Part shown: positions 1 through 64,000 of the stretch, one piece after another | Position numbering within the stretch: position 1 is the first letter of the stretch | Layout of the letters: the number at the start of each line of letters is the position of its first letter | DNA from: a virus | Length of the DNA: 64,000 nucleotides | Strand: one strand, 5' to 3' | Virus record (IMG/VR): IMGVR_UViG_3300045988_120652 | The notes under the pieces: generated by a model | The model's input: only the letters and a program-made list of their open reading frames with translations | What the model was told of the DNA's origin: nothing | Databases searched by the model: none | Program-made: the position numbers and the translations under genes

Positions 1-16
1 ATTTTTTTTGTTTCAG

Positions 17-53
17 GCTGCTGGCGGTCCGCGAGGATAGCGAGCAGCTTTTT
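17..53 (+). terminator. intrinsic terminator, conserved-apex hairpin family (copy 1)
   Basis: GCTGCT/AGCAGC outer stem, internal loop, UCC-GCGA-GGA apical helix (GNRA loop), then T5. Same build at 11034, 22241, 22300 and 50486. Confidence 0.6.
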
Positions 54-140
54 GAATTTTGAATTAGGAATGTTGAGTTTTGAATTGTGCGCCGTGGGCG
101 CATTTTGAATTACTCAATTTTGAATTATTCACTGGAAATG
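54..140. repeat. TTTTGA(A/G)-unit array around a 5-bp GC hairpin (dispersed intergenic repeat family, copy A)
   Basis: tttgaattttgaatt..gagttttgaattg, GCGCC-gtg-GGCGC (89-101), attttgaatt..caattttgaatt. Related copies at 4941, 10421, 19577, 21613, 26505 and 31968. Confidence 0.7.
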
Positions 141-213
141 CAAAAGAAATAATAAAATGCGCATTAATATATAATTTATGCGTCATTTATTCGGTAGTTT
201 CAAATATTAATGC

Positions 214-221
214 TACCTTTG
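214..221 (+). promoter_or_regulatory. Bacteroidota-type -7 promoter box TACCTTTG
   Basis: Matches TAnnTTTG, 40 nt upstream of the ATG at 261. Confidence 0.45.
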
Positions 222-260
222 CATCAGATAAAAGAACAACTAATTTAAACTTAAAACGAT

Positions 261-692
261 ATGCGTAAATCAATCGACACTTACATTAAGGCGATAGCTC
301 ACGACAACGAGCAGGAAATCCGCGAGAACTATATGACAATAGCCGACTACATCATCAATGATGCAGAGAACTGCACCGGCTATTATGAGTATTTCGACGA
401 CGAGGAGCTTGACGAAACAGGCGAACCTTCTGAGGCTCAAATCGAGGAGTTGAAGGCTTACCTCCGCGAGAACTATACAACGCCTATAGAGCACCGTATC
501 GAGGACATCATGCTCACCAAGCACAGTAATGGCAGCGACAACCTCCAGTATAAAGCCGACGGTAAGACGTCTGAGGTTGATGGCGAGTTTTATGTTGATA
601 AGGAAGACCGCTTGCACCATACGCACATCTTTGAGAACGGCGACGAGTTGGAGATTGTAATACCCTACAAGAACGGCGAGCATACGCTATAA
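261..692 (+). CDS. hypothetical acidic protein (143 aa)
   Basis: ATG ORF with no competing frame. Strongly acidic stretches (DDEELDETGEPSEAQIEEL). No recognisable catalytic motif. Confidence 0.6.
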   Translation: MRKSIDTYIKAIAHDNEQEIRENYMTIADYIINDAENCTGYYEYFDDEELDETGEPSEAQIEELKAYLRENYTTPIEHRIEDIMLTKHSNGSDNLQYKADGKTSEVDGEFYVDKEDRLHHTHIFENGDELEIVIPYKNGEHTL

Positions 693-716
693 CAAGTGAT
701 ATTAATCACAAACTAT

Positions 717-747
717 CTATAGCCCTACCGCAACACGGTAAGCGGAA
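717..747 (+). promoter_or_regulatory. conserved ~30-nt pre-start element, copy 1
   Basis: ctatAGCCCTACCGCAaCACGGTAAGCGGAA, ending 6 nt before the ATG at 753. Copies at 1053, 1633 and 2013. Confidence 0.55.
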
Positions 748-752
748 AGAAG

Positions 753-1046
753 ATGAACGACAAGAAAGTATATATTGTTCGTTGCAACAATATTATCGCA
801 AATGTTTTCGATTCTAAGGAAAAGGCATTTAATAGCCTTCCTCAGAAAGATGATTTCACGGAAGTCACTCAGACTATACGTACTTACGATGGCGAAGAGA
901 CAATTATCCCTACAGTGGATAATTTCTATCTGAATACACCTATCTATGTTCATGTAGCAGAGCATACAGAGGATATGATGGGATTATCTATATATTGTCC
1001 GAAAGAGACTTTTGTTTACGAGATAAAGCAGTTCGATGTAAAATAA
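753..1046 (+). CDS. hypothetical protein (97 aa)
   Basis: ATG ORF directly behind conserved element copy 1. Confidence 0.55.
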   Translation: MNDKKVYIVRCNNIIANVFDSKEKAFNSLPQKDDFTEVTQTIRTYDGEETIIPTVDNFYLNTPIYVHVAEHTEDMMGLSIYCPKETFVYEIKQFDVK

Positions 1047-1052
1047 CAACTA

Positions 1053-1081
1053 TTCAGCCCTCGACAGTACGGTTAAGTCAA
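1053..1081 (+). promoter_or_regulatory. conserved pre-start element, copy 2 (degenerate)
   Basis: TTCAGCCCTcgaCAgtACGGTtAAGtcaa, ending 6 nt before the ATG at 1087. Confidence 0.4.
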
Positions 1082-1086
1082 TAGAT

Positions 1087-1626
1087 ATGATGAAGGTTAA
1101 TAATTACGATTTTTGCAGCGATAGTTTTTATTCAAGTCAGGCCGGCTTCTTGGAAGATGTTGGCGACAGTGGTGAGTACGCAAGTGAGGCCGCGGAAATC
1201 CTCGGCCTGGAGTATGACGAAAGCGAGCCGGAGGCTTGGGCAGACATCATGTTCAGCAGGTCAACGGGCAAGCAGTATGCGGTGTGCGGAACTGCAATGG
1301 CAACAGCGTCCGAAGCTAACTTCTATTATAAGGAGCTGGAGGAATCTCAGTACATAGAATGCAACGCGAAATACCTTGACGAGTTCGGACCTAAGACGGA
1401 TGAAAACCTCGAATATCTGGAAGATGATGACGTTGTTTTTGAAGAGGACAAAATCACCTACAACGGTAAAGAGCCTGTCATCTTTGATGATGGCGACAAT
1501 GTGACACATTGCGAAGATCTTTTTGAACGCTTCTATACGGCAAGCGGAGACGTGAATATTGCTGCTTACCTTATAGGATGCCGACATAAATACCGCTTGC
1601 AGGACACAGTGTATTATTGGAGATAA
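1087..1626 (+). CDS. hypothetical acidic protein (179 aa)
   Basis: ATG ORF. Rich in D/E (LEYDESEPEAW, YLEDDDVVFEED). Confidence 0.6.
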   Translation: MMKVNNYDFCSDSFYSSQAGFLEDVGDSGEYASEAAEILGLEYDESEPEAWADIMFSRSTGKQYAVCGTAMATASEANFYYKELEESQYIECNAKYLDEFGPKTDENLEYLEDDDVVFEEDKITYNGKEPVIFDDGDNVTHCEDLFERFYTASGDVNIAAYLIGCRHKYRLQDTVYYWR

Positions 1627-1632
1627 AGAACA

Positions 1633-1664
1633 TTTCAGTCCTACCGCATCACGGTTAAGCGGAA
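1633..1664 (+). promoter_or_regulatory. conserved pre-start element, copy 3
   Basis: TTTCAGtCCTACCGCATCACGGTtAAGCGGAA, ending 5 nt before the ATG at 1669. Confidence 0.55.
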
Positions 1665-1668
1665 TGAT

Positions 1669-1971
1669 ATGGAGAACATTTTAGAGAAAACAGTAAAAGA
1701 GAATGGCAATATAGAGTTAAACGAATTAAGTTGGAAGCAGCTCGTTGCTCTTATGAACATCTGGAACACTGACTACGCACAGAAGGAGAACATTTCGTTC
1801 TCAGAAATGGTGAAGCGGTGTTACAAGTCGCGTCCTTGGCATGAGAACGCGAATATCATCTATCTGCATAAAGGCAATACGAAAACAACCATCGTTCCTC
1901 ATGCTTGTTATAACCTCGATGAAGCAGAGGAGGAAATCATGCTTGGTTTATTAAAAAAGCAATTAAAGTAA
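1669..1971 (+). CDS. hypothetical protein (100 aa)
   Basis: ATG ORF behind element copy 3. Confidence 0.55.
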   Translation: MENILEKTVKENGNIELNELSWKQLVALMNIWNTDYAQKENISFSEMVKRCYKSRPWHENANIIYLHKGNTKTTIVPHACYNLDEAEEEIMLGLLKKQLK

Positions 1972-2012
1972 AGAGTAATATCTTTGTTATAGCAAAGAAT
2001 ATTAATCACAAG

Positions 2013-2043
2013 TTTCAGCCCTACCGCATCACGGCAAGCGGAA
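2013..2043 (+). promoter_or_regulatory. conserved pre-start element, copy 4
   Basis: TTTCAGCCCTACCGCATCACGGcAAGCGGAA, ending 5 nt before the ATG at 2048. It is preceded by ATATTAATCACAA, as copy 1 is. Confidence 0.55.
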
Positions 2044-2047
2044 CGAT

Positions 2048-2635
2048 ATGTTTATTAGAGTAGAAGGTCTCCATTGCGCTAAGCTGTTGAAAGAAGTAAA
2101 TTTGCCGACTGACAACACACAATATAAGAAGTTAGGTGAAGGCTTCTTGGATGAAGAAGTAGTAGACGACAGTGTGTTTGATTGGTTTGAGCAGTATATA
2201 TATATAGCTTCGAATCGTTCTGAGGTCTTGGCCGATTGGTATAGAAAACACATAGAAACTGCTTGGTTTGACTTGCGTGAAGACGAGAACGGGCGTATTT
2301 ATGCAGCTGCCGGTGACACCGAGGGTTTGAAGTTTTTAGATACTATTTACTTTTTCACGATTGACTATGACGGCCACGAGATAAACGTCGAAGCAACAGG
2401 AGATTTGGAAGACAAATATAGATTTACTTTCTGGATTGATCCGGAGGGCGGAATCCTTCGTTCTTGTGAAGACGAACGAGATGATGGTTGTTATGAAGGT
2501 TTAGATTGTGACTGTGCCATTTACCTTAAGACAGACTATAGTTTCGAGACCGCTCTAAAGGATTTGGTTGCGAACAGTGACAAGTATCAGAATTCTAAAG
2601 ACGAGGAGGAAGAAGACGAGGAGAACGAAGAGTAA
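2048..2635 (+). CDS. hypothetical acidic protein (195 aa)
   Basis: ATG ORF with a C-terminal poly-acidic tail (KDEEEEDEENEE). Confidence 0.6.
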   Translation: MFIRVEGLHCAKLLKEVNLPTDNTQYKKLGEGFLDEEVVDDSVFDWFEQYIYIASNRSEVLADWYRKHIETAWFDLREDENGRIYAAAGDTEGLKFLDTIYFFTIDYDGHEINVEATGDLEDKYRFTFWIDPEGGILRSCEDERDDGCYEGLDCDCAIYLKTDYSFETALKDLVANSDKYQNSKDEEEEDEENEE

Positions 2636-2642
2636 GGAAAGC

Positions 2643-2813
2643 AAAAAGCCCGACCTAAGCCGGGCTACGCGAGCCATCTGGCTCGAATCTACCATAGTAG
2701 AAATTAGCTCTTTTGTGAGCGTTTGAATCCACAATTCCGAAGAATTGACTGTCAACGGAAGTTGTTGCTTTATTTCTATTCCATGAAGGTACGATTGAAA
2801 AGCCTCCGAAGAC
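2643..2813 (-). ncRNA. candidate ~170-nt small RNA on the minus strand
   Basis: Minus-strand TATATTTG box (plus coordinates 2819-2826). Hairpins include CAATTC-UUCG-GAATTG and CGAGCC-AGAU-GGCUCG. The terminator AGCCCG-GCUUAGGU-CGGGCU has a U-tract only on the minus strand (2643-2666). No credible ORF starts downstream of the box. Confidence 0.4.
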
Positions 2814-2885
2814 AGGTGCAAATATAAGAATTAAAACGGTACGGACAAAGAAATTGGCTGTATTATTAACAAAGATTTAGAATGT

Positions 2886-3089
2886 ATGAAAAAATCACCA
2901 TTAAAGGAACAGATAAAAGAAGCTGCTACGAAAGTTTGTCAGGCGTTGAACGCTCTGCAAGATATTGAGAGACAGTTTGACGATAATCTGGTAGACAAGA
3001 ACGGTAAGGACTTGGAAGCCGAATACTACGCCCTGCGCAATGCTATTGCATCGGTGAAGTCGGCATATGAGGACATCAAGGACGTTTAA
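2886..3089 (+). CDS. small hypothetical protein (67 aa)
   Basis: ATG ORF with helical, charged composition. Confidence 0.45.
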   Translation: MKKSPLKEQIKEAATKVCQALNALQDIERQFDDNLVDKNGKDLEAEYYALRNAIASVKSAYEDIKDV

Positions 3090-3104
3090 TCAACATTATA
3101 GACT

Positions 3105-3380
3105 ATGGCAGAAAAAAGTAAAACGACGAGGACAGCAGGCAGACCTGCCATCGGCGGCACTAGACGACAATATGTAGTGACTGACGATGTGCACGAGTGG
3201 ATAATGGCACACGGTGGCGGTAAGTACCTGACGGAAACTATCCGGACGATCCGCGACATGGAGGAGAACAAACGGCAGTTGCTCATTGCTGACGATGTGC
3301 GAGAGTGGATTATGGCGCATGGTGGTGGCAGCTATGTCAATGAGACTATGAGAACTATTATGGCGGTAGCACCGGAATAG
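3105..3380 (+). CDS. tandem ribbon-helix-helix-like DNA-binding protein (91 aa)
   Basis: Internal duplication: VTDDVHEWIMAHGGGKYLTETIRTI and IADDVREWIMAHGGGSYVNETMRTI. Each copy follows a basic stretch, giving an RHH-like beta-alpha-alpha pattern. Confidence 0.55.
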   Translation: MAEKSKTTRTAGRPAIGGTRRQYVVTDDVHEWIMAHGGGKYLTETIRTIRDMEENKRQLLIADDVREWIMAHGGGSYVNETMRTIMAVAPE

Positions 3381-3427
3381 AAATAAACAACAATTATAGG
3401 AATAATATTTTAAATACTTCATGGAAT

Positions 3428-4939
3428 ATGAAAAGAATTGAGAATTTCGACGATTATCGTGCGTTGGTTGACGTGGTAAAGATGCACGACTATAGATACT
3501 TCGGGCTGAACTGTCCGATCATCAGCGACGAGGAATATGATGCTATGTACTTTGCTGTGCAGGAGTACGAAGAGCAGCACGCGGACGAGATATTGCCCGA
3601 CTCACCTACTCAGCAGTGCTACAGTGAGAATGGCAACGGCAAGCGTACCGTGGCACGTCGTACGGCTTGTCTGTCGATGAAGAAGCTGCATGATGCCAAA
3701 TCGGTGGTGAAATACCTGAGAGCACAACAGAAAGCTGCCAACATCAACGGCAAGGGCACGGAGGTGGATGTAGAGTGGAAATTCGATGGCGAGACGGTGA
3801 GCCTTATTTATCGTCGCGGGAGACTCTCGGAGGCCACTTACGGACATGGCAAAGAGCTGTTCGGTATCGACTGCCTGGATCATATGAAGTATGTGAATGG
3901 CGTTGAGGGATATGTGGAGCAATGGAAGGATGAGGACCGTGTGGAGCTGAGAGGCGAGGTGATTATCTCGCTTGAAGAGTTCGCTCGTTATAGCAAGGCA
4001 GGTAAGTCGCCAAGATCTACAAGCAATGGCATTATGTCGAAGAAAGAGGCTGTGCCGTCGGAGTGCATCCATCTGGAGTTTCATCCCTTCCGCATAATAG
4101 CCGACGGGGTAACATTGCATTATTATGCTATGGACGAGTTGGCTTATAGAGGTTTTCTCACTTGCGTTTTCGTGGAGCAGATAGACATGGGCAAGAGCGA
4201 CGACGAGTTGACGCAGGACGTGGAGCGCATAGTATGCACGGCCGAGGTGGAGCGCGAGAAGCTGCCCTACCCTACCGACGGACTCGTTTTCAAGTTTGAC
4301 AATTACGACTATTACGACCGCATCGGACAGACCGACCATGACGCAAAGTACAACTGTGCGTTTAAATTTCGCCCCGTATTCAAGGCTGTTACCACATATC
4401 GCGGACATCATACCACGATAGGCGAGAAGACTGGCAAGGTGACGTATGTCGCCGACTTTGACGAGGTGGAAATGAACGGACACCGTTTTGCACATGCCAA
4501 CTGCGGCAGCGAGAAGACCTTCAACCAGAAGGGCCTTGTGGCAGGTTGCAAGATAGAGGTTAGCTTGCACGGAGATGTTATCGTGTGCGTGGATGGCAAG
4601 GTGGAGGATGAGCCTGAGATTAATCAGAGTCAGGAGCCGGAAGTAGAGCCTTGCGTTATAGAGCCTGAGATTAATCAGAGCCAGGAGCTGGAAGCAGAGC
4701 CGGAACCTATACCCCAGCCGAAGCCGAAACGCAAGCGTAACTATCCGCAGGTAGGCGAGCCGACACTACGAGAGGAACGCGAGGACACGTCGGAAAGTGA
4801 AGACAAGGGCATGAGCGTGAAGACAGTGTTGGCGGGTGTACTGGCGGTGCTGCTGGCAGTGTCAACGGGAGTCGTGATGTTGGCGTTTGCGGGCGCTGCG
4901 GTGTTCTTAATGCCGATGATTGGCGGAAAGCGAGAGTGA
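3428..4939 (+). CDS. NAD-dependent DNA ligase (LigA)-like protein: adenylation and OB domains only, with C-terminal repeat linker and TM helix
   Basis: PIISDEEYDAMY..LPDSPTQ (domain Ia/NTase start). VEWKFDGETVSLIY (KxDG adenylation lysine). VELRGEV, TDGLVFKFD, CAFKF and an OB segment follow. No Zn-finger, HhH or BRCT domains. The tail is EPEINQSQEPE x2 followed by the hydrophobic stretch VKTVLAGVLAVLLAVSTGVVMLAFAGAAVFLMPMIGG. Confidence 0.75.
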   Translation: MKRIENFDDYRALVDVVKMHDYRYFGLNCPIISDEEYDAMYFAVQEYEEQHADEILPDSPTQQCYSENGNGKRTVARRTACLSMKKLHDAKSVVKYLRAQQKAANINGKGTEVDVEWKFDGETVSLIYRRGRLSEATYGHGKELFGIDCLDHMKYVNGVEGYVEQWKDEDRVELRGEVIISLEEFARYSKAGKSPRSTSNGIMSKKEAVPSECIHLEFHPFRIIADGVTLHYYAMDELAYRGFLTCVFVEQIDMGKSDDELTQDVERIVCTAEVEREKLPYPTDGLVFKFDNYDYYDRIGQTDHDAKYNCAFKFRPVFKAVTTYRGHHTTIGEKTGKVTYVADFDEVEMNGHRFAHANCGSEKTFNQKGLVAGCKIEVSLHGDVIVCVDGKVEDEPEINQSQEPEVEPCVIEPEINQSQELEAEPEPIPQPKPKRKRNYPQVGEPTLREEREDTSESEDKGMSVKTVLAGVLAVLLAVSTGVVMLAFAGAAVFLMPMIGGKRE

Positions 4940-4940
4940 G

Positions 4941-5017
4941 TGTTGAATTTTGAATGTTGAATGTTGAATGTTGAATTGTCGGCTTTGCCGATTTTGAATT
5001 ATTCAATTTTGAATTTT
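4941..5017. repeat. TTTTGA-unit array plus hairpin (copy B), probable terminator of the ligase gene
   Basis: gttgaattttgaatgttgaatgttgaatgttgaattg, TCGGC-ttt-GCCGA (4979-4991), ttttgaattattcaattttgaatttt. Confidence 0.7.
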
Positions 5018-5034
5018 ATTTTGACTACTTAATT

Positions 5035-5172
5035 ATGACAGTAGAAGAGTATTTTAATCACTTGAAAGTTATTACTGAAAACGCCGGAGCAGACAAGACA
5101 GGCGTAAAGATTGAGACGGAGGACGGATATTGCATCAGCATATCTGTAACTAAGAAACTAAATAAAAAATAG
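5035..5172 (+). CDS. small hypothetical ORF (45 aa)
   Basis: ATG..TAG ORF read by hand (MTVEEYFNHLKVITENAG...). It fills the gap before 5180 and is below the ORF-track size cutoff. Confidence 0.3.
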   Translation: MTVEEYFNHLKVITENAGADKTGVKIETEDGYCISISVTKKLNKK

Positions 5173-5179
5173 GGCATTT

Positions 5180-5425
5180 ATGAAAAACCAGAAATTCGAG
5201 ATTCGTATTGCCGTAGGTGGCGATGACGAGAAATTAGGAGTGAACGTGGAAGTATGGAAAGACGGAAAATTCTCTGACTTCAGATTGCTTGATGGCGACA
5301 ACCTGCGACTCGCATACGAGGCTTCTAAGTATGCGACGGGGATCATTGCACGACTCTACCTTGAGCACCTGCACGAGGAGGGGCAACTTGATGACGAGCA
5401 ATACAAGAAGCTCCATACGAAATAA
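5180..5425 (+). CDS. hypothetical protein (81 aa)
   Basis: ATG ORF, no motif recognised. Confidence 0.5.
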   Translation: MKNQKFEIRIAVGGDDEKLGVNVEVWKDGKFSDFRLLDGDNLRLAYEASKYATGIIARLYLEHLHEEGQLDDEQYKKLHTK

Positions 5426-5469
5426 TATATCGCACAGTTTTTATTAACAATTTAAAACTTTATAGAATT

Positions 5470-5697
5470 ATGGCAGAAACAGAGAAATTTACAAAGAGTC
5501 AGATTGCAACATTGAAGCACATCCAGAAGAAAGGTTTTGCGGGTTATCGACGTGTAGACGGAAAGCCAGCGTGTCCGGAACTGGAGGAACTCGTGGAAGC
5601 AGGGTATCTTGAGAAGTGGTTTCAGAGCATGTTCGGTGAGGACGTGTACAAGCTGACGGAGAAGGGCGAAAACCTGGTAAGGTCGCTTGTAGGATAA
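5470..5697 (+). CDS. small hypothetical protein, possibly winged-helix-like (75 aa)
   Basis: ATG ORF. The ELVEAGYLEK..YKLTEKG pattern resembles a wHTH recognition helix plus wing. This is weak evidence. Confidence 0.4.
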   Translation: MAETEKFTKSQIATLKHIQKKGFAGYRRVDGKPACPELEELVEAGYLEKWFQSMFGEDVYKLTEKGENLVRSLVG

Positions 5698-5799
5698 AAT
5701 CCGGTAAAACGGTTGAATCCGATGTTAAAGAAATATCGGGTTCATCCGTTTCTTCTGATGACTGGCGTGTGGACATAACTGTAAATGACGAATGGGAAT

Positions 5800-6190
5800 A
5801 GGTTTATACTTTCGTACTAAGATATTTTCTTATTTAAGTACTTTTATACTTCCGTATTTTCATATATACCTATGTACGTTTATACGTAAGTACTAACGTA
5901 TTTATCTACTTATTTATATATTTACTTATTTATGTTTTTATTTATCTACATAGATAGGTAAGTAAGTAGATAGATACATTGATAATTATTTACGTAGATA
6001 GATAAATATTTAGGCTGAAAAGTTTGGATATATGAATTATAATTCTTAAATTTGCAACGTGATACAAAGATACTCACGTATTTACGTATTCATATACGTT
6101 CGTACTTTTATACGTTCGTAGGTTCGTGGATATTTAGATATGTTCGTACTTATGTATTTAGATAGATATTATTAACATTTAAATACTTAA
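5800..6190. promoter_or_regulatory. AT-rich repeat field upstream of parA: candidate centromere/operator
   Basis: Recurring TATACGT(T/A)(C/A)GTA(C/G) (5878, 6094, 6110, 6137) and (G/T)TAGATAGATA (about 5966, 5994, 6158) flank the parA promoter. No ORF is present. Confidence 0.45.
6023..6054 (+). promoter_or_regulatory. parA promoter (-33 TTTG, -7 TAAATTTG)
   Basis: TTTG at 6023-6026 and TAAATTTG at 6047-6054, 21 nt apart. The 25-nt block 6035-6059 recurs at 44936-44960. Confidence 0.55.
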
Positions 6191-6195
6191 AGAAT

Positions 6196-7038
6196 ATGGA
6201 AAGACTCAGAGAAGTTCTCGCCATTGTGAATGACAAAGGCGGAGTAGGTAAGAGCACAACAGCTCACAACTTGGCTTGCGGATTGATCAAGCTGAACCCA
6301 GAAACAAGAGTATTGATTGTAGACCTCGACGCTCAGGTGGCCAACGTGTCGTTGCTGTGCGGTTGGCGTGATCGTCAGGACAAGCACGGCACAATGTACG
6401 AAGCCTTGGTAGACAAGACTGCGATGCCTGTGTACCAGGTGAGCATTGACAAGCAGGACTATCACGGCAACCTGTTTATCGCTCCCTCATCTGAAGACAT
6501 GCTAAACGTGGAGCCATTTCTGCTGCGCGAGTTAAACCCATTGAAAGTGCTGTGTAAGTTGTTCGCATTGCCCGTAATGCTTCCAGAAGACAAGGGTGGC
6601 AAGCAGAGTGTGATAGAAGCCTTCGACTATATCATCATCGACTGCCCTCCAGCCATGAACCTTGTCACGAAGAACGCCATGTCGGTGGCGACAGGCATCA
6701 TCATTCCCATGCAGCTTGAGGCACTGCCAACATTTGGCTCGTCGAGCGTGATACACTGGGCAAAGGAAGTGAGAAACGAGATAAACCCCCACCTTGAGCT
6801 TCGCGGACTACTGAAGGTGATGGTTGACAAGCGCACAAAGGCAAGCGTGGGTTTCTCGAAACATATTGACGAGGAATACGGCAGTTATGTGTTCAAGACA
6901 GAGATACCGCGTCGCACAAAGATCGTGGAAGCCCAGGCGATGATGCAGGACATCTTCACTTATGCTCCTGACTGTGACGCAGCCCAGAGCTATGAGGCGT
7001 TTGCAAAAGAGATAGTTGACACATTCAAGAATCAATAA
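6196..7038 (+). CDS. parA: ParA/Soj-family partition ATPase
   Basis: Deviant Walker A VNDKGGVGKSTT. Also LIVDLD and IIIDCPP (Walker B-like). The length (280 aa) is typical. Confidence 0.9.
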   Translation: MERLREVLAIVNDKGGVGKSTTAHNLACGLIKLNPETRVLIVDLDAQVANVSLLCGWRDRQDKHGTMYEALVDKTAMPVYQVSIDKQDYHGNLFIAPSSEDMLNVEPFLLRELNPLKVLCKLFALPVMLPEDKGGKQSVIEAFDYIIIDCPPAMNLVTKNAMSVATGIIIPMQLEALPTFGSSSVIHWAKEVRNEINPHLELRGLLKVMVDKRTKASVGFSKHIDEEYGSYVFKTEIPRRTKIVEAQAMMQDIFTYAPDCDAAQSYEAFAKEIVDTFKNQ

Positions 7039-7050
7039 AAAGAGATAACA

Positions 7051-7473
7051 ATGGGATTTAATTGGAACGATTCGCCAGTGAAAAAAGTGGCAGAAGATAT
7101 AAGGGACAACGGCGAAGCCCCCCTTTTGACACAGAGCACACAGCAAGAGGAATCTTCTGCTGTTGTGCCCGAGTCTGAAAAAGAAACAACAACTGAACCT
7201 ACGAATGAGGCGGCAGTTGACAATAAAGAGAATGAAGCATCAGAGAATAAAGCTAAAAACACCTCGACACAAGCAGCCAAAGGGCGTAATCATAGAAGAA
7301 CTCTGACAGACACCTCATTTGCTGCAAAGGGGAAAAAGACTGAGAACGGCATCGTTGTAAACGTGCCTATGGAGGATTATATGCAGTTGACAATGATGAA
7401 ATTTCAGACTGGGCGCACGTTGAAGGACCTCGCTTTACAAGCAATACATGAGTTTATAGAGCGAAACAAGTAA
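7051..7473 (+). CDS. ParG-like centromere-binding protein (disordered N-terminus, C-terminal RHH)
   Basis: Sits immediately downstream of parA. The C-terminus VVNVPMEDYMQLTMMKFQTGRTLKDLALQAIHEFIERNK fits an RHH pattern, as in type Ib partition systems. Confidence 0.55.
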   Translation: MGFNWNDSPVKKVAEDIRDNGEAPLLTQSTQQEESSAVVPESEKETTTEPTNEAAVDNKENEASENKAKNTSTQAAKGRNHRRTLTDTSFAAKGKKTENGIVVNVPMEDYMQLTMMKFQTGRTLKDLALQAIHEFIERNK

Positions 7474-7536
7474 GGTAAAATCCTACTAAATCTTTTTACC
7501 AAGTCACTACAAAAGTGTGCTGTTTTGGGTTTATAA

Positions 7537-7621
7537 AACCTACGGATTTGTTTACCAAAACCTACGGATTTGTTTACTTAAACCTACGGATTTGTTTACT
7601 AACTCCTACGTTTTTGTTTAC
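7537..7621 (+). repeat. iterons, direct set (4 x 19 nt at 22-bp spacing)
   Basis: AACCTACGGATTTGTTTAC at 7537, 7559 and 7581. Degenerate ACTCCTACGTTTTTGTTTAC at 7602. Confidence 0.85.
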
Positions 7622-7789
7622 TTCACCGTAGATAACTAACTGATAATCAACACGCTCGGAACCTCTTAATATAATATAATTATAAGATATGTTTTTTCCC
7701 CTTTTCAAAAGGAATAGAATAATAGTTTATATTATATTATATTAAGGAGATTTTGAGGAGTTGAAAATCAATTAGTTAGAGCATATGAA
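7622..7789. promoter_or_regulatory. AT-rich origin core with nested palindromes
   Basis: CTTAATATAATATAAT (7664-7679) pairs with ATTATATTATATTAAG (about 7730-7745). These flank CCTTTTCAAAAGG. The core lies between opposed iteron sets. Confidence 0.6.
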
Positions 7790-7874
7790 GTAAACAAAAA
7801 CGTAGGAGTTGGTAAACAAAAACGTAGGTTTTGGTACATAAAAACGTAGGTTTAAGTACATAAAAACGTAGGTT
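7790..7874 (-). repeat. iterons, inverted set (4 x 19 nt at 22-bp spacing), abutting the rep start codon
   Basis: GTAAACAAAAACGTAGG(AG/TT) at 7790 and 7812. GTACATAAAAACGTAGGTT at 7834 and 7856. The last copy ends at 7874 and the ATG is at 7875. Confidence 0.85.
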
Positions 7875-9434
7875 ATGGCAAAGAAAGCGAAAAAAGAAGA
7901 CAAAGAAGGCAAACTTCAACTTGCTTTGAATGAACTGCGCTGGATAAACACTCCTGTCAACTATACATCATACGCTAAAAGCTATTCCCTCATACAACAG
8001 GATGTTATGTTGTTGGTAAGCGGACGGCTGCAAGACCATTTTGCCAAGTTCTTGAACGAACACCGCTATTTGAGCAAAGAACGTCCTAATGGGGGCATAA
8101 CGAAAGAAGATCTGTTGAAGATGGGACCGATACGTTTGCGCCTGGCTGACTTCGGCATAGATAGCAGTCATTATGACGAGTCGGTGAAGGTGATAAACCA
8201 AATGAAGAAAATAGAGTTTCATCTTCCTCGGTTTGATTCGGAGACAGGACTTAGAAAAGGCGAGGACTACATGCCAATCTTCAGTAAGATATTTATTCCA
8301 AAGAACTTCACGTCACGGGAAGGCGAAGATTTCAATTATTCTGGAGACGGTGAGATTAAGATTGATGAGGACGGACAGGAAGTACGCAAGTTTCGACGTG
8401 ACGGATATATCGAGGTCACGATAAACATAGAGGTTGCAAAAGCTGTGTTTGATATGACAGATGGATATTTTAATCATCTTGAACGTATCGCCTATTTCTG
8501 CAATTCGGCTTACACGTCACGTCTTTATCTCCTGCTGATGAAGTATGCGAGCAAGGGACAGATGCACCCTGCTATAGATTACCGTGAGTTAAAAGAAGCA
8601 TTGGGAATGTTTAAGGTAGACGTTGAGAAAAGCGACGATACGCAACCTGCAAAGGTTGTGACTACCGAGAAATATCAGAAATTCTCACAGTTCCGCAAAC
8701 AGGTGTTAGATGTGGCGCGTGGCGACATGGAACGACTATGTGAGGAAAATAAGATAGAGATAATGCTCTCGTGCATCGACCCAGAAAAAAAAGGTTACGA
8801 GCCTATTTATAGAGGCAGCGCAAAACGAGGCAATCCTGAAAAAATAAAGTTTCACATTAAGCGCACGCCGTTGGGTGTGGCGCGAGATTTGGAGCTGCAT
8901 CGTGGCTCGTCAGAAAAGCGTTTGTGCACCAAGCTGATGTCGTTATACCCTACACTCGACGAAGAACGGCTCAAGACGTTTGTTGCTGATGTTCCAGAAG
9001 ACCTTTGGAACGACTTCAAGGCGTATGCCTATAATGGCGTGCCCCAGGCAGTGGAGCAGCCGCATAGATGGAGTGGCACGATGGAGGACTTCGTGTTTTA
9101 CATTATGGAGCAATGGATAAAGCAGCATAGCGCGAAGGCCGAGGCACAGCAACAGACTTTTGCCTTTGCTGAAGTCGAGGAAGTGAAACCAGGTGAAAAA
9201 GAGTGGCAGATGTTTTTGCGCTTGATTGATAAGCAACTTGCGTCCGACTTGAGCAAGGTTAGGTACCTATCGTTTGAGGATGGTGCTGTATGTTTGGGCG
9301 TGGAGAATAAATCTCAAGTAGAAATGATAGAAGAGCATTTTGTCGATGTTGCCGTTTTGTCCCATGCGCAGAAATGCGCCGTTAAGATATTCGGCAAGAA
9401 AATTTCCCTGAACTATAAGATTGTAAAACAATAA
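7875..9434 (+). CDS. rep: plasmid-type replication initiator (Rep_3-like)
   Basis: Iterons lie directly upstream. SYSLIQQDVMLLVSGRL and YFCNSAYTSRLYLLLMKY resemble the two winged-helix signature segments of Rep_3 initiators. Confidence 0.7.
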   Translation: MAKKAKKEDKEGKLQLALNELRWINTPVNYTSYAKSYSLIQQDVMLLVSGRLQDHFAKFLNEHRYLSKERPNGGITKEDLLKMGPIRLRLADFGIDSSHYDESVKVINQMKKIEFHLPRFDSETGLRKGEDYMPIFSKIFIPKNFTSREGEDFNYSGDGEIKIDEDGQEVRKFRRDGYIEVTINIEVAKAVFDMTDGYFNHLERIAYFCNSAYTSRLYLLLMKYASKGQMHPAIDYRELKEALGMFKVDVEKSDDTQPAKVVTTEKYQKFSQFRKQVLDVARGDMERLCEENKIEIMLSCIDPEKKGYEPIYRGSAKRGNPEKIKFHIKRTPLGVARDLELHRGSSEKRLCTKLMSLYPTLDEERLKTFVADVPEDLWNDFKAYAYNGVPQAVEQPHRWSGTMEDFVFYIMEQWIKQHSAKAEAQQQTFAFAEVEEVKPGEKEWQMFLRLIDKQLASDLSKVRYLSFEDGAVCLGVENKSQVEMIEEHFVDVAVLSHAQKCAVKIFGKKISLNYKIVKQ

Positions 9435-9441
9435 ACATTCA

Positions 9442-9480
9442 CACCGCTTACCCTTCCCAATGGTAAGCGGTGTTTTATTT
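9442..9480 (+). terminator. intrinsic terminator of rep
   Basis: CACCGCTTACC-cttcccaat-GGTAAGCGGTG (11-bp stem) followed by TTTTATTT. Confidence 0.8.
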
Positions 9481-9541
9481 TGTCCTGTTGGTCTCAGCGA
9501 CTTTTTCTAATTTTGTACGCAGAAACCAACAAGACATATAT

Positions 9542-10180
9542 ATGGAAAAAATCAGAAATATTATGTTATGGCTTATGGCTGTAATCATGCTCGTGGGCTG
9601 TGCTGCTTCGCGGAAGACGGAAGGTAGCAAGAGCGAGGAGCGACGGGACAGCACGGTTGAAGCCATTACGGACAGTGTGAAGAAGTCGGATGTGAAGACT
9701 GATAGCACTGTTGCTTTTGTTACAGACGAGAGTCATACGTCCGGCACCACAAGCGAGAAGGGTAGGGGAGAGGAGACCGTCCAGGAGCGAGTGACCGAGA
9801 GCACGGACGCTCAAGGCAACAAGACCACCACTACTGACCGCACCATCCACCGTAAGGGTGACTATGAGCGCAATAGTTCTTACGAGGAACATTTCAAGCA
9901 TCTGGAATCGACCATATCACGTATGCAGCATACGATAGACAGCCTTGTGTTGAGCAACAGGCTGAATGTGGGTACCCACTGGGCAAAGAAGGACAGCACG
10001 AATGTGACGAAGGAGAAGAACACAAAAGAGATAAAAGACATTTCTTTTGAAGACTTTATGTGGAAAGCCATGAAGGAACTTGCATTCTGGGCTTTTGTAT
10101 TATTATATATATTAGGACTATTATCATGGCTAAAAGACAAGACAGAGGAATGGTTGAACTCTCGGAACAGCCGGAAGTGA
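9542..10180 (+). CDS. putative lipoprotein with C-terminal TM helix (212 aa)
   Basis: Start moved to MEKIRNIMLWLMAVIMLVGC (signal peptide with lipobox L-V-G-C). The track start at 9470 lies inside the rep terminator. The middle is Ser/Thr/Glu-rich and the C-terminus is hydrophobic (LAFWAFVLLYILGLLSWL). Confidence 0.6.
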   Translation: MEKIRNIMLWLMAVIMLVGCAASRKTEGSKSEERRDSTVEAITDSVKKSDVKTDSTVAFVTDESHTSGTTSEKGRGEETVQERVTESTDAQGNKTTTTDRTIHRKGDYERNSSYEEHFKHLESTISRMQHTIDSLVLSNRLNVGTHWAKKDSTNVTKEKNTKEIKDISFEDFMWKAMKELAFWAFVLLYILGLLSWLKDKTEEWLNSRNSRK

Positions 10181-10422
10181 CGCTACAGGACTTCGTTATC
10201 CCTGCCAAGATAGAGGCGTTCTGCGAGAAATACAAGCCTCTCGACCATTGGCGTGAAGATTGCGACATGTTTACCGACTATCAGCTTCGCTCGTACTTCA
10301 AGGCAGTGGTGTGTCCGTTGGGCGATCCGCTGGCATTGTACCTTCAGGAGTTGGCTGTGAGAGGCTTTAAGATGAAGGATGATGAATGTGGAGAGCCGGT
10401 AATCTACGCTGCGCTAAGGTGA
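10126..10422 (+). CDS. hypothetical protein (98 aa)
   Basis: The first ATG (MAKRQDRG..) overlaps the previous gene by 55 nt, so the start is uncertain. Confidence 0.4.
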   Translation: MAKRQDRGMVELSEQPEVTLQDFVIPAKIEAFCEKYKPLDHWREDCDMFTDYQLRSYFKAVVCPLGDPLALYLQELAVRGFKMKDDECGEPVIYAALR

Positions 10423-10454
10423 TTTTTGAATTGTTTAATTTGAATTAAGAATAT

Positions 10455-10979
10455 ATGAAGAAACTTCATTATTATTACAAGATTTCGGCTACATCTAATG
10501 TTGGCCGAGACATTCAGGCGTTTATGCTCCGTTGTCAGGAAGCCGAAGAAAAGGCGCGTGAATGGGTAGAAAGACAGGGCGCGAGTAGTTACTACGAGTC
10601 GCCTGAAGGCATGGCAGGTGGAGTGGGAGCCGTGGAGTTTGCTGACACTACTGGACGTGACGGTTGGGACAAGGAAGTGTCGCCCGACGGACGTGTGTTC
10701 TTCTTCCCCATCGAAGGCACCGACTTGGAGAAAGAGATGAATGCCCTGCCAGTCGTGAGTGAGGCCGAGCTGTTTGGCATACTCACCCTTCAGCCGAAGC
10801 GTACTAAAGACAACCTGCCATTGCCCATGACATTTGGCAATAGCACCCCCATCGTGTTCTTGCATCAAGGCTTCTGGTATGCCGATGTTCCGTATGTAAG
10901 CGCCGACATGACGCTAACGAAGATAGAAGAAAAGGAGTTTTATCGTCGCAAGATGGCAGCGATAAACGAACATAAATAA
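10455..10979 (+). CDS. hypothetical protein (174 aa)
   Basis: ATG ORF. The antisense ORFs over it look like shadows. Confidence 0.55.
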   Translation: MKKLHYYYKISATSNVGRDIQAFMLRCQEAEEKAREWVERQGASSYYESPEGMAGGVGAVEFADTTGRDGWDKEVSPDGRVFFFPIEGTDLEKEMNALPVVSEAELFGILTLQPKRTKDNLPLPMTFGNSTPIVFLHQGFWYADVPYVSADMTLTKIEEKEFYRRKMAAINEHK

Positions 10980-11025
10980 GTAGTATATCATAAGTGGTTA
11001 ATAATTAGGTTTTAGTTTAGATTAG

Positions 11026-11071
11026 TTTTTTTTGCGTTACCCGTCCGTGATGGATAGGTAACGCTTTTTTT
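11026..11071. terminator. bidirectional terminator, conserved-apex family (copy 2)
   Basis: T8, GCGTTACC, cg-UCC-GUGAU-GGA-ua, GGTAACGC, T7. It lies between convergent genes. Confidence 0.75.
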
Positions 11072-11076
11072 GTATG

Positions 11077-11760
11077 TCAATCACGTGTAGGATGGTCAGC
11101 GACCATATAGCCATCGTTCATGCCCATGTTCATATTTGCGTTGTGTTTCGCTTCGTTTAGCATACGAGTGAGATTAGCTATCTGTTTTTGTTGCTCGGCA
11201 ATAACATCGAGCAGACGATGCTGCTGTGTCATGTGCCTATTCTCTAATGCCACGATAGCCGCAAGGTTAGCGTCACTGATATTGTCAGTTATAGGCAGAC
11301 TCGTATTTTCCTTCTCGCCTACAGTGTTGCTGGCAGTAGGCTTTGCAGTCTCTTGCGTATCATCAGCTTCTCTCGGCTTCATAACAACGCCAGGCACTAC
11401 TGATGGGGTAATGCGTACATCAAGAGGGTTGAGCATAGAGCGTTCTCCGTGCTGACGTTCCTCCGTGCCACTTGCGTAGCCTTGTACTGGTTCAAGAATA
11501 TCGTTAGGTGTAGGCATGCCAGGCACAACAGCTCCGTCTGCGCCCGCATCTACATCGCGGAAGAAAGCAGATAGAGGAATTTGGAACGTGTTACAGAGTC
11601 GTAGCATACTGATGACGGGCATCGGCCCCTCACATCTTATCCACGCCTTAAAACGATTGTTAGACTTGGCGCCGAGAGCTTGCAGAATCTCACCTTTGGG
11701 GATGTCTGGGTTAGCATCGAGCCATTCATTAAGAAACGAGAAATTGTATTGGTACATCAT
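11077..11760 (-). CDS. HTH (XRE/cI-like) regulator with C-terminal coiled coil: candidate repressor
   Basis: Start set at MMYQ. The N-terminus GEILQALGAKSNNRFKAWIRCEGPMPVISMLRLCNTFQIPLSAFF is HTH-like. It is transcribed divergently from 11890. Confidence 0.55.
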   Translation of the reverse strand: MMYQYNFSFLNEWLDANPDIPKGEILQALGAKSNNRFKAWIRCEGPMPVISMLRLCNTFQIPLSAFFRDVDAGADGAVVPGMPTPNDILEPVQGYASGTEERQHGERSMLNPLDVRITPSVVPGVVMKPREADDTQETAKPTASNTVGEKENTSLPITDNISDANLAAIVALENRHMTQQHRLLDVIAEQQKQIANLTRMLNEAKHNANMNMGMNDGYMVADHPTRD

Positions 11761-11855
11761 AGTGATAAGTGTTAATGTAGAACCTTTAATTATTAAAAAA
11801 TGCAAAAGAATTGATTTGATCAATAATAAGTATTGATAATTTCAATTTTAAGAAT

Positions 11856-11863
11856 TATATTTG
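11856..11863 (+). promoter_or_regulatory. -7 box TATATTTG for 11890
   Basis: Matches TAnnTTTG, 27 nt before the ATG. Palindrome TTGATCAA and a TATTGATAA repeat lie just upstream (11811-11840). Confidence 0.45.
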
Positions 11864-11889
11864 CATCAAATTTAAGAAATAAGAATTAG

Positions 11890-12387
11890 ATGACCAAGGA
11901 AATTGTTGAAAAAATCACAAGATCATACACACCATTGCAGACAGATGACATGTCGGTTGAAGACAAGAAGTCTCTGTATGTGACTTTGGCAAAGAAGGGT
12001 TTTACTCTTGCCACTTTCTACCTTCGTTTCTTTCAGAAGGGATTTTCTGAATGGGAGATAGATGGCATCAATGAGTGTAAACGCCAATTCTTACTATTGC
12101 CCGACGTGTCGCAGCCATTGTTAGAATATGTGGACGAGAACGACCTACAGATGGTGAAAGGTGATAAGGGGTATCTCTATACCCTGGCGCAGAGCAAAGA
12201 GCCCGGTATATTCTATTCTTGCCTAAAGCGTGTGAACGCTGGTATGTGCAACAAGTTTATTGCTTACATGAACGAGCGAGGAATGAGTGCGGCAACCGTG
12301 ATAAAGCGTTTCACCACCGAGAACTGGAGACCGTGGGAGCAGGAAGGCATACGAGCCCTTCTTACTTCTTATACAACTAACGAATAA
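11890..12387 (+). CDS. hypothetical protein (165 aa)
   Basis: ATG ORF divergent from the repressor-like gene. Confidence 0.55.
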   Translation: MTKEIVEKITRSYTPLQTDDMSVEDKKSLYVTLAKKGFTLATFYLRFFQKGFSEWEIDGINECKRQFLLLPDVSQPLLEYVDENDLQMVKGDKGYLYTLAQSKEPGIFYSCLKRVNAGMCNKFIAYMNERGMSAATVIKRFTTENWRPWEQEGIRALLTSYTTNE

Positions 12388-12405
12388 TTATAATGTACTA
12401 AAAAT

Positions 12406-13080
12406 ATGCTTGATATTACGCTTGATTTTGAGACTTGTTCTCTGACTCCTACCGCGGCTGTAATGTCGATTGGTGCCGTGGCATGGAAGCGAGATAGCGA
12501 GAAATCTCCTTTTTATAATCTGAAAGATGGTAGTACACAGGATCCTTCAAGTGTATTCTCTTGCCACATCGACCTTCGTAGTATGTTCGTCAACAATTAC
12601 ACTTTCGACGGCAAGACCGCAGAATGGTGGGGTGCAAAGAGTGATGAAGCGAAAGCCTCGTTGTTAAGCAATGACAGCTATGAGTTGCCTTGCCGACCTA
12701 TCGAAGTGGCTGTTAAGGACCTATTTGAGTGGATAGAGGACTTCAAAAAAGAGCATGGCAATCAGGACGTGTGTCTTTGGGCGCAGGGCTCAGATTTTGA
12801 CATAGCTATCTTGCGTAATATCTGTTATAAGTTGAATATCAACATCCCTGTAAATTATACCTATTTTCGCGACCATCGTACATTTCTCTATGAGGCAGCC
12901 CGACTGATATGCAATGCGTGTGGTGTGTTCTATTATCCAGAAAAGGCTTATGACCTTGTGGAAGACTATAAGGACGTGGAGAGGGGTGCGGAGCATGACC
13001 CCGTGTTTGATTGCAAGCGCAGCATATATTCAACGTGGCAGATGATGAAGAAATTGACTCATCTGAAATATCCGGAGTAA
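12406..13080 (+). CDS. DEDD-family 3'-5' exonuclease
   Basis: Exo I ITLDFETCS, Exo II WAQGSDFDIAILRN, Exo III AEHDPVFDCKRS (DEDDh pattern). Confidence 0.75.
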   Translation: MLDITLDFETCSLTPTAAVMSIGAVAWKRDSEKSPFYNLKDGSTQDPSSVFSCHIDLRSMFVNNYTFDGKTAEWWGAKSDEAKASLLSNDSYELPCRPIEVAVKDLFEWIEDFKKEHGNQDVCLWAQGSDFDIAILRNICYKLNINIPVNYTYFRDHRTFLYEAARLICNACGVFYYPEKAYDLVEDYKDVERGAEHDPVFDCKRSIYSTWQMMKKLTHLKYPE

Positions 13081-13082
13081 TA

Positions 13083-13499
13083 ATGCCTAACCACGAGTAT
13101 CTGAATTACCCCTATATCCCCAACCGCCGGAACAAAAGGCAAGGACGGCCTACGCATCGTGAATATCTGCACCGTATAGCTTATACCGAGACCGTGCGCG
13201 ACTATGACAGCGATAACAAAGTGCTGCTCTTCCACGCTCCATTCGCCTTAGTGAAGGATGTGTGCCAGAAGTTGTTCACGATGATGCAAGGCAATGTAGG
13301 GAATATAATAGTAAGAAATGAGCATTCCTGCCGAGTGAAAAACGGCAAATGCTATTGGCGTGTGGCTGTGGAGATAATCGATCTTAATGAGAGCTTCATT
13401 TCGTTCAAGGATTTCGTGCTGATGCTGATTAGCTGCATGAAGAACTTGGCTAACTGCACCATCCGACACTTCCGCACGGAGACGTTTCTGAACTTATAA
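13083..13499 (+). CDS. hypothetical protein (138 aa)
   Basis: Start set at the ATG 3 nt after the previous stop (MPNHEYLNY..). Confidence 0.5.
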   Translation: MPNHEYLNYPYIPNRRNKRQGRPTHREYLHRIAYTETVRDYDSDNKVLLFHAPFALVKDVCQKLFTMMQGNVGNIIVRNEHSCRVKNGKCYWRVAVEIIDLNESFISFKDFVLMLISCMKNLANCTIRHFRTETFLNL

Positions 13500-13528
13500 A
13501 TAACAAATGTAAAAGCAAAAAGAATAAA

Positions 13529-13670
13529 GGACAGCACGACGATGGAGGTAGCGTTAACGCCCTCCTATAAGTAAGCCTCGCCAGTAATAAGGAACTGAAG
13601 GCCTCGGAGATTGAGCAAGGCTGAAAGAAGTTTGGCACATCGTCGGCTGTCCCTTTTAAATAATAAAGGG
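13529..13670 (+). promoter_or_regulatory. structured leader upstream of the primase-helicase gene
   Basis: GGACAGCaCGACGATG (13529-13544) pairs with CATCGTCGGCTGTCC (13638-13652). Inside is the hairpin GGAGG-ua-GCG-UUAA-CGC-CCUCC. A second hairpin, CCCTTTTA..TAAAGGG, lies just before the ATG. Confidence 0.45.
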
Positions 13671-13675
13671 AAACT

Positions 13676-16600
13676 ATGTTCTTTCATCCTATAATAAATC
13701 GTCTCGCCAACATCGACCTGCACCTTCTCGTGAAGCCTGCCAACGAGCAGCGCATCGAAGGTCAGACCGCGTGTTTTTGTCCTATCTGCAAGAAGGGACA
13801 GGACGCGGATGCCGATGTCAAGCAGACACCTCACTTCATTATCTACGAGAATGAGCGAGGTGGACTGTATTCGGGTGTGGGCGTTGACGACAACCGAATG
13901 GCAGAGCATGGTGCCGTAAAATGGAAATGCACCCGTACGGGTAAGACTGGCTATGGAGCCATCGAGCTGTATGCAGCCAAGATGAATCTTCCGATGCACG
14001 GATATAGTCTTCAGCGTATCTGCCAGAGACTCGCAAAGGATGTGTATGGCGATACCGATGAGGTGCGCTGTGCCTTCCCAGAGGTGTTTGCCAAGATGGA
14101 CTACCGTACTCGGGCACAGCAGACCATCGAGACCTTCTCTTTCATGCCGAAGACCGACTTCTCGCCACAAGAGCTTGCAGCCCTTGGGTGTGAGGTGACG
14201 CTTGACAAGGGGCTGCCTCGCTTCGGCTTTGGCAGTACGTTTACGCCCGACATGCTCAACAAGGACTTCCGTATCTATTCCCTTCTGAGCGTGACGCTGC
14301 CTGATGTGATACGTGACGGTCAGCATGTTAGCGAGATTATCCACGGCACACCCTGGAATCCGCTGTTCGTATGCTTCGCCTCGCAGGAGATAGGTCCGCA
14401 AAACTCATACGGATGTTTCTTTCGTCCGGCAATGGCAGGGAGCGAACCAATAGTGTTCTCTACCGCCGAGGAGCACAGCGTGAGGAAGGTGAGTAAGTGG
14501 CTCATGGGCGACAATGTGTTTGTATATGCGATGGATCAGCGCAAGAGCGACAACACAGCCGTTCATGCGGCCATTGCAAAGTACGACCCCGAAGAGAAAT
14601 ATACTGAGACCAAGGAGGTGTGGGAAGAGAACGAGACCAAGGACGGAGAACCGAAAGGTACGTTCAAAAAGGTGGACGTGAAAATCCCCACCGCCGAGAT
14701 AAAGGCTCGCAACATCGTATTTTGCCGCACACCCGAAGACGCATTGAGCGTGTATTATGCCATGCGTTCCTTGCGCCTTGACAAGGCAGAAGACCAGCAT
14801 TTTCAAGACTTCTGCTGGTATCACGTGGCGTTCTCCATCGGACGGAGAAATTTCTGGTATATCGAGCGTGGCGAATGGAAACGGGAGAATCTTGATTTCA
14901 GGGCTGTGCAATATCAGAAGATGAACCGATTTGCCGAGCACGTCATCATCCTATACCCCAACGATATTGCCTCACAGCGCGACTGCGGAGCTATATGCAC
15001 CAAGTTTAGTTCATTGTATTATGCAATGCTGCCCGAAGGTTTCCGCTCACGTTATTGCCGACGCTGGCAATGGCTGTTCGGATGTTCCCCAAGGTCGGTG
15101 CGCGACTATCTGTTGACATATACCATGAACGCTGAAGAAAACTTTCAGTTTGATCATGACCTTCGCCTTCCGCTTTACTCCCGATTGCGTGGAGCAAGAA
15201 ACACGGAGCCATTTGAGATAGAATATCCGCGTGACCCTCGAAGTGGAAAACTAAAGCCGCCTACCTGTAAGGTGTCGCCCACAAGATTATGGCTCTTTAT
15301 GACTTGTCACGGTTATTATCGTATGATAGACCCGGAGAGCACCGACCTCGTGGGCCAATATATCCATCTGAACAAATGCTTTGTCGAGTATATCGACGCA
15401 AAGAGCATAATGCAAGCTGCAAAAACTCTATTGATGGACTATGTGGAACAGGCTTGGCGGCACAACGACAATGAGCGACGTATGATGTCCGATTGCGCAA
15501 ACATGATAGACAAGACGTTTAACGAGAAGTCTGCGGGAGGTTTGCAGAGTATGGTGATAAACTTTGCTGATGCGTTCTATGCCAAGACAGAGTATTTCTA
15601 CTTCAATAATGTGGCATTGAAGATAACGCCCGACAGCATCCGCACGGTGTCTTACGACGACATCAACTTCTTCATCCCCTCGCTCGCCAAGAAGCCGTAT
15701 GACTTCACGATGCGAGTGTTCGATCCTCCTTTCGTTATTAAGGAAAACGAGGAATATCAGAGTAGGCTTCGGTCTATTGATACCAAAGAGGCAATGAGAA
15801 ATGAGGACGGTTCGCCGGTGTTCTCTCTATCAGAAATCAAGCAGATGCGTTCCGACCTTATGGAGTGGGCGCAGACCTACCGATGGCTGGTAGAGTGGCG
15901 CAGCAAGCGCGAGCAAGACTTATGGCCCATACTTCGTGTGGTGCGCGGTTGTTCAAACGTGCTTTGGCAAGAAGAATTGGAAGCCCAGCGCAATAAGAAG
16001 TCGCTTACGCCTGATGCAATAGCTATACAAAATGCACACTTTGCCAATATGCTTTCCGGTATCGGGCGTTTGTGCTATCGTTCATGGGATGGTATGCAGA
16101 ATATCTGCCCTTACTTTCTTGAGGATAAGATTCCTGACGAGAAGCAGGCGAGTGGCGGTAGTGGTAAATCGGTAATGGTAAATCTTGTGGTGGATGCAGC
16201 CGTAAACGTGCTGCCTATAGATATGAAGTCGTTTAAGGATATTGAAAGCGCAAAAAACTGCCTTACCGACATTCTGAAATATCCAGGCAAGTACAGAACG
16301 GTACATTGGGAAGACCGACCTAAAGGTTTCCCCTTGCAATACTTCTATGTGAAGGTGACACGAGGCACTAATGTAGAGCGCAAGTATGGCGATCCTATCT
16401 CCCTGAAAATGGAAGAATCGCCCTTGCACGTCATTACATCCAATTACCCATTGTCGGATGATGAAGGCTCTACCGTAGGTCGATTCCCCTTGGTTAGTTT
16501 TTCAGATCGCTTCTCACGAGGCAACTCTATGAAAAACGAGCCGCCACGATCGCCTTCGGACGTGATGAAGAACTTCACGCTTGACCCTGCAAAGCTCACC

Positions 16601-17341
16601 GACACCGACCGCAACCAGACCATCTATCTCTGCGCCTTAGCAGTGCAGTTCCTGATGCGCTATCACACTTTTGCCATTGCACCTCAAGGCAATGTGCGTC
16701 GCCGTCAGATGGTGCAGAAGCTCACCGAGAGCATCGTGCGCTACTTCGAGTGGTTTTTCTCTCGCAATGAGGTTTACGGTGTGCCGATATGTACGGATGA
16801 TATGTTTAATGAGTTCATGCGCGACTGGGCAGATGCTTCTGAAGGTAAGAGTAAGGAGTATAGCCGAGCCACCTTCAAGAAGAAGATATACGACTTTTGC
16901 GAGAATATGTCTATCACTTGCAACCCGAAGCACCTCTTCGAGAACGAGAGCGACAAACAGCGCAAGTGCTTTAAGTTGCAGGCATGGGTTACGCAAGAAT
17001 ACTTCACCGGTCGTGAGTGGGAGAACGACAACACCATCGAGCCGAAGTTCATCCGCTATCTCCAAACTTCAAAGCACGTGTTCTTCTTCTACCGCCCTGG
17101 CAAGGACGTAATACCGAAGGATTACCGAGAACTCAAACGTATAGCTAAGCAATATGCCGAACAGCCTGACCCGCTGCCATACCGCGACGATGACGGCAAT
17201 ATCGTACAGCTCACCGATGAAGAGAAGGAACGCTGGGAGAACAACAAGACGCGCAAGCAGGGCAGGCGAATGTCGGCACTTGCAGCTACAACACCCACGG
17301 CTGTTGCGCCGGATGTTAAGGAAGAGGATATGCCGTTTTAA
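13676..17341 (+). CDS. primase-helicase (Zn-finger N-terminus, P-loop NTPase C-terminal half)
   Basis: CFCPICKKG.. Cys cluster. Walker A QASGGSGKSVMV, followed by VITSNYP. Large (1221 aa) and located in the replication module. Ends in an SSB-like acidic tail, EEDMPF. Confidence 0.65.
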   Translation: MFFHPIINRLANIDLHLLVKPANEQRIEGQTACFCPICKKGQDADADVKQTPHFIIYENERGGLYSGVGVDDNRMAEHGAVKWKCTRTGKTGYGAIELYAAKMNLPMHGYSLQRICQRLAKDVYGDTDEVRCAFPEVFAKMDYRTRAQQTIETFSFMPKTDFSPQELAALGCEVTLDKGLPRFGFGSTFTPDMLNKDFRIYSLLSVTLPDVIRDGQHVSEIIHGTPWNPLFVCFASQEIGPQNSYGCFFRPAMAGSEPIVFSTAEEHSVRKVSKWLMGDNVFVYAMDQRKSDNTAVHAAIAKYDPEEKYTETKEVWEENETKDGEPKGTFKKVDVKIPTAEIKARNIVFCRTPEDALSVYYAMRSLRLDKAEDQHFQDFCWYHVAFSIGRRNFWYIERGEWKRENLDFRAVQYQKMNRFAEHVIILYPNDIASQRDCGAICTKFSSLYYAMLPEGFRSRYCRRWQWLFGCSPRSVRDYLLTYTMNAEENFQFDHDLRLPLYSRLRGARNTEPFEIEYPRDPRSGKLKPPTCKVSPTRLWLFMTCHGYYRMIDPESTDLVGQYIHLNKCFVEYIDAKSIMQAAKTLLMDYVEQAWRHNDNERRMMSDCANMIDKTFNEKSAGGLQSMVINFADAFYAKTEYFYFNNVALKITPDSIRTVSYDDINFFIPSLAKKPYDFTMRVFDPPFVIKENEEYQSRLRSIDTKEAMRNEDGSPVFSLSEIKQMRSDLMEWAQTYRWLVEWRSKREQDLWPILRVVRGCSNVLWQEELEAQRNKKSLTPDAIAIQNAHFANMLSGIGRLCYRSWDGMQNICPYFLEDKIPDEKQASGGSGKSVMVNLVVDAAVNVLPIDMKSFKDIESAKNCLTDILKYPGKYRTVHWEDRPKGFPLQYFYVKVTRGTNVERKYGDPISLKMEESPLHVITSNYPLSDDEGSTVGRFPLVSFSDRFSRGNSMKNEPPRSPSDVMKNFTLDPAKLTDTDRNQTIYLCALAVQFLMRYHTFAIAPQGNVRRRQMVQKLTESIVRYFEWFFSRNEVYGVPICTDDMFNEFMRDWADASEGKSKEYSRATFKKKIYDFCENMSITCNPKHLFENESDKQRKCFKLQAWVTQEYFTGREWENDNTIEPKFIRYLQTSKHVFFFYRPGKDVIPKDYRELKRIAKQYAEQPDPLPYRDDDGNIVQLTDEEKERWENNKTRKQGRRMSALAATTPTAVAPDVKEEDMPF

Positions 17342-17376
17342 TTAGACTGAAAGTATAACTTAAACATTTATAGAGT

Positions 17377-18222
17377 ATGAAGAAAATAATGCTTAGAAAG
17401 GATTATCAGACTAAGGTAGTGCCAGTAGCAGAAGCAGTAGGCCATTATTTGGCGGAGTCAGCAAACCGAGTTTGGAACGAGACCTTTATTGACGAGGACA
17501 CTCAGCAGAACGTCGTTATAGAGCGTGCTGAGAATATTGCGCATCGAGGATGTATGGTTACTGACAAAGTTCTCGAAGAATTGAAAAATAATAAAATCGA
17601 GGAGGTAGTGATAACGGACGTTCCGCATCGTGCTAAGGAGTCAACTTTGTTCAATAGGATTATGCCAATAAAGGTGATGGTGCGCAATGGTTTGGGAGAT
17701 AACGCCGTACTTATTGTGCGCAGCGATTCTTTGCGAGGTGCACAAAATCTTGCAGCCGATTACGCAGAGGGTGCTGTAAACGAAATTTTTAAGACTGAGG
17801 GTGCCGAGTCAATATATGTCGCTAAGTCGGAGATAATAGAAGGTATTCATTTTATCGGTCGCACAAAAGAAGACATTGAACAGGAGGAAACTGAACTCGA
17901 AAAAGATGCAGATGCTCCTGTAAAAGAGCCGTTCAAGGTTAAGGCTTCGTTCATTGATACCGAGATGTATGAGCCAGAGAATACCAGGTCGAAAGCTGGC
18001 GTACATACAAAGGATATGTTCGTGGTATGGGCTTATGATGTGGTAACAGCCAAGAACATCGTGTTCGATTATATCAAACACTATTATCGCACGATACTGA
18101 ACGAGCGCGAGACTCTTCGCGTGATTGGAGCCACACAGTTCTATGCACATACCTATGTCCCTGCTGAGTACTGCAATGAGTATATCGAGCAGGAAAAGTT
18201 GAAATTGGCTGTGGAGGAGTAG
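17377..18222 (+). CDS. hypothetical protein (281 aa)
   Basis: ATG ORF in the replication module. No motif recognised. Confidence 0.6.
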   Translation: MKKIMLRKDYQTKVVPVAEAVGHYLAESANRVWNETFIDEDTQQNVVIERAENIAHRGCMVTDKVLEELKNNKIEEVVITDVPHRAKESTLFNRIMPIKVMVRNGLGDNAVLIVRSDSLRGAQNLAADYAEGAVNEIFKTEGAESIYVAKSEIIEGIHFIGRTKEDIEQEETELEKDADAPVKEPFKVKASFIDTEMYEPENTRSKAGVHTKDMFVVWAYDVVTAKNIVFDYIKHYYRTILNERETLRVIGATQFYAHTYVPAEYCNEYIEQEKLKLAVEE

Positions 18223-18255
18223 GCGTATATGTTTAATCTTTAACAAAGATAGATT

Positions 18256-18684
18256 ATGAAATTATACCGTTTCATGTCTTCTGTTGAGATAGCTAAGTTG
18301 TTTCATAGAGAGACATTAAAGAATACTACCGACCACAGTAAGAAACGTGGTACGGCAAGCACGGCAAAGGGATTCTGTTTTGGAATTGGTGGCATGGAAC
18401 AGGCTAAAAAGGATTTTCGCCGATTGAAGGGGATTGTTTGTCCTGATGCTCTGTTGGTATTCACTCCTAAAATTTCTGAAAAGTTTACACCATGTAAAGG
18501 TCGCTATATAGACTATGATAAGATTGATGCAGAAGGAAAATCTGTCATAGACTATCCAATAGGGAAAGAACGCTGCAAGTACTTTGAAGAATATTGCACC
18601 GAGAGTTATTCTGTTGATGACATTGAACAAATAGAGTATTATGAAGTGCTACGCCCTTCTTTTTCTAAAGTAGAATGTAAATAA
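18256..18684 (+). CDS. hypothetical protein (142 aa)
   Basis: ATG ORF. Confidence 0.55.
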   Translation: MKLYRFMSSVEIAKLFHRETLKNTTDHSKKRGTASTAKGFCFGIGGMEQAKKDFRRLKGIVCPDALLVFTPKISEKFTPCKGRYIDYDKIDAEGKSVIDYPIGKERCKYFEEYCTESYSVDDIEQIEYYEVLRPSFSKVECK

Positions 18685-18695
18685 AACAATACGAT

Positions 18696-18928
18696 ATGCG
18701 AACATTCACCCCCCCAGATGCGAAAACTGCATTTCTTACGACCACATAAAATGTAGTTGCAGGGAGCAGAGTTCCCCGCTGTTCGGCGGCAACATCAGTC
18801 CTCTGCACCTCGCTTGCAGCAGCTTTATCGGGCTTTCAAAGGTGTATGCGCCGAAGAACCGAGTGAAGAAATGGTATAAGGTGCGCACGATGGACGATAT
18901 GAGCGATAGCAGGGCGAGATTATATTAA
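18696..18928 (+). pseudogene. small Cys-rich ORF interrupted at a C7 homopolymer
   Basis: ATG at 18696 gives MRTFTPP, then a stop 10 codons later. The -1 frame from the C-run (18709-18715) reads RCENCISYDHIKCSCREQ...KKWYKVRTMDDMSDSRARLY and ends at TAA 18926-18928. Confidence 0.3.
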
Positions 18929-18967
18929 ACGGTAAACATAAATAAACAAATAAAAACTATAAACAAA

Positions 18968-19576
18968 ATGGCAAGTTACAACGGCAACATTGACCTGCTC
19001 TCGTTAAACGGAGCGTAGGTATTCAAGGGTATTGACAAGAACAATCCCGAGCGAGTGTATGTCTGCGTTCCGGCAGACTTGAATGAAATCAAAGTGGAGC
19101 AACATCCGCAGAAGCCCGACCGCACACTGGCGAAGATGCGTGTGAATATCTGGCCACTGAACGAGAAATACAAAAACACCGTGCGTCGTTCGGCAATGGA
19201 GCGTGGCGACACAAACGTTACTGTTCCAACACACGAAATGCAGATGTCCTTCTCTGTAGATTTCGTCAAGGTAGCGGTAAAGAAATACCCTAAGCTCGTG
19301 GAGCAGGTGAAGGAGGCAAATAAGGATCGTGACCCTGACATCGTGAACCAAGACCCTACCGACGAGAACACCCACCTCTTTAAGGTTATCCGTCAGCGTC
19401 TGAACAAGCGACTGGCTATGCTCTACCAGCCACAGCCCACACAGCAGCCGTCGCCTTATGCTACACCGAATGTAGGCGTAGCAGGTGCAGCCTCCGGCTA
19501 TGTGGCACCGGCAGAATCAAGCGGCGTAGACCTTGGCGGTTATAATCCGGCGGAAGACGAGGATTTGCCGTTCTAA
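18968..19576 (+). CDS. SSB-like protein (acidic ...EDEDLPF tail) with an in-frame TAG at codon 17
   Basis: ATG at 18968 has an A-rich leader. The frame stays open apart from TAG 19016-19018. The track ORF starts only at GTG 19055. The C-terminal P/Q/G-rich linker plus DEDLPF mimics the bacterial SSB tail (DDDIPF). Confidence 0.5.
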
Positions 19577-19777
19577 GAGTTTTGAATTTTGAGTTTTGAG
19601 TTTTGAATTGTCGCCTTTGGCGATTAGGAATTGTTCAATGTTGATTTGAAAATTGCCGATTCAAAACTTAAAAACTCAAAAAATTTCCAACGGAAACAAC
19701 TAAAAATTCAAAACTCAAAAACTCAAAATTGCGCAACGCGCAACAATTCAAAATTCAAAATCCAAAACTCAAAATTC
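19577..19777. repeat. paired forward/reverse TTTTGA-unit arrays (copy C/C'), ~200-bp quasi-palindrome
   Basis: Forward array plus TCGCC-tttg-GGCGA (19611-19623). Reverse array plus TGCGC-aac-GCGCA (19730-19742). Ends at the dnaN ATG. Confidence 0.75.
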
Positions 19778-20968
19778 ATGAAACTTCAAGCTCAATCATC
19801 CCGCGCCCTCCACTCTGCCCTCAACAAGTCGGCAAAGTGTATCGGCTCGAAGAACACGATAGCCATTCTCGACAATGTGCTGTTGACACGTAACGAAGGC
19901 GGTCAGTTCTTCCTTACATCATTCACCACCGAAGCGCAGCTCACTATCCCTGCACCACTCACTCTGTGTGGCGGCAAGTTCGACAAGCCGATAGTGTTGC
20001 CCATCAAGATGCTCAGTTCGCTGTTAGGTACTTTGCCCGACTGTGTTGTCACGATTGAAGTGGTAGATGACGGTCAGACGTTCACCGTAGAGTATTGCAC
20101 CGGCAGTGGCGATAGCGTTAAGTCGGGCAAGGCAAGTATGGTGTATTTCTCAGGCGAGGACTATCCGCAGATGGTGCTGCCCAATAGTGAAAAATCGACA
20201 ATCATCAGTCTGCCCGGTCAGTTGTTCCGTTCCGTGATAGATACCGCCGATAAGTTCGTGCAGATAGACGAGCTTCGCCCTACGCTATCCAGTCTGTGTG
20301 TAGACATTGCCGACGACCGTTCGGAAGTAATTTTTGCAGCCACCGACGGATACATCCTTACCAAGATTACGCACAATAACGACCCGCAGAAGGGAGGTAG
20401 CGACTTCTTCCGTAAAGGCGAACCTTGCAAGACGCTTATCCACCGCAACTACTTCCGCACGCTATCTGCCTTCGACGGATGCGAAGACATCAGCATCGAG
20501 AACGACGGCCACACCATACGCTTCTCGTCGGGCGACACCGAACTTATCTGTAAGCACATGGAAGGCAAATATCCGAATTACGGCAGCGTGATTCCTAAGT
20601 CCAACCCTTACTTCGTTGTCTTCAACAAGAAGGAAATGATAGACATTCTGCGTCGCGTCAGTCTGTTCTCAAGCAGTGCAAGCAATCTGGTAAAGGTAGA
20701 GAAGAACGGCATGTTCATCAACGTATCGGCAAGCGACGTAGACTTTGCCATGTCGGGCGAAGACCAGGTGTTCATATCCAACTCGGAATGTCCCGACAAG
20801 TTCTTCATCGGACTAAAGTCAACAGCCGTTCAGGTCTGCATCAACTCAATCCCTTCAGACACCATACGTATGCAGTTGCTCGACAGTACACACGCCGTAG
20901 TGCTCACCGCCGACGAACCCGCGCCAAAAGTGTTGACACTGGCAATGCCGATGATGCTGAATGATTAA
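19778..20968 (+). CDS. dnaN: DNA polymerase III beta sliding clamp
   Basis: Start set at MKLQAQSSRALHSALNKSAKCIGSKNTIAILDNVLLT, a typical DnaN N-terminus. The 396-aa length fits. The track start at 19631 runs through the repeat array. Confidence 0.85.
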   Translation: MKLQAQSSRALHSALNKSAKCIGSKNTIAILDNVLLTRNEGGQFFLTSFTTEAQLTIPAPLTLCGGKFDKPIVLPIKMLSSLLGTLPDCVVTIEVVDDGQTFTVEYCTGSGDSVKSGKASMVYFSGEDYPQMVLPNSEKSTIISLPGQLFRSVIDTADKFVQIDELRPTLSSLCVDIADDRSEVIFAATDGYILTKITHNNDPQKGGSDFFRKGEPCKTLIHRNYFRTLSAFDGCEDISIENDGHTIRFSSGDTELICKHMEGKYPNYGSVIPKSNPYFVVFNKKEMIDILRRVSLFSSSASNLVKVEKNGMFINVSASDVDFAMSGEDQVFISNSECPDKFFIGLKSTAVQVCINSIPSDTIRMQLLDSTHAVVLTADEPAPKVLTLAMPMMLND

Positions 20969-21617
20969 TTCAAAACTCAATATGGACGATACTCTGCTTT
21001 TCATTCCGCCTTGCTGCGTAGACAATAAGCTGCCCAAGGCGGTCAACCAGGCTCCCCACCGTCAGCTCACGTTCTACACTCATGGCGACGTGACAGCGGA
21101 GAAATTCTATAAGGCAGTGAGCCACCTCGTGATTGACCCTCACGTTATGGTGTTCACCATGCCTTCGCCTAAACAAGAGACATTCATGTTTCTTGAGCAA
21201 TGCTTTGAGCGAGGATGGATAACCCACCTCGTGCTATCCACCTACCGCTCGTGCGACTCGCTCATAGCAAAACACCTTGGCGATTACGCCGACCGCATCA
21301 TCTATGCGCAAAGCGACGACGTGAGCGACCTGAGCAGTCACATGGTGCTCTACAATAAGGATAGAGCTCTAACACTTAGTGGACCGATGTACGACCGTCC
21401 GCAGACCGATGTGCGACTGGCTGCATACACGCTCGTGTTCCACCCATCCCACCTGCTAAACTCTACAGCCGACTGGGGTAACTCGCTCCGCAATATTCTC
21501 TTCCCCGACGTACTGCGTCAGCGTAAGAAGATTTTTGCCGGAGGCGTAAAACTGATAAAGGATAAGGTAATAGACAGGTTCATACACCTTGAGTTTCCGC
21601 CCCTTCGGGAGTGTTGA
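20961..21617 (+). CDS. hypothetical protein (218 aa)
   Basis: ATG overlaps the dnaN stop. No motif recognised. Confidence 0.5.
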   Translation: MINSKLNMDDTLLFIPPCCVDNKLPKAVNQAPHRQLTFYTHGDVTAEKFYKAVSHLVIDPHVMVFTMPSPKQETFMFLEQCFERGWITHLVLSTYRSCDSLIAKHLGDYADRIIYAQSDDVSDLSSHMVLYNKDRALTLSGPMYDRPQTDVRLAAYTLVFHPSHLLNSTADWGNSLRNILFPDVLRQRKKIFAGGVKLIKDKVIDRFIHLEFPPLREC

Positions 21618-21811
21618 GTTTTGAATTTTGAGTTTTGAATTTTGAGTTTTGAATTGTCGCCGTTGGCGATTTCGAATTGTTCAATTTTGAATTGAGAATT
21701 AAAAGAAAATCAAAAGTCAAAGGGTGTAAAGCCAACAGTTCAAAATTCAAAATTCAATAACTCAAAATGCGCGTAGCGCACAATCCAAAACTCAAAACTC
21801 AAAATTCAAAA
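21613..21811. repeat. paired forward/reverse TTTTGA-unit arrays (copy D/D')
   Basis: Forward array plus TCGCC-gttg-GGCGA (21657-21669). Reverse array plus TGCGC-gta-GCGCA (21768-21780). Confidence 0.75.
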
Positions 21812-22123
21812 ATGAAGAAACCAACCCAATCTTACACCGAGCTTCGTCGATATATGGAGAAATGGCAATGGGATGACCCTCGCACGGGACAACGTGTCAC
21901 GGGCTTCAATCCTCCGCAGACAGCCAGGAACGTGCAGCGTATGCCGTTCTATATCAAGTTCCTTACCAAGAGCGGACATGTAGACGCAGGTATGTGTGTC
22001 TGCCTTGCTGTAGATACTGACCGCCATCAGCGCAAGGTGCAGTTCGTGGTGAGTGGTGAGATAAGGGTTGTGAATGACATACTTGTGCTTGAAGTAGACG
22101 GCACGAGATTTATAACACATTAA
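21812..22123 (+). CDS. hypothetical protein (103 aa)
   Basis: Start set at MKKPTQSY, just after the repeat array. Confidence 0.5.
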   Translation: MKKPTQSYTELRRYMEKWQWDDPRTGQRVTGFNPPQTARNVQRMPFYIKFLTKSGHVDAGMCVCLAVDTDRHQRKVQFVVSGEIRVVNDILVLEVDGTRFITH

Positions 22124-22240
22124 CGAGATTTTTGTTTTTTCATCATATTTGTTATTTGAAGGATTTTAAATTCATGGCTAAAAGGTTTAGTGAAACCATA
22201 TAAGTGTTAAAAGAACTTTTTGTTCAAGATTATTATTATT

Positions 22241-22276
22241 CGGCTTGTTCGTGAGAATATGCCGTATGCGTTTTTT
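22241..22276 (+). terminator. terminator-like hairpin, conserved-apex family (copy 3)
   Basis: CGGC-uug-UUC-GUGA-GAA-uau-GCCG, then uaugcg and U6. Confidence 0.5.
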
Positions 22277-22299
22277 GTAAAACTATTATGAGATTTTTT

Positions 22300-22332
22300 A
22301 GTTCTTCGGTCCGTGAGGATAGAGGAATTTTT
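22300..22332 (+). terminator. terminator-like hairpin, conserved-apex family (copy 4)
   Basis: AGUUCUUC-gg-UCC-GUGA-GGA-ua-GAGGAAUU, then UUU. The outer stem differs from the other copies but stays paired. Confidence 0.55.
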
Positions 22333-22364
22333 CAACAGAATTATAAACTTAAAACAATATATAT

Positions 22365-22922
22365 ATGTGGAATCCATTTAAAAGAAACAAGCAAAATAAG
22401 TTGCAAGAGTTGCGCGACTTATCTGCTATCTCGGCAATTCTCAATGAGTTTGAACGTCACGGGCTGATACATTGGCAGCGCCGAGATAAGATACTTGTCA
22501 TTGAAGAATCTCTGGTAAAATTGAAATTAGCCGAAGGAAGAAGCGGCTTTTTGAAGTTTCTCAACCAGGTGGCCATGTGGCAGAACAATAACATCGCTCA
22601 AGAAGCCTACGAAGCTCATCGTCTGAAGGTGGAGACCGAAGCTGTGCGTAAGGCACAGGCTCAGTTCGCTATGCTCACCAAAGAAGACCTTCAACGTATT
22701 CGTCAGAACGCTCGTGAGCAGATGCCTATAATCCCACTTGAACAGCTCAAGTTTATCAAGGAATTTGACATCTTCGTTGTGAGAGCAGATGCACCCTCAT
22801 TTCAAGACGCTACTAAAGAAGACGGTCATCTGCTGGCTCTTGGACATTTCGATGGCGAGAAGGTGGAAATGGCTATGTACGAGGATATAAAATACATATT
22901 GTATGATAGATCTGAGTCTTGA
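22365..22922 (+). CDS. hypothetical protein (185 aa)
   Basis: ATG ORF. Confidence 0.55.
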   Translation: MWNPFKRNKQNKLQELRDLSAISAILNEFERHGLIHWQRRDKILVIEESLVKLKLAEGRSGFLKFLNQVAMWQNNNIAQEAYEAHRLKVETEAVRKAQAQFAMLTKEDLQRIRQNAREQMPIIPLEQLKFIKEFDIFVVRADAPSFQDATKEDGHLLALGHFDGEKVEMAMYEDIKYILYDRSES

Positions 22923-23442
22923 CCGCCACGACTTTGTTGCAGCCGTTGAAGGTTTCGCCCATGGCTCACATCTTCGTCAGCACGTATGGCGTGAGATAGT
23001 GTTCCGTAACATACCGCAGATGACCAACGACGATATGGACTTCTTCTGGTACATCTTCCGTCGTAATCTCTGGGATTGCTACTTCCGTAAGCGCGATGGC
23101 AATACGGTGTGCGAGTGCGGTAGCGAGGACTATCTACATGCGCTCGCAGCCCTGCATCGAGGCAATAGATATACCATCACATTCAAGTCGCCCGAAACCA
23201 AAGGTATGGTGACAGTAACATGCTATCGTTTCAACGGCCGTTTCCGACCGCTTTATTTCCCTGGACACATGAACAGGCGAATGGCTTCATTTGAAGCGTA
23301 TATACCCGATGAATGGATAAAAGAAAAGCGACAGCATTTCATTCCCGAGAACCGTAACGTGCAAGAAGGGAAAGAAGATTGGTGGACCGACTTGAGTGTA
23401 TATGAGTCGTTGCCATCGGATTTAGCCCCGCAAACTTTATAA
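22903..23442 (+). CDS. hypothetical protein (179 aa)
   Basis: ATG ORF overlapping the previous gene by 20 nt. Confidence 0.55.
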   Translation: MIDLSLDRHDFVAAVEGFAHGSHLRQHVWREIVFRNIPQMTNDDMDFFWYIFRRNLWDCYFRKRDGNTVCECGSEDYLHALAALHRGNRYTITFKSPETKGMVTVTCYRFNGRFRPLYFPGHMNRRMASFEAYIPDEWIKEKRQHFIPENRNVQEGKEDWWTDLSVYESLPSDLAPQTL

Positions 23443-23571
23443 TTTAAAAATTGAAAATAATGAACAAAATAATAATTCCGTCTGTATCATACTACGGCTT
23501 TGATAATAACAATCAAGACGAAGATGAAGACGTTTAATCAACTGGCCGTTCTATAAGAGCAAAGATTAATA

Positions 23572-23898
23572 ATGAAGAAAGACAATAAGAAAAAAAACGA
23601 TGCTGTGCAGCGTTTCAAGGACGCTTGTAACGACATTGCCGATGCCGTAAACAAGCAGTTGTTTGATGGTTGTCGTAATTGGTATTGGATTGGCGACGAG
23701 GTAGGTGGGGCGTGTGACTTCGAGGAATCCGACGTGCTAAATCCGGAAGATATGGTGCGTATCATCGAGAACAATATGTCCTATGATGAATATGCCGAAT
23801 GGCGCGATGCAAACCTCGACAACAACCGTTACATCAATCTCAAGTCGTGGTTGATGGGAGCAAGACATGATATGTTTAAGGAGGAATGGAGCGAATAA
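23572..23898 (+). CDS. hypothetical protein (108 aa)
   Basis: ATG ORF. Confidence 0.5.
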   Translation: MKKDNKKKNDAVQRFKDACNDIADAVNKQLFDGCRNWYWIGDEVGGACDFEESDVLNPEDMVRIIENNMSYDEYAEWRDANLDNNRYINLKSWLMGARHDMFKEEWSE

Positions 23899-23911
23899 CA
23901 AAAGAAAACCT

Positions 23912-24568
23912 ATGCGACATTACAGTACATTGACCGAAGAGGAGATTAGTTCTCTCGCTATGGTATATCCTACCACCACCAACGTGACGCTCTGTGCTCA
24001 GTATGACATTAGCCGTGCCGGATTACGCAAGCTCGCCATCCGGCACGGATGGAGCAAGGACTGCGCAACGATGGCGATGATGAAGGCGCAAAGCGACAAT
24101 ATCACACCCAGTCAGGTGAGCTGGCTGCGCAGCAACTTTGCTGACATGCCCAATACGGAAATTATGTTCTACTTGGGCATTGGCGATCACGCCTTAGCGA
24201 GGCTGAGACATCGTTACGGATTGAAGAAATCCCATGAATACCTAAAGCAAATGGGGTGCAAGGCGAGGGAGGCGCAACGTGCCCTCCCCGAGCAGCGTGA
24301 TATGTGCGAGCAATTTGCTTCCCATTCTCGTGGTGCCAAGCGTACCGGCACAATCTACCAGGAGATACAGCGCAACGTGAAAGGACGTGAGCAGCGAGGC
24401 TGCGGCTCGGCAGGTTATGTGGTCCGAGGTGTTGGCTTTGTGAAGCAGCAGCGCATCCGTTGGGTGGGCGAGATTACAGCCAACTACAAGCGTTATAGAT
24501 TCCGTTCTACAGATTATCAGTCTGTAGTGAGTTGGTTGTCGATGATGCGGAATAGGTTGGCAGAGTGA
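23912..24568 (+). CDS. hypothetical protein with repeated HTH-like segments (218 aa)
   Basis: Start set at MRHYS. Repeats LCAQYDISRAGLRKLAIRHGWSKD and FYLGIGDHALARLRHRYGLKKS. Confidence 0.45.
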   Translation: MRHYSTLTEEEISSLAMVYPTTTNVTLCAQYDISRAGLRKLAIRHGWSKDCATMAMMKAQSDNITPSQVSWLRSNFADMPNTEIMFYLGIGDHALARLRHRYGLKKSHEYLKQMGCKAREAQRALPEQRDMCEQFASHSRGAKRTGTIYQEIQRNVKGREQRGCGSAGYVVRGVGFVKQQRIRWVGEITANYKRYRFRSTDYQSVVSWLSMMRNRLAE

Positions 24569-24585
24569 ATAAAAAAACAGCAGCC

Positions 24586-24969
24586 ATGACAAAAAAAGAA
24601 TTAGAAGAATGCTTGTGTGACGAGCAAGCAAAAAGTATTGCTATTGAAAAACTTAATAGCAACCCGGAAATGAAAATCCCGTTGAGTAAGATTCAGTTCT
24701 ATGCCGCATATATCCGCGGTCTACAAAGTGCCTACGACGTACTTTTCAAAAGAATGATTGTTTTGGCAAAGCGGTCTGAGAAGCCATATCTGCAAGCGGA
24801 ATATAATCTTATTATGAGTAACGTCAATGCGCTCTATGACTACCACACGGGGAAGTATAACGTGAGATATAGAAATCACATTAACGACAAGAAGGGTAAG
24901 CTGATTAAGTGTGAGGCATACATGACTAAAGGGGTTCAGTTAGATGTTGAAGTTAAATATAACAGATAA
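24586..24969 (+). CDS. hypothetical protein (127 aa)
   Basis: First ATG (MTKKELEE). The track start is a GTG inside the previous gene. Confidence 0.5.
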   Translation: MTKKELEECLCDEQAKSIAIEKLNSNPEMKIPLSKIQFYAAYIRGLQSAYDVLFKRMIVLAKRSEKPYLQAEYNLIMSNVNALYDYHTGKYNVRYRNHINDKKGKLIKCEAYMTKGVQLDVEVKYNR

Positions 24970-24980
24970 ACCGAAAACCA

Positions 24981-25730
24981 ATGCAACAGGAAATACCCGA
25001 ACAATATAGTCCTTGTAACGAATTAGCCGATCTATGCGTTGATAGAGAAGGCAACTTTCTTTATCGTGGAAAGCCTAAAGCCGTAATTCGCCCTGTTAGT
25101 AGGCACGGTAAAAAGCTAACGGCTCGCATTGCCATTATGCGTGAGAGAAAGCAGATGTATTTTTCTGCTGCCCAGCTTGTCGCTTCTGCTTTCATCCCCG
25201 GGTACGATAATCATGCGTATATAGAATATAAGGATGGAGACATACATAACATTTGTGCTGACAATCTCGGCATCGTCACGAAAAAAGATTATTATGCAGC
25301 TCGCATGGCCGTAGCCAATTATTATCACAAGCGAGGCACTTATCAGTATCAGGTAGAACGCATAGAAAATACCATTTTTGATGCCCAAGCCGTATTGCAT
25401 TATTTCAAGACGGGAGACATGAGCGAGGTAAACAAGCGAGTGGAAACCTACTTGTTTGAATGTTTGATGCTCTACTGCGTCAAAAGCCTACACCTCTCTG
25501 AGCAGACGGCATACGAATATGCCGCAGATGTGATTGTTCGGATGTACGATGTATTGTTGTCCGGTCATGCCGTATCTAATCTCGAATATTATTGCAAGGA
25601 ATTGCTCTTGCATCGCAAACGCTATAAGGTCTATGGAGTTAAAGGTTCGATAAAGAAAGAAATTAAATTGATGATAAAAGATTTGGATTTGACGCTCATT
25701 CAAGAAAAGTATGATGTGTCGATAGTCTAA
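24981..25730 (+). CDS. HNH_3/NUMOD4-like homing-endonuclease-related protein with degenerate HNH
   Basis: YFSAAQLVASAFIPGYDNHAYIEYKDGDIHNICADNL parallels the (H)RLVA.AF..N....V.H.DG...NN...NL pattern, but the first His is replaced. Confidence 0.45.
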   Translation: MQQEIPEQYSPCNELADLCVDREGNFLYRGKPKAVIRPVSRHGKKLTARIAIMRERKQMYFSAAQLVASAFIPGYDNHAYIEYKDGDIHNICADNLGIVTKKDYYAARMAVANYYHKRGTYQYQVERIENTIFDAQAVLHYFKTGDMSEVNKRVETYLFECLMLYCVKSLHLSEQTAYEYAADVIVRMYDVLLSGHAVSNLEYYCKELLLHRKRYKVYGVKGSIKKEIKLMIKDLDLTLIQEKYDVSIV

Positions 25731-25778
25731 GTTTTATCATCTTATGCTGACGGAATAAAAAGAACATCAATAGATATT

Positions 25779-26405
25779 ATGAAAAAAAACCGTAAATATA
25801 CTGACGAGCCAGGAGCTGATAAGGGAGCCATACACTTGATAATAAACAAGTTTCGTAGCAGCATCTGTCCGTTTTGTTGCAATAAGCAGTACGACCCCGA
25901 TACGATTCCCGTGGCGACTGTAAAGGAACTGAAGGCTGCGCATACTGTTATGCTTACTGGTGGAGAACCGTTCGTGGTGCCCGGCATTATTGACTTTTGT
26001 TCACACCTGCGCTTTGATTATTCTAACATCAAGCAAATATATGTCTACACTTCTGGCTATATAATGTCCACCCATGAGGAATTGCATAATTATCCATGTA
26101 GACTCTACCGAAACGTGGACGGCATTAACTTTTCACCTAAAAGTAAGTACGACTACGAGGCAATTAAGAATATGCTGACGAATGGGGATTTTGCAATAGA
26201 GTTCTTTGCCCATGCTCGTAGCAACCGCATTATCCTAATGCCTAACGACTTTATGACCCGTAAGCAGCAGGAAGAATTTATTGAGAGCCTACCTCTCGAA
26301 GGTTTGGCTTTTTATGGTGCAAAATTTGACGTAGAATATAGAGAATGGCAGGAAGAGTTTCAGCCGAATGGTGGCGTGTGGCGCAGACTGCCAGTTTTCT
26401 TGTAA
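25779..26405 (+). CDS. radical-SAM activase-like protein with non-canonical Cys motif
   Basis: LIINKFRSSICPFCCN aligns with the NrdG/PflA-type CxxxCxxC region, but the first Cys is Arg. VMLTGGEPF matches the SAM-binding GGE motif. Confidence 0.4.
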   Translation: MKKNRKYTDEPGADKGAIHLIINKFRSSICPFCCNKQYDPDTIPVATVKELKAAHTVMLTGGEPFVVPGIIDFCSHLRFDYSNIKQIYVYTSGYIMSTHEELHNYPCRLYRNVDGINFSPKSKYDYEAIKNMLTNGDFAIEFFAHARSNRIILMPNDFMTRKQQEEFIESLPLEGLAFYGAKFDVEYREWQEEFQPNGGVWRRLPVFL

Positions 26406-26504
26406 TCGTTTCATCCCAAGAAGTAAAATCATTCATATAAGTAAATTTTAGGTTGTTGGAAGGACAGTCGTTGTGAAACGGCTGCCCTTCGTCTTTCTTA
26501 TACA

Positions 26505-26590
26505 AAACTAAAAAATCAAAAATGAACAATTCAAAATGCGCGTAGCGCACAATTCAAAAATCAAAACTCAAAAATCAAAACTCAAAACTC
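26505..26590. repeat. TTTTGA-unit array plus hairpin (copy F), in forward orientation for the minus strand, just after the terL stop
   Basis: TGCGC-gta-GCGCA at 26537-26549, identical to the D' hairpin. Flanked by (a)tcaaaa(a/c) units. Confidence 0.7.
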
Positions 26591-26592
26591 CC

Positions 26593-28584
26593 TCACCTTC
26601 CACTCGGCAGCACAAACCAACCGCCACCGACACGGAAGAACTTGCAACCTAAGTACAGCGTATCAAAGGCATCGGTAAAATCGGTACGGTTTTGTAAGGG
26701 GAGGGTCGTTTCGCTCTCGGGCTTTTTTTCTTCAGACTTATTTTTGTGAAATCCTCGATACGAAATCTGCACTTCGCAGAGCTGCATGGCAATGATAAGG
26801 TCTGGGTTGTTCGGCTGATTGATGCGGATGGCAGGGTAGGAGAGGTGAGCCAAGCCGTCGTTGATGATCTTGTGCTTCACCTCGTGCTTCTCAGGAGCAC
26901 CCATATCTATGGCGGTCACGTTCCACCCTCGCTTCTCTAATTCTGCAATCACTGTCATATAGAACCGCTCGTCCGATGAAGCATACGATGCGCCCTGCTT
27001 TGCCGTGGCATCATAAAAATACGTCACGTCGCGGTTGATGGCCCGCTTCGGTGCGTAATAATCCGAAAAATCGGCTATCAGTTCACGCAGCTTTCGCTCG
27101 TTCTTCACATAGAAACTCTTGATGACGTTCAGACAGTCCATGCCGTCGCGCTCGTACATTTGCCCGACCACCAAGGTATTGATGTTGGCGTTGTAGTCGA
27201 GAGCTATATATAAAGGTAGAGAGTTGATGCAGTCGGCATCCATGCGGCAGTCGTTGCGCTCGGACAGTTCTTTTAAGTCCGGCTGATAACTCTCGCTTGT
27301 GATGCGTTTGCCGTTGATGATGCCAGTAGATTTTTGCGTACTAAAATTAGCTTGGCTTAGTACATCATTGTCTATTGTATAACCGTGGACATGGTCGATG
27401 TCGAGGTTGGAGTAAAAGCCATCGTTTGACTTCTGCACCTTGATGTTGAGAATCGAGACTGCGAAAGTGTAGGGTGGAAGATCTCTCTTCATCTGACGGA
27501 TATAGTCTTCACCCAGAATATCAATATTTTCTAAAGTGCTTGCTCTACGAACCACAAAAGCTACTCGGCGCAGCTCACGCAGGTAGCCGTCGGAGAATTT
27601 CTTTGACCGCAGAAACATCTGCATCTCAAAATCCTCTTCAGGCGTGATAAGGTATTCGTAATCGTAAATCAGTTCGGCATCTTCCTGCGGAATAAGTTTA
27701 TAGTTGACAGCCATCTCCACCATACCCTTTGTGACGTGTAGACCATGGTTGGGCATAATCTTGAACTGTCCCTCATGCTTCATCATCTTCAGAGCCACGG
27801 CACGGATCATTGTGCGCAGTTCATTCGACACCACATGAACCGAGTGACTGGTCTTCTTGGCGTTATACAGCAGGTCGTTGTAGCGTATCACCTTGTCGGC
27901 GTATTCCTCCAACTGCTCCTGCACCCATCGGTAGGTCTTGCTCTTGAATGGACCCGTCTCCACGGTCATGTCTAACTTCTCCTCCTCTTTTTCCAGCCAC
28001 GAACCTTTGGCTGTGAGCGAAGCATCCGAGAGGAAGCGTGTACTTTTATACATCGGATTGTAGTCGGAGAAGTTGATGTCGCCCAACGGGTGCGTCTGGC
28101 CCGAAAGCGCCGGCATCAACTCGTCGGTCACTTTCTTATAAGGAAAGAACCTCGCCTCGTCGCCCACCATCGCCGAGAACGTGTAAGAGTTGGCAGAGGC
28201 AGTCTGTGAGAGCGATATAAGTACCCATAAAGACCCATTTGCAAACCATATCACGTTGTCATAGTTCTTGGGCTTGAATATGCTCTCTTTTGCATGCTTA
28301 GGCGGGCGTCCCCAACCTACATGAATGCCTAATACGAAACCGAACATACGTTCCAAAGCGGCCAATGTTCCAGGGATTGTTTTACTAAAACCTTGTTGCC
28401 GGCTCACAGCTACCCATGCACCGAGCATACCAGGCATGGAATTAGAGGCAGCCCAGACGTATGGCGCAACCAATCCATCGGTTTTTCCAGTACGTCGAGC
28501 CGCTATAATCCTCTCATCTTTCGCTTCCATAATGAGGGACTTTTGCTGAAATTTATTCAGGTATATCTGATGTGGTTCTTTCAT
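26593..28584 (-). CDS. terL: terminase large subunit
   Basis: Walker A-like IIAARRTGKTDG. Walker B-like AMVGDEARFF. The C-terminal half has LYIALDYNANINTLVVGQ (RNase H-like nuclease beginning). The 663-aa size fits. Confidence 0.85.
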   Translation of the reverse strand: MKEPHQIYLNKFQQKSLIMEAKDERIIAARRTGKTDGLVAPYVWAASNSMPGMLGAWVAVSRQQGFSKTIPGTLAALERMFGFVLGIHVGWGRPPKHAKESIFKPKNYDNVIWFANGSLWVLISLSQTASANSYTFSAMVGDEARFFPYKKVTDELMPALSGQTHPLGDINFSDYNPMYKSTRFLSDASLTAKGSWLEKEEEKLDMTVETGPFKSKTYRWVQEQLEEYADKVIRYNDLLYNAKKTSHSVHVVSNELRTMIRAVALKMMKHEGQFKIMPNHGLHVTKGMVEMAVNYKLIPQEDAELIYDYEYLITPEEDFEMQMFLRSKKFSDGYLRELRRVAFVVRRASTLENIDILGEDYIRQMKRDLPPYTFAVSILNIKVQKSNDGFYSNLDIDHVHGYTIDNDVLSQANFSTQKSTGIINGKRITSESYQPDLKELSERNDCRMDADCINSLPLYIALDYNANINTLVVGQMYERDGMDCLNVIKSFYVKNERKLRELIADFSDYYAPKRAINRDVTYFYDATAKQGASYASSDERFYMTVIAELEKRGWNVTAIDMGAPEKHEVKHKIINDGLAHLSYPAIRINQPNNPDLIIAMQLCEVQISYRGFHKNKSEEKKPESETTLPLQNRTDFTDAFDTLYLGCKFFRVGGGWFVLPSGR

Positions 28585-28709
28585 TTTTATGTTTTTGTGT
28601 TGTTGTAAAAATAATCATAAAAAAATAGTTGAACGGGACATCATCACTATACGTTTTGCTCGGATTTCTTCTTTTTTTAAAATTCAATTTTTAATTTTAG
28701 AATTAAAAG

Positions 28710-28741
28710 TTTGGAGTTTTCAAATAAAGTCTCTACCTTTG
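28710..28741 (+). promoter_or_regulatory. strong Bacteroidota-type promoter (-33 TTTG, -7 TACCTTTG)
   Basis: TTTG at 28710-28713 and TACCTTTG at 28734-28741, followed by CA. Spacing is 21 nt. Confidence 0.6.
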
Positions 28742-28746
28742 CAGTG

Positions 28747-28952
28747 CTACAATAAAAAATCAAAACATCCATTTGTTCATAGGGAACTGTGAATTTCCCA
28801 CCGAACAAACAAAATGAATACTTACCACCTCCACCATGGAGGAGGGATTATGATACCCTCTTTAGGCGGCGGTCTCCGAACATTAAGTTCCCATTTATGG
28901 GTGTTTTGAAATGTTGTAGCAACGGAGACACGCCGCCAATTTAATTTTTAAT
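28747..28952 (+). ncRNA. candidate ~200-nt structured RNA or leader
   Basis: Three hairpins follow the promoter. (1) UUUGUUC..GGGAA-cugugaa-UUCCC..GAACAAA. (2) CCUCC-accau-GGAGG and GAGGG..CCCUC. (3) A long hairpin, GGCGGCG-GUCUCCG...CGGAGAC-a-CGCCGCC, enclosing CCCAU-uu-AUGGG. This is followed by AAUUUAAUUUUU. Confidence 0.4.
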
Positions 28953-28971
28953 GCTACACATTTCAAAACAA

Positions 28972-29115
28972 ATGAAAACGAAAAAGAAAATGAAGCTCCA
29001 CAACGGCTTAATGTTGTCTCTCGCAATTATAGTGAGTTTTTGCGGGTGTTTGTGCAAAGGTGACTTTGCTTTTCAAGTGTCTTTTCCCTATGCTTCTTTT
29101 ATAATAGAAATGTAA
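28972..29115 (+). CDS. small putative lipoprotein (47 aa)
   Basis: Read by hand: MKTKKKMKLHNGLMLSLAIIVSFCGC.. (signal peptide plus lipobox). Confidence 0.4.
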   Translation: MKTKKKMKLHNGLMLSLAIIVSFCGCLCKGDFAFQVSFPYASFIIEM

Positions 29116-29116
29116 T

Positions 29117-29293
29117 ATGGTACGGCAGACAAATGTAACTATTGATATGGATAAAGACACATTGCAACATGCAGTAACGTCAGTAATAGAACATCTTTCT
29201 CTTTATCCTCCGACAGAAGAAGAACATACCATAGAGTATAGTCTTGGTTTACAGGTTCTTTTTGATTGCTTGAAAGCAACGTTTAATTCTTGA
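29117..29293 (+). CDS. small hypothetical ORF (58 aa)
   Basis: Read by hand: MVRQTNVTIDMDKDTLQHAV... It starts 1 nt after the previous stop and ends 7 nt before the next ATG. Confidence 0.35.
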   Translation: MVRQTNVTIDMDKDTLQHAVTSVIEHLSLYPPTEEEHTIEYSLGLQVLFDCLKATFNS

Positions 29294-29300
29294 TTTGAAG

Positions 29301-30869
29301 ATGCTAAAAAAGAACTCTGTTAGTATTGCTTCCCATCCGATACTTAGTAGAGTATGGGATTACTGTAGAAACGAAGGACAAGATCCATCCTGTATAGGAA
29401 TTAAAAGCGGCAAGATGTATTCTTGGCTTTGTGATAGTTGTTCTACTCCATTCGTATCGACAGCGGAGGAAGTTCATAGACATAAAGGCTTATGTCCCGA
29501 TTGTCATCGGGTAGTAGTTAATCAGCATAGGAAGAGAAAGAACGATATTCAATACGGATCTGTTGCGGATATTCCTTTTATAATGGACTTATGGTGTGAT
29601 GATAATCCCGATCCTCATTCTATTAGAAAAAACTCTCAATCAAAAGTAAAAATCCGTTGTGCAGATTGTGGCAGCGTTGTAGAGCATGCAGTTAGAGACA
29701 TCTATAGGCATCACATGGTTTTTTGCAAGGACTGTGAGAAGAAAAGAAGAGCTTTGACATATCAAAAAACGATTATTGCAAAAACGGGGTCTTGCGCTGA
29801 TTTTCCAGAAATAATGGGTGTTTGGGATTTTGATGCAAATAAAATAACCCCTCAAGTTGTTCCTTCAGGTAGTCGCTATAAAATCCATTGCAAGTGCCCC
29901 CAATGTGGCAGCAGGTGGCAGTCTTTCGTATATCAGAGAAAAGGAAAAACGCCCTTGTGTCAGCGATGCGCAAAAGGAAAAGCTGTTGAACGCCGTGATA
30001 AAGTCAGATCTTCAGAAAGGACAAATAAGTATCTGTCTTTTGCGGAAATAAATCCCGTCCTCGCTTCATGGTGGCATCCAACACTGAATGGGAATGTAAC
30101 TCTTAATGACATACCTCCTGCGTCTCATAAAGAATACTTCTGGATCTGTCCTAATAATCATGTTTTTAAGGCTGCGCCTGAGAACATGAGAGCAAGACGT
30201 TTTTGCCCTGTATGTCGGCCTACTATACATTCCTCTTTTATAGAAATGGCTATAGCTTTTTATCTAAAAGAAGTTTCTACCGTTGAGCAATGGGTAAACA
30301 TCCCAGGCACAAGGATGTCGATGGATATGTATTTACCATTACTTAATACTTGTATAGAGTATGATGGAGTTATGTATCACAACAACTCGCGCCAATATAA
30401 GAGAGATTTACGCAAGGATGAATTGTTGGCACAAAAGCATATTAGGTTGATTCGCATAAAGGAATGGTGTAGCGAAACTCATTCTGAAGACACCATTTAT
30501 TTCGATTACAACAAATTCAATTTACAGGGATTATTAGATACATTATGTGAGATGTTATCTCTGTCTTGTGTAAAGGTTGATTTGCTGAAAGACTCTTCCG
30601 CGATTTATCAAAAGTTATATCCCAAGGTGGTGAAAAATTCTATTTCACAAAAAAATCCCCGTTTAATTCCTTATTGGGATTTACAGGCTAATAATGGTGT
30701 GTCTCCAGACAAGGTTAATGTTTTTTCCACTTTGCTTTTTTCGTGGAAATGCCCAGATTGTAATGCAAAATGGAAACAGTCTCCTATAGGAATGATGCGA
30801 AGAAAAAACATCTGTCAGGAGTGCAATCCTTATGATCACAATAAGGGCAAGACGAGAAAACGGTTATAG
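29301..30869 (+). CDS. five-fold zinc-ribbon repeat protein with embedded Vsr/DUF559-like PD-(D/E)xK nuclease domain
   Basis: Five repeats of W..(N)..P......S...(W/I).C..C...(W/F).......R.....CP.C. The nuclease-like block is MDMYLP..NTCIEYDGVMYHNNSRQYKRDLRKDELLAQKHIRLIRIKEW. Confidence 0.65.
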   Translation: MLKKNSVSIASHPILSRVWDYCRNEGQDPSCIGIKSGKMYSWLCDSCSTPFVSTAEEVHRHKGLCPDCHRVVVNQHRKRKNDIQYGSVADIPFIMDLWCDDNPDPHSIRKNSQSKVKIRCADCGSVVEHAVRDIYRHHMVFCKDCEKKRRALTYQKTIIAKTGSCADFPEIMGVWDFDANKITPQVVPSGSRYKIHCKCPQCGSRWQSFVYQRKGKTPLCQRCAKGKAVERRDKVRSSERTNKYLSFAEINPVLASWWHPTLNGNVTLNDIPPASHKEYFWICPNNHVFKAAPENMRARRFCPVCRPTIHSSFIEMAIAFYLKEVSTVEQWVNIPGTRMSMDMYLPLLNTCIEYDGVMYHNNSRQYKRDLRKDELLAQKHIRLIRIKEWCSETHSEDTIYFDYNKFNLQGLLDTLCEMLSLSCVKVDLLKDSSAIYQKLYPKVVKNSISQKNPRLIPYWDLQANNGVSPDKVNVFSTLLFSWKCPDCNAKWKQSPIGMMRRKNICQECNPYDHNKGKTRKRL

Positions 30870-30892
30870 TTAATATAAAAACGAATGGCAAT

Positions 30893-31132
30893 CTAATTAC
30901 CATTCGTTTTATTTATTTTATGCCCCACATGCCATTTGTTGCATGTCCTGCATCGGTACACCGTATATCCTTGTGCCTTGAGCTTCGGATTTTGTTGAAG
31001 AAATTCCCAAGCATCATCCTCCGTCTCGTAAGCCTCCTTAGCTTTCCAGGAGTGTTGCTTGCGTGTGTAATGCTCGGGGTCCGGCTTGAATGGCGGCACC
31101 TTGTTGAAGTACTTGTGTCTGTTGTTGCCCAT
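30893..31132 (-). CDS. small hypothetical protein (79 aa)
   Basis: Start set at MGNNRHKY, behind a CA-rich leader. Contains YRCRTCNKWH. Confidence 0.5.
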   Translation of the reverse strand: MGNNRHKYFNKVPPFKPDPEHYTRKQHSWKAKEAYETEDDAWEFLQQNPKLKAQGYTVYRCRTCNKWHVGHKINKTNGN

Positions 31133-31164
31133 GTGTTGTTTTTGTGTTGTTGTTAGTTGTGTTG

Positions 31165-31950
31165 TCAGAAGAGAGTAGGCTGCGCCAGCTCCATTTTGAT
31201 GCGCTTGCAAGCCTTGTCGTAATACTCCTTGTTGAGCTCGAAGCCGATGAAGTTTCGCTTTTCACGGATAGCTGCAATGGCGGTGGTGCCGCTGCCCATA
31301 CAGTTGTCTAATATGGTGTCGCCCTCGTTGGAGTAGGTACGGATGAGGTACTGAATAAGAGCAACTGGCTTTTGGGTGGGATGGATCTTCTCCTTATCCC
31401 GAATAAATTCGAGTAAATTTATAGGGAAACGAGAACCATCACTTACTGTCACAGCTCCTCCAGTCTGTGCTTGACATTTTCCTCGTACCATTGCAGCGTC
31501 TTTTCGTTGAATGCCATTTTTGCAGGCATAAGGCTTGTACCCCTTAATCATTTGAGGATGATACTCCATATACTTTTTTTTCTTGCTTTCAGTTGTTGCT
31601 GCCATTCCAAAAACACATATATCTTCTGTAATCTTCAATGGTTGATGATGGGAATTTAAGTAATTAGTACCACTCTCCTTTTTCCATATCCAATTATACT
31701 TATACATATCTATGTTCGACATGATAAGCGCAGACGTAAAAGGTTGCTGACTAAACAAGACTATAGCACCAGTATTCTTTATGATTCTCTTGTATTGCTC
31801 CCACAACTTGTCAAATGGAATTACGCTATCCCAAGCACAAGCAGTAGTACCATACGGCAAATCGCACACAATGCAATCCACACTTCCGTCCAGAATCCTT
31901 TTCATGCCTTCCAGGCAGTCTTCATTATATATCTTATTCAGTTCTATCAT
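31165..31950 (-). CDS. DNA N6-adenine/N4-cytosine methyltransferase (beta class, PF01555-like)
   Basis: Motif IV IVCDLPYG comes first. This is followed by IHPTQKP and motif I ILDNCMGSGTTAIAA. Confidence 0.9.
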   Translation of the reverse strand: MIELNKIYNEDCLEGMKRILDGSVDCIVCDLPYGTTACAWDSVIPFDKLWEQYKRIIKNTGAIVLFSQQPFTSALIMSNIDMYKYNWIWKKESGTNYLNSHHQPLKITEDICVFGMAATTESKKKKYMEYHPQMIKGYKPYACKNGIQRKDAAMVRGKCQAQTGGAVTVSDGSRFPINLLEFIRDKEKIHPTQKPVALIQYLIRTYSNEGDTILDNCMGSGTTAIAAIREKRNFIGFELNKEYYDKACKRIKMELAQPTLF

Positions 31951-31967
31951 TCTCTATATCATTTATT

Positions 31968-32016
31968 CGTTTTGAATTGTCGCCGTTGGCGATTAGGATT
32001 TATCCATTTTTGAGTT
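31968..32016. repeat. TTTTGA-unit element plus hairpin (copy E) between the two paralogous MTase genes
   Basis: gttttgaattg, TCGCC-gttg-GGCGA (31980-31992), ttaggattt. The hairpin is identical to copy D. Confidence 0.65.
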
Positions 32017-32017
32017 G

Positions 32018-32920
32018 TCAGAACAGCGTGAACTGCGCTTGCTCCAACTTGATGCGCTTACAAGCCTTGTCGTAATACTCCTTGTTGAGCTCGAAGCCGA
32101 TGAAGTTGCGCTTGGTCTGTACGCAGCCTACCTGCGTTGTTCCCACTCCCGAAAACGGGTCTAAGACAATATCACCTTCGTTACTGCTGGCTTTTATCAG
32201 TCTACGGATTAGCTTTAACGGCTTTTGAGTGGGATGGATATGTTTTTCTTCATAAAAGTTAATATCAGACCACACGTCAGTAACTCCTATTTGCGGATTG
32301 AATGTCTGAGCGACTTTTTCATACGGACAATCAAAGGAGAGTACATGGGAAAGTTTGTCCCAGAGCTCCTTCGTAGGAAATTGCTCACATACGTTATTGC
32401 CGGTGTAAATACTCCACATGCCACCGCCATTAGACTTAACCCCCAACGCTTCATTGATTTGCTTGGCAGTCAGTCCTAATGCTTCTTGGCGTTCTTTGAG
32501 GAATGGCTTTACAAATTTCTTGTTGTCTTTGATTATAAAGAGTACGCTTTCCGTTACGTTAGGAAACATCTTGTATCTTCGTGTAGCCCGTCCGCTTACG
32601 ACACGCATACCCTTATCAATAACAATTTGCTGTCTTAATTCAAGTCCAAGTGATTCAAGGTAAGGAATGAGCAAGACTAAGATTCTGAAATAACCAAAGC
32701 AGTAGAATGTTCCACCTATACGCAAAACTCGCGCAACCTCCTTCATCCATTTAATGCACCATTCCACATAATCGCTCTCAGTTCTCCATTGATAATCCCA
32801 TTGCTCGTCAATTACTTTCCAGTAAGGAGGGTCTGCAACCGCAAGGCCTATGGAATTATCTTGAATGGCTTTCATCCCTTCCAGGCAGTCTTCATTATAT
32901 ATCTTATTCAGTTCTATCAT
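32018..32920 (-). CDS. DNA N6-adenine/N4-cytosine methyltransferase (beta class), paralog of 31165..31950
   Basis: Motif IV AVADPPYW, then IHPTQKP and VLDPFSGVGTT. The first 17 aa and last ~20 aa are almost identical to the neighbour. Confidence 0.9.
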   Translation of the reverse strand: MIELNKIYNEDCLEGMKAIQDNSIGLAVADPPYWKVIDEQWDYQWRTESDYVEWCIKWMKEVARVLRIGGTFYCFGYFRILVLLIPYLESLGLELRQQIVIDKGMRVVSGRATRRYKMFPNVTESVLFIIKDNKKFVKPFLKERQEALGLTAKQINEALGVKSNGGGMWSIYTGNNVCEQFPTKELWDKLSHVLSFDCPYEKVAQTFNPQIGVTDVWSDINFYEEKHIHPTQKPLKLIRRLIKASSNEGDIVLDPFSGVGTTQVGCVQTKRNFIGFELNKEYYDKACKRIKLEQAQFTLF

Positions 32921-32939
32921 TCTCTATTGTTTTTTTCTA

Positions 32940-33533
32940 TCAGTTAAACCATTTTACGGTTGTCTCGCCCTCATATCCTTTCTCCCACACGAACCAGGCG
33001 TAAGCCGCAGCGCTGCCGCCGTACTTGTCGAAGTCGCCATTCATAGCGCATTTCAGTCTTGACGAGCTTACCCAAACACGAATGGGGGGGGTAGAACGGA
33101 AGAGAGCGCGTCGAGCCTTGCCTTCGAGGAAAGTCAGCTTCAGGAACATCGCCACCTTCTTTCCTTCGGGGATGATGCTCAGAGCCTTTTCCACAAACAG
33201 CAGCGCATATTTGTAGGGAGGATTGGTAACGATGTTGCCGTCCCATTCCATATTGTCAATAGAGAGAAAGTCGGCCACCTCGCCGTAACCTCTATCTACA
33301 AGGTCGCGGCTCACCACCTCATACCCTGCTGTCTCCAACACTCTACTCATGTGTCCCTCGCCACACGACGGCTCAAGAATCCTGCCCTCAAACCGCTCCA
33401 GCTTGCACAGCCATTCCGTCGCCTTCGGCTCAGTGGCATAGTAATCCTCACGCTGCCTGTCCCCATCAGCATGATTACTCGCGCCTAATGTCTTGAACAC
33501 CGCAGCCGAGCCACCCACCCAGTCTTTAGCCAT
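32940..33533 (-). CDS. DNA N6-adenine methyltransferase (gamma-type order: motif I then NPPY)
   Basis: ILEPSCGEGHM (motif I) and IVTNPPYKY (motif IV). Start set at MAKDW. Contains a C8 run on the coding strand (33084-33091). Confidence 0.8.
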   Translation of the reverse strand: MAKDWVGGSAAVFKTLGASNHADGDRQREDYYATEPKATEWLCKLERFEGRILEPSCGEGHMSRVLETAGYEVVSRDLVDRGYGEVADFLSIDNMEWDGNIVTNPPYKYALLFVEKALSIIPEGKKVAMFLKLTFLEGKARRALFRSTPPIRVWVSSSRLKCAMNGDFDKYGGSAAAYAWFVWEKGYEGETTVKWFN

Positions 33534-33753
33534 TGTCAGTCTCCTTTCCTTGAAGTTCGCACAACGTGACATATTCGTTTTGCTGAGTAAACGGATCTTC
33601 CTCGGTAATCATAAAGTTGGTTTTCCTCTCCTTAAAGCCGAGAGCGTCGAGCATTTCATAAATATCCTCGTTCTGCATACCCTTTGTCACATCCTCCGTA
33701 TCATTGATGATGGAGACCGTTCCGCGACTGTAATCTAAGATTGATATATACAT
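33526..33753 (-). CDS. hypothetical protein (75 aa)
   Basis: Start set at MYISILDY, behind a CA-rich leader. Confidence 0.45.
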   Translation of the reverse strand: MYISILDYSRGTVSIINDTEDVTKGMQNEDIYEMLDALGFKERKTNFMITEEDPFTQQNEYVTLCELQGKETDNG

Positions 33754-33767
33754 AGTGTTTTGTGTTT

Positions 33768-33983
33768 TTAAAAATCGCCCAAATCCAGTTTCATCTGCTT
33801 GAACTTCTCGACATACCATTGTTTGTATGATTTGCCCGAAATCCACCAGTCGTAGATATTTTCCGCTATTTCGTTTTCTTGCTCCTCTGTCAAGCGGTCA
33901 GAAGAGGAGTTGGAAAACCCTGGCGCTGTGAGATTCCATACACCTCTGTTTCTTATCCCCAGTTGTCGTTGGTTCGTATCCAT
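33768..33983 (-). CDS. possible small ORF, or the true C-terminus of the PAPS-reductase-like gene
   Basis: MDTNQRQ...LTEEQENEIAENIYDWWISGKSYKQWYVEKFKQMKLDLGDF. It overlaps the 3' end of 33953..35041 in another frame. Confidence 0.3.
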   Translation of the reverse strand: MDTNQRQLGIRNRGVWNLTAPGFSNSSSDRLTEEQENEIAENIYDWWISGKSYKQWYVEKFKQMKLDLGDF

Positions 33984-35041
33984 TGTTTGCAGATGCGGAA
34001 TGTCGGCATAGCTGCTCCTCGTATTCTTGAGATTTCTCCCCCCCCCCAGTCCGACTGTTTGTAGAATCGTGCCGCGTCCAGTGTCCCGGGTCTGGATTTT
34101 TGATGTAGTCGCCTGTGTCCTGAGCAATCCTCTGACGTTTCTGAGAGGCATCCAGTCCTTGCGGATGTTCCACCAGATATATTCTCTTTTGAATACCCCC
34201 CGTTTCGGATAGCCTTGATAGCCCTTATCCAGTTGCGCTTGATATGCGGATAGCGTTCATTCTCGATGCGCTTCTGCTTTGCAGACGACATAGGGCAGCC
34301 GATGCAGCCTATGCGATGCCTGCCTTCGTCGTAGAGCGAGCAATGAGGGACCTTCACCACATCATTAAGAAACTCCCATACGTCTTGCTCGGTCCAATAG
34401 ATGATGGGTGAAATCAAAAGACTCTCTTTGCCGTGTATGCAACCTAACGTCTGTTCTTTATCAGCGTTAGTGATATTCACGCCCTGCTCTTTAGATTTAC
34501 GGCGAGCACGTTTTGCCCTCTGCTCCTGTCGGTATTCGTCCAACCCGTCGAGGTCGCCGCTAAACTTTCGGTTGTTTATCTCCACCTCATTGCGCTTTGC
34601 TCGGCGCGTGCTTTCTGCCTTGCGAATACCAATTAGCGTGACCTTGCCGGCACCTGCCGTTTCCTTGTATTCCTTGCAACACCAACGCACACGCTTTGTT
34701 GGCAAAATTTGCTTCTCAACAGCGTGCTGGAAAATTGATTTGCCAGGCTTTATAAGTTCCACTTCGGGATAGTTCTTCTTTACGAAGCGTATCACTTCGG
34801 GAGGGTCAACGCTCGTAAGGTTCATGTGACTCTGGAACCTCACTCCCGCCAACTGCGTCATGTGGTAAAGAGCCTGAGAGTCCTTGCCACCACTAAATGC
34901 CAGGTAATAACCTTGCTCTGCATCATAGTTGAGAGCAATCGTTTCCGCCTTCTGCAACAGTTCCACCGAGTGAAGCATCTGCTTCCGCAATCGTGCCGAA
35001 GCTCGTTCTAATGCTTCAGCAAGTGTAATGTCTATATTCAT
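33953..35041 (-). CDS. PAPS reductase-family protein (3' end uncertain)
   Basis: YYLAFSGGKDSQALYH (PP-loop SGGKDS). Also RWCCKEYKE and IGCIGCPM. The last ~80 aa are low-complexity and cross G6 and G10 homopolymers. Confidence 0.75.
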   Translation of the reverse strand: MNIDITLAEALERASARLRKQMLHSVELLQKAETIALNYDAEQGYYLAFSGGKDSQALYHMTQLAGVRFQSHMNLTSVDPPEVIRFVKKNYPEVELIKPGKSIFQHAVEKQILPTKRVRWCCKEYKETAGAGKVTLIGIRKAESTRRAKRNEVEINNRKFSGDLDGLDEYRQEQRAKRARRKSKEQGVNITNADKEQTLGCIHGKESLLISPIIYWTEQDVWEFLNDVVKVPHCSLYDEGRHRIGCIGCPMSSAKQKRIENERYPHIKRNWIRAIKAIRNGGYSKENISGGTSARTGCLSETSEDCSGHRRLHQKSRPGTLDAARFYKQSDWGGGEISRIRGAAMPTFRICKQWIRTNDNWG

Positions 35042-35053
35042 AAATTGATTAAA

Positions 35054-35818
35054 CTAACTATTGGATTCTTCACTCTTCGTTCTTCCCTCTTCACTTTCCG
35101 TTTCCATATATTCGAAGTAATCTGGCTCCTCCGGTTTTCCTTCACTCAGCAGTTCCTCGTCCTCTATCTCCTGCAGGTTTTTTGTAGTAAGACCATACTT
35201 GCGGGCCATGCGCAGCTTCTCCTCCTCGGTGTAGTTGATGCGATCGCGCTTCACGATGCTCACGTCCTGCGTGATGGCAATGCGGCTCATATCCGGCATC
35301 TCGTCTGTAGCGTCCTTCTCCTCCTGGAAGTTGCCATACACATTAGCTAAGGCTTGCATACCCTTGTCCACTGCACGGTCGTTGTTCTGCTGTTTACCCG
35401 TGCGTATCAACCACTCGGCACTGCTCAGATACATAGCCTTATGGCGCGGGCTCTCGTCGGTCTGAAAGAAACGTATAAGATGGTTGCACACCAACACGTC
35501 GTTGTTGAGCTCCGTGACAGTACGCGGACAGATGTTACCCTCGTCGTCGAGCGTAATCTTCAGCGCAAGCACATACTCCTGCGCCTCCTTGTTGCCCTGC
35601 GCAGCCTGGTTGAAAAACATTTCATAGTCGCGCCGGGCGATATTGCGGCACACCGTCCGTGGGTCGATGTCCTTGTTTTGCACCCATCGTTTGTAAAACT
35701 CCGAGCATATCTGCATACGGTAGCGTTGCTCCAGCTTGGGGAACGCCGTCTGCATACTCGTGCCGTAGGAGAGCCACTTGTCGATGCGGGCTAATGTGTT
35801 TTGCGTAATTCCTGACAT
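35054..35818 (-). CDS. hypothetical protein; small-terminase role possible from position only
   Basis: ATG ORF and first gene of the minus-strand block that ends in terL. Acidic C-terminus. No motif recognised. Confidence 0.5.
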   Translation of the reverse strand: MSGITQNTLARIDKWLSYGTSMQTAFPKLEQRYRMQICSEFYKRWVQNKDIDPRTVCRNIARRDYEMFFNQAAQGNKEAQEYVLALKITLDDEGNICPRTVTELNNDVLVCNHLIRFFQTDESPRHKAMYLSSAEWLIRTGKQQNNDRAVDKGMQALANVYGNFQEEKDATDEMPDMSRIAITQDVSIVKRDRINYTEEEKLRMARKYGLTTKNLQEIEDEELLSEGKPEEPDYFEYMETESEEGRTKSEESNS

Positions 35819-35867
35819 AGTTTTGTGTTTTTTATATAGCCAAAGTTACAATATTCCCCGTACCCCG

Positions 35868-36015
35868 TGCGGACATGAGTTTAAGTGAAGAGTGAAAAGT
35901 GAAGAGTGAAAAATCCAATAGTTAAGTGAAGAGTGAAAAGTGAAGAGAACACATGGATTCTTCACTCTTCGTTCTTCACTCTTCGTTTTTTACTCTTCCC
36001 TTAAACCCATGTCCG
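35868..36015. repeat. large imperfect palindrome built from GAAGAGTGAA units
   Basis: The outer arms are GCGGACATGAGTTTAAG (35868-35884) and CTTAAACCCATGTCCGC (35999-36015). The interior holds GTGAAGAGTGAAAA repeats facing TTCACTCTTCGTTCTTCACTCTTCG. Confidence 0.75.
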
Positions 36016-36036
36016 CATTGCGGAGCAGTTTATCAG

Positions 36037-36044
36037 TAACTTTG
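36037..36044 (+). promoter_or_regulatory. -7 box TAACTTTG for the holin gene
   Basis: Matches TAnnTTTG, 45 nt before the ATG at 36089. Confidence 0.4.
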
Positions 36045-36088
36045 TTGTAGAAAATTCAGGATAACAACACAAAAACAACAACACAACT

Positions 36089-36613
36089 ATGCAGAACCCT
36101 TTTTATGTTTCGCGAGCCATTGCCGCAGTGCTCGGCTTGCTCTGGTGTCTCATTGAGCCATCAATCAATTTCATCACGGTGTGCTTTTTCGCCCTAATCA
36201 TCGACTGCTACACCGCCTGGCGTTGCAACCGTCGTATATACGCCAAGTATCGAGAGGAGATAAAACGCAACCCGAAGTGCAAGATGGACGGGAAGTTAAA
36301 ATCCAAGAAGATGGCGAAAATGTTGAAGATGTTTTCAGGCCTCGTTTTGTGTATAGCACTTGCTTCATATCTCGACCGTCACGTTCTGAATTACATGAAC
36401 ACCCACCTCGCTAATCAACTCACCGCCATATTCTGCCTGGTGCAGTTTGTCAGCATACTCGAAAATGAGAGCACATGCAACGGAGCGGCTTGGGCAAGAG
36501 TGCTTCAAAAGATTGTGGCAGACAAGACCGAGCGACACTTCAACGTGAAGCTGAAAGAGCTGATGAAGGATAAGGAGGAGAAGGAAGCTTCGGAGGAAAC
36601 AGCGAAAGAGTAA
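36089..36613 (+). CDS. holin (Phage_holin_4_1-like)
   Basis: Three or four hydrophobic segments. IIDCYTAW..., a KSKKMAKM loop and FVSILENESTCNG resemble the holin family's ..SI.EN.. signature. Confidence 0.6.
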   Translation: MQNPFYVSRAIAAVLGLLWCLIEPSINFITVCFFALIIDCYTAWRCNRRIYAKYREEIKRNPKCKMDGKLKSKKMAKMLKMFSGLVLCIALASYLDRHVLNYMNTHLANQLTAIFCLVQFVSILENESTCNGAAWARVLQKIVADKTERHFNVKLKELMKDKEEKEASEETAKE

Positions 36614-36617
36614 ACAA

Positions 36618-36738
36618 CTACAGAGGACACTGAGAACACAGATGTATTCATTGATAAGAACATCTGCCTCCCTTGTTTTCCATAAACATCTACATGAGCA
36701 AAAAAGATCTGTGCTCTCTGTGTCCTCTGTAGTTTTTT
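36618..36738 (+). terminator. long hairpin terminator (26-bp stem, 63-nt loop, T6)
   Basis: CTACAGAGGACACTGAGAACACAGAT (36618-36643) pairs with ATCTGTGCTCTCTGTGTCCTCTGTAG (36707-36732), matching 24 of 26. TTTTTT follows. Confidence 0.6.
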
Positions 36739-36758
36739 AATATAAAATCAGCAGTACT

Positions 36759-37352
36759 ATGACAATAAGCAATATTCTTGAGCATTGGGCTTCCATCTAC
36801 AAGCCCCTATCTCATAACCCCGAAAGCGAACGCCTCGAAGACCAAAGTTTCTTCCGCATCCGCTACATTGACCTTGAGAACATCTTTTCTCGTAACGCCA
36901 ACATCGTTCACTCGCCGTGTATGCTATACAGCGTACTGATCACCGGCGAACTCGTTGACGCAAAGAAGGCATCTGTCTCTCACCAGGTGTGGTTTCTCGC
37001 CAAAGTGAAGGACACGCCGCAGACCCTTGGCCGTTACGACGGCAACAAGATAGAGCGCACGGCCAACGACCTCACCGACTACTGCAAGGACCTCATAGCC
37101 TGGCTTCTTGAGGTGAAGCGCACAGGTCGCTGTCCCGTCACAAAGCGCAGCTTTGCCGATGATGCCGTGGTGATGGCAGAGCTGCAAAGCATCGACACCA
37201 GTTCCATCTCCTTCGGCATGGTGGGCGACATCTATGCCGGACAATGGCTCGTGGTGGGCATGGACTGGAAGAGCCTGCAACCGCTATACAACTTCGCATG
37301 TGGCAGCAACGGCAAGTATATCGTGCCGAAAGAGGATGACGTAAAAGGATAG
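36759..37352 (+). CDS. hypothetical protein (197 aa), tail module by position
   Basis: ATG ORF upstream of the tape measure gene. Confidence 0.55.
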   Translation: MTISNILEHWASIYKPLSHNPESERLEDQSFFRIRYIDLENIFSRNANIVHSPCMLYSVLITGELVDAKKASVSHQVWFLAKVKDTPQTLGRYDGNKIERTANDLTDYCKDLIAWLLEVKRTGRCPVTKRSFADDAVVMAELQSIDTSSISFGMVGDIYAGQWLVVGMDWKSLQPLYNFACGSNGKYIVPKEDDVKG

Positions 37353-37363
37353 GAGGGTAGGGC

Positions 37364-37891
37364 ATGGCAAAAGCTATTCAGTCGCCCGCCTTCGATTTTC
37401 AGGACACTGCACGATGGTATCTTGGCGACGTGTTGCGTCAGCTCAAGATAAATACCGAGACACAATGTATTTACCCGAGGGAAATCTATAGCGGATTCAG
37501 AGCCGTCAATGCAGCTCGTGCGGCACGCGGACAATGGCACGCCGAAGGTGAGGGCGTTAATTCGTTCCAGGGCAGAATCGTCAATTCCACCCCCGAAGGA
37601 TGGACGTATGAGTTCACCTATAACGACTATATGCGTTTCGTCGATATGGGTGTGGGTCTTGGCACTAAGTATAACGACGTAGACAGTGCACGCAAGGCCC
37701 ATTACGCCAGACGCTACGTTAAATCATGGAAACGATATGGAGCAGGCCGCTCTCAACGTCCTGCCATTATGATGGAGCTTCGCCATCTGAAAACGCGAAT
37801 GCAAAACTATCTCGTTGACTTCTACGGATTCCAGGGTGAAGCACAGATAATTAAGGCTTTCGAGGATTCGGATATTCATATCACACTCTAA
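37364..37891 (+). CDS. hypothetical protein (175 aa), tail module by position
   Basis: ATG ORF immediately upstream of the tape measure gene. Confidence 0.55.
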   Translation: MAKAIQSPAFDFQDTARWYLGDVLRQLKINTETQCIYPREIYSGFRAVNAARAARGQWHAEGEGVNSFQGRIVNSTPEGWTYEFTYNDYMRFVDMGVGLGTKYNDVDSARKAHYARRYVKSWKRYGAGRSQRPAIMMELRHLKTRMQNYLVDFYGFQGEAQIIKAFEDSDIHITL

Positions 37892-37911
37892 CAACACAAA
37901 ACAGTAAAACA

Positions 37912-40900
37912 ATGGCAACACAAAAATTAGCAAAAGTAGTAATCACGGCCAATGCCTCTACAGCCAAGAAGGTATTGGAAGAGATTGACGCTCTTGTGCA
38001 GAAATATACTGCCGACATTCAGAAGATGACTGCCGCAGGACAGGCTAATACGGCTGAATGCAAGCAAGCAGAACGCACGCTAAAGGCTCTCTCGCAAGTA
38101 CAGCGTGACAATATCGAGGACACGAAGCGATTGGGCGAGGTGGTGCAAGACCTTGCCAATACTAAACTGCGTGATCTTCGCCGTGCTATGGGTTCGGGCA
38201 AGTCGGCTCTCGCAGGTCTTACTGGCTCGGATGCCGACCTAAAGAGGGCAGAGCAGATACGAAGCGAGATGAAGCAGGTGGGCGACCAAATGCGCCTTAT
38301 CGAAGGTCAATACGTCAAGATTGCCGACGGACTAAAGAACGTTTCCAATCAGTCAGACCAGTGGCTCGACAAGGCTATCAAGCAACAGCGCGACCTTGTT
38401 GGTTCATTGGAGAAATCGGATGCCGGTTATCAGAAGAACCTCTCTATACTGAAGCAGCTGGAAGCTGAGGAGGATAGACGCAAGGGCAAGATGGGCATTG
38501 TGGAAGCTCGTCAGACCGTAACCAGTCAAAACGCTTCGGCATCCGATTTGCGCCGAGCCAAGACCACGCTTACTGAGGCTCGTGACAATACTCCTACAGC
38601 AAATACTGGCGACATTGCGCAATACAACAAAGAGCTCCAGGAGATAGAGAAGCGGCTGGAGGCTGTGTCGGGTAAGACTCAGAAAGCATCAATGAGCTGG
38701 AAGCAGATGAAGCAGGTATTGGCTGAGCCTAACAAGGCTTCGGGCGAAGACATCAAGCGCACGATGGAAGTGATACAGCAGAAGATACAGCAACTTCCTG
38801 CTGGCAGCAAGTATGTGGCTGACCTCCGTCGCCAATACTCGATGCTTGAACAGACTCTCAAGGGTACCCGTATGTCGCAGAGCGCTCTCAACGACATTCT
38901 CGCCCGTAGCAAGCAAGGCAAGGCTTCCCTCGATGAACTGCGTCGTGCCTACAAACAGCTTGAAGAGGAACTGAACCAAATCAATACCAAGAGCAAGGAG
39001 TTTGCTGATAGACAGAAGTCTATGAAGGAGCTAAAGAAGAACATCGACGAGGTGACGGGCGCAGCCAACAAGCAGGGCGGAGCATGGCATACAGCCCTGA
39101 AGAACCTCACGGCATACGTTGGATTGTTTGCGATGTTCAACAAGGCGAAAGACCTTGTGACGGGTGCCATCAAGAAGAACTTGGAGTATTCAGGTTCGTT
39201 GACCGACATCCGTAAGGTTTCTGGCTTGACGATGGAGCAGGTAAAGCAACTATCTACTGAGTTGGCCAAAATAGACACCAGAACAAGCGTGGATGGACTG
39301 GCACAGCTCGCGTATGAGGCATCTAAGCTCGGCGTAGGAAAGTACGGAGTGGAAGGTATGGCTCAATTTGTAAGAGCCGCCGATAAAATTAACGTAGCAA
39401 TCGGCGAGGAAATGGGAGAAAAGGCCCTCCCCTCATTGCTGAAGATGACGGAAGTGTTAGGTCTTATTCCGAAGATGGGACTTGAGAAATCCATTGAAGC
39501 TGTAGGATCTTCCATGTTTAAGTTGGCTTCTACATCTACCGCAACGAGCAACGACATTACCGAGTTTGCAAAGCGATGTACGGGTGTGGCACGAACAGCC
39601 GGAATTACAACCGACCAGTTGCTTGCCCTTGGTAGTGCGTTCAGCGCACAGATGGCTTCGCCCGAAGTTGCAGCCACCGCCATGTCTAAGTTTATCGTGG
39701 CGTTGCAGAAGAACCATAACTTAATAGAAAAAGACCTTGCCATCCCTGCCGGAACCATCAATAGCATGTATCAGGCAGGTAACGCAATGGACGCTATTGT
39801 CCTTATCCTTGAGAAGATGAAGGAGAAGGGTAATATGAACGCCCTTGGCGAAATTTTCAAAGACGTAGGCGGCGACGGTCAACGACTCATTTCTTCTATG
39901 GTTACTATGGCAAAGAACGTGGATATGCTGAAAGACCATCTCTACGAGTCACAAGAAGCCTTCAGGGAAGCCACCGCTGTAGGCAAGGAATACTCGATGC
40001 AGCAGATGAGCGCAATAGGCATTCTCGAACGTGCCAATAACCTTTGGGAGAAGGCTTTTGTCAATCCCGATGGCGTGGACGCGGTAAAGGGTATGGCAGA
40101 ATGGTGGTATGAGATGTCGAAGACCATGACAAGCAGTCCACTGCTGAAAGGTACGCTTCAAATCGCTCTGCAAATGGTATTATGGACATTGAAGGGTGTT
40201 GCAACATTACTACCAGTTATCATAGGCTACATGGCTTCGCAGGGTGTTTACTCCGGATTGAGACTTCTGTATCAGTATTTAGCGGCACTCGGTATGGCTG
40301 GAAAGGCCATGTTCCAATACGTAAGAGCTCTTTTCGCGGCTAACGCAGCGCAAAGCACGTTGAACAAAACGATGAAACTGAATCCGTGGATAGCCCTCGC
40401 GAGCATCATTATCGGTGTAGCAGGAGCTATATATGGATATACGCAACGGGCAAAGGAAGCGGCTGCGGCAGCAAAGGAAGCGCAGCGACAAGCTAACGCA
40501 TGGCGCGAAACTCTCGGACAGGCAGCGGTAGAAACGGAAAACTTAAAGGAAAAGCTCAAGAATTACAAGCGAATGATGGGCGAGGAGAACCTTTCGCAAA
40601 AGGAACGTCAAGGCCTTATATCGCGTTTCAACAGGGATTTCCGTTCGTACATCGACAACCTTGGCATTGAAATCAAAAATGTCAAGGATTTGCGCGACCA
40701 TTACTCTGAGTTGGCACAGGAGGCTGAAAAGGCTACTTACTACCGTATGCGTGAGCAAGCAAAGCAGCAGGCATTGCCTAAGTTGGACAATGACGTAAAC
40801 ACTGCGTCCAATGCGGTTATGGCGAATGTAGAGAAGTTAGGTTTGGATAAACTTGGCGTAAAGTTTGAGGATATATACCGGTGGGTAAAAGCAGGAATGA

Positions 40901-43900
40901 GTGCCAAAGACATTACTATGAAACTGGCAAAAATGCTACCAAAGGACAAGTCGGGTTTGTTTGATGGATTTAACTGGAAAATAGGAAAACATGGATATAT
41001 CTATCGTGATACCTACGACAAAAACAGAAAGGCGGGTCCTGCTTCGGATTTTCAGACACAACAGCAAATCGCCCAAATGTATAGTGATAACCTTTGGTTT
41101 GTCAATGCGTACAGAAGAAGAGGCAATACATTAAATCAAATCAACAAGGCTTACAAAAACTTTGTGGATGAAGACTACCAGTCGACTCCTCCCGAAACGC
41201 CTGGCACTCTTGACAACAACGCCAAGGATAAAGACGCAATAGCCGAAGAGAAACGAAGGGAGAACGATCAGAAACGTGCTTGGCGCGAGGATTTACAGCA
41301 GAAGCAAGACCAGGCGAAAGCTATCATGGACGATGTGGATAACTACTACGACCGTCAGATTAACGCTAAGATTGCTCAAGCCATATCTCTTAATATGGAC
41401 GAAGCCGAGCAGAAGCAGTTTGTCCTTCCCTTGAAGCAAAACAGAGAAATAGTCCGTTCGCAGGTGCGTCTTGCTGTGGCTGGCAAGGAAAACAAGTGGG
41501 AGGATGCGAAGAAGATGATGGCTGCTGATATGGTGGAGCAAGCGGACGAAACAGGTGTGAACCTTTCAAAGGATTTGCTTGACGGCATCTTAAACAACAA
41601 CATTGAGGGCCTGCATAAGCTCATGGGGGTCTTGGGCAAAAATCTTGGCATGTCAATGAGTTCCATTACAGCGCAGATTTTTGCAAAATCCACTCGTAGC
41701 GAACAGGAACTTCTGAAGATGCAGTTCAAGCAGATGGAGGCTCGCCGTAAGATTGCTATGGAGCATGACTTTACGGGCATTGTTCAGCAGAACTCGTATG
41801 ACAACTTCAACGAAATGGGGTATGCCGCGCCTACAAAGGAGGAGACTACTGTCACAAAGAAAATGGTAGACGGCAAGGAAGTTCTCGATACATCTGCTTT
41901 TGATAAGCGCAGGAAAGCCATCAAGGATATGTACGAGACAGCTCGCAAGAGTCTCGCCCAGCTCTATACCATTGATGTTTCAACAACGGATGGCAAAGGT
42001 ATGCTAATGAAGATGCTGTTCGGGGATGACCCCGACGGCATGGCTGCTCGAATTAAAGCGTCGTTGGGCGAAAGCGAAGAAAGCTGGAAGGCGTTTTATC
42101 TGAATCTTATCCAGTATTCTGACGACTATGCCGCAGCCGAGAAGAAAAAATATGACGAAGCTAAGAGAATCACTGATTTTTGGTGGTCTTCCAATAAGCG
42201 CAATCTTGCCCAACAGGAACGCATACGCAAGATGCAGAACGAGAGCAATCTTTTCGGCAAGCGTACAAACCTCCTCTCTAATCTCGGTCTTGCCAATCTT
42301 ACAGCCGACCCCGAGATAGAGCTGATGAAGGCTCGTATGCAAGCTGCCGAAGACTACTATGCCTTTGTGGAACGCAACACGAAGAACAAGCAGCTAATCG
42401 ACGAGGCAGAACGTGCCCGTCAGGAAGCCGAGCTTGCTTATGTTAATCAGATGGCTACAGCAATGAAGTCGCGTCTCTCACAGATGAAGGAACTCGTGCA
42501 GCCTATCGAGAATTTCGGTGCTGCCGTAGGACAGGCTCTCGCAGAAATGCGCTATGATGCCGAGAGCGCAAACGACGCTATCAAATCTGCCCTTAAATCC
42601 ATGCTTGAATCATGGGGTAAGATGGCTCTCAACGATGTCAACACACAGATGTGGAAAGCCATTAATGACGCAGCAGCCAAGCGAGGTAAGGATAAGGCAC
42701 AGCCCGATATTGAAGCAGCTCGTGCGAACGCAAAAGTCAATTATACCGACTTCAGCGGTATCGACTGGCATAATTTTGGCACAGAGTCTAATCCGTTGTG
42801 GGTACGCTGGACTGGTGACCATTACGAGAATAAATCGGGCGATGCTGTCTATACCAAGGAGGATGGCACACCGTTGCCTAACCCCGATGGCAGTGTTCCT
42901 CAGTCTAACGAACCTCCAAGAGCATGGAAAAAACGCCATCCCGACGGAACCATTGACGACTATAACAAGGAAATAAAAAGCCTTGGCGGGCAGATGGGCA
43001 CGTCGATGGCAGAACAGACTGGCACTGCCGTAGCCGGTGCCGTTACCGGAAATAGTGGTTTTGGCGATGCTGCCGCTGGTATTGCCATGAGTGGTGCGGA
43101 TGCTCTTCTTAACGCTCAGATTAAAAAACCTTCAAAGAGCGAAAAAGAAAAGAAGAACCAACTCAAGGAAGAGAAGAAACATCAAAAAGACCTTACCAAG
43201 GAAACAAAGAAAGGTCTCTCTGACCGTGAGAAGGCTACCGACAAGGGAGTTAAGAATATCACAAAGACAACCGAGCAGGGCAATGACGAACAAAGCAAGG
43301 GTACGGAGTTGGCGCAAAAAGGATTGCTTGCAGGAACGGAAACCTTCTTGAACACTTCTTTCCAACTGAAACAAAAGAACAATAACGAACAGGCAAAGGC
43401 TGATGCGGATCTTGCAGAACAGCAGATGACGTTCTCTATAGCTGGTGCTATTGGTAAGTGTTTCCAATTCTTAGGTCCGATTGCAGGACCTATTGCAGCA
43501 GCTGTAGTAATGTCAACCCTTACGGGATTGATGCAGTGGGCATTAAGTTCGGCTTTCAATAAGAAGAAAAGTTCGTCCAAAGGTCCAAATACGAAGGTTG
43601 TTTCCGGTATGCTCACCTACGATTCCGGCAACGTGCAGGACCTCCGTCCGTTCGTAGGCAACGATGGCAGTCTCTATTGGGCAACCGAGGACAACAAGCC
43701 ACACAACGGTGTGTCGCTCCTCACACAGCCTACGGCCACTACCATTAACGGGCATCCGTCCCTGGTAGCCGAGAATGGTCCCGAGCTGGTAATCGGACGT
43801 GAGACCACGCAAGCAATGATGATGAACAATCCTCAGTTGCTCAAGGCTCTCGTAAATTACGACCGCAACTATTCCGGTCGCCGAGCTTATGACAACGGCA

Positions 43901-44115
43901 ATATTGCGGAATCATCCGCCACAATCGCCCCACAGCTGTCCGCAACTGATGAAATGTTATCTGCACAAGCCAATACTAATATTGCGCTCCTGCAAGCCGT
44001 AAACACGCTCCTGCAACGCTTGGAGCAGCCTATCGAAGCCAAGATTGATATGTATGGCCGTGGCAAACTCTACGACAGCATGACAAAGGCTAATCAGTTT
44101 ATGAAGAACAAGTGA
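37912..44115 (+). CDS. tail tape measure protein (2067 aa)
   Basis: Long coiled-coil stretches. TP901-type core (GSLTDIRKVSGLTMEQVKQLSTELAKIDTRTSVDGLAQLAYEASKLGV...). Central hydrophobic/Gly-rich segments. Confidence 0.85.
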   Translation: MATQKLAKVVITANASTAKKVLEEIDALVQKYTADIQKMTAAGQANTAECKQAERTLKALSQVQRDNIEDTKRLGEVVQDLANTKLRDLRRAMGSGKSALAGLTGSDADLKRAEQIRSEMKQVGDQMRLIEGQYVKIADGLKNVSNQSDQWLDKAIKQQRDLVGSLEKSDAGYQKNLSILKQLEAEEDRRKGKMGIVEARQTVTSQNASASDLRRAKTTLTEARDNTPTANTGDIAQYNKELQEIEKRLEAVSGKTQKASMSWKQMKQVLAEPNKASGEDIKRTMEVIQQKIQQLPAGSKYVADLRRQYSMLEQTLKGTRMSQSALNDILARSKQGKASLDELRRAYKQLEEELNQINTKSKEFADRQKSMKELKKNIDEVTGAANKQGGAWHTALKNLTAYVGLFAMFNKAKDLVTGAIKKNLEYSGSLTDIRKVSGLTMEQVKQLSTELAKIDTRTSVDGLAQLAYEASKLGVGKYGVEGMAQFVRAADKINVAIGEEMGEKALPSLLKMTEVLGLIPKMGLEKSIEAVGSSMFKLASTSTATSNDITEFAKRCTGVARTAGITTDQLLALGSAFSAQMASPEVAATAMSKFIVALQKNHNLIEKDLAIPAGTINSMYQAGNAMDAIVLILEKMKEKGNMNALGEIFKDVGGDGQRLISSMVTMAKNVDMLKDHLYESQEAFREATAVGKEYSMQQMSAIGILERANNLWEKAFVNPDGVDAVKGMAEWWYEMSKTMTSSPLLKGTLQIALQMVLWTLKGVATLLPVIIGYMASQGVYSGLRLLYQYLAALGMAGKAMFQYVRALFAANAAQSTLNKTMKLNPWIALASIIIGVAGAIYGYTQRAKEAAAAAKEAQRQANAWRETLGQAAVETENLKEKLKNYKRMMGEENLSQKERQGLISRFNRDFRSYIDNLGIEIKNVKDLRDHYSELAQEAEKATYYRMREQAKQQALPKLDNDVNTASNAVMANVEKLGLDKLGVKFEDIYRWVKAGMSAKDITMKLAKMLPKDKSGLFDGFNWKIGKHGYIYRDTYDKNRKAGPASDFQTQQQIAQMYSDNLWFVNAYRRRGNTLNQINKAYKNFVDEDYQSTPPETPGTLDNNAKDKDAIAEEKRRENDQKRAWREDLQQKQDQAKAIMDDVDNYYDRQINAKIAQAISLNMDEAEQKQFVLPLKQNREIVRSQVRLAVAGKENKWEDAKKMMAADMVEQADETGVNLSKDLLDGILNNNIEGLHKLMGVLGKNLGMSMSSITAQIFAKSTRSEQELLKMQFKQMEARRKIAMEHDFTGIVQQNSYDNFNEMGYAAPTKEETTVTKKMVDGKEVLDTSAFDKRRKAIKDMYETARKSLAQLYTIDVSTTDGKGMLMKMLFGDDPDGMAARIKASLGESEESWKAFYLNLIQYSDDYAAAEKKKYDEAKRITDFWWSSNKRNLAQQERIRKMQNESNLFGKRTNLLSNLGLANLTADPEIELMKARMQAAEDYYAFVERNTKNKQLIDEAERARQEAELAYVNQMATAMKSRLSQMKELVQPIENFGAAVGQALAEMRYDAESANDAIKSALKSMLESWGKMALNDVNTQMWKAINDAAAKRGKDKAQPDIEAARANAKVNYTDFSGIDWHNFGTESNPLWVRWTGDHYENKSGDAVYTKEDGTPLPNPDGSVPQSNEPPRAWKKRHPDGTIDDYNKEIKSLGGQMGTSMAEQTGTAVAGAVTGNSGFGDAAAGIAMSGADALLNAQIKKPSKSEKEKKNQLKEEKKHQKDLTKETKKGLSDREKATDKGVKNITKTTEQGNDEQSKGTELAQKGLLAGTETFLNTSFQLKQKNNNEQAKADADLAEQQMTFSIAGAIGKCFQFLGPIAGPIAAAVVMSTLTGLMQWALSSAFNKKKSSSKGPNTKVVSGMLTYDSGNVQDLRPFVGNDGSLYWATEDNKPHNGVSLLTQPTATTINGHPSLVAENGPELVIGRETTQAMMMNNPQLLKALVNYDRNYSGRRAYDNGNIAESSATIAPQLSATDEMLSAQANTNIALLQAVNTLLQRLEQPIEAKIDMYGRGKLYDSMTKANQFMKNK

Positions 44116-44221
44116 CCTTGCGCAACAAGCAGTCCACGTCAAGCGGACTGCGATACATATCTTCCGCAAGCAATCTTTTCAAGTGACAAAGCATATATTC
44201 TCAAGCAACAAATCATTTATT

Positions 44222-44256
44222 AGGTCGTCGCGCCGTTAGGCGTGGCGACCTTTTTC
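44222..44256 (+). terminator. intrinsic terminator after the tape measure gene
   Basis: AGGTCGTCGCGCC-gtta-GGCGTGGCGACCT (with G-U pairs), followed by TTTTTC. Confidence 0.7.
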
Positions 44257-44992
44257 TATCATTCTTTTATTGTTTTCTATCATATAAAGAATAAACTTCA
44301 GTCCCCAAAAGTCCAAAATCTCGAATTTTCGTAACTACCTAATAATCATGGACTTTATCTGAAGTCTACTCTTCAAAAGTCCAAAAATCTACTAATTCAG
44401 GCTACTACTATATATAAATTTCGCCAATTTTCTTTCTTTCCTATTTTCAAAACTCCCCAACCCTAACAATATAATTAGTAGCATTAATGCCTATGGCGTA
44501 AATAGTTGATATTTAATAAGTTAAGGGGTATGAGAAAAGGCAACTAAGCGAGAGAAACACTATAAAAATGGCCTTATTTCTACTATTCTTTATATATTTT
44601 TTGTTCTTTGCGCTCGTATAAGTATATAAAAAATTACCCCGTTTTTAAACTTTTAATAGATAAATAGCGGAAAATCAGAAAGTTAAATCACTTTTTGAAA
44701 AATTCATTGGGGGGTCACGATGTGGATTTTGGGTGGACAGTAGAAGCGTTTTTCAAAATTACGAACTTTTCAGTTTTCGGCGTTTTTTTGGAAAATGGAC
44801 TCAAAGTTTAAAATTTGGACTTTTGGAGGCTGTAAAGTTCAAAACTAAACTTCAGACTTTGTACAGTTAAACAACGGTAAGAATTGTTGATAAATAAAAT
44901 AAAAGTTAATAACAATAGTAAGAATTGTTTTTATCAATTATAATTATTAAATTTGCAACGGTAAAATACAATGGTTACTAATTATATAAAAT
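44257..44992. other. long AT-rich non-coding region with CCAAAAGTCCAAA motif copies
   Basis: No ORF of 60 aa or more on either strand. Motif copies at 44305-44318 (+), 44374-44386 (+) and 44814-44826 (inverted). GTAAGAATTGTT occurs twice (44877, 44919). Confidence 0.6.
44936..44960 (+). promoter_or_regulatory. promoter copy shared with parA (AATTATAATTaTTAAATTTGCAACG)
   Basis: 24 of 25 nt identical to 6035-6059. Contains the -7 box TAAATTTG (44948-44955), 38 nt before the ATG at 44993. Confidence 0.55.
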
Positions 44993-46093
44993 ATGTTCGA
45001 CGAGATATGCTCCATATATCAAGATGCGCATGATGCCAAGGGAAAGTTTGTTGACCAAGAAACTGGCGAGTGCATCACGCAGATGTCTATCCGTGAGTTC
45101 TGCTTGACGGATAGATGGAAGCCCTATGTGCAGCATCTTCGCGCTATGCGCAAGGAGTATGGCAGTAAGGCGAAGCAGATGCCGGAGTATATCAAAACAA
45201 AGAAAAAGTTACCTGGTGCCACTCTTAGCGGCTTGTTCGCTCTATATGAAGATGACAGCCTTACACATCCAGGACAGCGGGTAATGGTGAGCCGTCGGGA
45301 GACCCACTTGAAGCAACATACCGGCTGGCTCGCCATCGACATAGACCTCGACGACAACAAGCACCTTACTCAGTTCGATAATGTGCGTTTTGTATGCCAA
45401 TATCGCCCTGAGATAGCCTTGCTGATGCGGTCATGCTCTGGCAGCGGATATTTCGGTCTTGTGCGCTTGGCTTATCCAGCCAGGCATAAAGACCAGTTCA
45501 AGGCCCTGTTGAAGGATTATGCTGCTTGTGGCATTACGCTTGATAGGTCGTGCGGTAATATAGGTCGTGTACGTTTTGCGTCATGGGATGATCCTGAGCA
45601 TATATATATCAATGAGAAGGCAACTGCCTATACGGGACTAAATGACCAAGTGGTGATGCCTCTGCCTTTGTCTCGCTTACATCATTCATCTTATGCGGAA
45701 ACTCGCCATGGATCTTCAGCTAAGAATGGTGTTGTCATTGGCGATTGGCATGATGACACCCCCGAAATAGTTTACCGTAAGGTGAAACGACTTGTTGAGA
45801 AGGTAGAGCAACAACATGTAGATTTGATGGCAGGACACGATGCTGGATATATAGAGTGGGTGTATTGTGGAATGTCTCTTTATCATCTGGTAGGGCAGGT
45901 TGGTTACGACTTCTGGAAGCGTGTATCGCGATTCCGTCCGGCGGATTCTACTTGCGGACACCATGAGAGCGACTTCGCTAAGAGGTGGCCGTCGTTTGCC
46001 CAATACTCCAATACAAAAAATTTCTTCTTCAAGCAGTGTATGGATAAAAAAATCACATTGACGAGGGATGATTTGTTGGAGATATACGGATAA
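44993..46093 (+). CDS. VirE_N/BT4734-like primase-polymerase-related protein
   Basis: WLAIDIDLDDN (acidic catalytic-like cluster), SGSGYFGLVRL and GNIGRVRFASWD resemble the Bacteroides BT4734-type N-terminal domain. Confidence 0.6.
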   Translation: MFDEICSIYQDAHDAKGKFVDQETGECITQMSIREFCLTDRWKPYVQHLRAMRKEYGSKAKQMPEYIKTKKKLPGATLSGLFALYEDDSLTHPGQRVMVSRRETHLKQHTGWLAIDIDLDDNKHLTQFDNVRFVCQYRPEIALLMRSCSGSGYFGLVRLAYPARHKDQFKALLKDYAACGITLDRSCGNIGRVRFASWDDPEHIYINEKATAYTGLNDQVVMPLPLSRLHHSSYAETRHGSSAKNGVVIGDWHDDTPEIVYRKVKRLVEKVEQQHVDLMAGHDAGYIEWVYCGMSLYHLVGQVGYDFWKRVSRFRPADSTCGHHESDFAKRWPSFAQYSNTKNFFFKQCMDKKITLTRDDLLEIYG

Positions 46094-46273
46094 AGAACCT
46101 AAGATTTCAACGAAACACTTTTTCACAAGCGTTAAATCGAAAACTCGAAAAGCGGCTAAAACACCCCGATTTTCGCAAAAAGCGAAGCCTATGCGAAGCT
46201 TACGCATATTTTACGGTTATTTTACGATCCTTTACTGATTGCTCAAATGTTAAAATTCAAACAAAAACGAGAT

Positions 46274-46771
46274 ATGAAATTAATAACAATTACCGGTCCG
46301 AGTGGTGCAGGAAAGGACACTGTGGCTCGGATGCTTTCCGACTTGGGCGGCTATAAAGTGATATGTTCTTATACCACCCGTCCGAAGCGTGAAGGCGAAA
46401 TTGACGGTGTGGAACATCACTTTGTGGAGAAGTGTGCTGTGCCGCACGACAAGATGCTGGCTTATACGCAATATGGCGGCTATGAGTATTGGACCACCGT
46501 AGAGCAGGTGGGCGACAAGGCTATCTATGTCATTGATGAAGACGGATTGAAGTCGCTTTGCAAGAAGTTTCCTGATATAGAGCTGTTCAAGATTTGCGTG
46601 TCGGCAAAAGAGCGTACACGTCTTCGCCGAGGCGTTACTCCTGAACGTATGGCACGTGACAAGCAGCGCAAGTGTCTGCCGTTATCGTTCTTCAATGCGG
46701 TAATCTTCAACAACGATTCGCCAAGCGATTTACAGGAAGAAGTGCAGCGTGTGAGATACATGATTGTGTAA
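46274..46771 (+). CDS. gmk: guanylate kinase-like nucleoside monophosphate kinase
   Basis: ITITGPSGAGKDT (P-loop) and SYTTRPKREGEIDGVEHHFV (the gmk signature S.TTR..R.GE.DG..Y.F). Confidence 0.75.
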   Translation: MKLITITGPSGAGKDTVARMLSDLGGYKVICSYTTRPKREGEIDGVEHHFVEKCAVPHDKMLAYTQYGGYEYWTTVEQVGDKAIYVIDEDGLKSLCKKFPDIELFKICVSAKERTRLRRGVTPERMARDKQRKCLPLSFFNAVIFNNDSPSDLQEEVQRVRYMIV

Positions 46772-46826
46772 GCATCGAGAATGAGAATGCACTATCTATT
46801 AAATAATCAACTAAAATTCATAAGCA

Positions 46827-47723
46827 ATGAAATTCACCGAGCCACAAGTAGAATGGTGGCAGCAGACCTCTCTTGCACAACATATAGCAAGAGTGGGCAG
46901 AATATGCTACAAGACTAAGGGCAAGCAGCCAGAAGAAGGAATGACCGAAGAGGAGGTGGAAGCCTTCATTCAGAAGCGCGACGAGGAACGCTGCAAGGGC
47001 TTCTGGGAAAGCGGACATCGCTCGATGTATCGTCACGGCACCGTCTACTTTTTCATGCCCAGCGAAAAGGGTCTTCCTAACTACATCTGGGCGTATCTGA
47101 ATGCTTCGCCTTACATCGACTATGCCACAAAGAACCATAAGGTATGGATCAGCACTAACATGCAGTTCATGCTTGAGAACAAGAATCTTATGGACGCGCT
47201 TAGTCCGTATGGTGTCAGCGAGGACGAGTTTATTGAGAAGGCTCAGAAGTACGAGTGTGAGGAGGCATTCTCCATTATCCGCATGACGCTGGTAGTAACC
47301 ACGCAGATAAGCACATCGCGCGAGCTCAACCGCACATCGCCCAACAGCATAGCCGAGCAAAGCACGCGCTACTGTAATATGGAGAAGAAGGGAGGCGTAC
47401 AGATAGCACGTCCGCATTGGTACGATGAAGGCACTCGTTGGCAGCGCATGGTGTATGGCTTTGTATGCCGAGTATGCGAGTGGGGCTACAACCGATTGCT
47501 GAAGGCGGGATTGAAGCCGCAGGATGCACGAGGTGTTTTGCCTCTTGACACCTATACCGTTGTGGCATATACATACACTATTGCCGACTGGAAGCATATT
47601 CTTGACTTGCGCTATCACGGCAAGACCGGCACACCGCATCCCAATGCAAAGATTGTTGGCGAGAAGATACGCAACATCATCCTTGAGCGTATGCGCCAAT
47701 ACTTTGCGGTGTTTGACATTTAA
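46827..47723 (+). CDS. thyX: ThyX-like (flavin-dependent thymidylate synthase family) with altered signature
   Basis: ELNRTSPNSIAEQSTRY aligns with the ThyX motif (..RHRx7S.RY), but RHR reads RTS. Overall size and the upstream SGHRSMYRHG segment fit the family. Confidence 0.55.
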   Translation: MKFTEPQVEWWQQTSLAQHIARVGRICYKTKGKQPEEGMTEEEVEAFIQKRDEERCKGFWESGHRSMYRHGTVYFFMPSEKGLPNYIWAYLNASPYIDYATKNHKVWISTNMQFMLENKNLMDALSPYGVSEDEFIEKAQKYECEEAFSIIRMTLVVTTQISTSRELNRTSPNSIAEQSTRYCNMEKKGGVQIARPHWYDEGTRWQRMVYGFVCRVCEWGYNRLLKAGLKPQDARGVLPLDTYTVVAYTYTIADWKHILDLRYHGKTGTPHPNAKIVGEKIRNIILERMRQYFAVFDI

Positions 47724-47747
47724 TCATCAATATAAACTATATATATC

Positions 47748-48137
47748 ATGGCGAATTTAACATTAAACGAATATCAGAACAAGGCAATGAGTACTTGTAT
47801 GCCTGAGAGTGACAATCTCTTCTATATGCTTGCTAATCTCGTAGGCGAGGTCGGCGAGTTTGCAAGCAAAGCCGGCAAGCACATGCGTAAGGGCAAACTG
47901 CATATAACTACAACACAACGCGACGAAGAAGGCAAGATCTTGCATACACAGGTGTGGAATGTATCTGACGAGGAACGTCATCTTATGCTTTCAGAAATCG
48001 GCGACATTCTCTGGCAGACTGCAGGACTGGCAAAAGTAATGGGCGTTACGCTCGAAGATGTGGCAGAAGAAAACCTCGCAAAACTTGCCTCTCGCAAGCA
48101 GCGAAATGTCATTGCTGGTGATGGTGACGAGCGTTAG
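47748..48137 (+). CDS. mazG: MazG-like nucleotide pyrophosphohydrolase
   Basis: LNEYQNKAM...LVGEVGEFASKAGK (EExxE-type) and EIGDILWQTAGLA...LEDVAEENLAKLASR. Confidence 0.8.
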   Translation: MANLTLNEYQNKAMSTCMPESDNLFYMLANLVGEVGEFASKAGKHMRKGKLHITTTQRDEEGKILHTQVWNVSDEERHLMLSEIGDILWQTAGLAKVMGVTLEDVAEENLAKLASRKQRNVIAGDGDER

Positions 48138-48180
48138 TATTTTACTTCGATAATCGACCTTATGATAAATAGCACAAATT

Positions 48181-49137
48181 ATGGCTAAATCAAATCCTAT
48201 CAAAGCGCGAGAAGAACTGGTGCGCAGTCAGCCCACCATCTACTCTTTCAACTTCCGTGATGTGCCTTCAAGCAAGTATGTTGAGACACTGGACGTGCTT
48301 TTTCATAATCCGGATTATAGCGAAGCCGTTGAGAAGCGCAATCGACTTGTAAAGTCTGCCGAACGTCTGCGTACTGGTTCAAGTGAAATGGCAAATCTTG
48401 TGCGTACCATCCAGCAGCATGACCGCAAATTGGCGGACACCATGTATGCCTCCATCGTGCAGACAAATCTACATTCAGAGGTTAGCTATGATTTTCTTTC
48501 GTTCGGCACTCTACTGAAGTACTACGTTGATTACAAGAAGGACGGTATGCGTGAGCGTGTTGACCGCATGGCAGCTAATCTTGATAAGGTTACGTTCCTC
48601 GCCGACATGCTTGAGAGTATTGTTACTGACGTGAAAGCCGATATGCGGGAGGTGTTTGATGGCAGCATTGAGTTCAATCAGTTTGATGCGGTACTGCAGG
48701 TCCTTACTCAATTAAGAGGATTCTTTAAGTCTGCCCGACGTGGCGATGCTGATTCGCCCGAAGCCCAACTTTATTTCGATTACTCCGACTCCATCAACGA
48801 GTATATCGAGAAACGACTGAAAACGTACACTGCCAAATATCGCAAGATACATCCTGTGGCTAAGGTCTACACCGAAGCCGACCTTGTGGAAGGTCTCAAT
48901 CAGTTCTTTGGTCGTAATGATAAGTTCGACATGAGCGTTATCGGTCATACCGAGTCAGGAGGTTGCTATATTGACTTGGCGCAGCTCTGTCTCCGTCTTA
49001 GTCGTAATGACATCGAGAAGATAGAAAAAGTGGTTGGAAAGATGCAGTCTAACAACATGACCGATGCCGCATTGCGCTACAGCTTCAATGCCACTGATTT
49101 AATTATGAGTCAATACAAACGGCCCAAACCAAAATAA
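48181..49137 (+). CDS. hypothetical protein (318 aa)
   Basis: ATG ORF. Confidence 0.6.
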   Translation: MAKSNPIKAREELVRSQPTIYSFNFRDVPSSKYVETLDVLFHNPDYSEAVEKRNRLVKSAERLRTGSSEMANLVRTIQQHDRKLADTMYASIVQTNLHSEVSYDFLSFGTLLKYYVDYKKDGMRERVDRMAANLDKVTFLADMLESIVTDVKADMREVFDGSIEFNQFDAVLQVLTQLRGFFKSARRGDADSPEAQLYFDYSDSINEYIEKRLKTYTAKYRKIHPVAKVYTEADLVEGLNQFFGRNDKFDMSVIGHTESGGCYIDLAQLCLRLSRNDIEKIEKVVGKMQSNNMTDAALRYSFNATDLIMSQYKRPKPK

Positions 49138-49145
49138 TAACCATT

Positions 49146-49880
49146 ATGCCTAACATTTACCTTCGCCTACCCACCAGCCGTTGCCAGTTTTTCCGCAATC
49201 GTGAGCCTAAGCACGTGCTTGCCAAGGACGAGCCGTTGGTGTTTAGTCCGTATATGCCTCACCACTTCGTACTGCGCAAGTATATAACCAACATTCCTGC
49301 CGTTGCACAAAAGGTGAACCCGCAATGCTTCTCACATCAACAATGGCGTAACATGATGCAAGGCAAACACCCCAACGGTGGTGAGATTGTCACAAAGCGC
49401 GATTCGCATGAATATTTGTCTTTTGACGAGGTGCAACGGTTTTATGGAATACAGGAATACTCTAAAAGTGACAAAGAAGACTATTTGTGTATAAAGCTAC
49501 CTTCGGAGGTAGAGGTGATAGACGTGGTTCGTCAGGTCACGCCGGCATGGAATCTGAGTACGCGCGGCATCCGTCAGTTGCTTATCATGCTGAACGACGA
49601 TTTTAAGCGTAGTGTCGTAGAATGGGCTTTAGCCACATTCGACTATTGCACATCCAACAAGCGTATAATTTGCCGTCGTCAGACAGCCATGCTTGAGCGT
49701 TTCTTGATGCGCTATGGCATAGACCAGAACGAGAACGAAAAAGACACCATGCGTCGCATCATCAATCGATGGCTAAGCTCGGATCATAGCAATTTCAAAG
49801 CCTATTCATGCGCTGATATGCAGTACATAGATGAAAGCGAGAAGGTTTACTTCGTAGATGATGTATTGTTCGATGATTAG
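49146..49880 (+). CDS. hypothetical protein (244 aa)
   Basis: ATG ORF. Confidence 0.6.
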   Translation: MPNIYLRLPTSRCQFFRNREPKHVLAKDEPLVFSPYMPHHFVLRKYITNIPAVAQKVNPQCFSHQQWRNMMQGKHPNGGEIVTKRDSHEYLSFDEVQRFYGIQEYSKSDKEDYLCIKLPSEVEVIDVVRQVTPAWNLSTRGIRQLLIMLNDDFKRSVVEWALATFDYCTSNKRIICRRQTAMLERFLMRYGIDQNENEKDTMRRIINRWLSSDHSNFKAYSCADMQYIDESEKVYFVDDVLFDD

Positions 49881-49949
49881 GGCAATGTAAACAAGAGTTA
49901 AATTGAAGTTTAAAACAAGTTAAAAAACAACCATTTTAGGTGTACAAAA

Positions 49950-50441
49950 ATGCAACTACCCAATAAATGCAAAGAATTGTTCCTTGATGGCATTACCGAT
50001 GTAATGTTTTATCCAATGGAAGAGTGTGTAATCCCTGTGCCGTTCAATATGGCACAAGTGTTATATATCAATAATTGTAGTTTGCCTGCCGAGCCTGCTT
50101 TGCGCTTGGCTACGAGTGGCGAAAACTACGTTATTGTAGAGAATCTTAAAGTGAAGATGACGCTCGCCAAACAGGGCAATGGCACTATATATACCTATGA
50201 TATTAGTGCTAATGTGGTAAATGGAGGCGAAAATGTGCGTGAAGCCTACAGAAATATGCGCGATAAGGAGTATTATGTGGTGTTGCGCAAGCTGGACGGT
50301 TCGTTGCAGTTATGCTACACCCTACCCCATACATTCGGTATTGGTGGCACCTCGGATAATAGCCAGACTGAGTTGGCGCGAACCTTCACAGCCACCACAC
50401 AAGCCTTGTCGGAGCCAATACCTATCACGCTTCGAGAATAA
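49950..50441 (+). CDS. hypothetical protein (163 aa)
   Basis: ATG ORF. Confidence 0.55.
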   Translation: MQLPNKCKELFLDGITDVMFYPMEECVIPVPFNMAQVLYINNCSLPAEPALRLATSGENYVIVENLKVKMTLAKQGNGTIYTYDISANVVNGGENVREAYRNMRDKEYYVVLRKLDGSLQLCYTLPHTFGIGGTSDNSQTELARTFTATTQALSEPIPITLRE

Positions 50442-50485
50442 AAGATGTGAGCCATTTTTTTTGATACCTTATAATATAATGTTTG

Positions 50486-50517
50486 AGCCGCTATTCGTGA
50501 GAATGGCGGCTTTTTTT
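50486..50517 (+). terminator. intrinsic terminator, conserved-apex family (copy 5)
   Basis: AGCCGC-ua-UUC-GUGA-GAA-ug-GCGGCU followed by U7. Confidence 0.75.
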
Positions 50518-50625
50518 GTCCTAATGTTAAAAACCTTGGTCTTTAATTTTGCATACGGATAACATAGGCAACCAGGTAAAAGGGTTGTATTCAGGATAAC
50601 ACAACACAAAACACAGATTTTACTA

Positions 50626-52317
50626 ATGAAAGGCTTATTTGAAATACTTACCGAAAAGAAGTGGATGGTCAGTCCCGACTTTGTGCATGGTATTCGCAAG
50701 TCGCTTGAGCATAATCTGAATACTCATGCGACTTTCAGCAAGCCGGAGAAGACTTGTGGCTATGTCACAGCTAAGGATAAGGATGGCAACATCTATTATC
50801 CAGAGGAATATCAGGTTTCAGAGGATGGTACACAGGTGAGAGGCAACTGGTGTCTGGGCCTCCCTGCTGATGACGAGGATGCGCAGACGTTTCCTTTCGT
50901 TTCGGTTCTTACTGTTGACGGCCCTATCACACGCAACGGCGGCTATTGTTCGTATGGTTCAATAGACCATCGCGACATGATGATGCGAGCAGCCGATCAT
51001 CCTCTTTGTCGTGGTCATGTTTTCATCATCAACACTCCTGGCGGTTCTGCTTGGGCAAAGAACGATTATGCTCTTGCCATCGACTATGCCCACTCAAAGG
51101 GTCAGAAGGTTATAGCCTTGGTTGATGGTCTTTGTGCTTCAGCTGGTATGTACTTCGCTTCGCTTTGCGACGAACGCTATTACATGAATACGAAAGACCA
51201 GGTTGGTTGCATCGGTGTAATGGCAGCGTTCTATACTCTTGCCGATGGCACGGTAAATCAGTTTACCGATGAAACTTATCACGAGCTTTATGATCCGAAG
51301 TCGTTTGACAAGAACAAGGCTTATCGCGACCTCGCTAATAAGGATGATGACAAGGAACTTATCAAGGAACTTGCTGATCTTGGTGTTGAGTTCCGTGCCG
51401 ACGTAAAGAAAGCTTGCCCTAATGCTACCGACAAACATCTGCATGGCAAGGTGTTTAATGCCGAGGACGTGAAGGGCATTCTGATGGATGGTCAGTCATC
51501 ATTTATGGGAGTGGTGCAACATGCCTTTGAACTTTATGATGGCAGAGCCGAACTTATCAACCGTGAGCAGACGGTTGAGCCACAGAACGAGCCGGAGAAT
51601 GAGCCGGAACCAGAGAAACCGGAAGCAACCAACACAAACACTAATATAAATATGGAGAAATATCCTCTTATTTGCAAAGCTTGTGGATTGCAGGCTGGCG
51701 AGATTGCCGTTACTGAGGAGGGCGCGTATATGAACGCCTCGCTTCTTGACTCTCTCGAAGCTCACATGAAGGAAGTCGAGCAGAAGGTGACTGATGCCGA
51801 GCTGAAAGCCACCACAGCGGAGAACGCTCTCGCAGAATTGCAGGGCAAGTTTGATGAACTCTCCGCCAATGTAAACGCAGCCAACGAAGCAAAAGCAGTC
51901 GCGGAGACCGCACTCGCCCAGGCTAACGAGGCTCACAGTACAGAACTAAGCGACCTTAACGCACAGCACACCGAGGCTCTTGCCAAGAAGGACGACGAGC
52001 TGAAAGCTCTCGCCGAGGCAAAGGGCAAGGAGATTGCCCAGCTCACAGCCGACAAGACTGATGCCGAGGCAAACCTTCAGACTGCTAAGGACGCACTCGC
52101 CACAGCCGAGCAGTCGCTTGCCGACAAACAGGCTCAGATAGCTGCCCTCACCAATGAGGCTGGCGAAGAGCTAAACAGCGGCGAGGCTCCTGAGAACAAT
52201 GGCGAGGGAGCTAACATAAAACATGCTCAGACCGGCTATCCAAAATGGAACCAAGCCGATCCCGTAGGCTCAAAGAAGGCTATCGACGAATACAAACGTA
52301 AGAACGGTATCCTTTAA
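50626..52317 (+). CDS. S49 (SppA/ClpP-fold) prohead protease fused to an Ala/Glu-rich coiled-coil scaffold
   Basis: VFIINTPGGSAWAKND and VDGLCASAGMYFAS (Ser nucleophile context), then CIGV. The C-terminal 200 aa are AELKA.. coiled coil. Confidence 0.8.
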   Translation: MKGLFEILTEKKWMVSPDFVHGIRKSLEHNLNTHATFSKPEKTCGYVTAKDKDGNIYYPEEYQVSEDGTQVRGNWCLGLPADDEDAQTFPFVSVLTVDGPITRNGGYCSYGSIDHRDMMMRAADHPLCRGHVFIINTPGGSAWAKNDYALAIDYAHSKGQKVIALVDGLCASAGMYFASLCDERYYMNTKDQVGCIGVMAAFYTLADGTVNQFTDETYHELYDPKSFDKNKAYRDLANKDDDKELIKELADLGVEFRADVKKACPNATDKHLHGKVFNAEDVKGILMDGQSSFMGVVQHAFELYDGRAELINREQTVEPQNEPENEPEPEKPEATNTNTNINMEKYPLICKACGLQAGEIAVTEEGAYMNASLLDSLEAHMKEVEQKVTDAELKATTAENALAELQGKFDELSANVNAANEAKAVAETALAQANEAHSTELSDLNAQHTEALAKKDDELKALAEAKGKEIAQLTADKTDAEANLQTAKDALATAEQSLADKQAQIAALTNEAGEELNSGEAPENNGEGANIKHAQTGYPKWNQADPVGSKKAIDEYKRKNGIL

Positions 52318-52373
52318 AACACAACAACACAAGACAATTAAAAGCACAACCAACACAAAAATTAAACAAGACT

Positions 52374-53663
52374 ATGGCAACACCTAAAGACTTTATTGGT
52401 ATCAGCGCACTTCAGGAAGTGGCTAATCAGGTATTCGCAAGTGTAGTACAGGGTCCTGCTTTTGCTAATCCCGAGGAGATGAAGCGACTCGGCATCAAGA
52501 CTATTAGCGGAGTCCAGTACAAGCGCACAATGAACGTGTTCGTCCGCAAGGGTGGCACTACTCGCCGTAAGGACATGAACCCGACCATGAACGGCACAAT
52601 CGGATTCCTCAAGGAGCGTGTTTTGACAGCTAAACTCGCCTGGTTTAAGGGTACTGACAATATCGACCGCTACTGTGAGACAGTATTCGGCGTAAACGCA
52701 CAGGGTGCTTATCCTCTCTCTACCGTGGCAGTGGAAGCAGTAATCAAGACTCACGCCGACGACCTTTACAACAACCTCTGGTGGGGCGACATCGACAACG
52801 ACGTGCCAGGTGCATCGGAGGAGAAGAAGGCAATGGGCCTTTACGACGGTTTCATCACTTGCATCAAGCACGACATCGAGGACGGCATCATCAGTGAGGC
52901 TAACCATAACCTCATTCACTGTGAGGCAATCTCGGCTCCTGCCGACGCTACTGACTCATCGGCTTACAAGAACTTCCGTGAGGCTTATATGAGCCTTGAT
53001 CCACGTCTGCGTCGTCAGAAGGTTTACGCCTATATGACTCCCGAGACTGCCATCAACATTGCTGACGGCTACGCTCTTCAGTCATACGGCACACACAAGC
53101 TCAATGTTGTGGACGGTGGCAACTACGTCATCCCCGAACTGCCTAAGCTCACCATCGCGCCGGTTGAGGGCATGGGCGCAGGCGACCGCATCATCTTCTC
53201 AGTAGAGGGCAACCTTATCTATGCTGTTGACACCGAGAGCAACCAAACTTTCGTTGAAGTGGCTCTTGGCTCTGACAACGATTTGAGAGACGTTGTTTTT
53301 CAGTGTCAATCAATACAGGGATCAATGGTGGCCTCTACGCTGGCTTCCTCGTTTGCCGTCACAGACGGTTCGCTTGAGAGCACAGACTTCCAGTCGGGCG
53401 ACTACACCCACTCTAACCTTGTCGTTACTCTTGCTCATTCTGACTCAGACACAGGCAAGATTGACGCAAAGGTTAAGGTGGACGGCGTAGAATACAAGAC
53501 TCCGATTGAGACGACTCCAAACCAGATTATCTCTCTCGTAGCTGAAGACAGCACAACTTACAAGTTTGTGTCATGGAGCAACGGCAAGACCGATAAGACA
53601 ATCCAGCTTACCGCTTCCGGTATGAACATGGGCTTGACAGCCTTCTTCAAGAAGAACGGCTAA
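52374..53663 (+). CDS. major capsid protein candidate (429 aa)
   Basis: Directly follows the protease/scaffold gene and is preceded by the CA-rich leader typical of the structural genes here. The last ~90 aa look like an appended beta-rich domain (YKFVSWSNGKTDKTIQL). Confidence 0.55.
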   Translation: MATPKDFIGISALQEVANQVFASVVQGPAFANPEEMKRLGIKTISGVQYKRTMNVFVRKGGTTRRKDMNPTMNGTIGFLKERVLTAKLAWFKGTDNIDRYCETVFGVNAQGAYPLSTVAVEAVIKTHADDLYNNLWWGDIDNDVPGASEEKKAMGLYDGFITCIKHDIEDGIISEANHNLIHCEAISAPADATDSSAYKNFREAYMSLDPRLRRQKVYAYMTPETAINIADGYALQSYGTHKLNVVDGGNYVIPELPKLTIAPVEGMGAGDRIIFSVEGNLIYAVDTESNQTFVEVALGSDNDLRDVVFQCQSIQGSMVASTLASSFAVTDGSLESTDFQSGDYTHSNLVVTLAHSDSDTGKIDAKVKVDGVEYKTPIETTPNQIISLVAEDSTTYKFVSWSNGKTDKTIQLTASGMNMGLTAFFKKNG

Positions 53664-53787
53664 TCTTTCAACGGAGTTTCTTTCACTCTATATTTTCAAG
53701 GGCGATGGTCGTGGCTGACCTGACGGAATATGCGAACCCGTCGCCCTTCTTTTTAATCAACACAACAACACAAAAACTTATAAGAAT

Positions 53788-54351
53788 ATGGCAGTAACAG
53801 CAACATGTCCTGAGATTAAGGACGTTCTCGCAGCTAATGAATGTCTTGAGAACTTTGGTGGTCTTGGTGTCAATGTCTACGTCTTCAATAAGGCAGACCT
53901 TAAAGCTCCCTTGAAGGCCGAAAAGAACATCTACCCTGCATTGACCTCTGAGTCGTTCAACACTGGTAAAGGTCTTTACAAATTCGAGTGTAAGGAGAGT
54001 AGCCAGGGTCACTCTTTTGAGTCACTTGGCCGAAGAGGCGGTTATAAACAGACGATTGACTATGTACTCGAAAGCGTAAACGCAGAGTCGGCAGAAGTGG
54101 CACGTGCTCTGAACAACCTCGATCTTGGCTACATCTTCCAGGATGGTGAGAAGAGCATCATCGTGTATGATTCTCAGCATAAGGTGGAGTATGCCTCTGG
54201 TGGCATTAAGGGCGACACGGGCAAGAAATCTGACGATGACCGTAGCGTTGTTTGTAGCGGAACTCTCCAGCCTACAGCCTACGGACGTTATGAGATTCCA
54301 GAGCCTGAGACCGGCGGTTGGGACTCGCTTCTCGCTTCAAAAAAAGAGTAA
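53788..54351 (+). CDS. structural protein with programmed -1 frameshift extension (0-frame product 187 aa)
   Basis: ATG ORF after the capsid gene. A slippery heptamer plus hairpin at its 3' end would extend it to 54473. Confidence 0.6.
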   Translation: MAVTATCPEIKDVLAANECLENFGGLGVNVYVFNKADLKAPLKAEKNIYPALTSESFNTGKGLYKFECKESSQGHSFESLGRRGGYKQTIDYVLESVNAESAEVARALNNLDLGYIFQDGEKSIIVYDSQHKVEYASGGIKGDTGKKSDDDRSVVCSGTLQPTAYGRYEIPEPETGGWDSLLASKKE

Positions 54352-54385
54352 GCGATATTGACGCACAGAGCGAGGACAATATCGC
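54339..54385 (+). promoter_or_regulatory. -1 ribosomal frameshift signal
   Basis: A_AAA_AAA is in the correct phase (54339-54345). A 6-nt spacer includes the 0-frame TAA. A 9-bp stem follows: GCGATATTG (54352-54360) pairing with CAATATCGC (54377-54385). Confidence 0.6.
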
Positions 54386-54508
54386 AAAAGAAGTGCTCGA
54401 CGATGCCGATTCTTCTTTTTTCAGCACAAGTGACGAAGAGGAAGGAACAACGGCAAAGAAGAGCAAGAAATAATCGCTCATACGAGGAAGGTTTTTCATC
54501 ATACGACA

Positions 54509-54562
54509 AAATCCCTGCATCAATCCTTTATATAAAAGGTATTGATGCAGGGATTTTTTATT
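54509..54562 (+). terminator. strong intrinsic terminator
   Basis: AAATCCCTGCATCAAT...ATTGATGCAGGGATTT (16-bp arms) followed by TTTTATT. Confidence 0.8.
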
Positions 54563-54645
54563 ATACACATATTAGTATTTTGACAAAATAATACTAAAAT
54601 TAGTATTTTTAATACCAAAGCGAAACCAAATACGATAAATGTCTG

Positions 54646-54653
54646 TAATTTTG
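54646..54653 (+). promoter_or_regulatory. -7 box TAATTTTG upstream of the LysR gene
   Basis: Matches TAnnTTTG, 67 nt before the ATG. Confidence 0.35.
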
Positions 54654-54719
54654 CAATTAAGAAAGATTTTTTGATTATGTTTTGTTATAAGCGTAGTATA
54701 ACTAAAACTTATAGGATTT

Positions 54720-55646
54720 ATGGAACTAAGACATTTGCGTTCGTTTGTAAACGTAGCTGAAACCAAGTTATTTAGTATGGCAGCCACACGTTGTTGCGTT
54801 ACCCAGTCGGCGGTAAGCCAGCACATTCGTGCCCTGGAGGACGAGTTGGGCTGCAAATTGCTTATCCGCACATCACACGGCATTATGCTCACCGAAAGCG
54901 GCGAAGCCCTGTTGCCTCGTGCAAAAGAAATACTGAAACAGACCGAGGACTGCAAAGAGCAAATCTATGCCCTCAACAACTGCATGACGGGCGAACTGCG
55001 TATAGGCGTAGGCTCGTTTATATCTCCATACATCCGCATGGCAGCATTGATATTCATGGAGAGATATCCAAACGTCCGTATCAATGCCGACTTCACCAAA
55101 GCCTACCTTCTCAACCAATCACTAAGGGCGCACATGTTAGACCTCGCCTTCACCATGAACATGGCATACAGCCACGAAGGTATAGAGACTATACCCTGCA
55201 TACCTTTTAACGTATATGCCATCATGCGCGACACCCATCCGCTTGCCTCGCTCTCAAAGGTGTCGTATGAGGACATTCTGAAGCACCCAATCATCATGCC
55301 CGACATAGGCGAACGTGCCATTGAGACTTTTCATCAATACATACAGCGCGACCTATATAAGCTCAACATTAAGTGCATCATCAGCGACCCCGACGAAGCC
55401 CTTGCCTCGGTGGAAGAAACCAAGTATATAACCTTCATGCCTAAGCTCTACCTGCGCAACCACCCTACCCTTGTGGCGCGTCCCATCGTCGGACTCGAAC
55501 AGCAGTTGATGAGCAACGCCCACTGTATGCAGGACGTACCTAAGAAGCGAGCTGCACAACTCTTCCTCGACATCATCCGCGACGAGGTAGTGCCATACAT
55601 TTCCGTAGCCGAAGAGTCGCAAGGGAAGTTCACACCGCCACCTTGA
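54720..55646 (+). CDS. LysR-family transcriptional regulator
   Basis: MELRHLRSFVNVAETKLFSMAATRCCVTQSAVSQHIRALEDELGCKLL is a canonical LysR HTH. The 308-aa length includes a substrate-binding domain. Confidence 0.9.
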   Translation: MELRHLRSFVNVAETKLFSMAATRCCVTQSAVSQHIRALEDELGCKLLIRTSHGIMLTESGEALLPRAKEILKQTEDCKEQIYALNNCMTGELRIGVGSFISPYIRMAALIFMERYPNVRINADFTKAYLLNQSLRAHMLDLAFTMNMAYSHEGIETIPCIPFNVYAIMRDTHPLASLSKVSYEDILKHPIIMPDIGERAIETFHQYIQRDLYKLNIKCIISDPDEALASVEETKYITFMPKLYLRNHPTLVARPIVGLEQQLMSNAHCMQDVPKKRAAQLFLDIIRDEVVPYISVAEESQGKFTPPP

Positions 55647-55677
55647 TAGTCATTAGATTTTCTTATAATGAACCGAG

Positions 55678-55705
55678 CCTCACGTTAGCAGCGTGAGGCT
55701 TTTTA
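55678..55705 (+). terminator. intrinsic terminator of the LysR gene
   Basis: GCCTCACG-ttagcag-CGTGAGGC followed by TTTTT. Confidence 0.8.
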
Positions 55706-55788
55706 ATTTTAGTATTAGCCGAAATTATATGTTATCCCATAGCAAGAACACTTAATAAGAAACTCTTCGCCCCCACCACTTTCTCCCA

Positions 55789-55796
55789 TACCTTTG
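55789..55796 (+). promoter_or_regulatory. -7 box TACCTTTG
   Basis: Matches TAnnTTTG, followed by CA, 15 nt before the ATG at 55811. Confidence 0.45.
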
Positions 55797-55810
55797 CAAT
55801 AAGTTCAATA

Positions 55811-56356
55811 ATGAACGAAACCAACCAAACACAAACAACTATGCAGATTAAAACTAATGACGGCAACTATGATGTTGCCAGCAAGGGACTCGGCAACACA
55901 GCCTTGGGTCTCGGCATCGCAGGCTTGGCAACGAGCCTATTGGGAGGCAGCGCCTCGCTTCTGGGCATTGGAAGGAACAACGGCATGACAGCCAACCCGT
56001 CCGACCCTGACGCGCGTTTCGTAACTAAGAGTGAGACTAACCTTATCCAGGAGAACAGCACTCTGAAGACCGAACTCGCCATTCAGAAGAGCGAGAACTA
56101 CACCGACAAGAAGCTCGTGGAAGTGACACAGTATCTCGACGCGAAGTTGCGCCGTGTGGAAGACAAAGTGGATGCAAACAAGGATGCGCAGCAAGCCGTC
56201 AACGCACAGCAGATGGCTTACAATGCGGCTGCTAACGCCAGCATCGACGTGCTCAAGTCGCAGGTGGCATCGTTGTCGAGCGTAACCAAGCTGTTCATCC
56301 CTTCAACCAACGTATGCCAGACCGGTTGCGGTTGCGGTTGCGGATGCAATCAGTAA
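55811..56356 (+). CDS. membrane/coiled-coil protein ending in a (Gly-Cys)4 tail
   Basis: Gly-zipper hydrophobic segment GNTALGLGIAGLATSLLGGSASLLGIG. Heptad-like middle. C-terminus CQTGCGCGCGCNQ is encoded by a GGTTGC x3 plus GGATGC tandem hexamer (56324-56347). Confidence 0.6.
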   Translation: MNETNQTQTTMQIKTNDGNYDVASKGLGNTALGLGIAGLATSLLGGSASLLGIGRNNGMTANPSDPDARFVTKSETNLIQENSTLKTELAIQKSENYTDKKLVEVTQYLDAKLRRVEDKVDANKDAQQAVNAQQMAYNAAANASIDVLKSQVASLSSVTKLFIPSTNVCQTGCGCGCGCNQ

Positions 56357-56382
56357 GAGAATGACGTAATCCAGTTATATAT

Positions 56383-56805
56383 ATGGAATACAAAAACTCA
56401 CAGATCTTGGCGGCAGTCGTGTCCGAATGGGCACGACCCGCCATTTCGCAGATAGCTGCAGGCAACCTCATGCGCCTACCTATGCTTCAGTCTCTGCAAG
56501 CCACCATCAGCTCGTTAGGCATTGTCAGTGGCAACTATGCCCTACAGAAGGACATCGAACCACTCATTCAGCCCATCGTCAACTCGCTCGTCGCACCTAT
56601 GCTTGCCCGATATTTCGGTCAGATACCCGAAGAGAGCATACCGCAGATGGCACACGACTTAGTGGAGAAGATGCGAGGTAACGGACCGCTGTCGGTGCTC
56701 GAAGGCATGGTGACGTTTGAGGAGGAAGACCTCAACGAGCTTGCCGATCTTCTTGACAAGAACCTTCCCGTAGAGCAGACGCAAGGCTATCAGGTAAAAC
56801 ATTGA
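56383..56805 (+). CDS. hypothetical protein (140 aa)
   Basis: ATG ORF. Confidence 0.55.
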   Translation: MEYKNSQILAAVVSEWARPAISQIAAGNLMRLPMLQSLQATISSLGIVSGNYALQKDIEPLIQPIVNSLVAPMLARYFGQIPEESIPQMAHDLVEKMRGNGPLSVLEGMVTFEEEDLNELADLLDKNLPVEQTQGYQVKH

Positions 56806-56863
56806 ACAGAGTAACAAACCAAGCGGCGGCAAGCATCGTCGCTATAATAAAACAAAAACGATT

Positions 56864-57292
56864 ATGAACAAACGTACCATTCCGGCTATCATCATAGCCA
56901 CACTTGCGGCAGGTGCAACCGCCGCCGCACCCTATTATGATGTCAACATCACACAGCAGCTCTGCACACCGGCTTGTGTAGACGAGACACCCGTGTTCGC
57001 TCCGAAGTTTTCCGTCAAGAGCATTGCCAACGTAGGCACATCACAGTATATCATCGTCATTCACGTTGAGGGCGTAATAAGCTACATCCCTTGCAACTGC
57101 GGCTCGTGCTGCACACGCTCACAAGTGGTGTCGCAAGACTTCACCATACCCGTGTTCAGCGCCACCGCCATCAATTCGGCAACAATAGCAGTGGGAACCG
57201 TCCAGAACGGCATTGCACGCATATCGTGCTGCAACTGCTCCAAGACTTTTGTTTCCGACTGTCCCGTAACGCTCACCATTGTAACTACATAA
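56864..57292 (+). CDS. secreted Cys-rich protein (142 aa)
   Basis: Signal-peptide-like MNKRTIPAIIIATLAAGATAAA. Cys clusters CTPAC, CNCGSCC and SCCNCS..DC. Confidence 0.6.
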   Translation: MNKRTIPAIIIATLAAGATAAAPYYDVNITQQLCTPACVDETPVFAPKFSVKSIANVGTSQYIIVIHVEGVISYIPCNCGSCCTRSQVVSQDFTIPVFSATAINSATIAVGTVQNGIARISCCNCSKTFVSDCPVTLTIVTT

Positions 57293-57296
57293 AGCC

Positions 57297-57596
57297 ATGA
57301 TAGTTCTGATAGCTATAGCCACCATGATAGCCGCCACGCTCGCCCAACACCTCGGACTGGCCGAAGCCATTGCCCGTGTTGTTGACAAGGTGGCATCGTG
57401 CCCTCAGTGTTTCACCTTTTGGGTTACAATGTCGGCATTGCTCTACCTCGGCCACGATGTCTACACATCGGCATTGGCGGCTATTGTGGTGGCGTATCTG
57501 TCAAACTGGTTTGTGTTGTTGCTGCTTATTCTTCAACGAAAATTCACAAAGCTATATGAAAAAGAAAGACACACAACCGACCGCCTCGACCATTGA
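57297..57596 (+). CDS. small 3-TM membrane protein (holin-like)
   Basis: Three hydrophobic segments and a charged C-terminus (QRKFTKLYEKERH). The start is 1 nt after the previous stop. Confidence 0.5.
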   Translation: MIVLIAIATMIAATLAQHLGLAEAIARVVDKVASCPQCFTFWVTMSALLYLGHDVYTSALAAIVVAYLSNWFVLLLLILQRKFTKLYEKERHTTDRLDH

Positions 57597-57670
57597 GGCA
57601 AAGGCAGAAAGCAAGCCCGAGGCGCAGACATTCTTTCCTATATTGCATGTCTCTGTGCAAAAAAGTCTGA

Positions 57671-57703
57671 TTGTCCCACATTTTCGGGGCATTTGTCCCA
57701 CAT
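57671..57703 (+). promoter_or_regulatory. direct repeat TTGTCCCACAT x2 (22-bp spacing)
   Basis: Perfect 11-mers at 57671-57681 and 57693-57703, 26 nt upstream of the ATG at 57729. Confidence 0.45.
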
Positions 57704-57728
57704 GTTAAACATATAAAACTCAAACAAA

Positions 57729-58232
57729 ATGAATTACAAACAGATGATTGAACAGGCTCGTGCCAATGGCATGGCTACCGAGAAGAAGATGTGGGCAGCA
57801 GTAGAAACTCTCTCTACCGACCTCCTTGCGCTTGAGCAGACCGACCCTAAGCTCTACTGGCACATCCTGCGCCGTCAGCACGCTGTTCTCTACGGACGGC
57901 ACTACTCTGAGAAGATGGCCAACCACGATGTGAACGCCCTCGTCTATAGCGGCATGTACGATGAAGAGGGTATGCCAACCGACGGAGGCGCACACTGGAC
58001 CCGTCTCAAGGTAGACGAGCTGACTAAGGGCATGAAGTTTCACGCTAACGTCAACGCATGGGACAAATATGTCGCCTTCAACTCTATGTATGCCGACCTT
58101 TGTGCTTGCATGAGCGAGGAAGAGATAATCAAAGCCGCCTACGCTTTCTACTTTTGCGATGACGACTGGCAACCATGCGAAGATGATTGCACTAAGGTGT
58201 GGGACTATAACGCCCTACACGCCACCCTCTAA
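57729..58232 (+). CDS. hypothetical protein (167 aa)
   Basis: ATG ORF. Confidence 0.55.
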   Translation: MNYKQMIEQARANGMATEKKMWAAVETLSTDLLALEQTDPKLYWHILRRQHAVLYGRHYSEKMANHDVNALVYSGMYDEEGMPTDGGAHWTRLKVDELTKGMKFHANVNAWDKYVAFNSMYADLCACMSEEEIIKAAYAFYFCDDDWQPCEDDCTKVWDYNALHATL

Positions 58233-58279
58233 CACTCGGCTTTTACATTTGTTTTTAAGCCAATGGAAAACTCGAAATT

Positions 58280-58315
58280 AACAGAAAATTTGCACTCTTT
58301 TCTGTTTCTTTTGTG
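58280..58315 (+). terminator. intrinsic terminator
   Basis: AACAGAAAA-tttgcactc-TTTTCTGTT (9-bp stem) followed by TCTTTTGTG. Confidence 0.6.
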
Positions 58316-58415
58316 TATTCTGTTGGCTTATATTTTTTCGTGCAATTAGCGAAATTCGTTGTTTCTCCCCTCCGTTGTCCGCTTTCGATGTCCGCCTCAC
58401 CAAAATAACTTCCCC

Positions 58416-58423
58416 TATCTTTG
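58416..58423 (+). promoter_or_regulatory. -7 box TATCTTTG
   Basis: Matches TAnnTTTG, 32 nt before the ATG at 58455. Confidence 0.45.
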
Positions 58424-58454
58424 TCCTCGGAAAGTTTAATTAATTTATTGTTTT

Positions 58455-59537
58455 ATGTTCAACACACCCGATACCCGAAGCATCGACCTGCGTATGCCCC
58501 GTTCGTGGAACGAGTGCTCCACCACGCAGCTTGAGCTAATCTCCCGCGTCATGCTTGAGCAGATACAGCGCGTAGACCGCTATCATCCCTTTGACATGCG
58601 CAACGTGAAGATAGCTTGTTTCTTCCTGCTTGCCGAAGTAGATATAGTGAAAGGTCCTGACGAGTCGCTGCCCATCGAAGACCAGTACTATCTGTGCCGG
58701 ATGGCATCCGACCGTCCTCGCCGCATACGTCTGCCCCGCAAGAGCGATGACGAGAAGGTTTTCCCTATTTATCTCTGGCAGCTCAACCATTGGCTCACGG
58801 CCAAGCCCAAGACCGACGACCGCAACTCGCCCGAATACATTGCTGCAGGAGCTGGCACACTCGACTGGATGGATAGCGAGAAGGACAGTCCGCTCACGCG
58901 TTTCCCCTACCCCACGCTTCGCCTACGCAATCCGCAGCACTGGTTACGCAAGCGCACCGAGTTCTCCGGTCCGGCACCCGACATGGACGGATTCTCATGG
59001 CAGCAATACCGCTTCGCTACCGACCTCATGGGCCAATACACCCAGCTCTCCAACAATCTCATTAAGATGAAGATGGGTAAGTTCACGGCCGAGCAGATGC
59101 AGTTGCAAGCTGACAGCGTAGACCAGGCACGCTCCATGTTCCTCGCCACCATCTTCAACCAACGCATCCCCTACCTCGACCCGAACACCTCGCTGCGCAC
59201 CGTAGACTTCCATTACGACACCCGTCAGTTCAACGACAACGCAGCCTACTTCCGTCGCTTCCCCGACTACCAATGGCAACCCATCCTCTTCTGGTGGACC
59301 GGCATGATGCACACCCTCTCACGGCGTTATCCTCATGTGTTCAAGGTGCAGAAGATCGACCGCACACAGCGACCCTCCACCCCACTTGAGATATACACTG
59401 CCACCATCGCCACCATGCAGAAATACGCTTCGCTCACCGAAGACCAGGTGAACAACCAGTCGTACTCGCTTGTGCTGGAGCATCTGGAGCGACTCTCGAA
59501 GGAGAATGAGGAGATGGAGAAACTACGGAAGAACTGA
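58455..59537 (+). CDS. hypothetical protein (360 aa)
   Basis: ATG ORF. Confidence 0.6.
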   Translation: MFNTPDTRSIDLRMPRSWNECSTTQLELISRVMLEQIQRVDRYHPFDMRNVKIACFFLLAEVDIVKGPDESLPIEDQYYLCRMASDRPRRIRLPRKSDDEKVFPIYLWQLNHWLTAKPKTDDRNSPEYIAAGAGTLDWMDSEKDSPLTRFPYPTLRLRNPQHWLRKRTEFSGPAPDMDGFSWQQYRFATDLMGQYTQLSNNLIKMKMGKFTAEQMQLQADSVDQARSMFLATIFNQRIPYLDPNTSLRTVDFHYDTRQFNDNAAYFRRFPDYQWQPILFWWTGMMHTLSRRYPHVFKVQKIDRTQRPSTPLEIYTATIATMQKYASLTEDQVNNQSYSLVLEHLERLSKENEEMEKLRKN

Positions 59538-59656
59538 TAGATATTATTGTCATCGGATGAAACGGATTTTTGTTCATCATCGAATGAAGTAAATGAGACA
59601 AACTGAGAAATCCGTGAAATCCGATGTTAAGTAAAACAACGAAAATATAGAGAATC

Positions 59657-60040
59657 ATGGGAAGATATGCAACAAGGGCGACATTAAGGTATTATTGCGC
59701 CCAAGCCGACATCACGCTCTACCCCCATCGGCTCGATGGTGTCTCCTATCAGTATTGTGCCGGAGGATATGTCGTGAATGGCTATTTGGGACGTAGCAAG
59801 TCATGGTCTGATTTGAAATATTGTATGCAGCAAAAACTTATCTTTTTGCTAAAGTATGGCTCTGATGACAATCCTACGATATACAGCGATGGAACAGTTA
59901 TAGAGTGGCACAAAGAGCCGCACGCAATTCTGCCGTTAGCCCAACCTCTTATCGACAACAACGGCATGAAGATACGCACACTTTGGCCACCCGAATGTGA
60001 CGAGGAATTACAGGATTACTACAATCTTCTTAAATCATAG
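59657..60040 (+). CDS. hypothetical protein (127 aa)
   Basis: ATG ORF preceded by the conserved AACGAAAATATAGAGAA box. Confidence 0.5.
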   Translation: MGRYATRATLRYYCAQADITLYPHRLDGVSYQYCAGGYVVNGYLGRSKSWSDLKYCMQQKLIFLLKYGSDDNPTIYSDGTVIEWHKEPHAILPLAQPLIDNNGMKIRTLWPPECDEELQDYYNLLKS

Positions 60041-60077
60041 CAAGCGATAAAGTATTAACGAAAATATAGAGAACATT

Positions 60078-60587
60078 ATGAGAACATTCAAATTCAGAGG
60101 CAAGTGTACAGATCCTAAGTACGATGGCAAAACGGCATGTGGCTCGCTGCTTTCTTTCCCCAATGGAGAGACAAAGATTTTTGAGCACGACCACGACAAG
60201 ACGTTCAACTATTTCGGTGTTGACCCCGCGACCGTCTGCCAGTTCACCGGTTTCCTTGACAAGAACGGCAAGGAGATTTATGAAGGCGACGTGTTGCGGT
60301 CAGACGAATATCCTTATAGCTGCATCGGAGATAAAAAACGCGACAACTATTATGCCGTAGTTTATTACTGTGAGGAAGGAGCTTGCTTTGGCACTGTGAC
60401 GGCCAAGAATCCCAGTTCTGACGTAAGAGGCATTTCAGACGGCATACTTGATGATGTAGAGCGAGAGAAAATGAAGACCTTCGAGGTTGTCGGCAATATC
60501 CATGAAGAGAAGTGGCAACAATACGGCGAATATTTTAAGACTGAAGAAGAAAAGGAGGCAGACAATGATTTATGCAGAAGACCTTAG
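60078..60587 (+). CDS. YopX-family protein
   Basis: FKFRGK.., VDPATVCQFTGFLDKNGKEIYEGDVL and ..FEVVGNIHE match the YopX pattern. Confidence 0.8.
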   Translation: MRTFKFRGKCTDPKYDGKTACGSLLSFPNGETKIFEHDHDKTFNYFGVDPATVCQFTGFLDKNGKEIYEGDVLRSDEYPYSCIGDKKRDNYYAVVYYCEEGACFGTVTAKNPSSDVRGISDGILDDVEREKMKTFEVVGNIHEEKWQQYGEYFKTEEEKEADNDLCRRP

Positions 60588-61026
60588 AATAGGCGACATT
60601 GTGCAGATAAACAAAGACTGCATGTTTCCGAAAGACACGTTGTGCATCGTTACCGAAATCCATCCCGACCGACAGTATGAAGACAAGAAGGGAGTTGTCA
60701 GTCTGAAGGCTGTCAACGACGACGATGACGGACCATGGGGGGCTTGGTGCTGTAATATTGAAGGCGTGCCCGTCACGCCCGAAATACTTCGCAATAATGA
60801 CTTTAAGGAAGAGGTCGAGGGCAAGTACTTCACAAGACCAATTAAAGCCAGATTTGGCAGTTCCCTTGCCAGATATTTGGTTGTAGAACGGAAAAAATAC
60901 GCTTGGGCAATATTCATAAAGTATTACAACGTGACAGGCTTTGCACTCTTATGTCATATAAAGTACGTTCACGAACTACAGCTCGTCCTCAAGATAATGA
61001 AATTTAGTCCGGAAATTAAAGTATAG
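60565..61026 (+). CDS. hypothetical protein (153 aa)
   Basis: Start set at MIYAEDLRIGD, overlapping the previous gene by 23 nt. Confidence 0.5.
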   Translation: MIYAEDLRIGDIVQINKDCMFPKDTLCIVTEIHPDRQYEDKKGVVSLKAVNDDDDGPWGAWCCNIEGVPVTPEILRNNDFKEEVEGKYFTRPIKARFGSSLARYLVVERKKYAWAIFIKYYNVTGFALLCHIKYVHELQLVLKIMKFSPEIKV

Positions 61027-61030
61027 CTCT

Positions 61031-61137
61031 ATGAAAGCAAAAAACAAGGTGCTGCTTGACAGAAACGAGAGTTCTCGCCCGCCCTTCTAGCCACCGACTA
61101 CAAATGCCTACACTGTATAATGATTGAATATGATTAA
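61031..61137 (+). other. degenerate TRD-like module 1 (frame-broken)
   Basis: ATG 61031 gives MKAKNKVLLDRNESSRPPF then a stop. The -1 frame reads EFSPALLATDYKCLHCIMIEYD then a stop. About 90% DNA identity to 62428-62495. Confidence 0.4.
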
Positions 61138-61264
61138 GCAGCATCCATTCGACGATTTTCATCAGCGCATCTATTGGAGCGGAACCTGTATAGGAACCGT
61201 AACTCAACAATGGGGTAATCCTGCGCCTCGTCACGGATGGAGATTAATGATTGAATATGACTGA
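61130..61264 (+). CDS. TRD-like mini-cistron 2 (44 aa)
   Basis: MIKQHPFDDFHQRIYWSGTCIGTVTQQWGNPAPRHGWRLMIEYD. The ATG overlaps the previous stop and the ORF ends in the conserved junction. Confidence 0.4.
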   Translation: MIKQHPFDDFHQRIYWSGTCIGTVTQQWGNPAPRHGWRLMIEYD

Positions 61265-61574
61265 CCCTCACTACAAACGCGGCACCATCCGCAAGGATGG
61301 CAAGCTGTATGGCCGCTATCCCGACGGATCGCTCTACCGCATCTACTCCTCCACCGACCTACCTTTCCTACAGTTGGTGGACCGAGCGGGCGAGACGTTC
61401 CTACGCATACGCCAAGCCACCGAGCTGGGCTACACCGACTGTCCCTGCCCTGGAGCCGCCGACCTAAGTTATCCGTCCTCGGCTCTGAGGCGTAGTCGCA
61501 CAGTCGGGAGGGGTAAGCTCGTAAACGCTCTGACCGCTGCAAGTGGCGGAATTTGCGTGTTTGTTGAATTATAA
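61257..61574 (+). CDS. TRD-like cistron 3 (105 aa)
   Basis: ..RIRQATELGYTDCPCPGAADLSYPSSALRRSRTVGRGKLVNALTAASGG.. resembles the post-motif-VIII region of C5-MTases (..AT..GY...GD...L..P.S..RRGRV....TLT). Confidence 0.45.
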   Translation: MTDPHYKRGTIRKDGKLYGRYPDGSLYRIYSSTDLPFLQLVDRAGETFLRIRQATELGYTDCPCPGAADLSYPSSALRRSRTVGRGKLVNALTAASGGICVFVEL

Positions 61575-61589
61575 AAGGAGAAATAAATT

Positions 61590-61961
61590 ATGATTATAAC
61601 GAATGATTGGCGGCTCTGGCTCGCATCAATGTTGTTTACGTTTGTCGTAACAATTTTGTTTATGGCTTACATTTGGTGGACAGAGCGAAAGCTAAAGAAA
61701 GAGATAAAAAATGATAGAGAAATAGACTATCAGAATTGTGATGGGTATTTCTTGTGTGTGTTTACCAAAGGTGGTGGATGCGATTTGCACAGAGCCTCGG
61801 ATGTCAAGCAGGTTGTTTCGTCTGTAAATAAAGATTACATCAACGTAATAATGACAGATGGTGAAGTAACGCATTATGAAGATGTCGTATCGTATGAGTT
61901 CAAACACGTTTTAGATTTGTCCTTGTATAATTTGAATACAGTAAAAAGAGTAGCTGAATAG
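61590..61961 (+). CDS. hypothetical membrane protein (123 aa), AT-rich insert
   Basis: N-terminal TM helix (WLASMLFTFVVTILFMAYIWW). Composition is visibly more AT-rich than the flanks. Confidence 0.5.
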   Translation: MIITNDWRLWLASMLFTFVVTILFMAYIWWTERKLKKEIKNDREIDYQNCDGYFLCVFTKGGGCDLHRASDVKQVVSSVNKDYINVIMTDGEVTHYEDVVSYEFKHVLDLSLYNLNTVKRVAE

Positions 61962-61990
61962 GCTTGTAGAACATTTAACTAATAAAATTT

Positions 61991-62362
61991 ATGAAAAGAG
62001 AAAAACGACTGCCCGATGTGCTGTTAATGTCGGCTAAAGCATCCACCTTAATGTCAAACTCAACCAAGGACGCTTGCATCTGCGTCGAGTCTGACGAACA
62101 AAGTGTAAGTTTTAAGGACGAACCGTCGGAAGGTGTAACGATGGATATTACAGCCGAGTATCGCAACATCGTTCAGTTGTGGCACCCTGCCACAGAAAAG
62201 CCTCATTGCATAGGTCAACTTCTCTGTTGGTGTTACGACAGAACATTCTTCGTACACAACCATTACAGCCATGACGATGAAAATTGGCATTTATTCATCA
62301 GCACTAACAACATAAAGCGTTATTGCTATATTTCCAATTTGGAACCCGAATGGTTTATTTGA
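61991..62362 (+). CDS. hypothetical protein (123 aa), AT-rich insert
   Basis: ATG ORF. No motif recognised. Confidence 0.5.
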   Translation: MKREKRLPDVLLMSAKASTLMSNSTKDACICVESDEQSVSFKDEPSEGVTMDITAEYRNIVQLWHPATEKPHCIGQLLCWCYDRTFFVHNHYSHDDENWHLFISTNNIKRYCYISNLEPEWFI

Positions 62363-62363
62363 G

Positions 62364-62495
62364 ATGACTGACATTAAGATATCCGTGCATCCCGTTAGCC
62401 ATCGGCTCGAATGGCGAGGATGGGGTGATTTCTCGCCCTCCCTTCGAGCCACCGACTACAAATGCCCACACTGTATAATGATTGAATATGACTAA
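62364..62495 (+). CDS. TRD-like mini-cistron 4 (43 aa)
   Basis: MTDIKISVHPVSHRLEWRGWGDFSPSLRATDYKCPHCIMIEYD. Confidence 0.4.
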   Translation: MTDIKISVHPVSHRLEWRGWGDFSPSLRATDYKCPHCIMIEYD

Positions 62496-62616
62496 TCTTG
62501 ACTTCTACCAATATCCTCGTGGCAAAAACGGGGGGGTACTAAACACTATGATTTGTCCGACCGTTACTATATCTTCATGGCAGCACAACTATTTTCTGAT
62601 TGAAGAATATGATTGA
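62488..62616 (+). CDS. TRD-like mini-cistron 5 (42 aa)
   Basis: MTNLDFYQYPRGKNGGVLNTMICPTVTISSWQHNYFLIEEYD. Confidence 0.4.
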   Translation: MTNLDFYQYPRGKNGGVLNTMICPTVTISSWQHNYFLIEEYD

Positions 62617-62749
62617 CATCCAACCCTTAAATGTCTGTATGGGAGGAATAGCAGTAACACTGAATACACGATACGAGCGACTTTGCATTGAGCATTTGAT
62701 GTCACTTGCCCACTTTCCGAGGACAGGCGTAATGATAGAATACGAATAA
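62609..62749 (+). CDS. TRD-like mini-cistron 6 (46 aa)
   Basis: MIDIQPLNVCMGGIAVTLNTRYERLCIEHLMSLAHFPRTGVMIEYE. Confidence 0.4.
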   Translation: MIDIQPLNVCMGGIAVTLNTRYERLCIEHLMSLAHFPRTGVMIEYE

Positions 62750-62759
62750 CAGTAACTAT

Positions 62760-63197
62760 ATGATCACAAAACTCAATTTCACCGACCGCACCATCAAGAG
62801 CTATGCCATCCGCAAGCTCACGCCCAAGGAGTGTTTCCGCTTGATGGGCGTTCGCGACAACGTAATCGGCACGATGCAGAGCAGCAATGCCCAGGCAGCC
62901 GAACGTCTGCCCGACTGGAAGGGCAAGGGTAAACCCGAAGACATGGCTATATCTGCATCACAGCAGTACAAGCAAGCTGGAAACAGCATCGTGGTGGACG
63001 TGTTGGCCCACATCTACGAGCAGCTTTTCTACCCCGCCCCGCCCAAGCCTCGCCCTGGCGAACAGCTCACGCTCTTCGACGACCTCGAAGACTCGCTGCC
63101 CGCTTTGCCGCCCCCCCCGCAGCCGACAAGAACGAGGAGAAGATATTCCTCACCACGTTCTCCGGCTACGACTCTCAGCTCATGGCAGCCGACGTGA
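62760..63197 (+). CDS. C5-cytosine methyltransferase C-terminal segment (motifs IX-X) plus Pro-rich linker; frame ends after a C8 tract
   Basis: IRKLTPKECFRLMGV (motif IX) and QYKQAGNSIVVDVL (motif X). After CCCCCCCC (63111-63118) the frame reads a low-complexity tail to TGA 63195-63197. Confidence 0.65.
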   Translation: MITKLNFTDRTIKSYAIRKLTPKECFRLMGVRDNVIGTMQSSNAQAAERLPDWKGKGKPEDMAISASQQYKQAGNSIVVDVLAHIYEQLFYPAPPKPRPGEQLTLFDDLEDSLPALPPPPQPTRTRRRYSSPRSPATTLSSWQPT

Positions 63198-64000
63198 TAC
63201 GCGAGTGGCATCCCGACTTCCGATGGACGTGCAAGGGATGGAGCGACATCGACAAATACGCCTGTCAGATGCACAACCTCGTCTTCCCTCAGTTTGCCGA
63301 CTGCGCCCTGGGCGACATCACCAAGATTGACTGGCACGAGGTGAAACGCTCGCTCAAAGGCCGCGAGGTTGACCTCTTCACCTATTCCTCGCCCTGCCAG
63401 GACATCAGTCAGGCTGGCAAGCAGATGGGTTTGCAGGAGGGCAGCGATACCCGAAGCGCACTGCTTTGGCGTGTGGCGGATGCCGTGGAGGTGCTTCGCC
63501 CGAAGTATCTCTTGCAGGAGAACGTGGCGGCACTGGTAAGCCAGAAGTTCATGCCCGACTTTCAGAAGTGGCTCGACAAACTCTCCTCGCTCGGCTATGT
63601 CTCTCGCTGGGCTCGTCTTAACGCCAAGAACTACGGTGTGCCGCAGAACCGCGACCGTGTGTTCTGCCTCTCCATGCGCCGTGACGTGGCCTTCGACTAT
63701 CAGTTTCCCGAACCCTTCGAGCTGCTTATCCGACTGGAGGATGTGCTCGAAGAGGAAGTGTCCGACCGCTATTTCCTCAAGGATGATGCCGTGAGCAAGT
63801 TCCTCAAGGCAAACGACTCTGACAATGCCTTATTCCTTCAATTCGACCTGCCACCGACACATGAGGCGGCAATGTTCCTCAAGACATGGCTCACGCTGCG
63901 CATGAACACTTTCAACGGATGGGAGAGGGATTTGGACGAACTGCGCGATTGCATCGAGAACGAGCGAGATGTATTAAACAGCGATTTTGCAAGTTTCAGC
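63119..64000 (+). CDS. C5-cytosine methyltransferase N-terminal catalytic region (motifs I-VIII), no own start codon, runs off the window
   Basis: KIFLTTFSGYDSQ (motif I), YSSPCQDISQAGK (IV), LLQENV (VI) and YGVPQNRDRVF (VIII). The frame is open from the C8 tract to 64000. The first in-frame ATG (63182) lies after motif I. Confidence 0.8.

Follow-up and report, generated by a model that had tools for sequence, protein, structure and literature searches.

The 64,000-nt stretch of phage DNA analysed here (the window) carries an AT-rich island between the genes p105 and terL, and we think that this island is probably a mobile, free-standing homing-endonuclease cassette whose structured leader RNA gates the operon in cis. 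The leader RNA is conserved in evolution and structured, and it is apparently undescribed. Its most likely function is to gate the expression of the nuclease in cis, the main rival explanation being a stand-alone small RNA.

Insertion site and genes of the island

The segment from 28591 to 30915 has a GC content of 0.371, the mean of the whole window being 0.462 (sd 0.030 among segments of equal length). No other 2.3-kb segment of the 64,000-nt stretch has a lower value, so the AT-richness claimed in the initial annotation is borne out. The sequence features described there were likewise all found, at or very near the positions given. The annotation also called the island mobile-looking and proposed a comparison with related phages; among 80 IMG/VR phage contigs related by terL, which were the sample for presence and absence, the island is missing from 79, and there p105 abuts terL. 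The polymorphism lies at one exact junction: homology to the 79 island-free relatives ends at approximately 28590-28605 and restarts at 30916, i.e. the boundaries are exact to a few nucleotides. In the phages with an empty site the stop codon of p105 lies 2 nt before the ATG of terL, and comparison of the junctions reveals that the last 7 codons and the stop of p105 in the window (30893..30915, minus strand) are derived from the island, the C-terminus being INKTNGN instead of the TSG of island-free phages. A hairpin with U tracts on both strands overlaps this new 3' end (30878..30910, unstranded); its folding energies of -12.5 kcal/mol on the plus strand and -16.8 kcal/mol on the minus strand make it resemble a bidirectional terminator. 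The left end of the island (28591..28709, unstranded), placed by the homology break against the same 79 relatives, is a new upstream region for terL, whose ATG is at 28584 on the minus strand. From the sequences of this end there may also be a TAnnTTTG box that points outward on the minus strand; L092 and L094 have it in clear form, and in the window it is imperfect.

The same p105/terL junction is occupied in other phages by homologs of the nuclease with 80%, 60% and 55% identity, and in one group (P0006) the homolog is found there without the upstream module. Presence or absence at one precise site, with homologs at that site in diverged genomes, is the distribution of a free-standing homing endonuclease gene. 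GenBank phage records contain no DNA match, near or distant, to the island or its surroundings, and two scans of bacterial genome collections gave no genuine copy of the island. A match in L128 extends over 25 nt only and is due to chance, as are four matches in GC-rich DNA that came from a 17-mer scan of IMG/VR (L082-L084, L088).

The 522-aa ORF (29301..30869, plus strand, ATG at 29301) had been described as five zinc ribbons flanking a Vsr/DUF559-like nuclease core, and we find the same arrangement. Pfam DUF4379 (PF14311) matches five stretches of the protein (E = 2e-38, 130.8 bits vs a cut-off of 24.5), four of them N-terminal and one C-terminal of the core, which spans approximately residues 312-390. 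There is a weak match to Pfam REase_MTES_1575 within the core (residues 328-388, 17.3 bits vs a cut-off of 38.2), and the protein belongs to PHROG 559, 681 and 3339, which are annotated as HNH or homing endonuclease. Residues D342, E353, Y354, D355, G356, H360, K372, R385 and E388 are invariant among the homologs; the core follows the pattern D...E-x-D-G-x3-H...K and reads E-Y-D-G-x3-H, which is DUF559/Vsr-like, the literal EDxHD being absent. With the AF2 model (pLDDT 82), Foldseek found the catalytic domain of I-Bth0305I (3r3p_B, prob 0.99, TM 0.64 on the target), followed by 1vsr (prob 0.82) and 3hrl, the E-values for the whole protein being weak (0.08-0.8); a DUF4379 protein, 6yxx_E2, was matched with E = 1.6e-7. 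The model thus points to a nuclease fold of the Vsr type, and the protein is predicted to cleave DNA and to home. The endonuclease itself is ordinary, since it is a member of a recently recognised group of homing endonucleases of the same architecture that has already been reported in phages (PMC12350094).

The genes of the island are preceded by a candidate host-type promoter (28710..28743, plus strand) read from the sequence, with a -33 TTTG at 28710-28713 and a -7 box, TACCTTTGCA, at 28734-28743. The initial annotation spoke of a near-consensus Bacteroidota promoter, and both boxes stand, but the spacer, given as 21 nt, is 20 nt by our count. This consensus is established knowledge for Bacteroides promoters, and both boxes are kept in every homologous copy, including the diverged ones. 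A scanner for sigma-70 promoters and terminators was uninformative for this type of organism. The first mini-ORF (28972..29115, plus strand, 47 aa) begins with the ATG at 28972, a conserved start being also possible at 28991. The ORF is present as annotated, but its designation as lipoprotein-like had to be given up: neither the frame nor the C-terminus is conserved, and no signal peptide or lipobox cysteine is conserved across the copies. It is frameshifted in L087 and interrupted by an IS in L108, while diverged modules contain a first ORF of 63-75 aa with a polar N-terminal part and a C-terminal hydrophobic segment. Judging by these sequences, the 47-aa ORF is a decayed, shortened copy of this conserved membrane-type ORF. 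The 58-aa ORF, orf58 (29117..29293, plus strand), is found where it was predicted and encodes a conserved acidic protein (9 D+E vs 3 K+R, net charge about -6) of an orphan family with 45 clusters, 49-79 aa in length and devoid of Pfam domains. The AF2 monomer (pLDDT 86) has an extended N-terminus and two helices, the order in ribbon-helix-helix proteins being a beta-strand and then two helices; neither Foldseek nor profile searches matched it to any such protein. Outside its own family orf58 has no match in Pfam, PHROG, NCBIfam or PADLOC and no neighbour among PDB sequences, PDB folds or BFVD folds.

Structure and conservation of the leader RNA

The ~200 nt between promoter and first ORF had been described as a region with no convincing ORF and three stable hairpins. 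The region is indeed non-coding and structured, but its fold is not simply three hairpins, since covariation adds a 20-pair long-range helix that connects the 5' end with the loop of the long hairpin. The core of the leader (28746..28940, plus strand) is matched by covariance model R1 with 256 bits, and the folding z-score of 28745-28975 is -4.68 against dinucleotide shuffles, 0 of 200 being as good. A protein-coding reading (ORFs of 31 aa and 51 aa) was rejected, since neither frame survives the 1-nt indels of L092, L091 and L090. The initial annotation proposed an Rfam search and a covariation analysis. In Rfam 15, searched with a permissive E-value, the leader belongs to no family; the best matches score 17-20 bits vs thresholds of 40-100 (E = 2.8-9.3), and are microRNA-like chance matches. 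Covariation establishes the structure: in the covariance-model alignment of 16 distinct leaders, 14 of 41 pairs have changed on both sides, compared to 5.2 +/- 1.7 in 500 shuffles, none of which reached this count, and to 1-5 in slid controls. Note that a structure-aware alignment favours the modelled fold by construction; an alignment-free duplex test concurs with it. These two approaches replaced a column-based analysis of a MAFFT alignment, in which indels had caused the loss of the A:B helix.

The long-range helix is formed by segment A (28746..28772, plus strand; outer part 28746-28753, inner part 28761-28772) and segment B (28897..28920, plus strand). Cognate A:B duplexes have an energy of -27.8 kcal/mol as compared to -18.5 kcal/mol for non-cognate ones (0 of 20000 permutations), and 11 of the 20 pairs show double-sided changes. 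In leaders that are 73-86% identical, found via orf58, the helix is upheld by concerted changes and exists in six sequence versions. Hairpin H1 (28773..28808, plus strand; 28773-28778 with 28803-28808 and 28782-28786 with 28795-28799) is 96-100% paired; its one-sided changes retain G-U pairs, and an extra basal pair has changed from U-A to A-U in three lineages. Hairpins H2a (28829-28833 with 28837-28841) and H2b (28842-28846 with 28856-28860), which together span 28829..28860 on the plus strand, have 3 pairs with double-sided changes and 89-91% of cells paired.

The last, long hairpin and the U-rich tract behind it were recognised correctly in the initial annotation. This hairpin, H3 (28865..28937, plus strand), has arms at 28865-28878, GGCGGCGGTCTCCG, and 28923-28937, CGGAGACACGCCGCC, followed by the U-rich tract at 28938-28951. 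Its GC-rich stem of 13-14 bp is 99% paired across the 16 leaders, with one double change from G-C to A-U, and every one-sided change yields G-U; covariation in H3 is not above that of the shuffles because variation is low. In most lineages the tail is AUUUUUU or UUUUUU (U5-U6), i.e. stem and U tract look like those of an intrinsic terminator; in the window the tail reads AAUUUAAUUUUU and the U tract is degenerate, AAUUUAAUUUUUAA. A simple terminator scanner misses H3 because the loop is 44 nt long. Segment B lies in this loop, between the arms of H3, so A:B together with H3 would be a pseudoknot; as the two cross, they could coexist in this form rather than alternate. The fold with A:B and the fold with H3 are within 0-3.5 kcal/mol of each other in 9 of 10 lineages. 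As an alternative to A, B can pair with segment C (28953..28969, plus strand), which is complementary to it and ends 2 nt before the ATG at 28972. Here the cognate duplexes have -24.2 vs -19.4 kcal/mol for non-cognate ones (4 of 20000 permutations); the pairing is weak in the L113/L116 clade, and in L118, L124 and L122 segment C has changed along with A and B.

In every comparison the leader exceeds the orf58 gene in conservation: nucleotide identity across lineages is 73-99.5% for the leader vs 61-88% for orf58, in a sample where copies were first found by exact-pattern scans and which is thus biased to conserved copies, sampling via orf58 being only a partial correction. No leader was found in L120, L110 and L094, even in searches with filters off.

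Reuse of the module and the role of the leader

The promoter, the leader, the small ORF and orf58 form a module that is reused with different cargo genes. It is found upstream of the zinc-ribbon endonuclease, of TnpB proteins of lineages A, B, B' and C, and of a DUF5053 protein, while in L120 a DUF723 endonuclease-like protein is preceded by a distant homolog of orf58 whose leader is unrelated. There are three or more genomic sites (terL/p105, a holin junction and a position after a LysR gene), and the genes of the module and its cargo are separated by short spacers or have overlapping stop and start codons. The DUF5053 cargo is not recognisable as a nuclease, and neither this protein nor the 434-aa protein of L110 has an informative match. 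Compared to the corresponding empty sites of the window, module and TnpB together make up inserts of 2.3 kb. For these inserts no transposon-like ends could be defined, and the holin site shows replacement of the intergenic region, not simple interruption. Nor is the transfer from site to site clean: the insert of L090 carries a fragment of p105 and 15-nt direct repeats, so that movement may occur by illegitimate or homologous recombination and not by nuclease-driven homing. TnpB itself is an RNA-guided homing nuclease (PMC10690162, PMC8612924). The separable module, the long-range RNA helix and the non-lipoprotein nature of the first ORF were all three unforeseen in the initial annotation.

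Three options had been offered for the island, and an unusual homing endonuclease with an attenuator leader fits best: the first part because of the exact-junction polymorphism, the homologs of down to 55% identity at that junction, the PHROG families and the I-Bth0305I/Vsr-like core, the second because the leader is conserved and covarying and has a terminator-like hairpin. We envisage the following scheme. The island lies in an uncultured gut phage of roughly 90-105 kb, exactly between the tightly coupled p105 and terL. A constant 5' part would consist of the host-type promoter, the ~200-nt structured leader, the small membrane-type ORF (decayed here) and acidic orf58; the exchangeable 3' part would be a selfish nuclease gene, here with five DUF4379 repeats and a Vsr/EDxHD-type core, followed by the bidirectional terminator. 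In a co-infection the nuclease may cut island-free relatives near the p105/terL junction, and recombinational repair would then copy the island into the relative. In the transcript, the first nucleotides (segment A) would pair with B in the loop of the GC-rich, terminator-like hairpin, and segment C, directly 5' of the first start codon, could take B instead. The RNA might in this way alternate between one state in which the transcript is ended or locked and others in which the translation start is exposed or hidden; a nuclease that could do harm would thereby be kept at a low level or be produced at the right time. Of this scheme, the insertion polymorphism, the family of the protein, the reuse of the module and, through covariation, the structure of the RNA are demonstrated, while cleavage of DNA and homing, termination at H3, and the direction and the trigger of the switch are what we infer.

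The main rival is possible, although we consider it rather doubtful. It holds that the leader is a stand-alone, trans-acting small RNA gene of ~195 nt which makes up, along with the two small proteins, a 'moron' of benefit to the phage, e.g. in host takeover or exclusion, and that selfish nucleases lodge downstream of it in a harmless, already-transcribed safe harbour. The H3 stem with its U5-U6 tail resembles an intrinsic terminator in most lineages, and the 5' end is sequestered in the A:B helix, which is a feature of many stable small RNAs. Segment C, however, lies beyond this terminator and co-varies with B, and this is sensible only for read-through transcripts. Loops and single-stranded stretches likewise show high conservation, which suggests that they make sequence-specific contacts. 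Insertions downstream comprise unrelated cargos and even an IS, and in L101 the leader is 99.5% identical while the orf58 gene is 67% identical, so the RNA can be inherited apart from the downstream part. Nevertheless, all leader copies that we found have the small ORF, orf58 and a cargo gene behind them, oriented alike, and 1.6 Mb of DNA from related phages yielded no leader-only copy.

It is improbable that the island is a cassette for anti-phage defence, for superinfection exclusion or of the toxin-antitoxin type, with the nuclease as effector or toxin, orf58 or the small membrane protein as partner and the RNA as regulator or antitoxin. PD-(D/E)xK nucleases are common defence effectors, and a small hydrophobic ORF and a small acidic protein beside such a gene, a strong promoter and an AT-rich accessory island would suit a cassette of this kind, which was also among the options of the initial annotation. 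Yet no known model matches, as none of the island proteins (nuclease, orf58, small ORFs) has a hit in PADLOC-DB 2.0 with E <= 0.01. TnpB or DUF5053 can replace the nuclease with the module kept, and the nuclease also occurs without the module, as one would not expect of a toxin and its obligate antidote; several copies have a decayed or disrupted first ORF, one exact junction is used across diverged phages, as with homing genes, and the scanned bacterial genomes have no copies.

We find it very hard to believe that an IS200/IS605-type (TnpB) transposon has its left end in this module and that the zinc-ribbon nuclease later replaced TnpB, the leader being a guide-RNA scaffold or DNA hairpins recognised by a transposase. 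Guide RNAs of TnpB are encoded at the 3' end of tnpB or overlap it, beside the right end of the transposon (PMC8612924, PMC10278001), whereas the leader is ~700 nt upstream of tnpB with two ORFs in between. Four TnpB lineages do follow the module, the orf58-homolog stop overlaps the tnpB start in L090, and both parts occur together in the 2.3-kb inserts, but TnpA is absent and the module is also found with non-TnpB cargo. Moreover, TnpB lineages share as little as 28% identity or are unrelated, and yet their leaders are 82-99% identical, which implies repeated capture; one-sided changes give G-U on the transcribed strand only, and the direct repeats and p105 fragment of L090 are atypical of IS200/IS605 insertion. 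Finally, a functionless leader, conserved through the recent recombinational spread of one promoter fragment, is barely credible: many copies are >95% identical, L101 has a recombination breakpoint right after the leader and the first scans used exact patterns, but the covariation results already contradict this reading, as leaders found independently through orf58, 73-86% identical, keep their helices by concerted changes in six A:B versions.

Beyond the preferred cis-acting gate, we tentatively raise the possibility that selection really acts on the module, as a portable, RNA-gated 'docking platform'. It would combine a structured RNA of a new class with an orphan acidic protein, and would tame and time any selfish nuclease that is placed downstream, be it a zinc-ribbon homing endonuclease, TnpB or another; the RNA may be a pseudoknotted switch that senses infection stage or some factor. 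If so, several sites in the genomes of gut Bacteroidales phages can take up such nucleases and exchange them. Research usually treats homing endonucleases and TnpB as distinct classes of selfish elements; in these abundant human-gut phages they share, along with other genes, one slot behind the same RNA and small-protein module. If the RNA gates the nuclease, it would represent a compact natural device for the control of DNA-cutting enzymes, Cas12 ancestors included, in Bacteroidota, where translation start signals differ from the textbook model and where, to our knowledge, few regulatory RNAs are known. The leader is in any case a defined, covariation-supported motif that could join RNA family databases, and the island lends itself to the study of how phages live with selfish nucleases, and exchange them, beside an essential packaging gene.

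Comparison with known systems

It is instructive to compare the island to systems that share some of its features. The endonuclease resembles I-Bth0305I and the outgroup with 'CapR/DUF4379/DUF723 repeats plus EDxHD/Vsr domain', found in phage group I and II introns (PMC12350094), in that several zinc-ribbon repeats of ~60 aa, of DNA-binding type, are combined with a Vsr-fold nuclease domain of ~100 aa in phages. It differs in having one ribbon after the nuclease core and in being free-standing between genes and not intronic; in addition, the EDxHD family has the signature E-D-x-H-D, while our protein, the activity of which is predicted, has the DUF559/Vsr-like E-x-D-G-x3-H. With IS200/IS605 TnpB elements the connection is that sister loci carry TnpB in the slot of the zinc-ribbon nuclease, which suggests an equivalent selfish role, but the island in the window contains neither TnpB nor TnpA and its leader is not at the position of a guide RNA.

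Phage morons are promoter-gene-terminator units inserted between conserved phage genes. The island is similar in as much as it is AT-rich, has its own promoter and terminator, lies between two genes of an operon and is patchily distributed, but it carries a selfish nuclease and a conserved structured RNA, and no gene of benefit to the host was identified in it. Attenuators and riboswitch expression platforms share with the leader a promoter-proximal RNA with a GC-rich hairpin and U tract, and mutually competing segments (A, B and C) that adjoin a start codon. Unlike these, the leader has no known aptamer, no Rfam match and no established ligand or leader-peptide logic, and its A:B helix crosses the terminator hairpin, so that the two may not alternate but make up a pseudoknot.

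The free-standing homing endonuclease genes of T4-like phages (seg, mob, I-TevI) are limited in their expression by promoters, terminators and RNA hairpins. Like these genes, the island is located between conserved genes, occurs sporadically in relatives, has its own promoter and terminator, and possesses an upstream RNA structure able to hide a translation start. The RNA of the window differs in being a ~200-nt, multi-helix structure with a long-range helix from the 5' end to a loop, in lying upstream of two small ORFs and not at the start of the nuclease gene, and in being common to unrelated families of nucleases.

The island and the p105/terL junction

The features that the initial annotation had named on this stretch are all present in the sequence. 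They lie on an island (28591-30915) whose GC content, 0.371, is the lowest of all windows of the same size (mean 0.462, sd 0.030). We compared 80 IMG/VR phage contigs whose encoded TerL is 77-96% identical to the TerL of the window, among which only 3300045988_141376 (96% identical) has the island. In the other terL relatives the DNA match to the window ends at positions 28590-28605 and restarts at 30916, and the stop codon of p105, the small conserved minus-strand gene upstream of terL, lies 2 nt ahead of the terL ATG in island-free relatives (...GGATAACAATG; the junction in L009-type sequences reads ...GGACATAAAACATCAGGATAACAATG...). From this gap and this spacing we conclude, by sequence comparison, that the island splits a tightly coupled gene pair. 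In the island carrier the last three codons of p105 (TSG*) are replaced by seven new ones (INKTNGN*), the region upstream of terL is new and supplied by the island, and on the right the island ends in a hairpin with a U tract on each strand.

In several terL relatives different short sequences are inserted at this junction, which therefore looks like an insertion hot spot, unless these inserts are remnants of other elements. The inserts in L012, L017, L025 and L041 (four of these relatives; about 7830-8000) are unrelated and 100-230 nt long, some of them with TTGAGTTTTGAG-type repeats and hairpins.

The surroundings of terL are variable as well. A cassette of three DNA methyltransferase ORFs (261, 300 and 210 aa; 31165-33572) varies widely in content among the 80 relatives (differing combinations, 33-100% identity), and a 208-aa ORF downstream of terL (25779-26405) with a cysteine-rich N-terminus (...ICPFCCNKQ...) is another variable accessory gene, which some relatives have (46-78% identity) and others lack. 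The p105 protein (30893-31210) has a C-terminal zinc-ribbon-like motif (Y-R-C-R-x-C-x-K-W-H-x-G-H), and its PHROG matches are all of unknown function. The position directly upstream of terL suggests a packaging role, possibly that of a small-terminase-like partner.

Conservation and fold of the leader RNA

The promoter boxes TTTG (28710-28713) and TACCTTTGCA (28734-28743) are separated by 20 nt, not by 21 nt as originally given. The approximately 230 nt after the promoter fold much better than dinucleotide shuffles (z = -4.68), and no Rfam family matches the leader. Compared with the window, leaders of other lineages are 73-99.5% identical and orf58 genes 61-88%, and each comparison shows the leader to be better conserved than the gene. 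A conserved reading frame within the leader is ruled out by indels of one nucleotide in several copies.

Three hairpins had been described in this region. All three are there, yet they make up only part of the structure, as comparison of the copies indicates that the best-supported element is a helix joining the 5' end to a hairpin loop. In the close copies RNAalifold predicts long-range pairing of segment A (28746-28772, the first ~27 nt of the transcript) with segment B (28897-28920), which lies within the loop of the long hairpin H3 (arms 28865-28878 and 28923-28937; the U-rich tract after it is a U5-U6 tail in most lineages). Leaders found independently via orf58 contain six sequence versions of A and B that have changed together, and each version still forms a duplex of 19-22 bp (-24 to -30 kcal/mol). 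In an alignment-free test cognate A:B pairs reached -27.8 kcal/mol versus -18.5 for non-cognate ones (0/20000 permutations), and no segment A favoured a foreign B.

Double-sided changes were found in 14 of the 41 pairs of the whole fold in 16 distinct leaders (shuffles 5.2 +/- 1.7, 0/500; slid controls 1-5) in a structure-aware alignment that is biased towards the modelled fold, its covariance model being built from close copies only; the alignment-free test agrees with it. In the A:B helix alone 11 of 20 pairs show such changes. H3 is 99% paired, with one G-C to A-U double change and otherwise only G-U-preserving ones, and its covariation is not above shuffles.

Segment C (28953-28969), which ends 2 nt short of the ATG of the first ORF, is complementary to B as well (cognate -24.2 vs non-cognate -19.4 kcal/mol; 4/20000), a signal that is weak in the clade of L113 and L116, two homolog loci; in L118, L124 and L122 all three segments have changed in concert. 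Because B sits between the arms of H3, the predicted A:B helix and H3 cross, so the two would be alternatives or parts of a pseudoknot. The nested folds that force one or the other are 0-3.5 kcal/mol apart in 9 of 10 lineages.

Small proteins, cargo genes and sites of the module

The three ORFs of the initial annotation were found as described. The 47-aa ORF (ATG at 28972) had been called lipoprotein-like, for which there is nothing in favour: it is frameshifted in one copy (L087), interrupted in another (L108) by an ISL3-like element with two transposase ORFs and a ~12-nt duplication, and in diverged modules the first ORF is conserved at 63-75 aa (M-E/K-K-V-M-T-L-G-N-G-L-M-L-Q-I-A-V-L...) with a C-terminal hydrophobic segment. 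The window version is a shortened form. The element in L108 places about 1.4 kb between leader and orf58, and leader, orf58 and nuclease are intact. The second ORF, orf58 (58 aa, 29117-29293), falls in a narrow, unannotated orphan family of 45 clusters (49-79 aa). It is acidic (9 D+E vs 3 K+R), and its predicted structure (pLDDT 86) has an extended N-terminus followed by two helices, a modelled topology compatible with a ribbon-helix-helix protomer; sequence and fold searches with orf58 gave no support for this class. By eye, the orf58 sequences seem to be grouped by cargo type.

The zinc-ribbon nuclease described initially in the 522-aa ORF (29301-30869) is borne out. In Pfam it matches DUF4379 over five stretches (E = 2e-38) and, weakly, a restriction-endonuclease-like family at residues 328-388; PHROGs places the protein in families annotated HNH or homing endonuclease. 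In the AlphaFold model (pLDDT 82) the ribbons match DUF4379 proteins and the core resembles the I-Bth0305I catalytic domain (3r3p; prob 0.99, TM 0.64 on target), with further matches to Vsr (1vsr) and a DUF559-like protein (3hrl). D342, E353-Y-D355-G356, H360, K372, R385 and E388 are invariant across 13 aligned homologs. Other phage contigs of ~100 kb have homologs also at the terL/p105 junction (80% identity in P0002, about 60% in L113/L116, 55% in P0006).

A first scan, for the sequence of the hairpin, revealed a second copy in the sister contig, a close relative of the window, and one in another phage contig. Further scans and an independent search via orf58 protein homologs brought the total to 21 distinct leader sequences, and behind every copy a small ORF, an orf58 homolog and a cargo gene follow in this order on the same strand. 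The cargo is the zinc-ribbon endonuclease in the window, L092, L098, L113, L116 and others, TnpB of lineage A in L090, L099 and L107, of lineage B in L086, L118 and L126, of lineage B' (43-45% identical to B) in L101, and of lineage C (28-32% identical to B) in L125, and a DUF5053 protein in L122 and L123. The cargo proteins of the latter two (3195-4953, terL site) have one or two DUF5053 domains, of unknown function, and take the place of a recognisable nuclease.

The module occupies at least three sites: the terL/p105 junction, a divergent junction before a holin gene (empty in the window, 35819-36057) and the position directly 3' of a LysR-type gene (empty in the window, 55646-55657). At the terL site of L101 a leader 99.5% identical is followed by TnpB and not by the zinc-ribbon nuclease; in P0006 phages a 187-nt promoter region is all that precedes the nuclease at this site, and the module is absent. 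The gene at the third site (54720-55646) encodes a LysR-family transcription regulator (Pfam HTH_1 and LysR_substrate) within the phage-like window. Right after its stop codon the sister contig (L090) has a 2.3-kb insert of module and TnpB-A, flanked by a 15-nt direct repeat (TTTTCTAATGACTAT) and including a 130-nt p105 fragment. Two identical copies of module and TnpB-B (L104 and L109) on the 185-kb contig ERZ808270 NODE-1, about twice the usual genome length, are probably due to concatemeric assembly and not to true duplication.

Two exact-pattern scans of 185,579 bacterial and archaeal species genomes found no module copy, and 1.6 Mb of related phage DNA held no extra or diverged one. A distant orf58 homolog (L120, 1-2000; 52-56% identical) has an analogous layout, with a Bacteroidota-type promoter, an unrelated ~230-nt untranslated leader and a DUF723 endonuclease-like cargo. 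The most distant homolog (L110, 51%; L110-L112 about 3680-5710) is on a contig of 147 kb from another type of phage; no leader is detectable there, and a 434-aa protein 232 nt downstream has no match in any library.

Interpretation and comparison with known systems

The best explanation of the sequence data is a free-standing homing-endonuclease island, in which the constant 5' module would supply a promoter, an RNA gate and two small proteins, and the 3' slot would hold an exchangeable selfish nuclease. TnpB acts as an RNA-guided homing nuclease (PMC10690162, PMC8612924), therefore the cargos would be analogous in function, which makes sense of their convergence on one slot. The functions of the RNA and of orf58 we can only infer. 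From the anatomy of the leader, a limit on the expression of the downstream genes, or control of its timing, is its most likely role, which it could exert by termination at H3 and by letting A and C compete for B at the translation start.

The main rival makes the leader a small RNA that stands alone, with the nucleases lodging behind it as in a safe harbour. A defence or toxin cassette is less likely and is disfavoured by specific tests; PADLOC defence models matched none of the island proteins. Specific tests also count against the less likely reading of the module as a transposon end, and a leader without function is contradicted by the covariation.

A homing-endonuclease group with three to five CapR/DUF4379/DUF723-like domains and an EDxHD/Vsr nuclease domain was described in 2025 as large and previously unrecognised in phages (PMC12350094). 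The 522-aa protein shares this architecture and, judged by sequence and model, is a further member of this known kind; a free-standing homing gene adjoining terL is likewise of a known kind. We did not find the module described in the part of the literature on DUF4379, TnpB, phage and Bacteroides homing endonucleases and terminase that was covered. What appears to be new is a covariation-supported ~200-nt RNA motif without an Rfam family, the orphan family of 58-aa proteins that goes with this motif, and the reuse of both, at several sites in gut phages, as the common front end of unrelated selfish nucleases.

Follow-up and report, generated by a model that had tools for sequence, protein, structure and literature searches.

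The locus presented here raises the question of why a cytosine-C5 DNA methyltransferase gene should stand beside a row of very short open reading frames (ORFs), each resembling one target-recognition domain (TRD) of such an enzyme and separated from the next by a stop and a start codon. The window, meaning the whole stretch of viral DNA that was analysed, is 64,000 nucleotides long. An earlier reading made from the letters alone (the sequence-only reading) placed six such frames between 61031 and 62749, and all six were found there. The features of the locus are as follows.

61031-61137, plus strand: degenerate TRD module, families 11/22, a copy of the 62364 module
61130-61264, plus strand: ORF, putative TRD mini-cistron of family 14, 44 aa, ..IGTVTQQWG..RLMIEYD
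61257-61574, plus strand: ORF, putative TRD mini-cistron of family 2, 105 aa, ..IRQATELGY..SALRRSRTVG..NALTAASGG..FVEL
61590-61961 and 61991-62362, plus strand: two AT-rich accessory ORFs within the array, 123 aa each
62364-62495, plus strand: ORF, putative TRD mini-cistron of family 11, 43 aa, ..FSPSLRATDYKCPHCIMIEYD
62488-62616, plus strand: ORF, putative TRD mini-cistron of family 3, 42 aa, ..ICPTVTISSW..FLIEEYD
62609-62749, plus strand: ORF, putative TRD mini-cistron of family 8, 46 aa, ..IAVTLNTRYE..GVMIEYE
62760-63119, plus strand: N-terminal part of the catalytic core (PF00145), with a beta-hairpin, motif IX (RKLTPKECFRLMG), motif X (GNSIVV) and a Pro-rich linker
63112-63119, plus strand: C8 homopolymer, with motifs I-VIII shifted to the -1 frame
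63120-64000, plus strand: continuation of the core (PF00145), with motifs I (FSGYDS), IV (PCQ), VI (ENV) and VIII (QNRDR), the start of the small domain and a helical tail

The six frames exist, but the array is longer than had been supposed: it continues beyond 62749 and contains at least 12 intact mini-cistrons. The 12 intact modules found in the studied genome belong to 12 different families, five being located upstream of the core in the window and seven downstream. These seven lie 3' of the methyltransferase in the parent contig (L001), at window-equivalent positions 64069-65961. The frame at 61031-61137 lacks an in-frame start codon, the ATG at 61032 being in a different frame. A 69-nt direct repeat with 93% identity (61069-61137 and 62427-62495) identifies it as a broken copy of the fourth frame (62364), which is what the sequence-only reading had called it. 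It is probably a pseudo-module, dead in the studied genome. A truncated homolog of this module, of 28 aa (family 22), is intact in seven related loci. The two frames in the middle of the array, described earlier as AT-rich and unrelated, are indeed so: their GC content is 31-47% as compared with 55-62% in the flanks, no Pfam family scored above threshold, they are not TRD-like, and they are present in only 7 and 22 of the 81 related loci, respectively. The first of them has a hydrophobic segment at its N-terminus. No match to the segment 60900-64000 was found by megablast in the INPHARED phage collection.

The core gene runs from motifs IX-X through a linker to motifs I-VIII, enters the small domain and closes with a helical tail; it contains no TRD. 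The characteristic C5-methyltransferase motifs FSGYDS, PCQ, ENV, QNRDR, RKLTPKE and GNSIVV can be read in it directly. The segment 62760-63119 corresponds to positions 270-322 of the PF00145 profile (E=6.7e-8) and the segment 63120-64000 to positions 24-216 (E=2.8e-40), so that the two parts of the profile occur in swapped order. The Pro-rich linker replaces the ancestral gap between the C- and N-termini. The chain begins 16 residues before motif IX, with no N-terminal TRD of the Type H topology, and the gene extends 72 nt beyond the end of the window, where it stops, again without a TRD (L001, 11313). Between motifs VIII and IX of this chain there is likewise no TRD; TRD-like sequences are found only in the mini-ORFs.

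A segment with motifs I-VIII had been reported missing ahead of the array. It does not lie upstream, but it follows the array, and in relatives it forms one gene with motifs IX-X. Because I-VIII follow IX-X in one gene in these relatives, the enzyme is circularly permuted and not truncated. With the C run mended, the core has 437 aa. Representatives of more than 120 clusters match it with 100% coverage and 85-96% identity, each with IX-X and I-VIII in one ORF of about 435-450 aa (434-449 aa for the relatives that span the whole mended protein). Most cores in the related loci are intact (432-442 aa); in L097 and L098 the core itself is split into IX-X and I-VIII ORFs. The phmmer matches of the core include M.MpeI and M.HhaI. 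An AlphaFold model of the core of the relative P0117 reached a pLDDT of 86 with 89 diverse sequences, and a Foldseek search with this model placed M.MpeI, M.HhaI and M.HaeIII at the top with probability 1.0 and E about 1e-15. The core is a genuine and conserved enzyme, permuted and devoid of a TRD.

In the studied genome itself the reading frame of the core is not intact, and the frame of motifs I-VIII has no ATG, GTG or TTG before motif I. Since relatives read CCGCCCACCGCAGCC at the C8 site, the window has 2 extra bases at the C run; one more C would restore the frame. The longest C run at this site in the related loci is 3-5, and a run of eight occurs only in the studied genome. The ENA and Logan assemblies, which are possibly not independent, share the C8 sequence. 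The run may be a sequencing error, and the system in the studied genome may be switched off, broken or mis-assembled.

It is important to compare the array with those of related phages. In 81 related phage loci 637 mini-ORFs of about 31 families were found, each family in single copy per genome, with a median of 8 modules per locus (65 loci). Both the presence and the order of the modules differ between genomes. Every module has its own ATG and stop, conserved across the 81 loci, and the TRD sequences are not contiguous in one polypeptide. The dN/dS values of the mini-ORF families are about 0.07-0.25 overall and do not exceed 0.25 in 24 of 26 families. For the families in the window they are 0.11 (family 14, 20 loci), 0.11 (family 2, 44 loci), 0.15 (family 11, 23 loci), 0.23 (family 3, 44 loci) and 0.15 (family 8, 25 loci). 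The C-terminal tripeptides EYD (218), VEL (126) and EYE (104) are not among the most frequent ones of the opposite strand. The mini-ORFs are selected coding genes. The recurrence of intact ORFs in 81 loci, at dN/dS of about 0.1-0.2, agrees with the earlier argument that the stop/start junctions are a selected feature and not decay. The conservation of the junction in related genomes, suggested as a check, was found in this form: stops and starts recur in the 81 loci, and the end is conserved as a peptide with a variable DNA site. Family 12 forms 146 clusters at 90% identity in a public protein collection; in a word-indexed search with one module, the matches listed were all stand-alone proteins of 47-90 aa, with no single-chain enzymes among them.

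The position of the modules is independent of the core. Families 3, 8, 17 and 20 are found 5' of the core in some genomes and 3' in others; the family 8 module, for example, is 5' in the studied genome and 3' elsewhere (its position varies in L037, L041, L067 and L072). All cassettes are co-oriented. This unfixed position and the interruption of the array by unrelated ORFs are compatible with action in trans.

The homology of the modules to in-chain TRDs was assessed by searching family HMMs against 150 diverse single-chain relatives. HMMs of 22 families gave 210 domain matches, 200 of them in the variable region and 10 not placeable. Family 14 matches residues 404-438 of P0292 (motif IX at 445, E=7e-11), and family 11 matches residues 337-369 of P0267 (motif IX at 377, E=2e-16) and eight other single-chain enzymes. 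Family 2 matches the variable regions of seven single-chain methyltransferases (best E=5e-14) and family 3 matches 11 such enzymes (best E=7e-12; P0316 residues 319-351, motif IX at 357), while family 8 has a single weak match to one enzyme (5e-4). One module, of family 12, aligns with the recognition loop of M.HhaI and continues into motif IX (CRVYSAKGISPTLHTQGGG against ERIYSTRGIAITLSAYGGG). Two traits of functional in-chain TRDs are retained in the modules, the signature (S/T)-(L/V/I)-x-(A/S/T) of the recognition loop and the terminal strand. The profile search proposed earlier was thus productive with family HMMs, but single peptides gave nothing significant against Pfam and PHROG, the best being phrog_8411 (E=0.003, module 3). 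On the strength of the family matches and the M.HhaI alignment, each mini-cistron can be assigned as one TRD, as the sequence-only reading had proposed. At 42-60 residues, such peptides are short for folding on their own.

Some single-chain relatives of 560-780 residues carry several tandem TRDs (P0301 of 777 aa, P0298, P0359, P0302), and their TRD boundaries (..GVMEV|IPLNTD..) coincide with the stop/start junctions of the array. In P0288, P0344, P0280 and P0251 a module is fused in frame before motif IX, P0288 and P0344 still retaining the initiator Met of the core, and in P0117 a module is fused after the helical tail. Fission and fusion have thus occurred in both topological directions. In the AlphaFold model of P0117 the fused TRD is placed with low confidence (pLDDT 37-56).

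The junctions deserve a closer description. The 19-mer AATGATTGAATATGAYTRA occurs in three exact copies (61119, 61246, 62477) and in one with 3 mismatches (62731), while dinucleotide shuffles expect 0.16 copies and 0 of 100 shuffles reach 4. It had been claimed that every module ends in the same sequence of about 20 nt. This is too strong: module 3, which represents a larger TRD type, ends at 61574 as ..FVEL TAA without overlap, and the end of module 5 has diverged (..LIEEYD). The ATGAnTnA overlap reported for four junctions was confirmed at 61130, 61257, 62488 and 62609; at 61130 and 62488, for example, the start overlaps the preceding stop by 8 nt. In the related loci the geometry is -8 nt in 58% and -4 nt in 8% of cases; spacers, which reach about 55 nt, are frequent. 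The stop codons of the mini-ORFs are TAA (407), TGA (179) and TAG (51). Synonymous positions vary freely between families (ATA/ATT, GAA/GAG, GAT/GAC/GAA and all three stops), which excludes a fixed DNA site: the junction is conserved as a peptide end, h-h-I-E-Y-D/E, with an embedded ATG. This ATG is kept at every junction, and Tyr is encoded by TAT in 96% of cases, since that codon carries the next ATG. The bases from -20 to -3 are C-poor, and RNA folding at the junctions is no better than that of shuffles (z from -0.1 to +1.0). The TAT preference, the C-poor stretch and the unexceptional folding are compatible with re-initiation. Most mini-genes are chained by 8-nt (ATGAnTnA) or 4-nt (ATGA) overlaps, an arrangement which suggests that ribosomes may terminate and re-initiate from gene to gene. 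Scans for sigma-70 promoters and terminators gave counts equal to shuffle expectation, the models being uninformative for a Bacteroidota host. Reassignment of stop codons was considered and rejected, since all three stops are in use and the frame changes at each junction.

These observations allow us to propose that the locus encodes a multispecific cytosine-C5 DNA methyltransferase divided into separately translated pieces. One gene would supply the catalytic core, and mini-genes on the same strand would each supply one TRD of 42-105 residues. A free TRD peptide would dock non-covalently on the core, and our guess is that it does so through the conserved C-terminal strand (h-h-I-E-Y-D/E or h-V-E-L), probably paired with the N-terminal hairpin of the core before motif IX; the strand holds this position covalently in single-chain enzymes. 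The peptides would compete for one site, and the enzyme population might then methylate as many target sequences as there are peptides, shielding the phage genome from many host restriction systems. Specificities could be gained or lost as cassettes of 130-320 bp. We infer that the peptides are translated, that they bind physically to the core and that each confers a single specificity. It seems to us more likely than not that the free TRD peptides, their translation being coupled, serve a single core in trans as interchangeable subunits for specificity. The chances are about even for the broader proposal that each free peptide of 42-60 residues, from about 30 families in one phage group, docks on a permuted TRD-less C5 core and dictates a different target, the phages trading cassettes of about 150 bp and so tracking the restriction repertoires of their hosts.

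Other explanations must be weighed. The mini-proteins could be real and selected and yet not be specificity subunits of the adjacent core: they might regulate or inhibit it, serve a host methyltransferase or another one of the phage, or have some other anti-defence role. A second methyltransferase gene (PF01555) does lie about 8 kb downstream, at the locus L059 no module lies within 6 kb of the core, which is intact, and in the nearest engineered equivalent, [IX-X-I-VIII] and [TRD] fragment pairs of M.MpeI and M.SssI failed to complement each other, giving no methylation in E. coli (PMC5944983). However, the modules adjoin a core that is without exactly this domain in almost every one of the 81 loci, natural fusions are found at both topologically correct ends of the core, and the modules keep the loop signature and terminal strand of functional in-chain TRDs. 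This explanation is rather unlikely in our opinion, and those that follow are more so. Frames that are merely the debris of a decayed multispecific methyltransferase, or stops that are assembly errors, would agree with the broken first frame and the frameshift at the C8 run, but these stops and starts are found again in 81 loci, which come from many different contigs and metagenome datasets, and in protein clusters by the hundred, and dN/dS in the annotated frames is about 0.1-0.2. For the modules this reading is hardly credible and was rejected on the grounds of recurrence and dN/dS.

The sequence-only reading had itself offered three mechanisms, of which two fare poorly. Unrecognised recoding (frameshifting, hopping or RNA-level editing) might join the modules and the core into a single multi-TRD chain, as could be expected from the tandem-TRD relatives with boundaries matching the junctions, from P0117, where covalent linkage is tolerated, and from the plausible boundary (..IE|M..) given by +1 reading over the 8-nt overlap. 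It is nevertheless improbable: three stop codons are used, the geometry of overlaps and spacers is not fixed, no slippery sequence or other recoding signal was seen at the junctions, the RNA there is no more structured than shuffles, the ATG and TAT are maintained, unrelated ORFs stand between modules, and module order differs between genomes. Improbable, too, is the use of the junction repeats as recombination sites for DNA cassette switching, with phase-variable specificity and one module expressed at a time. Identical direct repeats of 19-28 nt do occur at three junctions in the window, and module content differs between related genomes. A chimeric module in L029, with a family 11 N-terminus joined to a family 2 C-terminus, and fusions such as P0117 indicate that in the course of evolution the arrays have been shaped by recombination in or close to the junctions. 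Against a dedicated site stand the variable synonymous positions of the junction, a repeat search of the locus that found direct repeats only and no significant inverted ones, and the genes called within 10 kb, on none of which a recombinase-type Pfam family is recorded. Recombination between cassettes that are, like these, direct and co-oriented would lead to deletion and not to switching, and as every module has its own start and stop, none is silent for want of an expression slot. The remaining mechanism, a split enzyme with translationally coupled, separate specificity subunits, is the one favoured by the evidence.

It is of interest to compare the proposed split enzyme with known systems. 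Trautner and colleagues are said to have described the size and independence of the TRDs in the multispecific C5-methyltransferases of Bacillus phages. In these enzymes of temperate phages (M.SPRI, M.phi3TI, M.rho11sI, M.H2I), as in the array, one catalytic framework is served by several TRDs of about 40-60 aa, each presumably for one target, in a phage setting and with a presumed anti-restriction purpose. The studied genome likewise appears, by homology, to offer one core several different units of this size (12 modules of 12 families, with 22 families homologous to in-chain TRDs). However, the Bacillus phage TRDs are consecutive in one polypeptide between motifs VIII and IX, while those of the array are separate ORFs on both sides of a core which is permuted and has no TRD. 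Metagenomic single-chain relatives of the core (P0301, P0298, P0359) carry module homologs in tandem.

Natural circularly permuted C5-methyltransferases include M.BssHII, M.Alw26I, M2.Eco31I, M.Esp3I and M2.BsaI, the assignment of which to Type H or J is not clear-cut (PMC5944983). Like the studied core, they have IX-X before I-VIII in one chain, with the permutation point in the variable region. Most of them appear to retain an in-chain N-terminal TRD (Type H), whereas here the TRD is detached and the break lies on its other side, giving the Type J order that the natural fusion P0117 also shows; the more distant relatives P0288, P0344, P0280 and P0251 are of Type H. To our knowledge, the permuted enzymes of the M.BssHII type have a single specificity each.

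Naturally split C5-methyltransferases are represented by M.AquI (alpha/beta) and M.EcoHK31I (PMC5944983, PMC3404938). As is proposed here, the active form of these enzymes is put together from polypeptides that are translated separately, and the split falls within the variable region or close to it. They consist of two invariant parts with a single specificity, and the TRD remains joined to IX-X, while in the array the TRD alone is detached and a genome holds about 12 alternatives of it. In 81 loci the ORFs are separate and under purifying selection; their association and activity are putative. The specificity subunit HsdS of Type I systems offers an analogy of logic only, a separate exchangeable polypeptide programming a common methyltransferase, and hsdM and hsdS are described as translationally coupled (PMC3510504). 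The fold and chemistry are unrelated (N6-adenine methylation, an S subunit of about 400 aa with two TRDs, an M2S1 complex), and HsdS varies by inversion shufflons, of which there is no sign at the array. No description of detached TRD mini-genes was found in the literature searched, REBASE and subscription journals being outside its scope.

The phages belong to a widespread human-gut group with genomes of about 100 kb and with Prevotella as the probable host. If the peptides act in trans, C5 specificity would reside in a separate exchangeable subunit of about 5 kDa. We know of no C5-methyltransferase with specificity arranged in this way, trans-acting specificity being known to us for Type I adenine methyltransferases. 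It would then be possible in the C5 family to uncouple the scaffold for catalysis completely from the loops that read the DNA, something in which the engineering of M.MpeI and M.SssI did not succeed (PMC5944983). It would also be clear how one enzyme can serve gut phages against a multitude of restriction systems. The roughly 30 kinds of TRD peptide, which would share a docking end, would make up a natural library from which programmable m5C writers could be developed, and the presence and absence of modules over about 80 sequenced variants would serve as a natural experiment in which metagenomic methylomes assign a recognition sequence to each TRD. Even without association with the core, conserved and selected TRD homologs among ORFs of 45 residues would need a function. 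ORFs of this size occur by the dozen and are annotated only as hypothetical or left uncalled.

The sequence-only reading listed six short frames between 61031 and 62749, each resembling one target-recognition domain (TRD) of a C5-methyltransferase, and all six were found as listed when the sequence was re-read. It also assigned a shared 20-nt end to every one of these modules, which holds only in part. The 19-mer AATGATTGAATATGAYTRA does recur at other junctions, in three exact copies (61119, 61246 and 62477) and one copy with three mismatches (62731), where 0.16 copies are expected by dinucleotide shuffling and four copies were reached in 0 of 100 shuffles. Module 5 has a diverged form, and module 3 (61257-61574) ends in ..FVEL-TAA without the junction. 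Frame 1 has no in-frame start codon; a direct repeat of 69 nt with 93% identity (61069-61137 and 62427-62495) identifies it as a broken copy of frame 4. The array is interrupted by two AT-rich ORFs of 123 aa each, 61590-61961, with a hydrophobic N-terminus, and 61991-62362. They are present in 7 and 22, respectively, of the 81 loci analysed, and are accessory insertions.

An ORF with motifs IX and X was also proposed to follow the array, and the ORF at 62760 indeed matches PF00145. The parts of this core gene are as follows.

Core gene and its matches to the PF00145 profile
From 62760: motifs IX and X; profile positions 270-322, E=6.7e-8
63112-63119: C8 run, the sole separation of the IX-X and I-VIII frames
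Frame after the C8 run: motifs I-VIII; profile positions 24-216, E=2.8e-40; no start codon ahead of motif I

Insertion of one C in the run gives a protein of 437 aa. A search of this repaired protein against a collection of 5.8 billion proteins gave 7393 matches, and the best 120 of these have 85-96% identity and 100% query coverage, nearly all being single ORFs of 434-449 aa. The normal state of the gene is thus a circularly permuted C5-methyltransferase, with the order IX-X, Pro-rich linker, I-VIII. The relatives carry CCGCCCACC (CCCACC) where the window has the C8 run, and the longest C run there in any other locus is 5, so the frameshift is specific to this genome. It may have arisen by mutation, reflect a phase-variable tract or be an error of assembly; the run is the same in the ENA and Logan assemblies, which are possibly not independent of each other. 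The core stop codon lies 72 nt past the window end, after a helical tail, and neither a TRD nor a second IX-X copy was found downstream of this tail in the parent contig, L001, beyond the window.

The window belongs to a 102-kb scaffold. L001 is identical to it over an 11,241-nt overlap and extends 9.2 kb downstream. The six frames upstream of the core stand, but the array reaches further than the window suggested: seven further mini-cistrons, built in the same way, are located immediately downstream of the core, the first two linked by ATGA overlaps. In order, they end in ..FVAVEL, ..AIVIYE, ..ILIEYD, ..IAICYD, ..VLIEYD, ..IVYEYE and ..ISPTLHTQGGGDREIKVLVEL. With these seven, the intact modules of the genome number 12, and together with one degenerate module they flank the TRD-less core on both sides. 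Another DNA methyltransferase gene, belonging to a separate class (PF01555, N6_N4_Mtase), is found at L001 18545-19315, about 8 kb past the window end.

Single module peptides gave no match in Pfam or PHROGs. An artificial re-joined protein (I-VIII, a module of family 12, one of the sequence clusters of mini-ORFs, and IX-X) was searched against PDB sequences; CRVYSAKGISPTLHTQGGG aligned to ERIYSTRGIAITLSAYGGG of M.HhaI and the alignment continued into motif IX, the stretch alone being weak (i-Evalue 75). This M.HhaI segment is the recognition loop of the enzyme and includes Thr250-Leu251. The proposed TRD identity is supported by a profile search. Exhaustive HMMER searching of the core against 1.84 billion cluster representatives gave 150 diverse relatives, in which HMMs of 22 module families matched, with 210 domain matches. 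Two hundred of these are located in the variable region (VIII to X, or ahead of IX in permuted proteins), and the other 10 were unplaced, the motif patterns having failed.

Window modules and best family-HMM matches in single-chain relatives of the core
Module 61130: family 14; E 7e-11; P0292, immediately ahead of motif IX
Module 61257: family 2; E 5e-14; variable regions of 7 single-chain enzymes
Module 62364: family 11; E 2e-16; match ending 8 residues ahead of motif IX in P0267
Module 62488: family 3; E 7e-12; 11 single-chain enzymes
Module 62609: family 8; E 5e-4; single weak match

A core relative used to scan IMG/VR detected 132 loci. Eighty of them were retrieved, and L001 brings the set to 81. 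The commonest C-terminal tripeptides of small plus-strand ORFs in these loci are EYD (218), VEL (126) and EYE (104), none of which is among the most frequent minus-strand tripeptides of the same loci. The 637 mini-ORFs form about 31 families of at least three members, with at most one copy of each family per genome, and the module count in loci with full flanks ranges from 2 to 15, the median being 8. The set of families, and partly their order, varies between genomes; families 3, 8, 17 and 20 are upstream of the core in some and downstream in others. Pairwise dN/dS is 0.25 or lower in 24 of 26 families, and the two exceptions hold 4-5 sequences each. Family 12 has 146 clusters in a public protein collection; among the matches listed (120 of the 146) all are free-standing proteins, 47-90 aa long, and any name given is 'hypothetical protein'. 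Module decay or assembly error is ruled out by the low dN/dS and the recurrence of the stops and starts across related loci, and the earlier argument against simple decay is upheld by mini-ORFs that recur under purifying selection in 81 loci. One locus, L059, has an intact 437-aa core (6001-7314 of a 99-kb contig), and the 6 kb on each flank of this core hold no TRD mini-ORF; its modules may be elsewhere in the contig or absent. In genome collections the core has its nearest relatives (L163 and L166, 91-93% identity) on contigs that binning assigned to Prevotella MAGs, and remoter ones (68-71%) are binned with Firmicutes, such binning being possibly unreliable. The host is likely Prevotella.

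Several long single-chain relatives with tandem module homologs were found, examples being P0302, P0301, P0298, P0359, P0345 and P0380. The last five, metagenomic representatives, have variable regions of 340-550 residues with about 4 to 7 tandem TRD homologs each, counted as non-overlapping HMM matches, well above the three or four TRDs of the classical Bacillus phage C5-methyltransferases. In P0301 (777 aa) motif VIII is at 165 and motif IX at 714. The internal boundaries of the tandem TRDs (..GVMEV|IPLNTD.., ..LVAEP|KLTIRQA..) coincide exactly with the stop/start here (..AIVIYE*|M.IPFNTE..). The locus is accordingly a predicted multispecific methyltransferase, with its TRDs cut apart at natural boundaries. 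Natural fusions also occur. In P0117 (491 aa, 9 member sequences) the tail of the core runs on in frame into a family 7 module, and the contig of P0117 has an additional free family 17 module upstream. In remoter permuted relatives a module is fused in frame ahead of motif IX: a family 16 homolog, a short linker and then the still retained initiator Met of the core in P0288 and P0344, a family 7 homolog in P0280 and two TRD-like units in P0251. Both fusion points, after the tail and before IX, match the canonical order VIII-TRD-IX. In the upstream array of locus L029, the 40-aa ORF MTRICISVHPVSHRLEWRGWGKLVNALTAVSGGVYVFVEL is a chimera of a family 11 N-terminal half and a family 2 C-terminal end.

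Three possible readings of the junction were put forward earlier: translational coupling, a recombination site or a recoding event. Across 176 non-redundant E-Y-D/E junctions the synonymous sites vary: Ile is ATA or ATT, Glu is GAA (72%) or GAG (28%), Asp/Glu is GAT, GAC, GAA or GAG, and the stop is TAA, TGA or TAG. The Tyr codon is TAT in 96%, because T-ATG-A holds the next start. C is nearly missing at positions -20 to -3. The conserved element is therefore the end of the peptide, a hydrophobic strand and Glu, with an embedded start codon, which suggests a signature of termination-reinitiation coupling rather than a DNA site or recoding signal. Among all modules the overlap is 8 nt in 58% and 4 nt in 8%, the others being various, for the most part with a spacer no longer than about 55 nt; module residues 2-3 (MI., MT., MN.) are by-products of the overlap. 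Coupling is favoured by these embedded starts and overlaps. Recoding is not supported, given the three stop codons, the variable geometry and the RNA folding (not above shuffles at the five window junctions, z -0.1 to +1.0). A recombination site is likewise disfavoured by the varying synonymous sites and the common orientation of all cassettes; no meaningful inverted repeats were found, and no recombinase-type Pfam family is recorded on genes called within 10 kb. The cassettes have nevertheless been shuffled by recombination over evolutionary time, as seen from the L029 chimera, the P0117 fusion and the patterns of presence and absence.

The AlphaFold2 model of P0117, made with a diverse alignment, has pLDDT 86 and pTM 0.80. 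N-terminal strands 2-6 and 11-19 precede the motif IX helix; next come a catalytic domain of canonical form and, at 366-438, a tail of three helices. For the fused TRD the model has low confidence, its terminal residues 485-490 being a predicted strand. Foldseek matched the model to M.MpeI (E=1.3e-15), M.HhaI and M.HaeIII.

A permuted core without a TRD is thus accompanied, in each genome, by about 12 mini-genes that are homologous to TRDs and under selection, placed independently of the core and joined by start/stop overlaps. Translationally coupled free TRD peptides acting in trans are, on balance, the probable explanation. The peptides would be made separately and each would dock on the core, probably by addition of the C-terminal strand of the peptide to the N-terminal hairpin of the core. 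The docked peptide would complete the small domain and set the target sequence, and competition for the docking site could give multispecific methylation that shields the phage DNA. Engineered fragment pairs of M.MpeI and M.SssI, [IX-X-I-VIII] and [TRD], were inactive (PMC5944983), which counts against this mechanism; as a speculation, the long helical tail, absent from both enzymes, might enable the natural split.

Among C5 enzymes with a natural permutation, such as M.BssHII, most appear to retain an N-terminal TRD, while the window core has none. The natural split enzymes M.AquI and M.EcoHK31I consist of two fixed pieces, in contrast to one core with many TRD modules. The multispecific enzymes of Bacillus phages have their TRDs arrayed within one polypeptide (PMC12707154), whereas those of the window are in separate ORFs. 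No report of detached TRD mini-genes was found in full-text literature searches, a scope that left out REBASE and most subscription journals, and peptide specificity subunits acting in trans would therefore be a novel principle. From sequence comparison we infer a multispecific, permuted and split C5-methyltransferase built on it.

Two other features may be mentioned. A 308-aa ORF at 54720-55646 (L001 1961-2887) has precomputed Pfam matches to HTH_1 and LysR_substrate; regulators of the LysR type seem unusual in a phage. Split cores occur in the same phage group: in L097 (5001-6385; also L098) IX-X is encoded by an ORF of 117 aa and I-VIII by one of 329 aa, whose N-terminal region is markedly unlike the cores of this family. 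In L095 the two core halves are separated by an unrelated 185-aa ORF (5332-5889), which we guess to be a homing endonuclease.

Follow-up and report, generated by a model that had tools for sequence, protein, structure and literature searches.

Multispecific C5-cytosine DNA methyltransferases (C5-MTases), in which several short target-recognition domains (TRDs) of different specificity serve one core, are found in the Bacillus phages SPR, phi3T, rho11s and H2 and are a classic model of modular DNA recognition; the TRDs of these enzymes follow one another along a single polypeptide, placed after motif VIII and before motif IX. Permuted and split C5-MTases have so far amounted to a handful of curiosities. 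Natural circularly permuted enzymes include M.BssHII, M.Alw26I, M2.Eco31I, M.Esp3I and M2.BsaI, with 27 in REBASE (PMC5944983). The split enzymes M.AquI (alpha/beta) and M.EcoHK31I (alpha/beta), along with engineered fragment complementation of M.SssI, M.MpeI and GGCC MTases, establish that separate polypeptides can reassemble into an active enzyme (PMC5944983; PMC3404938; PMC2836561). In another direction, phase-variable methyltransferases (phasevarions) are known to be governed by homopolymers, as by polyG in a Type IIG enzyme of Campylobacter (PMC4889913), and contingency loci have been described in phages, viz., the polyG tracts of Fletchervirus, polyG in a methylase gene of Bordetella phage BPP-1, and T2/T4 (bioRxiv 10.1101/2025.10.21.683753). 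Thus, permuted C5-MTases, homopolymer-switched MTases and polyG tracts in phage genes are all known already. The module considered here combines these known kinds in a new form, namely a permuted, TRD-less core with stand-alone TRD arrays, and our search of the literature for detached TRD genes of C5-MTases, or for such a core accompanied by such arrays, found no description.

The window, i.e., the whole stretch of 64,000 nucleotides analysed (IMG/VR virus record IMGVR_UViG_3300045988_120652), belongs to a tailed phage that encodes an NAD-dependent ligase, a sliding clamp, a terminase, a protease and several MTases. The core gene comes from a gut tailed phage of ~102 kb, and contigs of its close relatives have been binned with Prevotella MAGs, a weak pointer to the host. 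A megablast search of GenBank phages with positions 60900-64000 returned no match.

Motifs I, IV, VI, VIII, IX and X of a C5-MTase are all present, and in the window they are divided between two frames (Table 1). As the first-pass annotation had read it, the ORF that starts at 62760 with MITKLNFTDRTIKSYAIRKLTPKECFRLMG encodes motif IX (IRKLTPKECFRLMG) and motif X (QAGNSIVVDV, within the longer stretch QQYKQAGNSIVVDVLAHIY), followed by a Pro-rich linker of ~35 residues that reads PAPPKPRPGEQLTLFDDLEDSLPALPPP and closes with ..DSLPALPPP; Pfam PF00145 matches it at profile positions 270-322 of 324 (E 6.7e-8). The C8 run that follows, CCCCCCCC, was located both by direct reading and by a run scan of the window, and past it the +2 frame reads AADKNEEKIFLTTFSGYDSQ (motif I) and then motifs IV, VI and VIII, remaining open to the end of the window and matching PF00145 at positions 24-216 (E 2.8e-40). 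This second frame is open from 62933, and scanning it for ATG, GTG or TTG 5' of motif I found none, in line with the earlier reading that its first ATG is at 63182. Only 16 residues lie N-terminal to motif IX, and hence the core chain has no TRD. A scaffold-derived 3' extension (contig L081, 100% identical to the window) places the stop 72 nt past the window, at ..SFSEYHTFPCEGFEELFKENMKRKKE, giving a C-terminal tail of ~125 aa (ending ...KENMKRKKE) and an intact core of 437 aa.

Table 1. Features of the methyltransferase module in the window, followed by the segments of the window that align with the canonical-order relative P0261.
Feature	Position	Strand	Evidence and remarks
Start-less remnant of the 3' end of a family 4 mini-ORF	61069..61137	+	93% identical to 62427-62495
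Mini-ORF family 5, 44 aa, ..IGTVTQQWG..WRLMIEYD*	61130..61264	+	HMM E 1.3e-10; 8-nt overlap with next ATG
Mini-ORF family 1, 105 aa, ..IRQATELGY..SALRRSRTVG..ALTAAS..CVFVEL*	61257..61574	+	dN/dS 0.11; HMM E 5e-14
Mini-ORF family 4, 43 aa, ..SPSLRATDYKCPHCIMIEYD*	62364..62495	+	HMM against canonical MTases, E 3.5e-14; tblastn, P0261 residues 490-536
Mini-ORF family 0, 42 aa, ..ICPTVT..FLIEEYD*; G7 at 62530-62536	62488..62616	+	HMM against canonical MTases, VIII-IX, E to 3e-12
Mini-ORF family 2, 46 aa, ..IAVTLNTRY..GVMIEYE*	62609..62749	+	dN/dS 0.27; nr hypothetical protein DAE40411.1
Core, first third: 16 residues, motif IX, motif X, Pro-rich linker	62760..63118	+	PF00145; aligns to residues 1-119 of relatives
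ORF as it stands, 145 aa: motifs IX-X, linker, 25-residue out-of-frame tail	62760..63197	+	Product called on 5 public contigs
C8 in the linker codons; puts all downstream in the +2 frame	63111..63118	+	Relatives CCGCCCACCGCA, no run
Core, catalytic part: motif I (FSGYDSQ), IV (SSPCQDIS, catalytic Cys), VI (QENV), VIII (QNRDRVF)	63119..64000	+	PF00145
Sole ATG-started remainder, a 296-aa gene in public assemblies; without motif I (AdoMet-binding)	63182..64000	+	Gene calls
Family 1 mini-ORF, P0261 residues 302-360	61386-61562		tblastn
Family 4 mini-ORF, P0261 residues 490-536	62373-62489		tblastn
Motifs IX-X, P0261 residues 577-648	62793-63077		tblastn
Motifs I-VIII, P0261 residues 2-202	63128-63778		tblastn

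The motif order by itself had left room for two separate methyltransferases, with the IX-X tail of an upstream enzyme fused or adjacent to the I-VIII head of a complete downstream one, and it fitted this reading until the window was extended. The extended frame, however, ends without a second TRD or further motifs IX-X, and a tblastn search of the 64 kb with P0261 found neither motifs I-VIII upstream nor another C5-MTase gene. Moreover, the relatives are single proteins: a 414-aa query made from the window sequence plus one C is matched along its entire length (100%), with identities of 88-96% and far above chance, by more than 100 protein clusters of 434-448 aa encoded on phage-sized contigs of up to 108 kb. 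The same protein is encoded at 80 IMG/VR loci, with motifs IX and I in one frame wherever both could be located; three of these loci (L068, L071 and L075) are disrupted at other places. We therefore reject the two-enzyme fusion, whose residual probability is negligible. The order IX-X-linker-I-VIII, with motif X before motif I and the breakpoint in the variable region, is the normal single-ORF form in the relatives, and all motifs lie in one polypeptide there, as against the window, where C8 breaks the frame. By these comparisons, the core is confirmed as a circularly permuted C5-MTase of the M.BssHII kind, sharing with it the placement of IX-X before I-VIII in one gene and a breakpoint between VIII and IX (PMC5944983). 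Unlike the described enzymes of that kind, which are mostly of the 'Type H' order TRD-IX-X-I-VIII with the TRD in the chain, the core is TRD-less.

The sequence immediately upstream offers candidates for the missing part. Five mini-ORFs precede the core, the last of which stops 10 nt 5' of the core ATG, and a Pfam search yielded no family for any of them. Profiles of the mini-ORF families match long canonical-order C5-MTases between motifs VIII and IX (E 1e-8 to 5e-14), and several families often match one protein, viz., P0261, P0231, P0190 or P0142, which are multi-TRD enzymes; long canonical relatives with a multi-TRD resemblance are P0261, P0231, P0190 and P0197. Because of this homology to the VIII-IX region of canonical multispecific MTases, the mini-ORFs appear to be TRDs coded as separate mini-genes. 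Family 1 has 205 homologues, and the 120 listed are proteins of 78-154 aa with no full-length MTase among them. The mini-ORFs have their own ATG and stop, conserved in ~60 fetched viral loci, which carry one to seven mini-ORFs each from at least eight families in varied combinations; at some loci, the core has no mini-ORF nearby. Within six families, dN/dS lies between 0.11 and 0.27, pointing to purifying selection. Two other views of the mini-ORFs, as decay debris and as silent recombination cassettes, were weighed and either rejected or down-weighted.

The junctions between these ORFs are stereotyped. Four of the five mini-ORFs end in ..(I/L/M)IE(E)Y(D/E) and the fifth in ..VFVEL, and adjacent mini-ORFs overlap by 8 nt (ATGAnTRA) in a repeated TAATGATTGAATATGA. 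A mini-ORF that precedes another ends in the codons TAT-GAx, which make the next ATG, and one that precedes the core ends in TAC-AAA or TAC-GAA. Five TRD families adjoin one core as separate ORFs, some of them parted by unrelated genes at 61590-62362, rather than as a tandem array within a single chain. Homology links these families to the TRDs of multispecific C5-MTases; unlike in those enzymes, every TRD is delimited by start and stop codons and belongs with a permuted core. The order (TRDs)-IX-X-I-VIII that had been suggested for the enzyme hence survives as a gene order, with the TRDs lying outside the polypeptide.

We propose that the mini-ORFs may supply recognition to the core in trans, an arrangement that makes structural sense because the normal place of the TRD lies between the two ends of the core chain. 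In permuted relatives at a greater distance (P0132, P0137, P0171 and P0229), a TRD is fused in cis at the N-terminus, and some of them still show the initiator Met of the core, as in P0171 (..YFISLE-HNKDRKEQT-MIAQIN..). An AlphaFold model of P0171 (21-row alignment) has a core pTM of 0.77, with pLDDT below 50 for the TRD at residues 1-61, and is thus informative for the core but not for TRD docking; in a Foldseek search with this model, only the I-VIII part was matched, to M.HhaI, M.MpeI and Dcm, at TM ~0.5. In a PDB sequence search, a chimera of the family 4 mini-ORF and the N-terminus of the core gave an alignment with the Dcm structure 3lx6 that spans the junction, at an E of only 5e-4; for the corresponding chimera with family 1, motifs IX-X aligned and the TRD did not. 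The split enzymes M.AquI and M.EcoHK31I, together with engineered complementation, provide a precedent for the idea (PMC5944983; PMC3404938). As in those enzymes, one C5-MTase fold would come from separate genes cut in the variable region. The natural split enzymes, however, consist of two fixed halves, whereas the putative detached part here is the TRD alone, at 42-105 aa and in one to seven different mini-genes per phage.

We now turn to the run that breaks the core. The frame of this ORF is set by the length of a simple repeat inside it, and that length varies among close relatives. Tract-less relatives have CCCACC at the site, with the linker codons CCG-CCC-ACC (DNA ..TTGCCGCCCACCGCAGCC.., i.e., LPPTAA, or variants), and all 80 viral loci lack a homopolymer there. 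Four of the 120 listed protein clusters, however, read LPPPAAD or LPPPDAD, and their DNA has C6 in frame, encoding 438-442 aa (L138, L139, L154 and L155). Out-of-frame alleles with C5 occur in L132 (ERZ15609873) and L133 (ERR10688898), and with C7 in L131 (ERR14375853) and, in another background, L135 (SRR25477984); the window has C8, i.e., C6 plus two, again out of frame. No C9 allele was seen among the tract-bearing relatives, the natural in-frame length being C6. Since the tract-bearing genes, whose contigs come from different samples, are 93-97% identical to each other, the C5 and C7 alleles represent separate events. The ON:OFF ratio of 4:4 is biased, as the out-of-frame alleles were reached through truncated proteins that cluster at 90% with the broken product of the window. 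When tract alleles were counted by DNA pattern, IMG/VR yielded none and the JGI metagenomes yielded chance matches only. The gating of the frame by a homopolymer, as proposed in the first-pass annotation, thus holds to the extent that C5, C6, C7 and C8 alleles exist with only C6 in frame, though the tract is absent from most relatives and the C9 form that it envisaged was never seen. Like phasevarions and phage contingency loci, this is a coding-region homopolymer whose length variants flip the frame ON or OFF among close relatives. Unlike phasevarions, the C5-core tract is young and not conserved, its alleles being seen here as differences between contigs; it is not maintained across the lineage, and its absence from all 80 viral loci speaks against an anciently conserved switch.

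Runs of G or C are a wider theme in this phage. The window has three runs of at least eight G or C against ~0.8 expected, and beyond the core its runs include G8 at 33084-33091, C10 at 34038-34047, G7 at 62530-62536 and C7 at 18709. As an unbiased control, 48 loci were fetched via the N-terminal part of a PAPS-reductase-like gene (33953..35041, minus), a route blind to the tract state; in this gene, G runs at ~841 and ~997 nt from the start have contig-dependent lengths of 6-10, and the C-terminal frame varies with the length of the run. A small NPPY MTase gene (32940..33572, minus), reached through its neighbour, contains TCTAC-C(n)-ATTCG, which is in frame where n=8, as in the window and eight loci, and frameshifted in nine loci, of which four have n=7, four n=9 and one n=6; the complete tract-less loci are all in frame (4/4). 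Unlike the C5-core tract, that of the NPPY MTase is maintained in the clade. The family 0 TRD mini-ORF likewise has G7 in the window, G8 in L001 and G6 in L004, being broken in these G8 and G6 relatives, and L009 is without the run. Length-variable G/C runs in DNA-modification genes are hence, by these comparisons, a property of the phage clade, and C8 is accordingly most likely a genuine slippage allele.

Homopolymers are classic sites of error, and C8 could in principle stem from a sequencing or assembly error in an ordinary, intact permuted MTase whose true sequence has C6 or C9, the more so as the in-frame tract-bearing relatives all have C6 (4/4). The same C8, however, was recovered in at least two assemblies from different pipelines: a 102,235-bp ENA scaffold (SAMN03283275) matches the window at 100% identity along 11.2 kb, and a Logan contig (run SRR1761702) does so along 7.1 kb, in both cases with C8 included, which indicates that both come from the same phage as the window. 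The frameshift product of 145 aa is found exactly on the five public contigs noted in Table 1. The run SRR1761702 dates from 2015 and presumably consists of short-read Illumina data, on which a homopolymer shift of +2, as between the in-frame C6 and C8, is an unlikely consensus error. The C5 and C7 alleles at the same site in other samples, and the similar length series in three other genes, also argue against an error, which we regard as unlikely.

A further alternative is programmed recoding, either at the ribosome, with a -1 shift on C_CCC_CCG (63113-63119), or during transcription, with one C added by slippage. The 0-frame heptamer formally conforms to X_XXY_YYZ, a -1 slip there yields exactly ..LPPPPAADKNEEK, and a hairpin lies 3' of the tract (-22.3 kcal/mol, z -1.9). 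Yet, among the features that mark such sites (heptamer, structure 5-9 nt downstream, conservation), only the heptamer is present: the hairpin begins 1 nt from it, 10 of 200 shuffles fold equally well, its arms are the coding sequence of motif I in all relatives, and the site is not conserved, the tract being absent from all 80 viral loci. Further, the out-of-frame alleles are divided between the two wrong frames, with C7 in one and C5 and C8 in the other, and no single recoding rule would repair them all. We accordingly reject or strongly down-weight programmed frameshifting, to which we assign an even smaller probability than to an assembly error.

Hence, C8 is most likely a genuine OFF allele rather than an assembly error or a programmed frameshift, and it is probable that the tract which it represents, in the catalytic core of a permuted C5-MTase, is hypermutable. 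In the sub-lineage concerned, the linker codons CCG-CCC-ACC would have become a run of C's, whose length would change by slipped-strand mispairing at replication; C6 keeps the frame and C8 puts motifs I-VIII out of it. As C8 shifts motifs I-VIII and there is no start codon 5' of motif I to rescue it, the dominant genotype in the sample is predicted to be an OFF (null) allele of the core, from which a +1 or -2 slip in the tract would turn the core ON again. Such length changes by replication slippage are presumably reversible on short time scales, and the OFF state would abolish methylation. The allele comparisons thus support homopolymer gating as a natural ON/OFF polymorphism, and as a working switch it is putative.

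The same allele could instead mark neutral decay, with a one-way, pseudogenising frameshift in a dispensable accessory gene and the C run as a mutational weak spot without benefit. The tract is recent and limited to one lineage, the gene is broken elsewhere in other samples, and the family 4 TRD remnant at 61069-61137 indicates that the module gathers debris. Frameshifts of the core gene away from long runs are seen in L134, L136, L137, P0124 and P0126, and the gene may simply be lost often. Against this, all five TRD mini-ORFs beside the broken core are intact and belong to families under purifying selection, and the recurrence of ON/OFF series across several of the clade's modification genes gives a systematic impression. 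Moreover, the remaining core frame is stop-free and 94-98% identical to intact relatives, and this lack of damage implies that the inactivation is very recent. Neutral decay is the most serious competitor of the OFF allele reading; the comparisons made here fit decay as well as a useful switch, and we rate decay as the less likely.

Taking the switchable core together with its neighbours, we tentatively offer the model of a plug-in multispecific C5-MTase whose core and at least one TRD gene are switched by G/C homopolymers, a possibility that we would rate somewhat below an even chance. Under this model, the TRD-less permuted core would bind separately translated, interchangeable TRD mini-proteins, of which each phage would have one to seven from at least eight families, swapped between phages at the conserved ..IEY(D/E)*/ATG junction. 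Homopolymers would turn the core ON and OFF independently of at least one TRD gene that is switched likewise, and the resulting combinatorial, phase-variable 5mC pattern could serve as a hedge between methylation-sensitive and methylation-dependent host restriction.

These findings point to a large and widespread clade of human-gut phages, with hundreds of protein clusters, that unites two ideas, viz., the permuted or split C5-MTase and the modular recognition of the multispecific phage enzymes. If the TRDs act in trans, the enzyme would have exchangeable specificity subunits comparable to HsdS of the Type I systems, the first such case among natural C5-MTases as far as we know, and would offer a ready scaffold for the engineering of methylation specificity. 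For annotation, there is a warning in that the frameshifted genes and the 40-aa 'hypothetical' genes of these phages are probably meaningful. More generally, the variable G/C runs in four DNA-modification genes of the clade present phage 'contingency loci' that can be tested in abundant gut phages.

A C run in the small NPPY amino-methyltransferase gene is kept among relatives and, in the locus comparison, varies in length from 6 to 9. The related loci were fetched through the N-terminal part of the PAPS-reductase-like gene, with selection blind to the state of the tract. The C8 form leaves the gene in frame in the window and eight loci, and the C6, C7, and C9 forms are frameshifted (nine loci); where the tract is absent, all four of the complete loci are in frame. 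From this sequence comparison, the tract appears to be a conserved contingency locus of a phage methyltransferase. Two poly-G positions in the PAPS-reductase-like gene vary in length from 6 to 10 across 39 related loci, and the C-terminal frame shifts with these lengths. The window encodes the conserved C-terminal peptide of this gene (..EQENEIAENIYDWWISGKSYKQWY..) in the ORF 33768..34151, in a frame that differs from that of the gene body.

Features of the window discussed here, with strand where reported
Feature	Position	Strand	Remarks
NPPY amino-methyltransferase gene	32940-33572	minus	C8 run (sense strand) at 33084-33091
PAPS-reductase-like gene	33768-35041	minus	C10 at 34038-34047; G6 ~841 nt from ATG
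YopX-family gene	60078-60587		immediately upstream of TRD array
Conserved gene, 150-180 aa	60487-61026		immediately upstream of TRD array
AT-rich ORF, 123 aa	61590-61961		mid TRD array
AT-rich ORF, 123 aa	61991-62362		mid TRD array
G7 run	62530-62536		inside TRD mini-ORF 62488-62616

A further run lies within one of the TRD mini-ORFs, the short genes homologous to target-recognition domains of canonical C5-methyltransferases that are found upstream of the permuted, TRD-less core. The G7 of the window corresponds to G8 in the related locus L001; L004 has G6 and a broken mini-ORF, and in L009 there is no G run. One TRD may be switchable independently.

The core itself may be split at the linker in some lineages, as in the split enzyme M.AquI, because one homolog, P0122 (329 aa), is a stand-alone I-VIII half, with its own methionine just before motif I and a terminal tail the same as that of the core. 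In L058-L066, L011, L062, and L064, there is no recognizable TRD mini-ORF near the TRD-less core (~1.4 kb upstream of it); in such relatives, either the TRDs are encoded elsewhere in the genome or the core is able to act without them.

Both AT-rich ORFs within the array, the first with a predicted N-terminal membrane helix, are found again at the same position in some relatives (L001, L041, and L067). Upstream, the YopX-family gene and the conserved gene next to it are the same neighbors in many relatives. Between this pair and the core, the gene content differs strongly from phage to phage; therefore, judging from these comparisons, this interval is a recombination hot spot.
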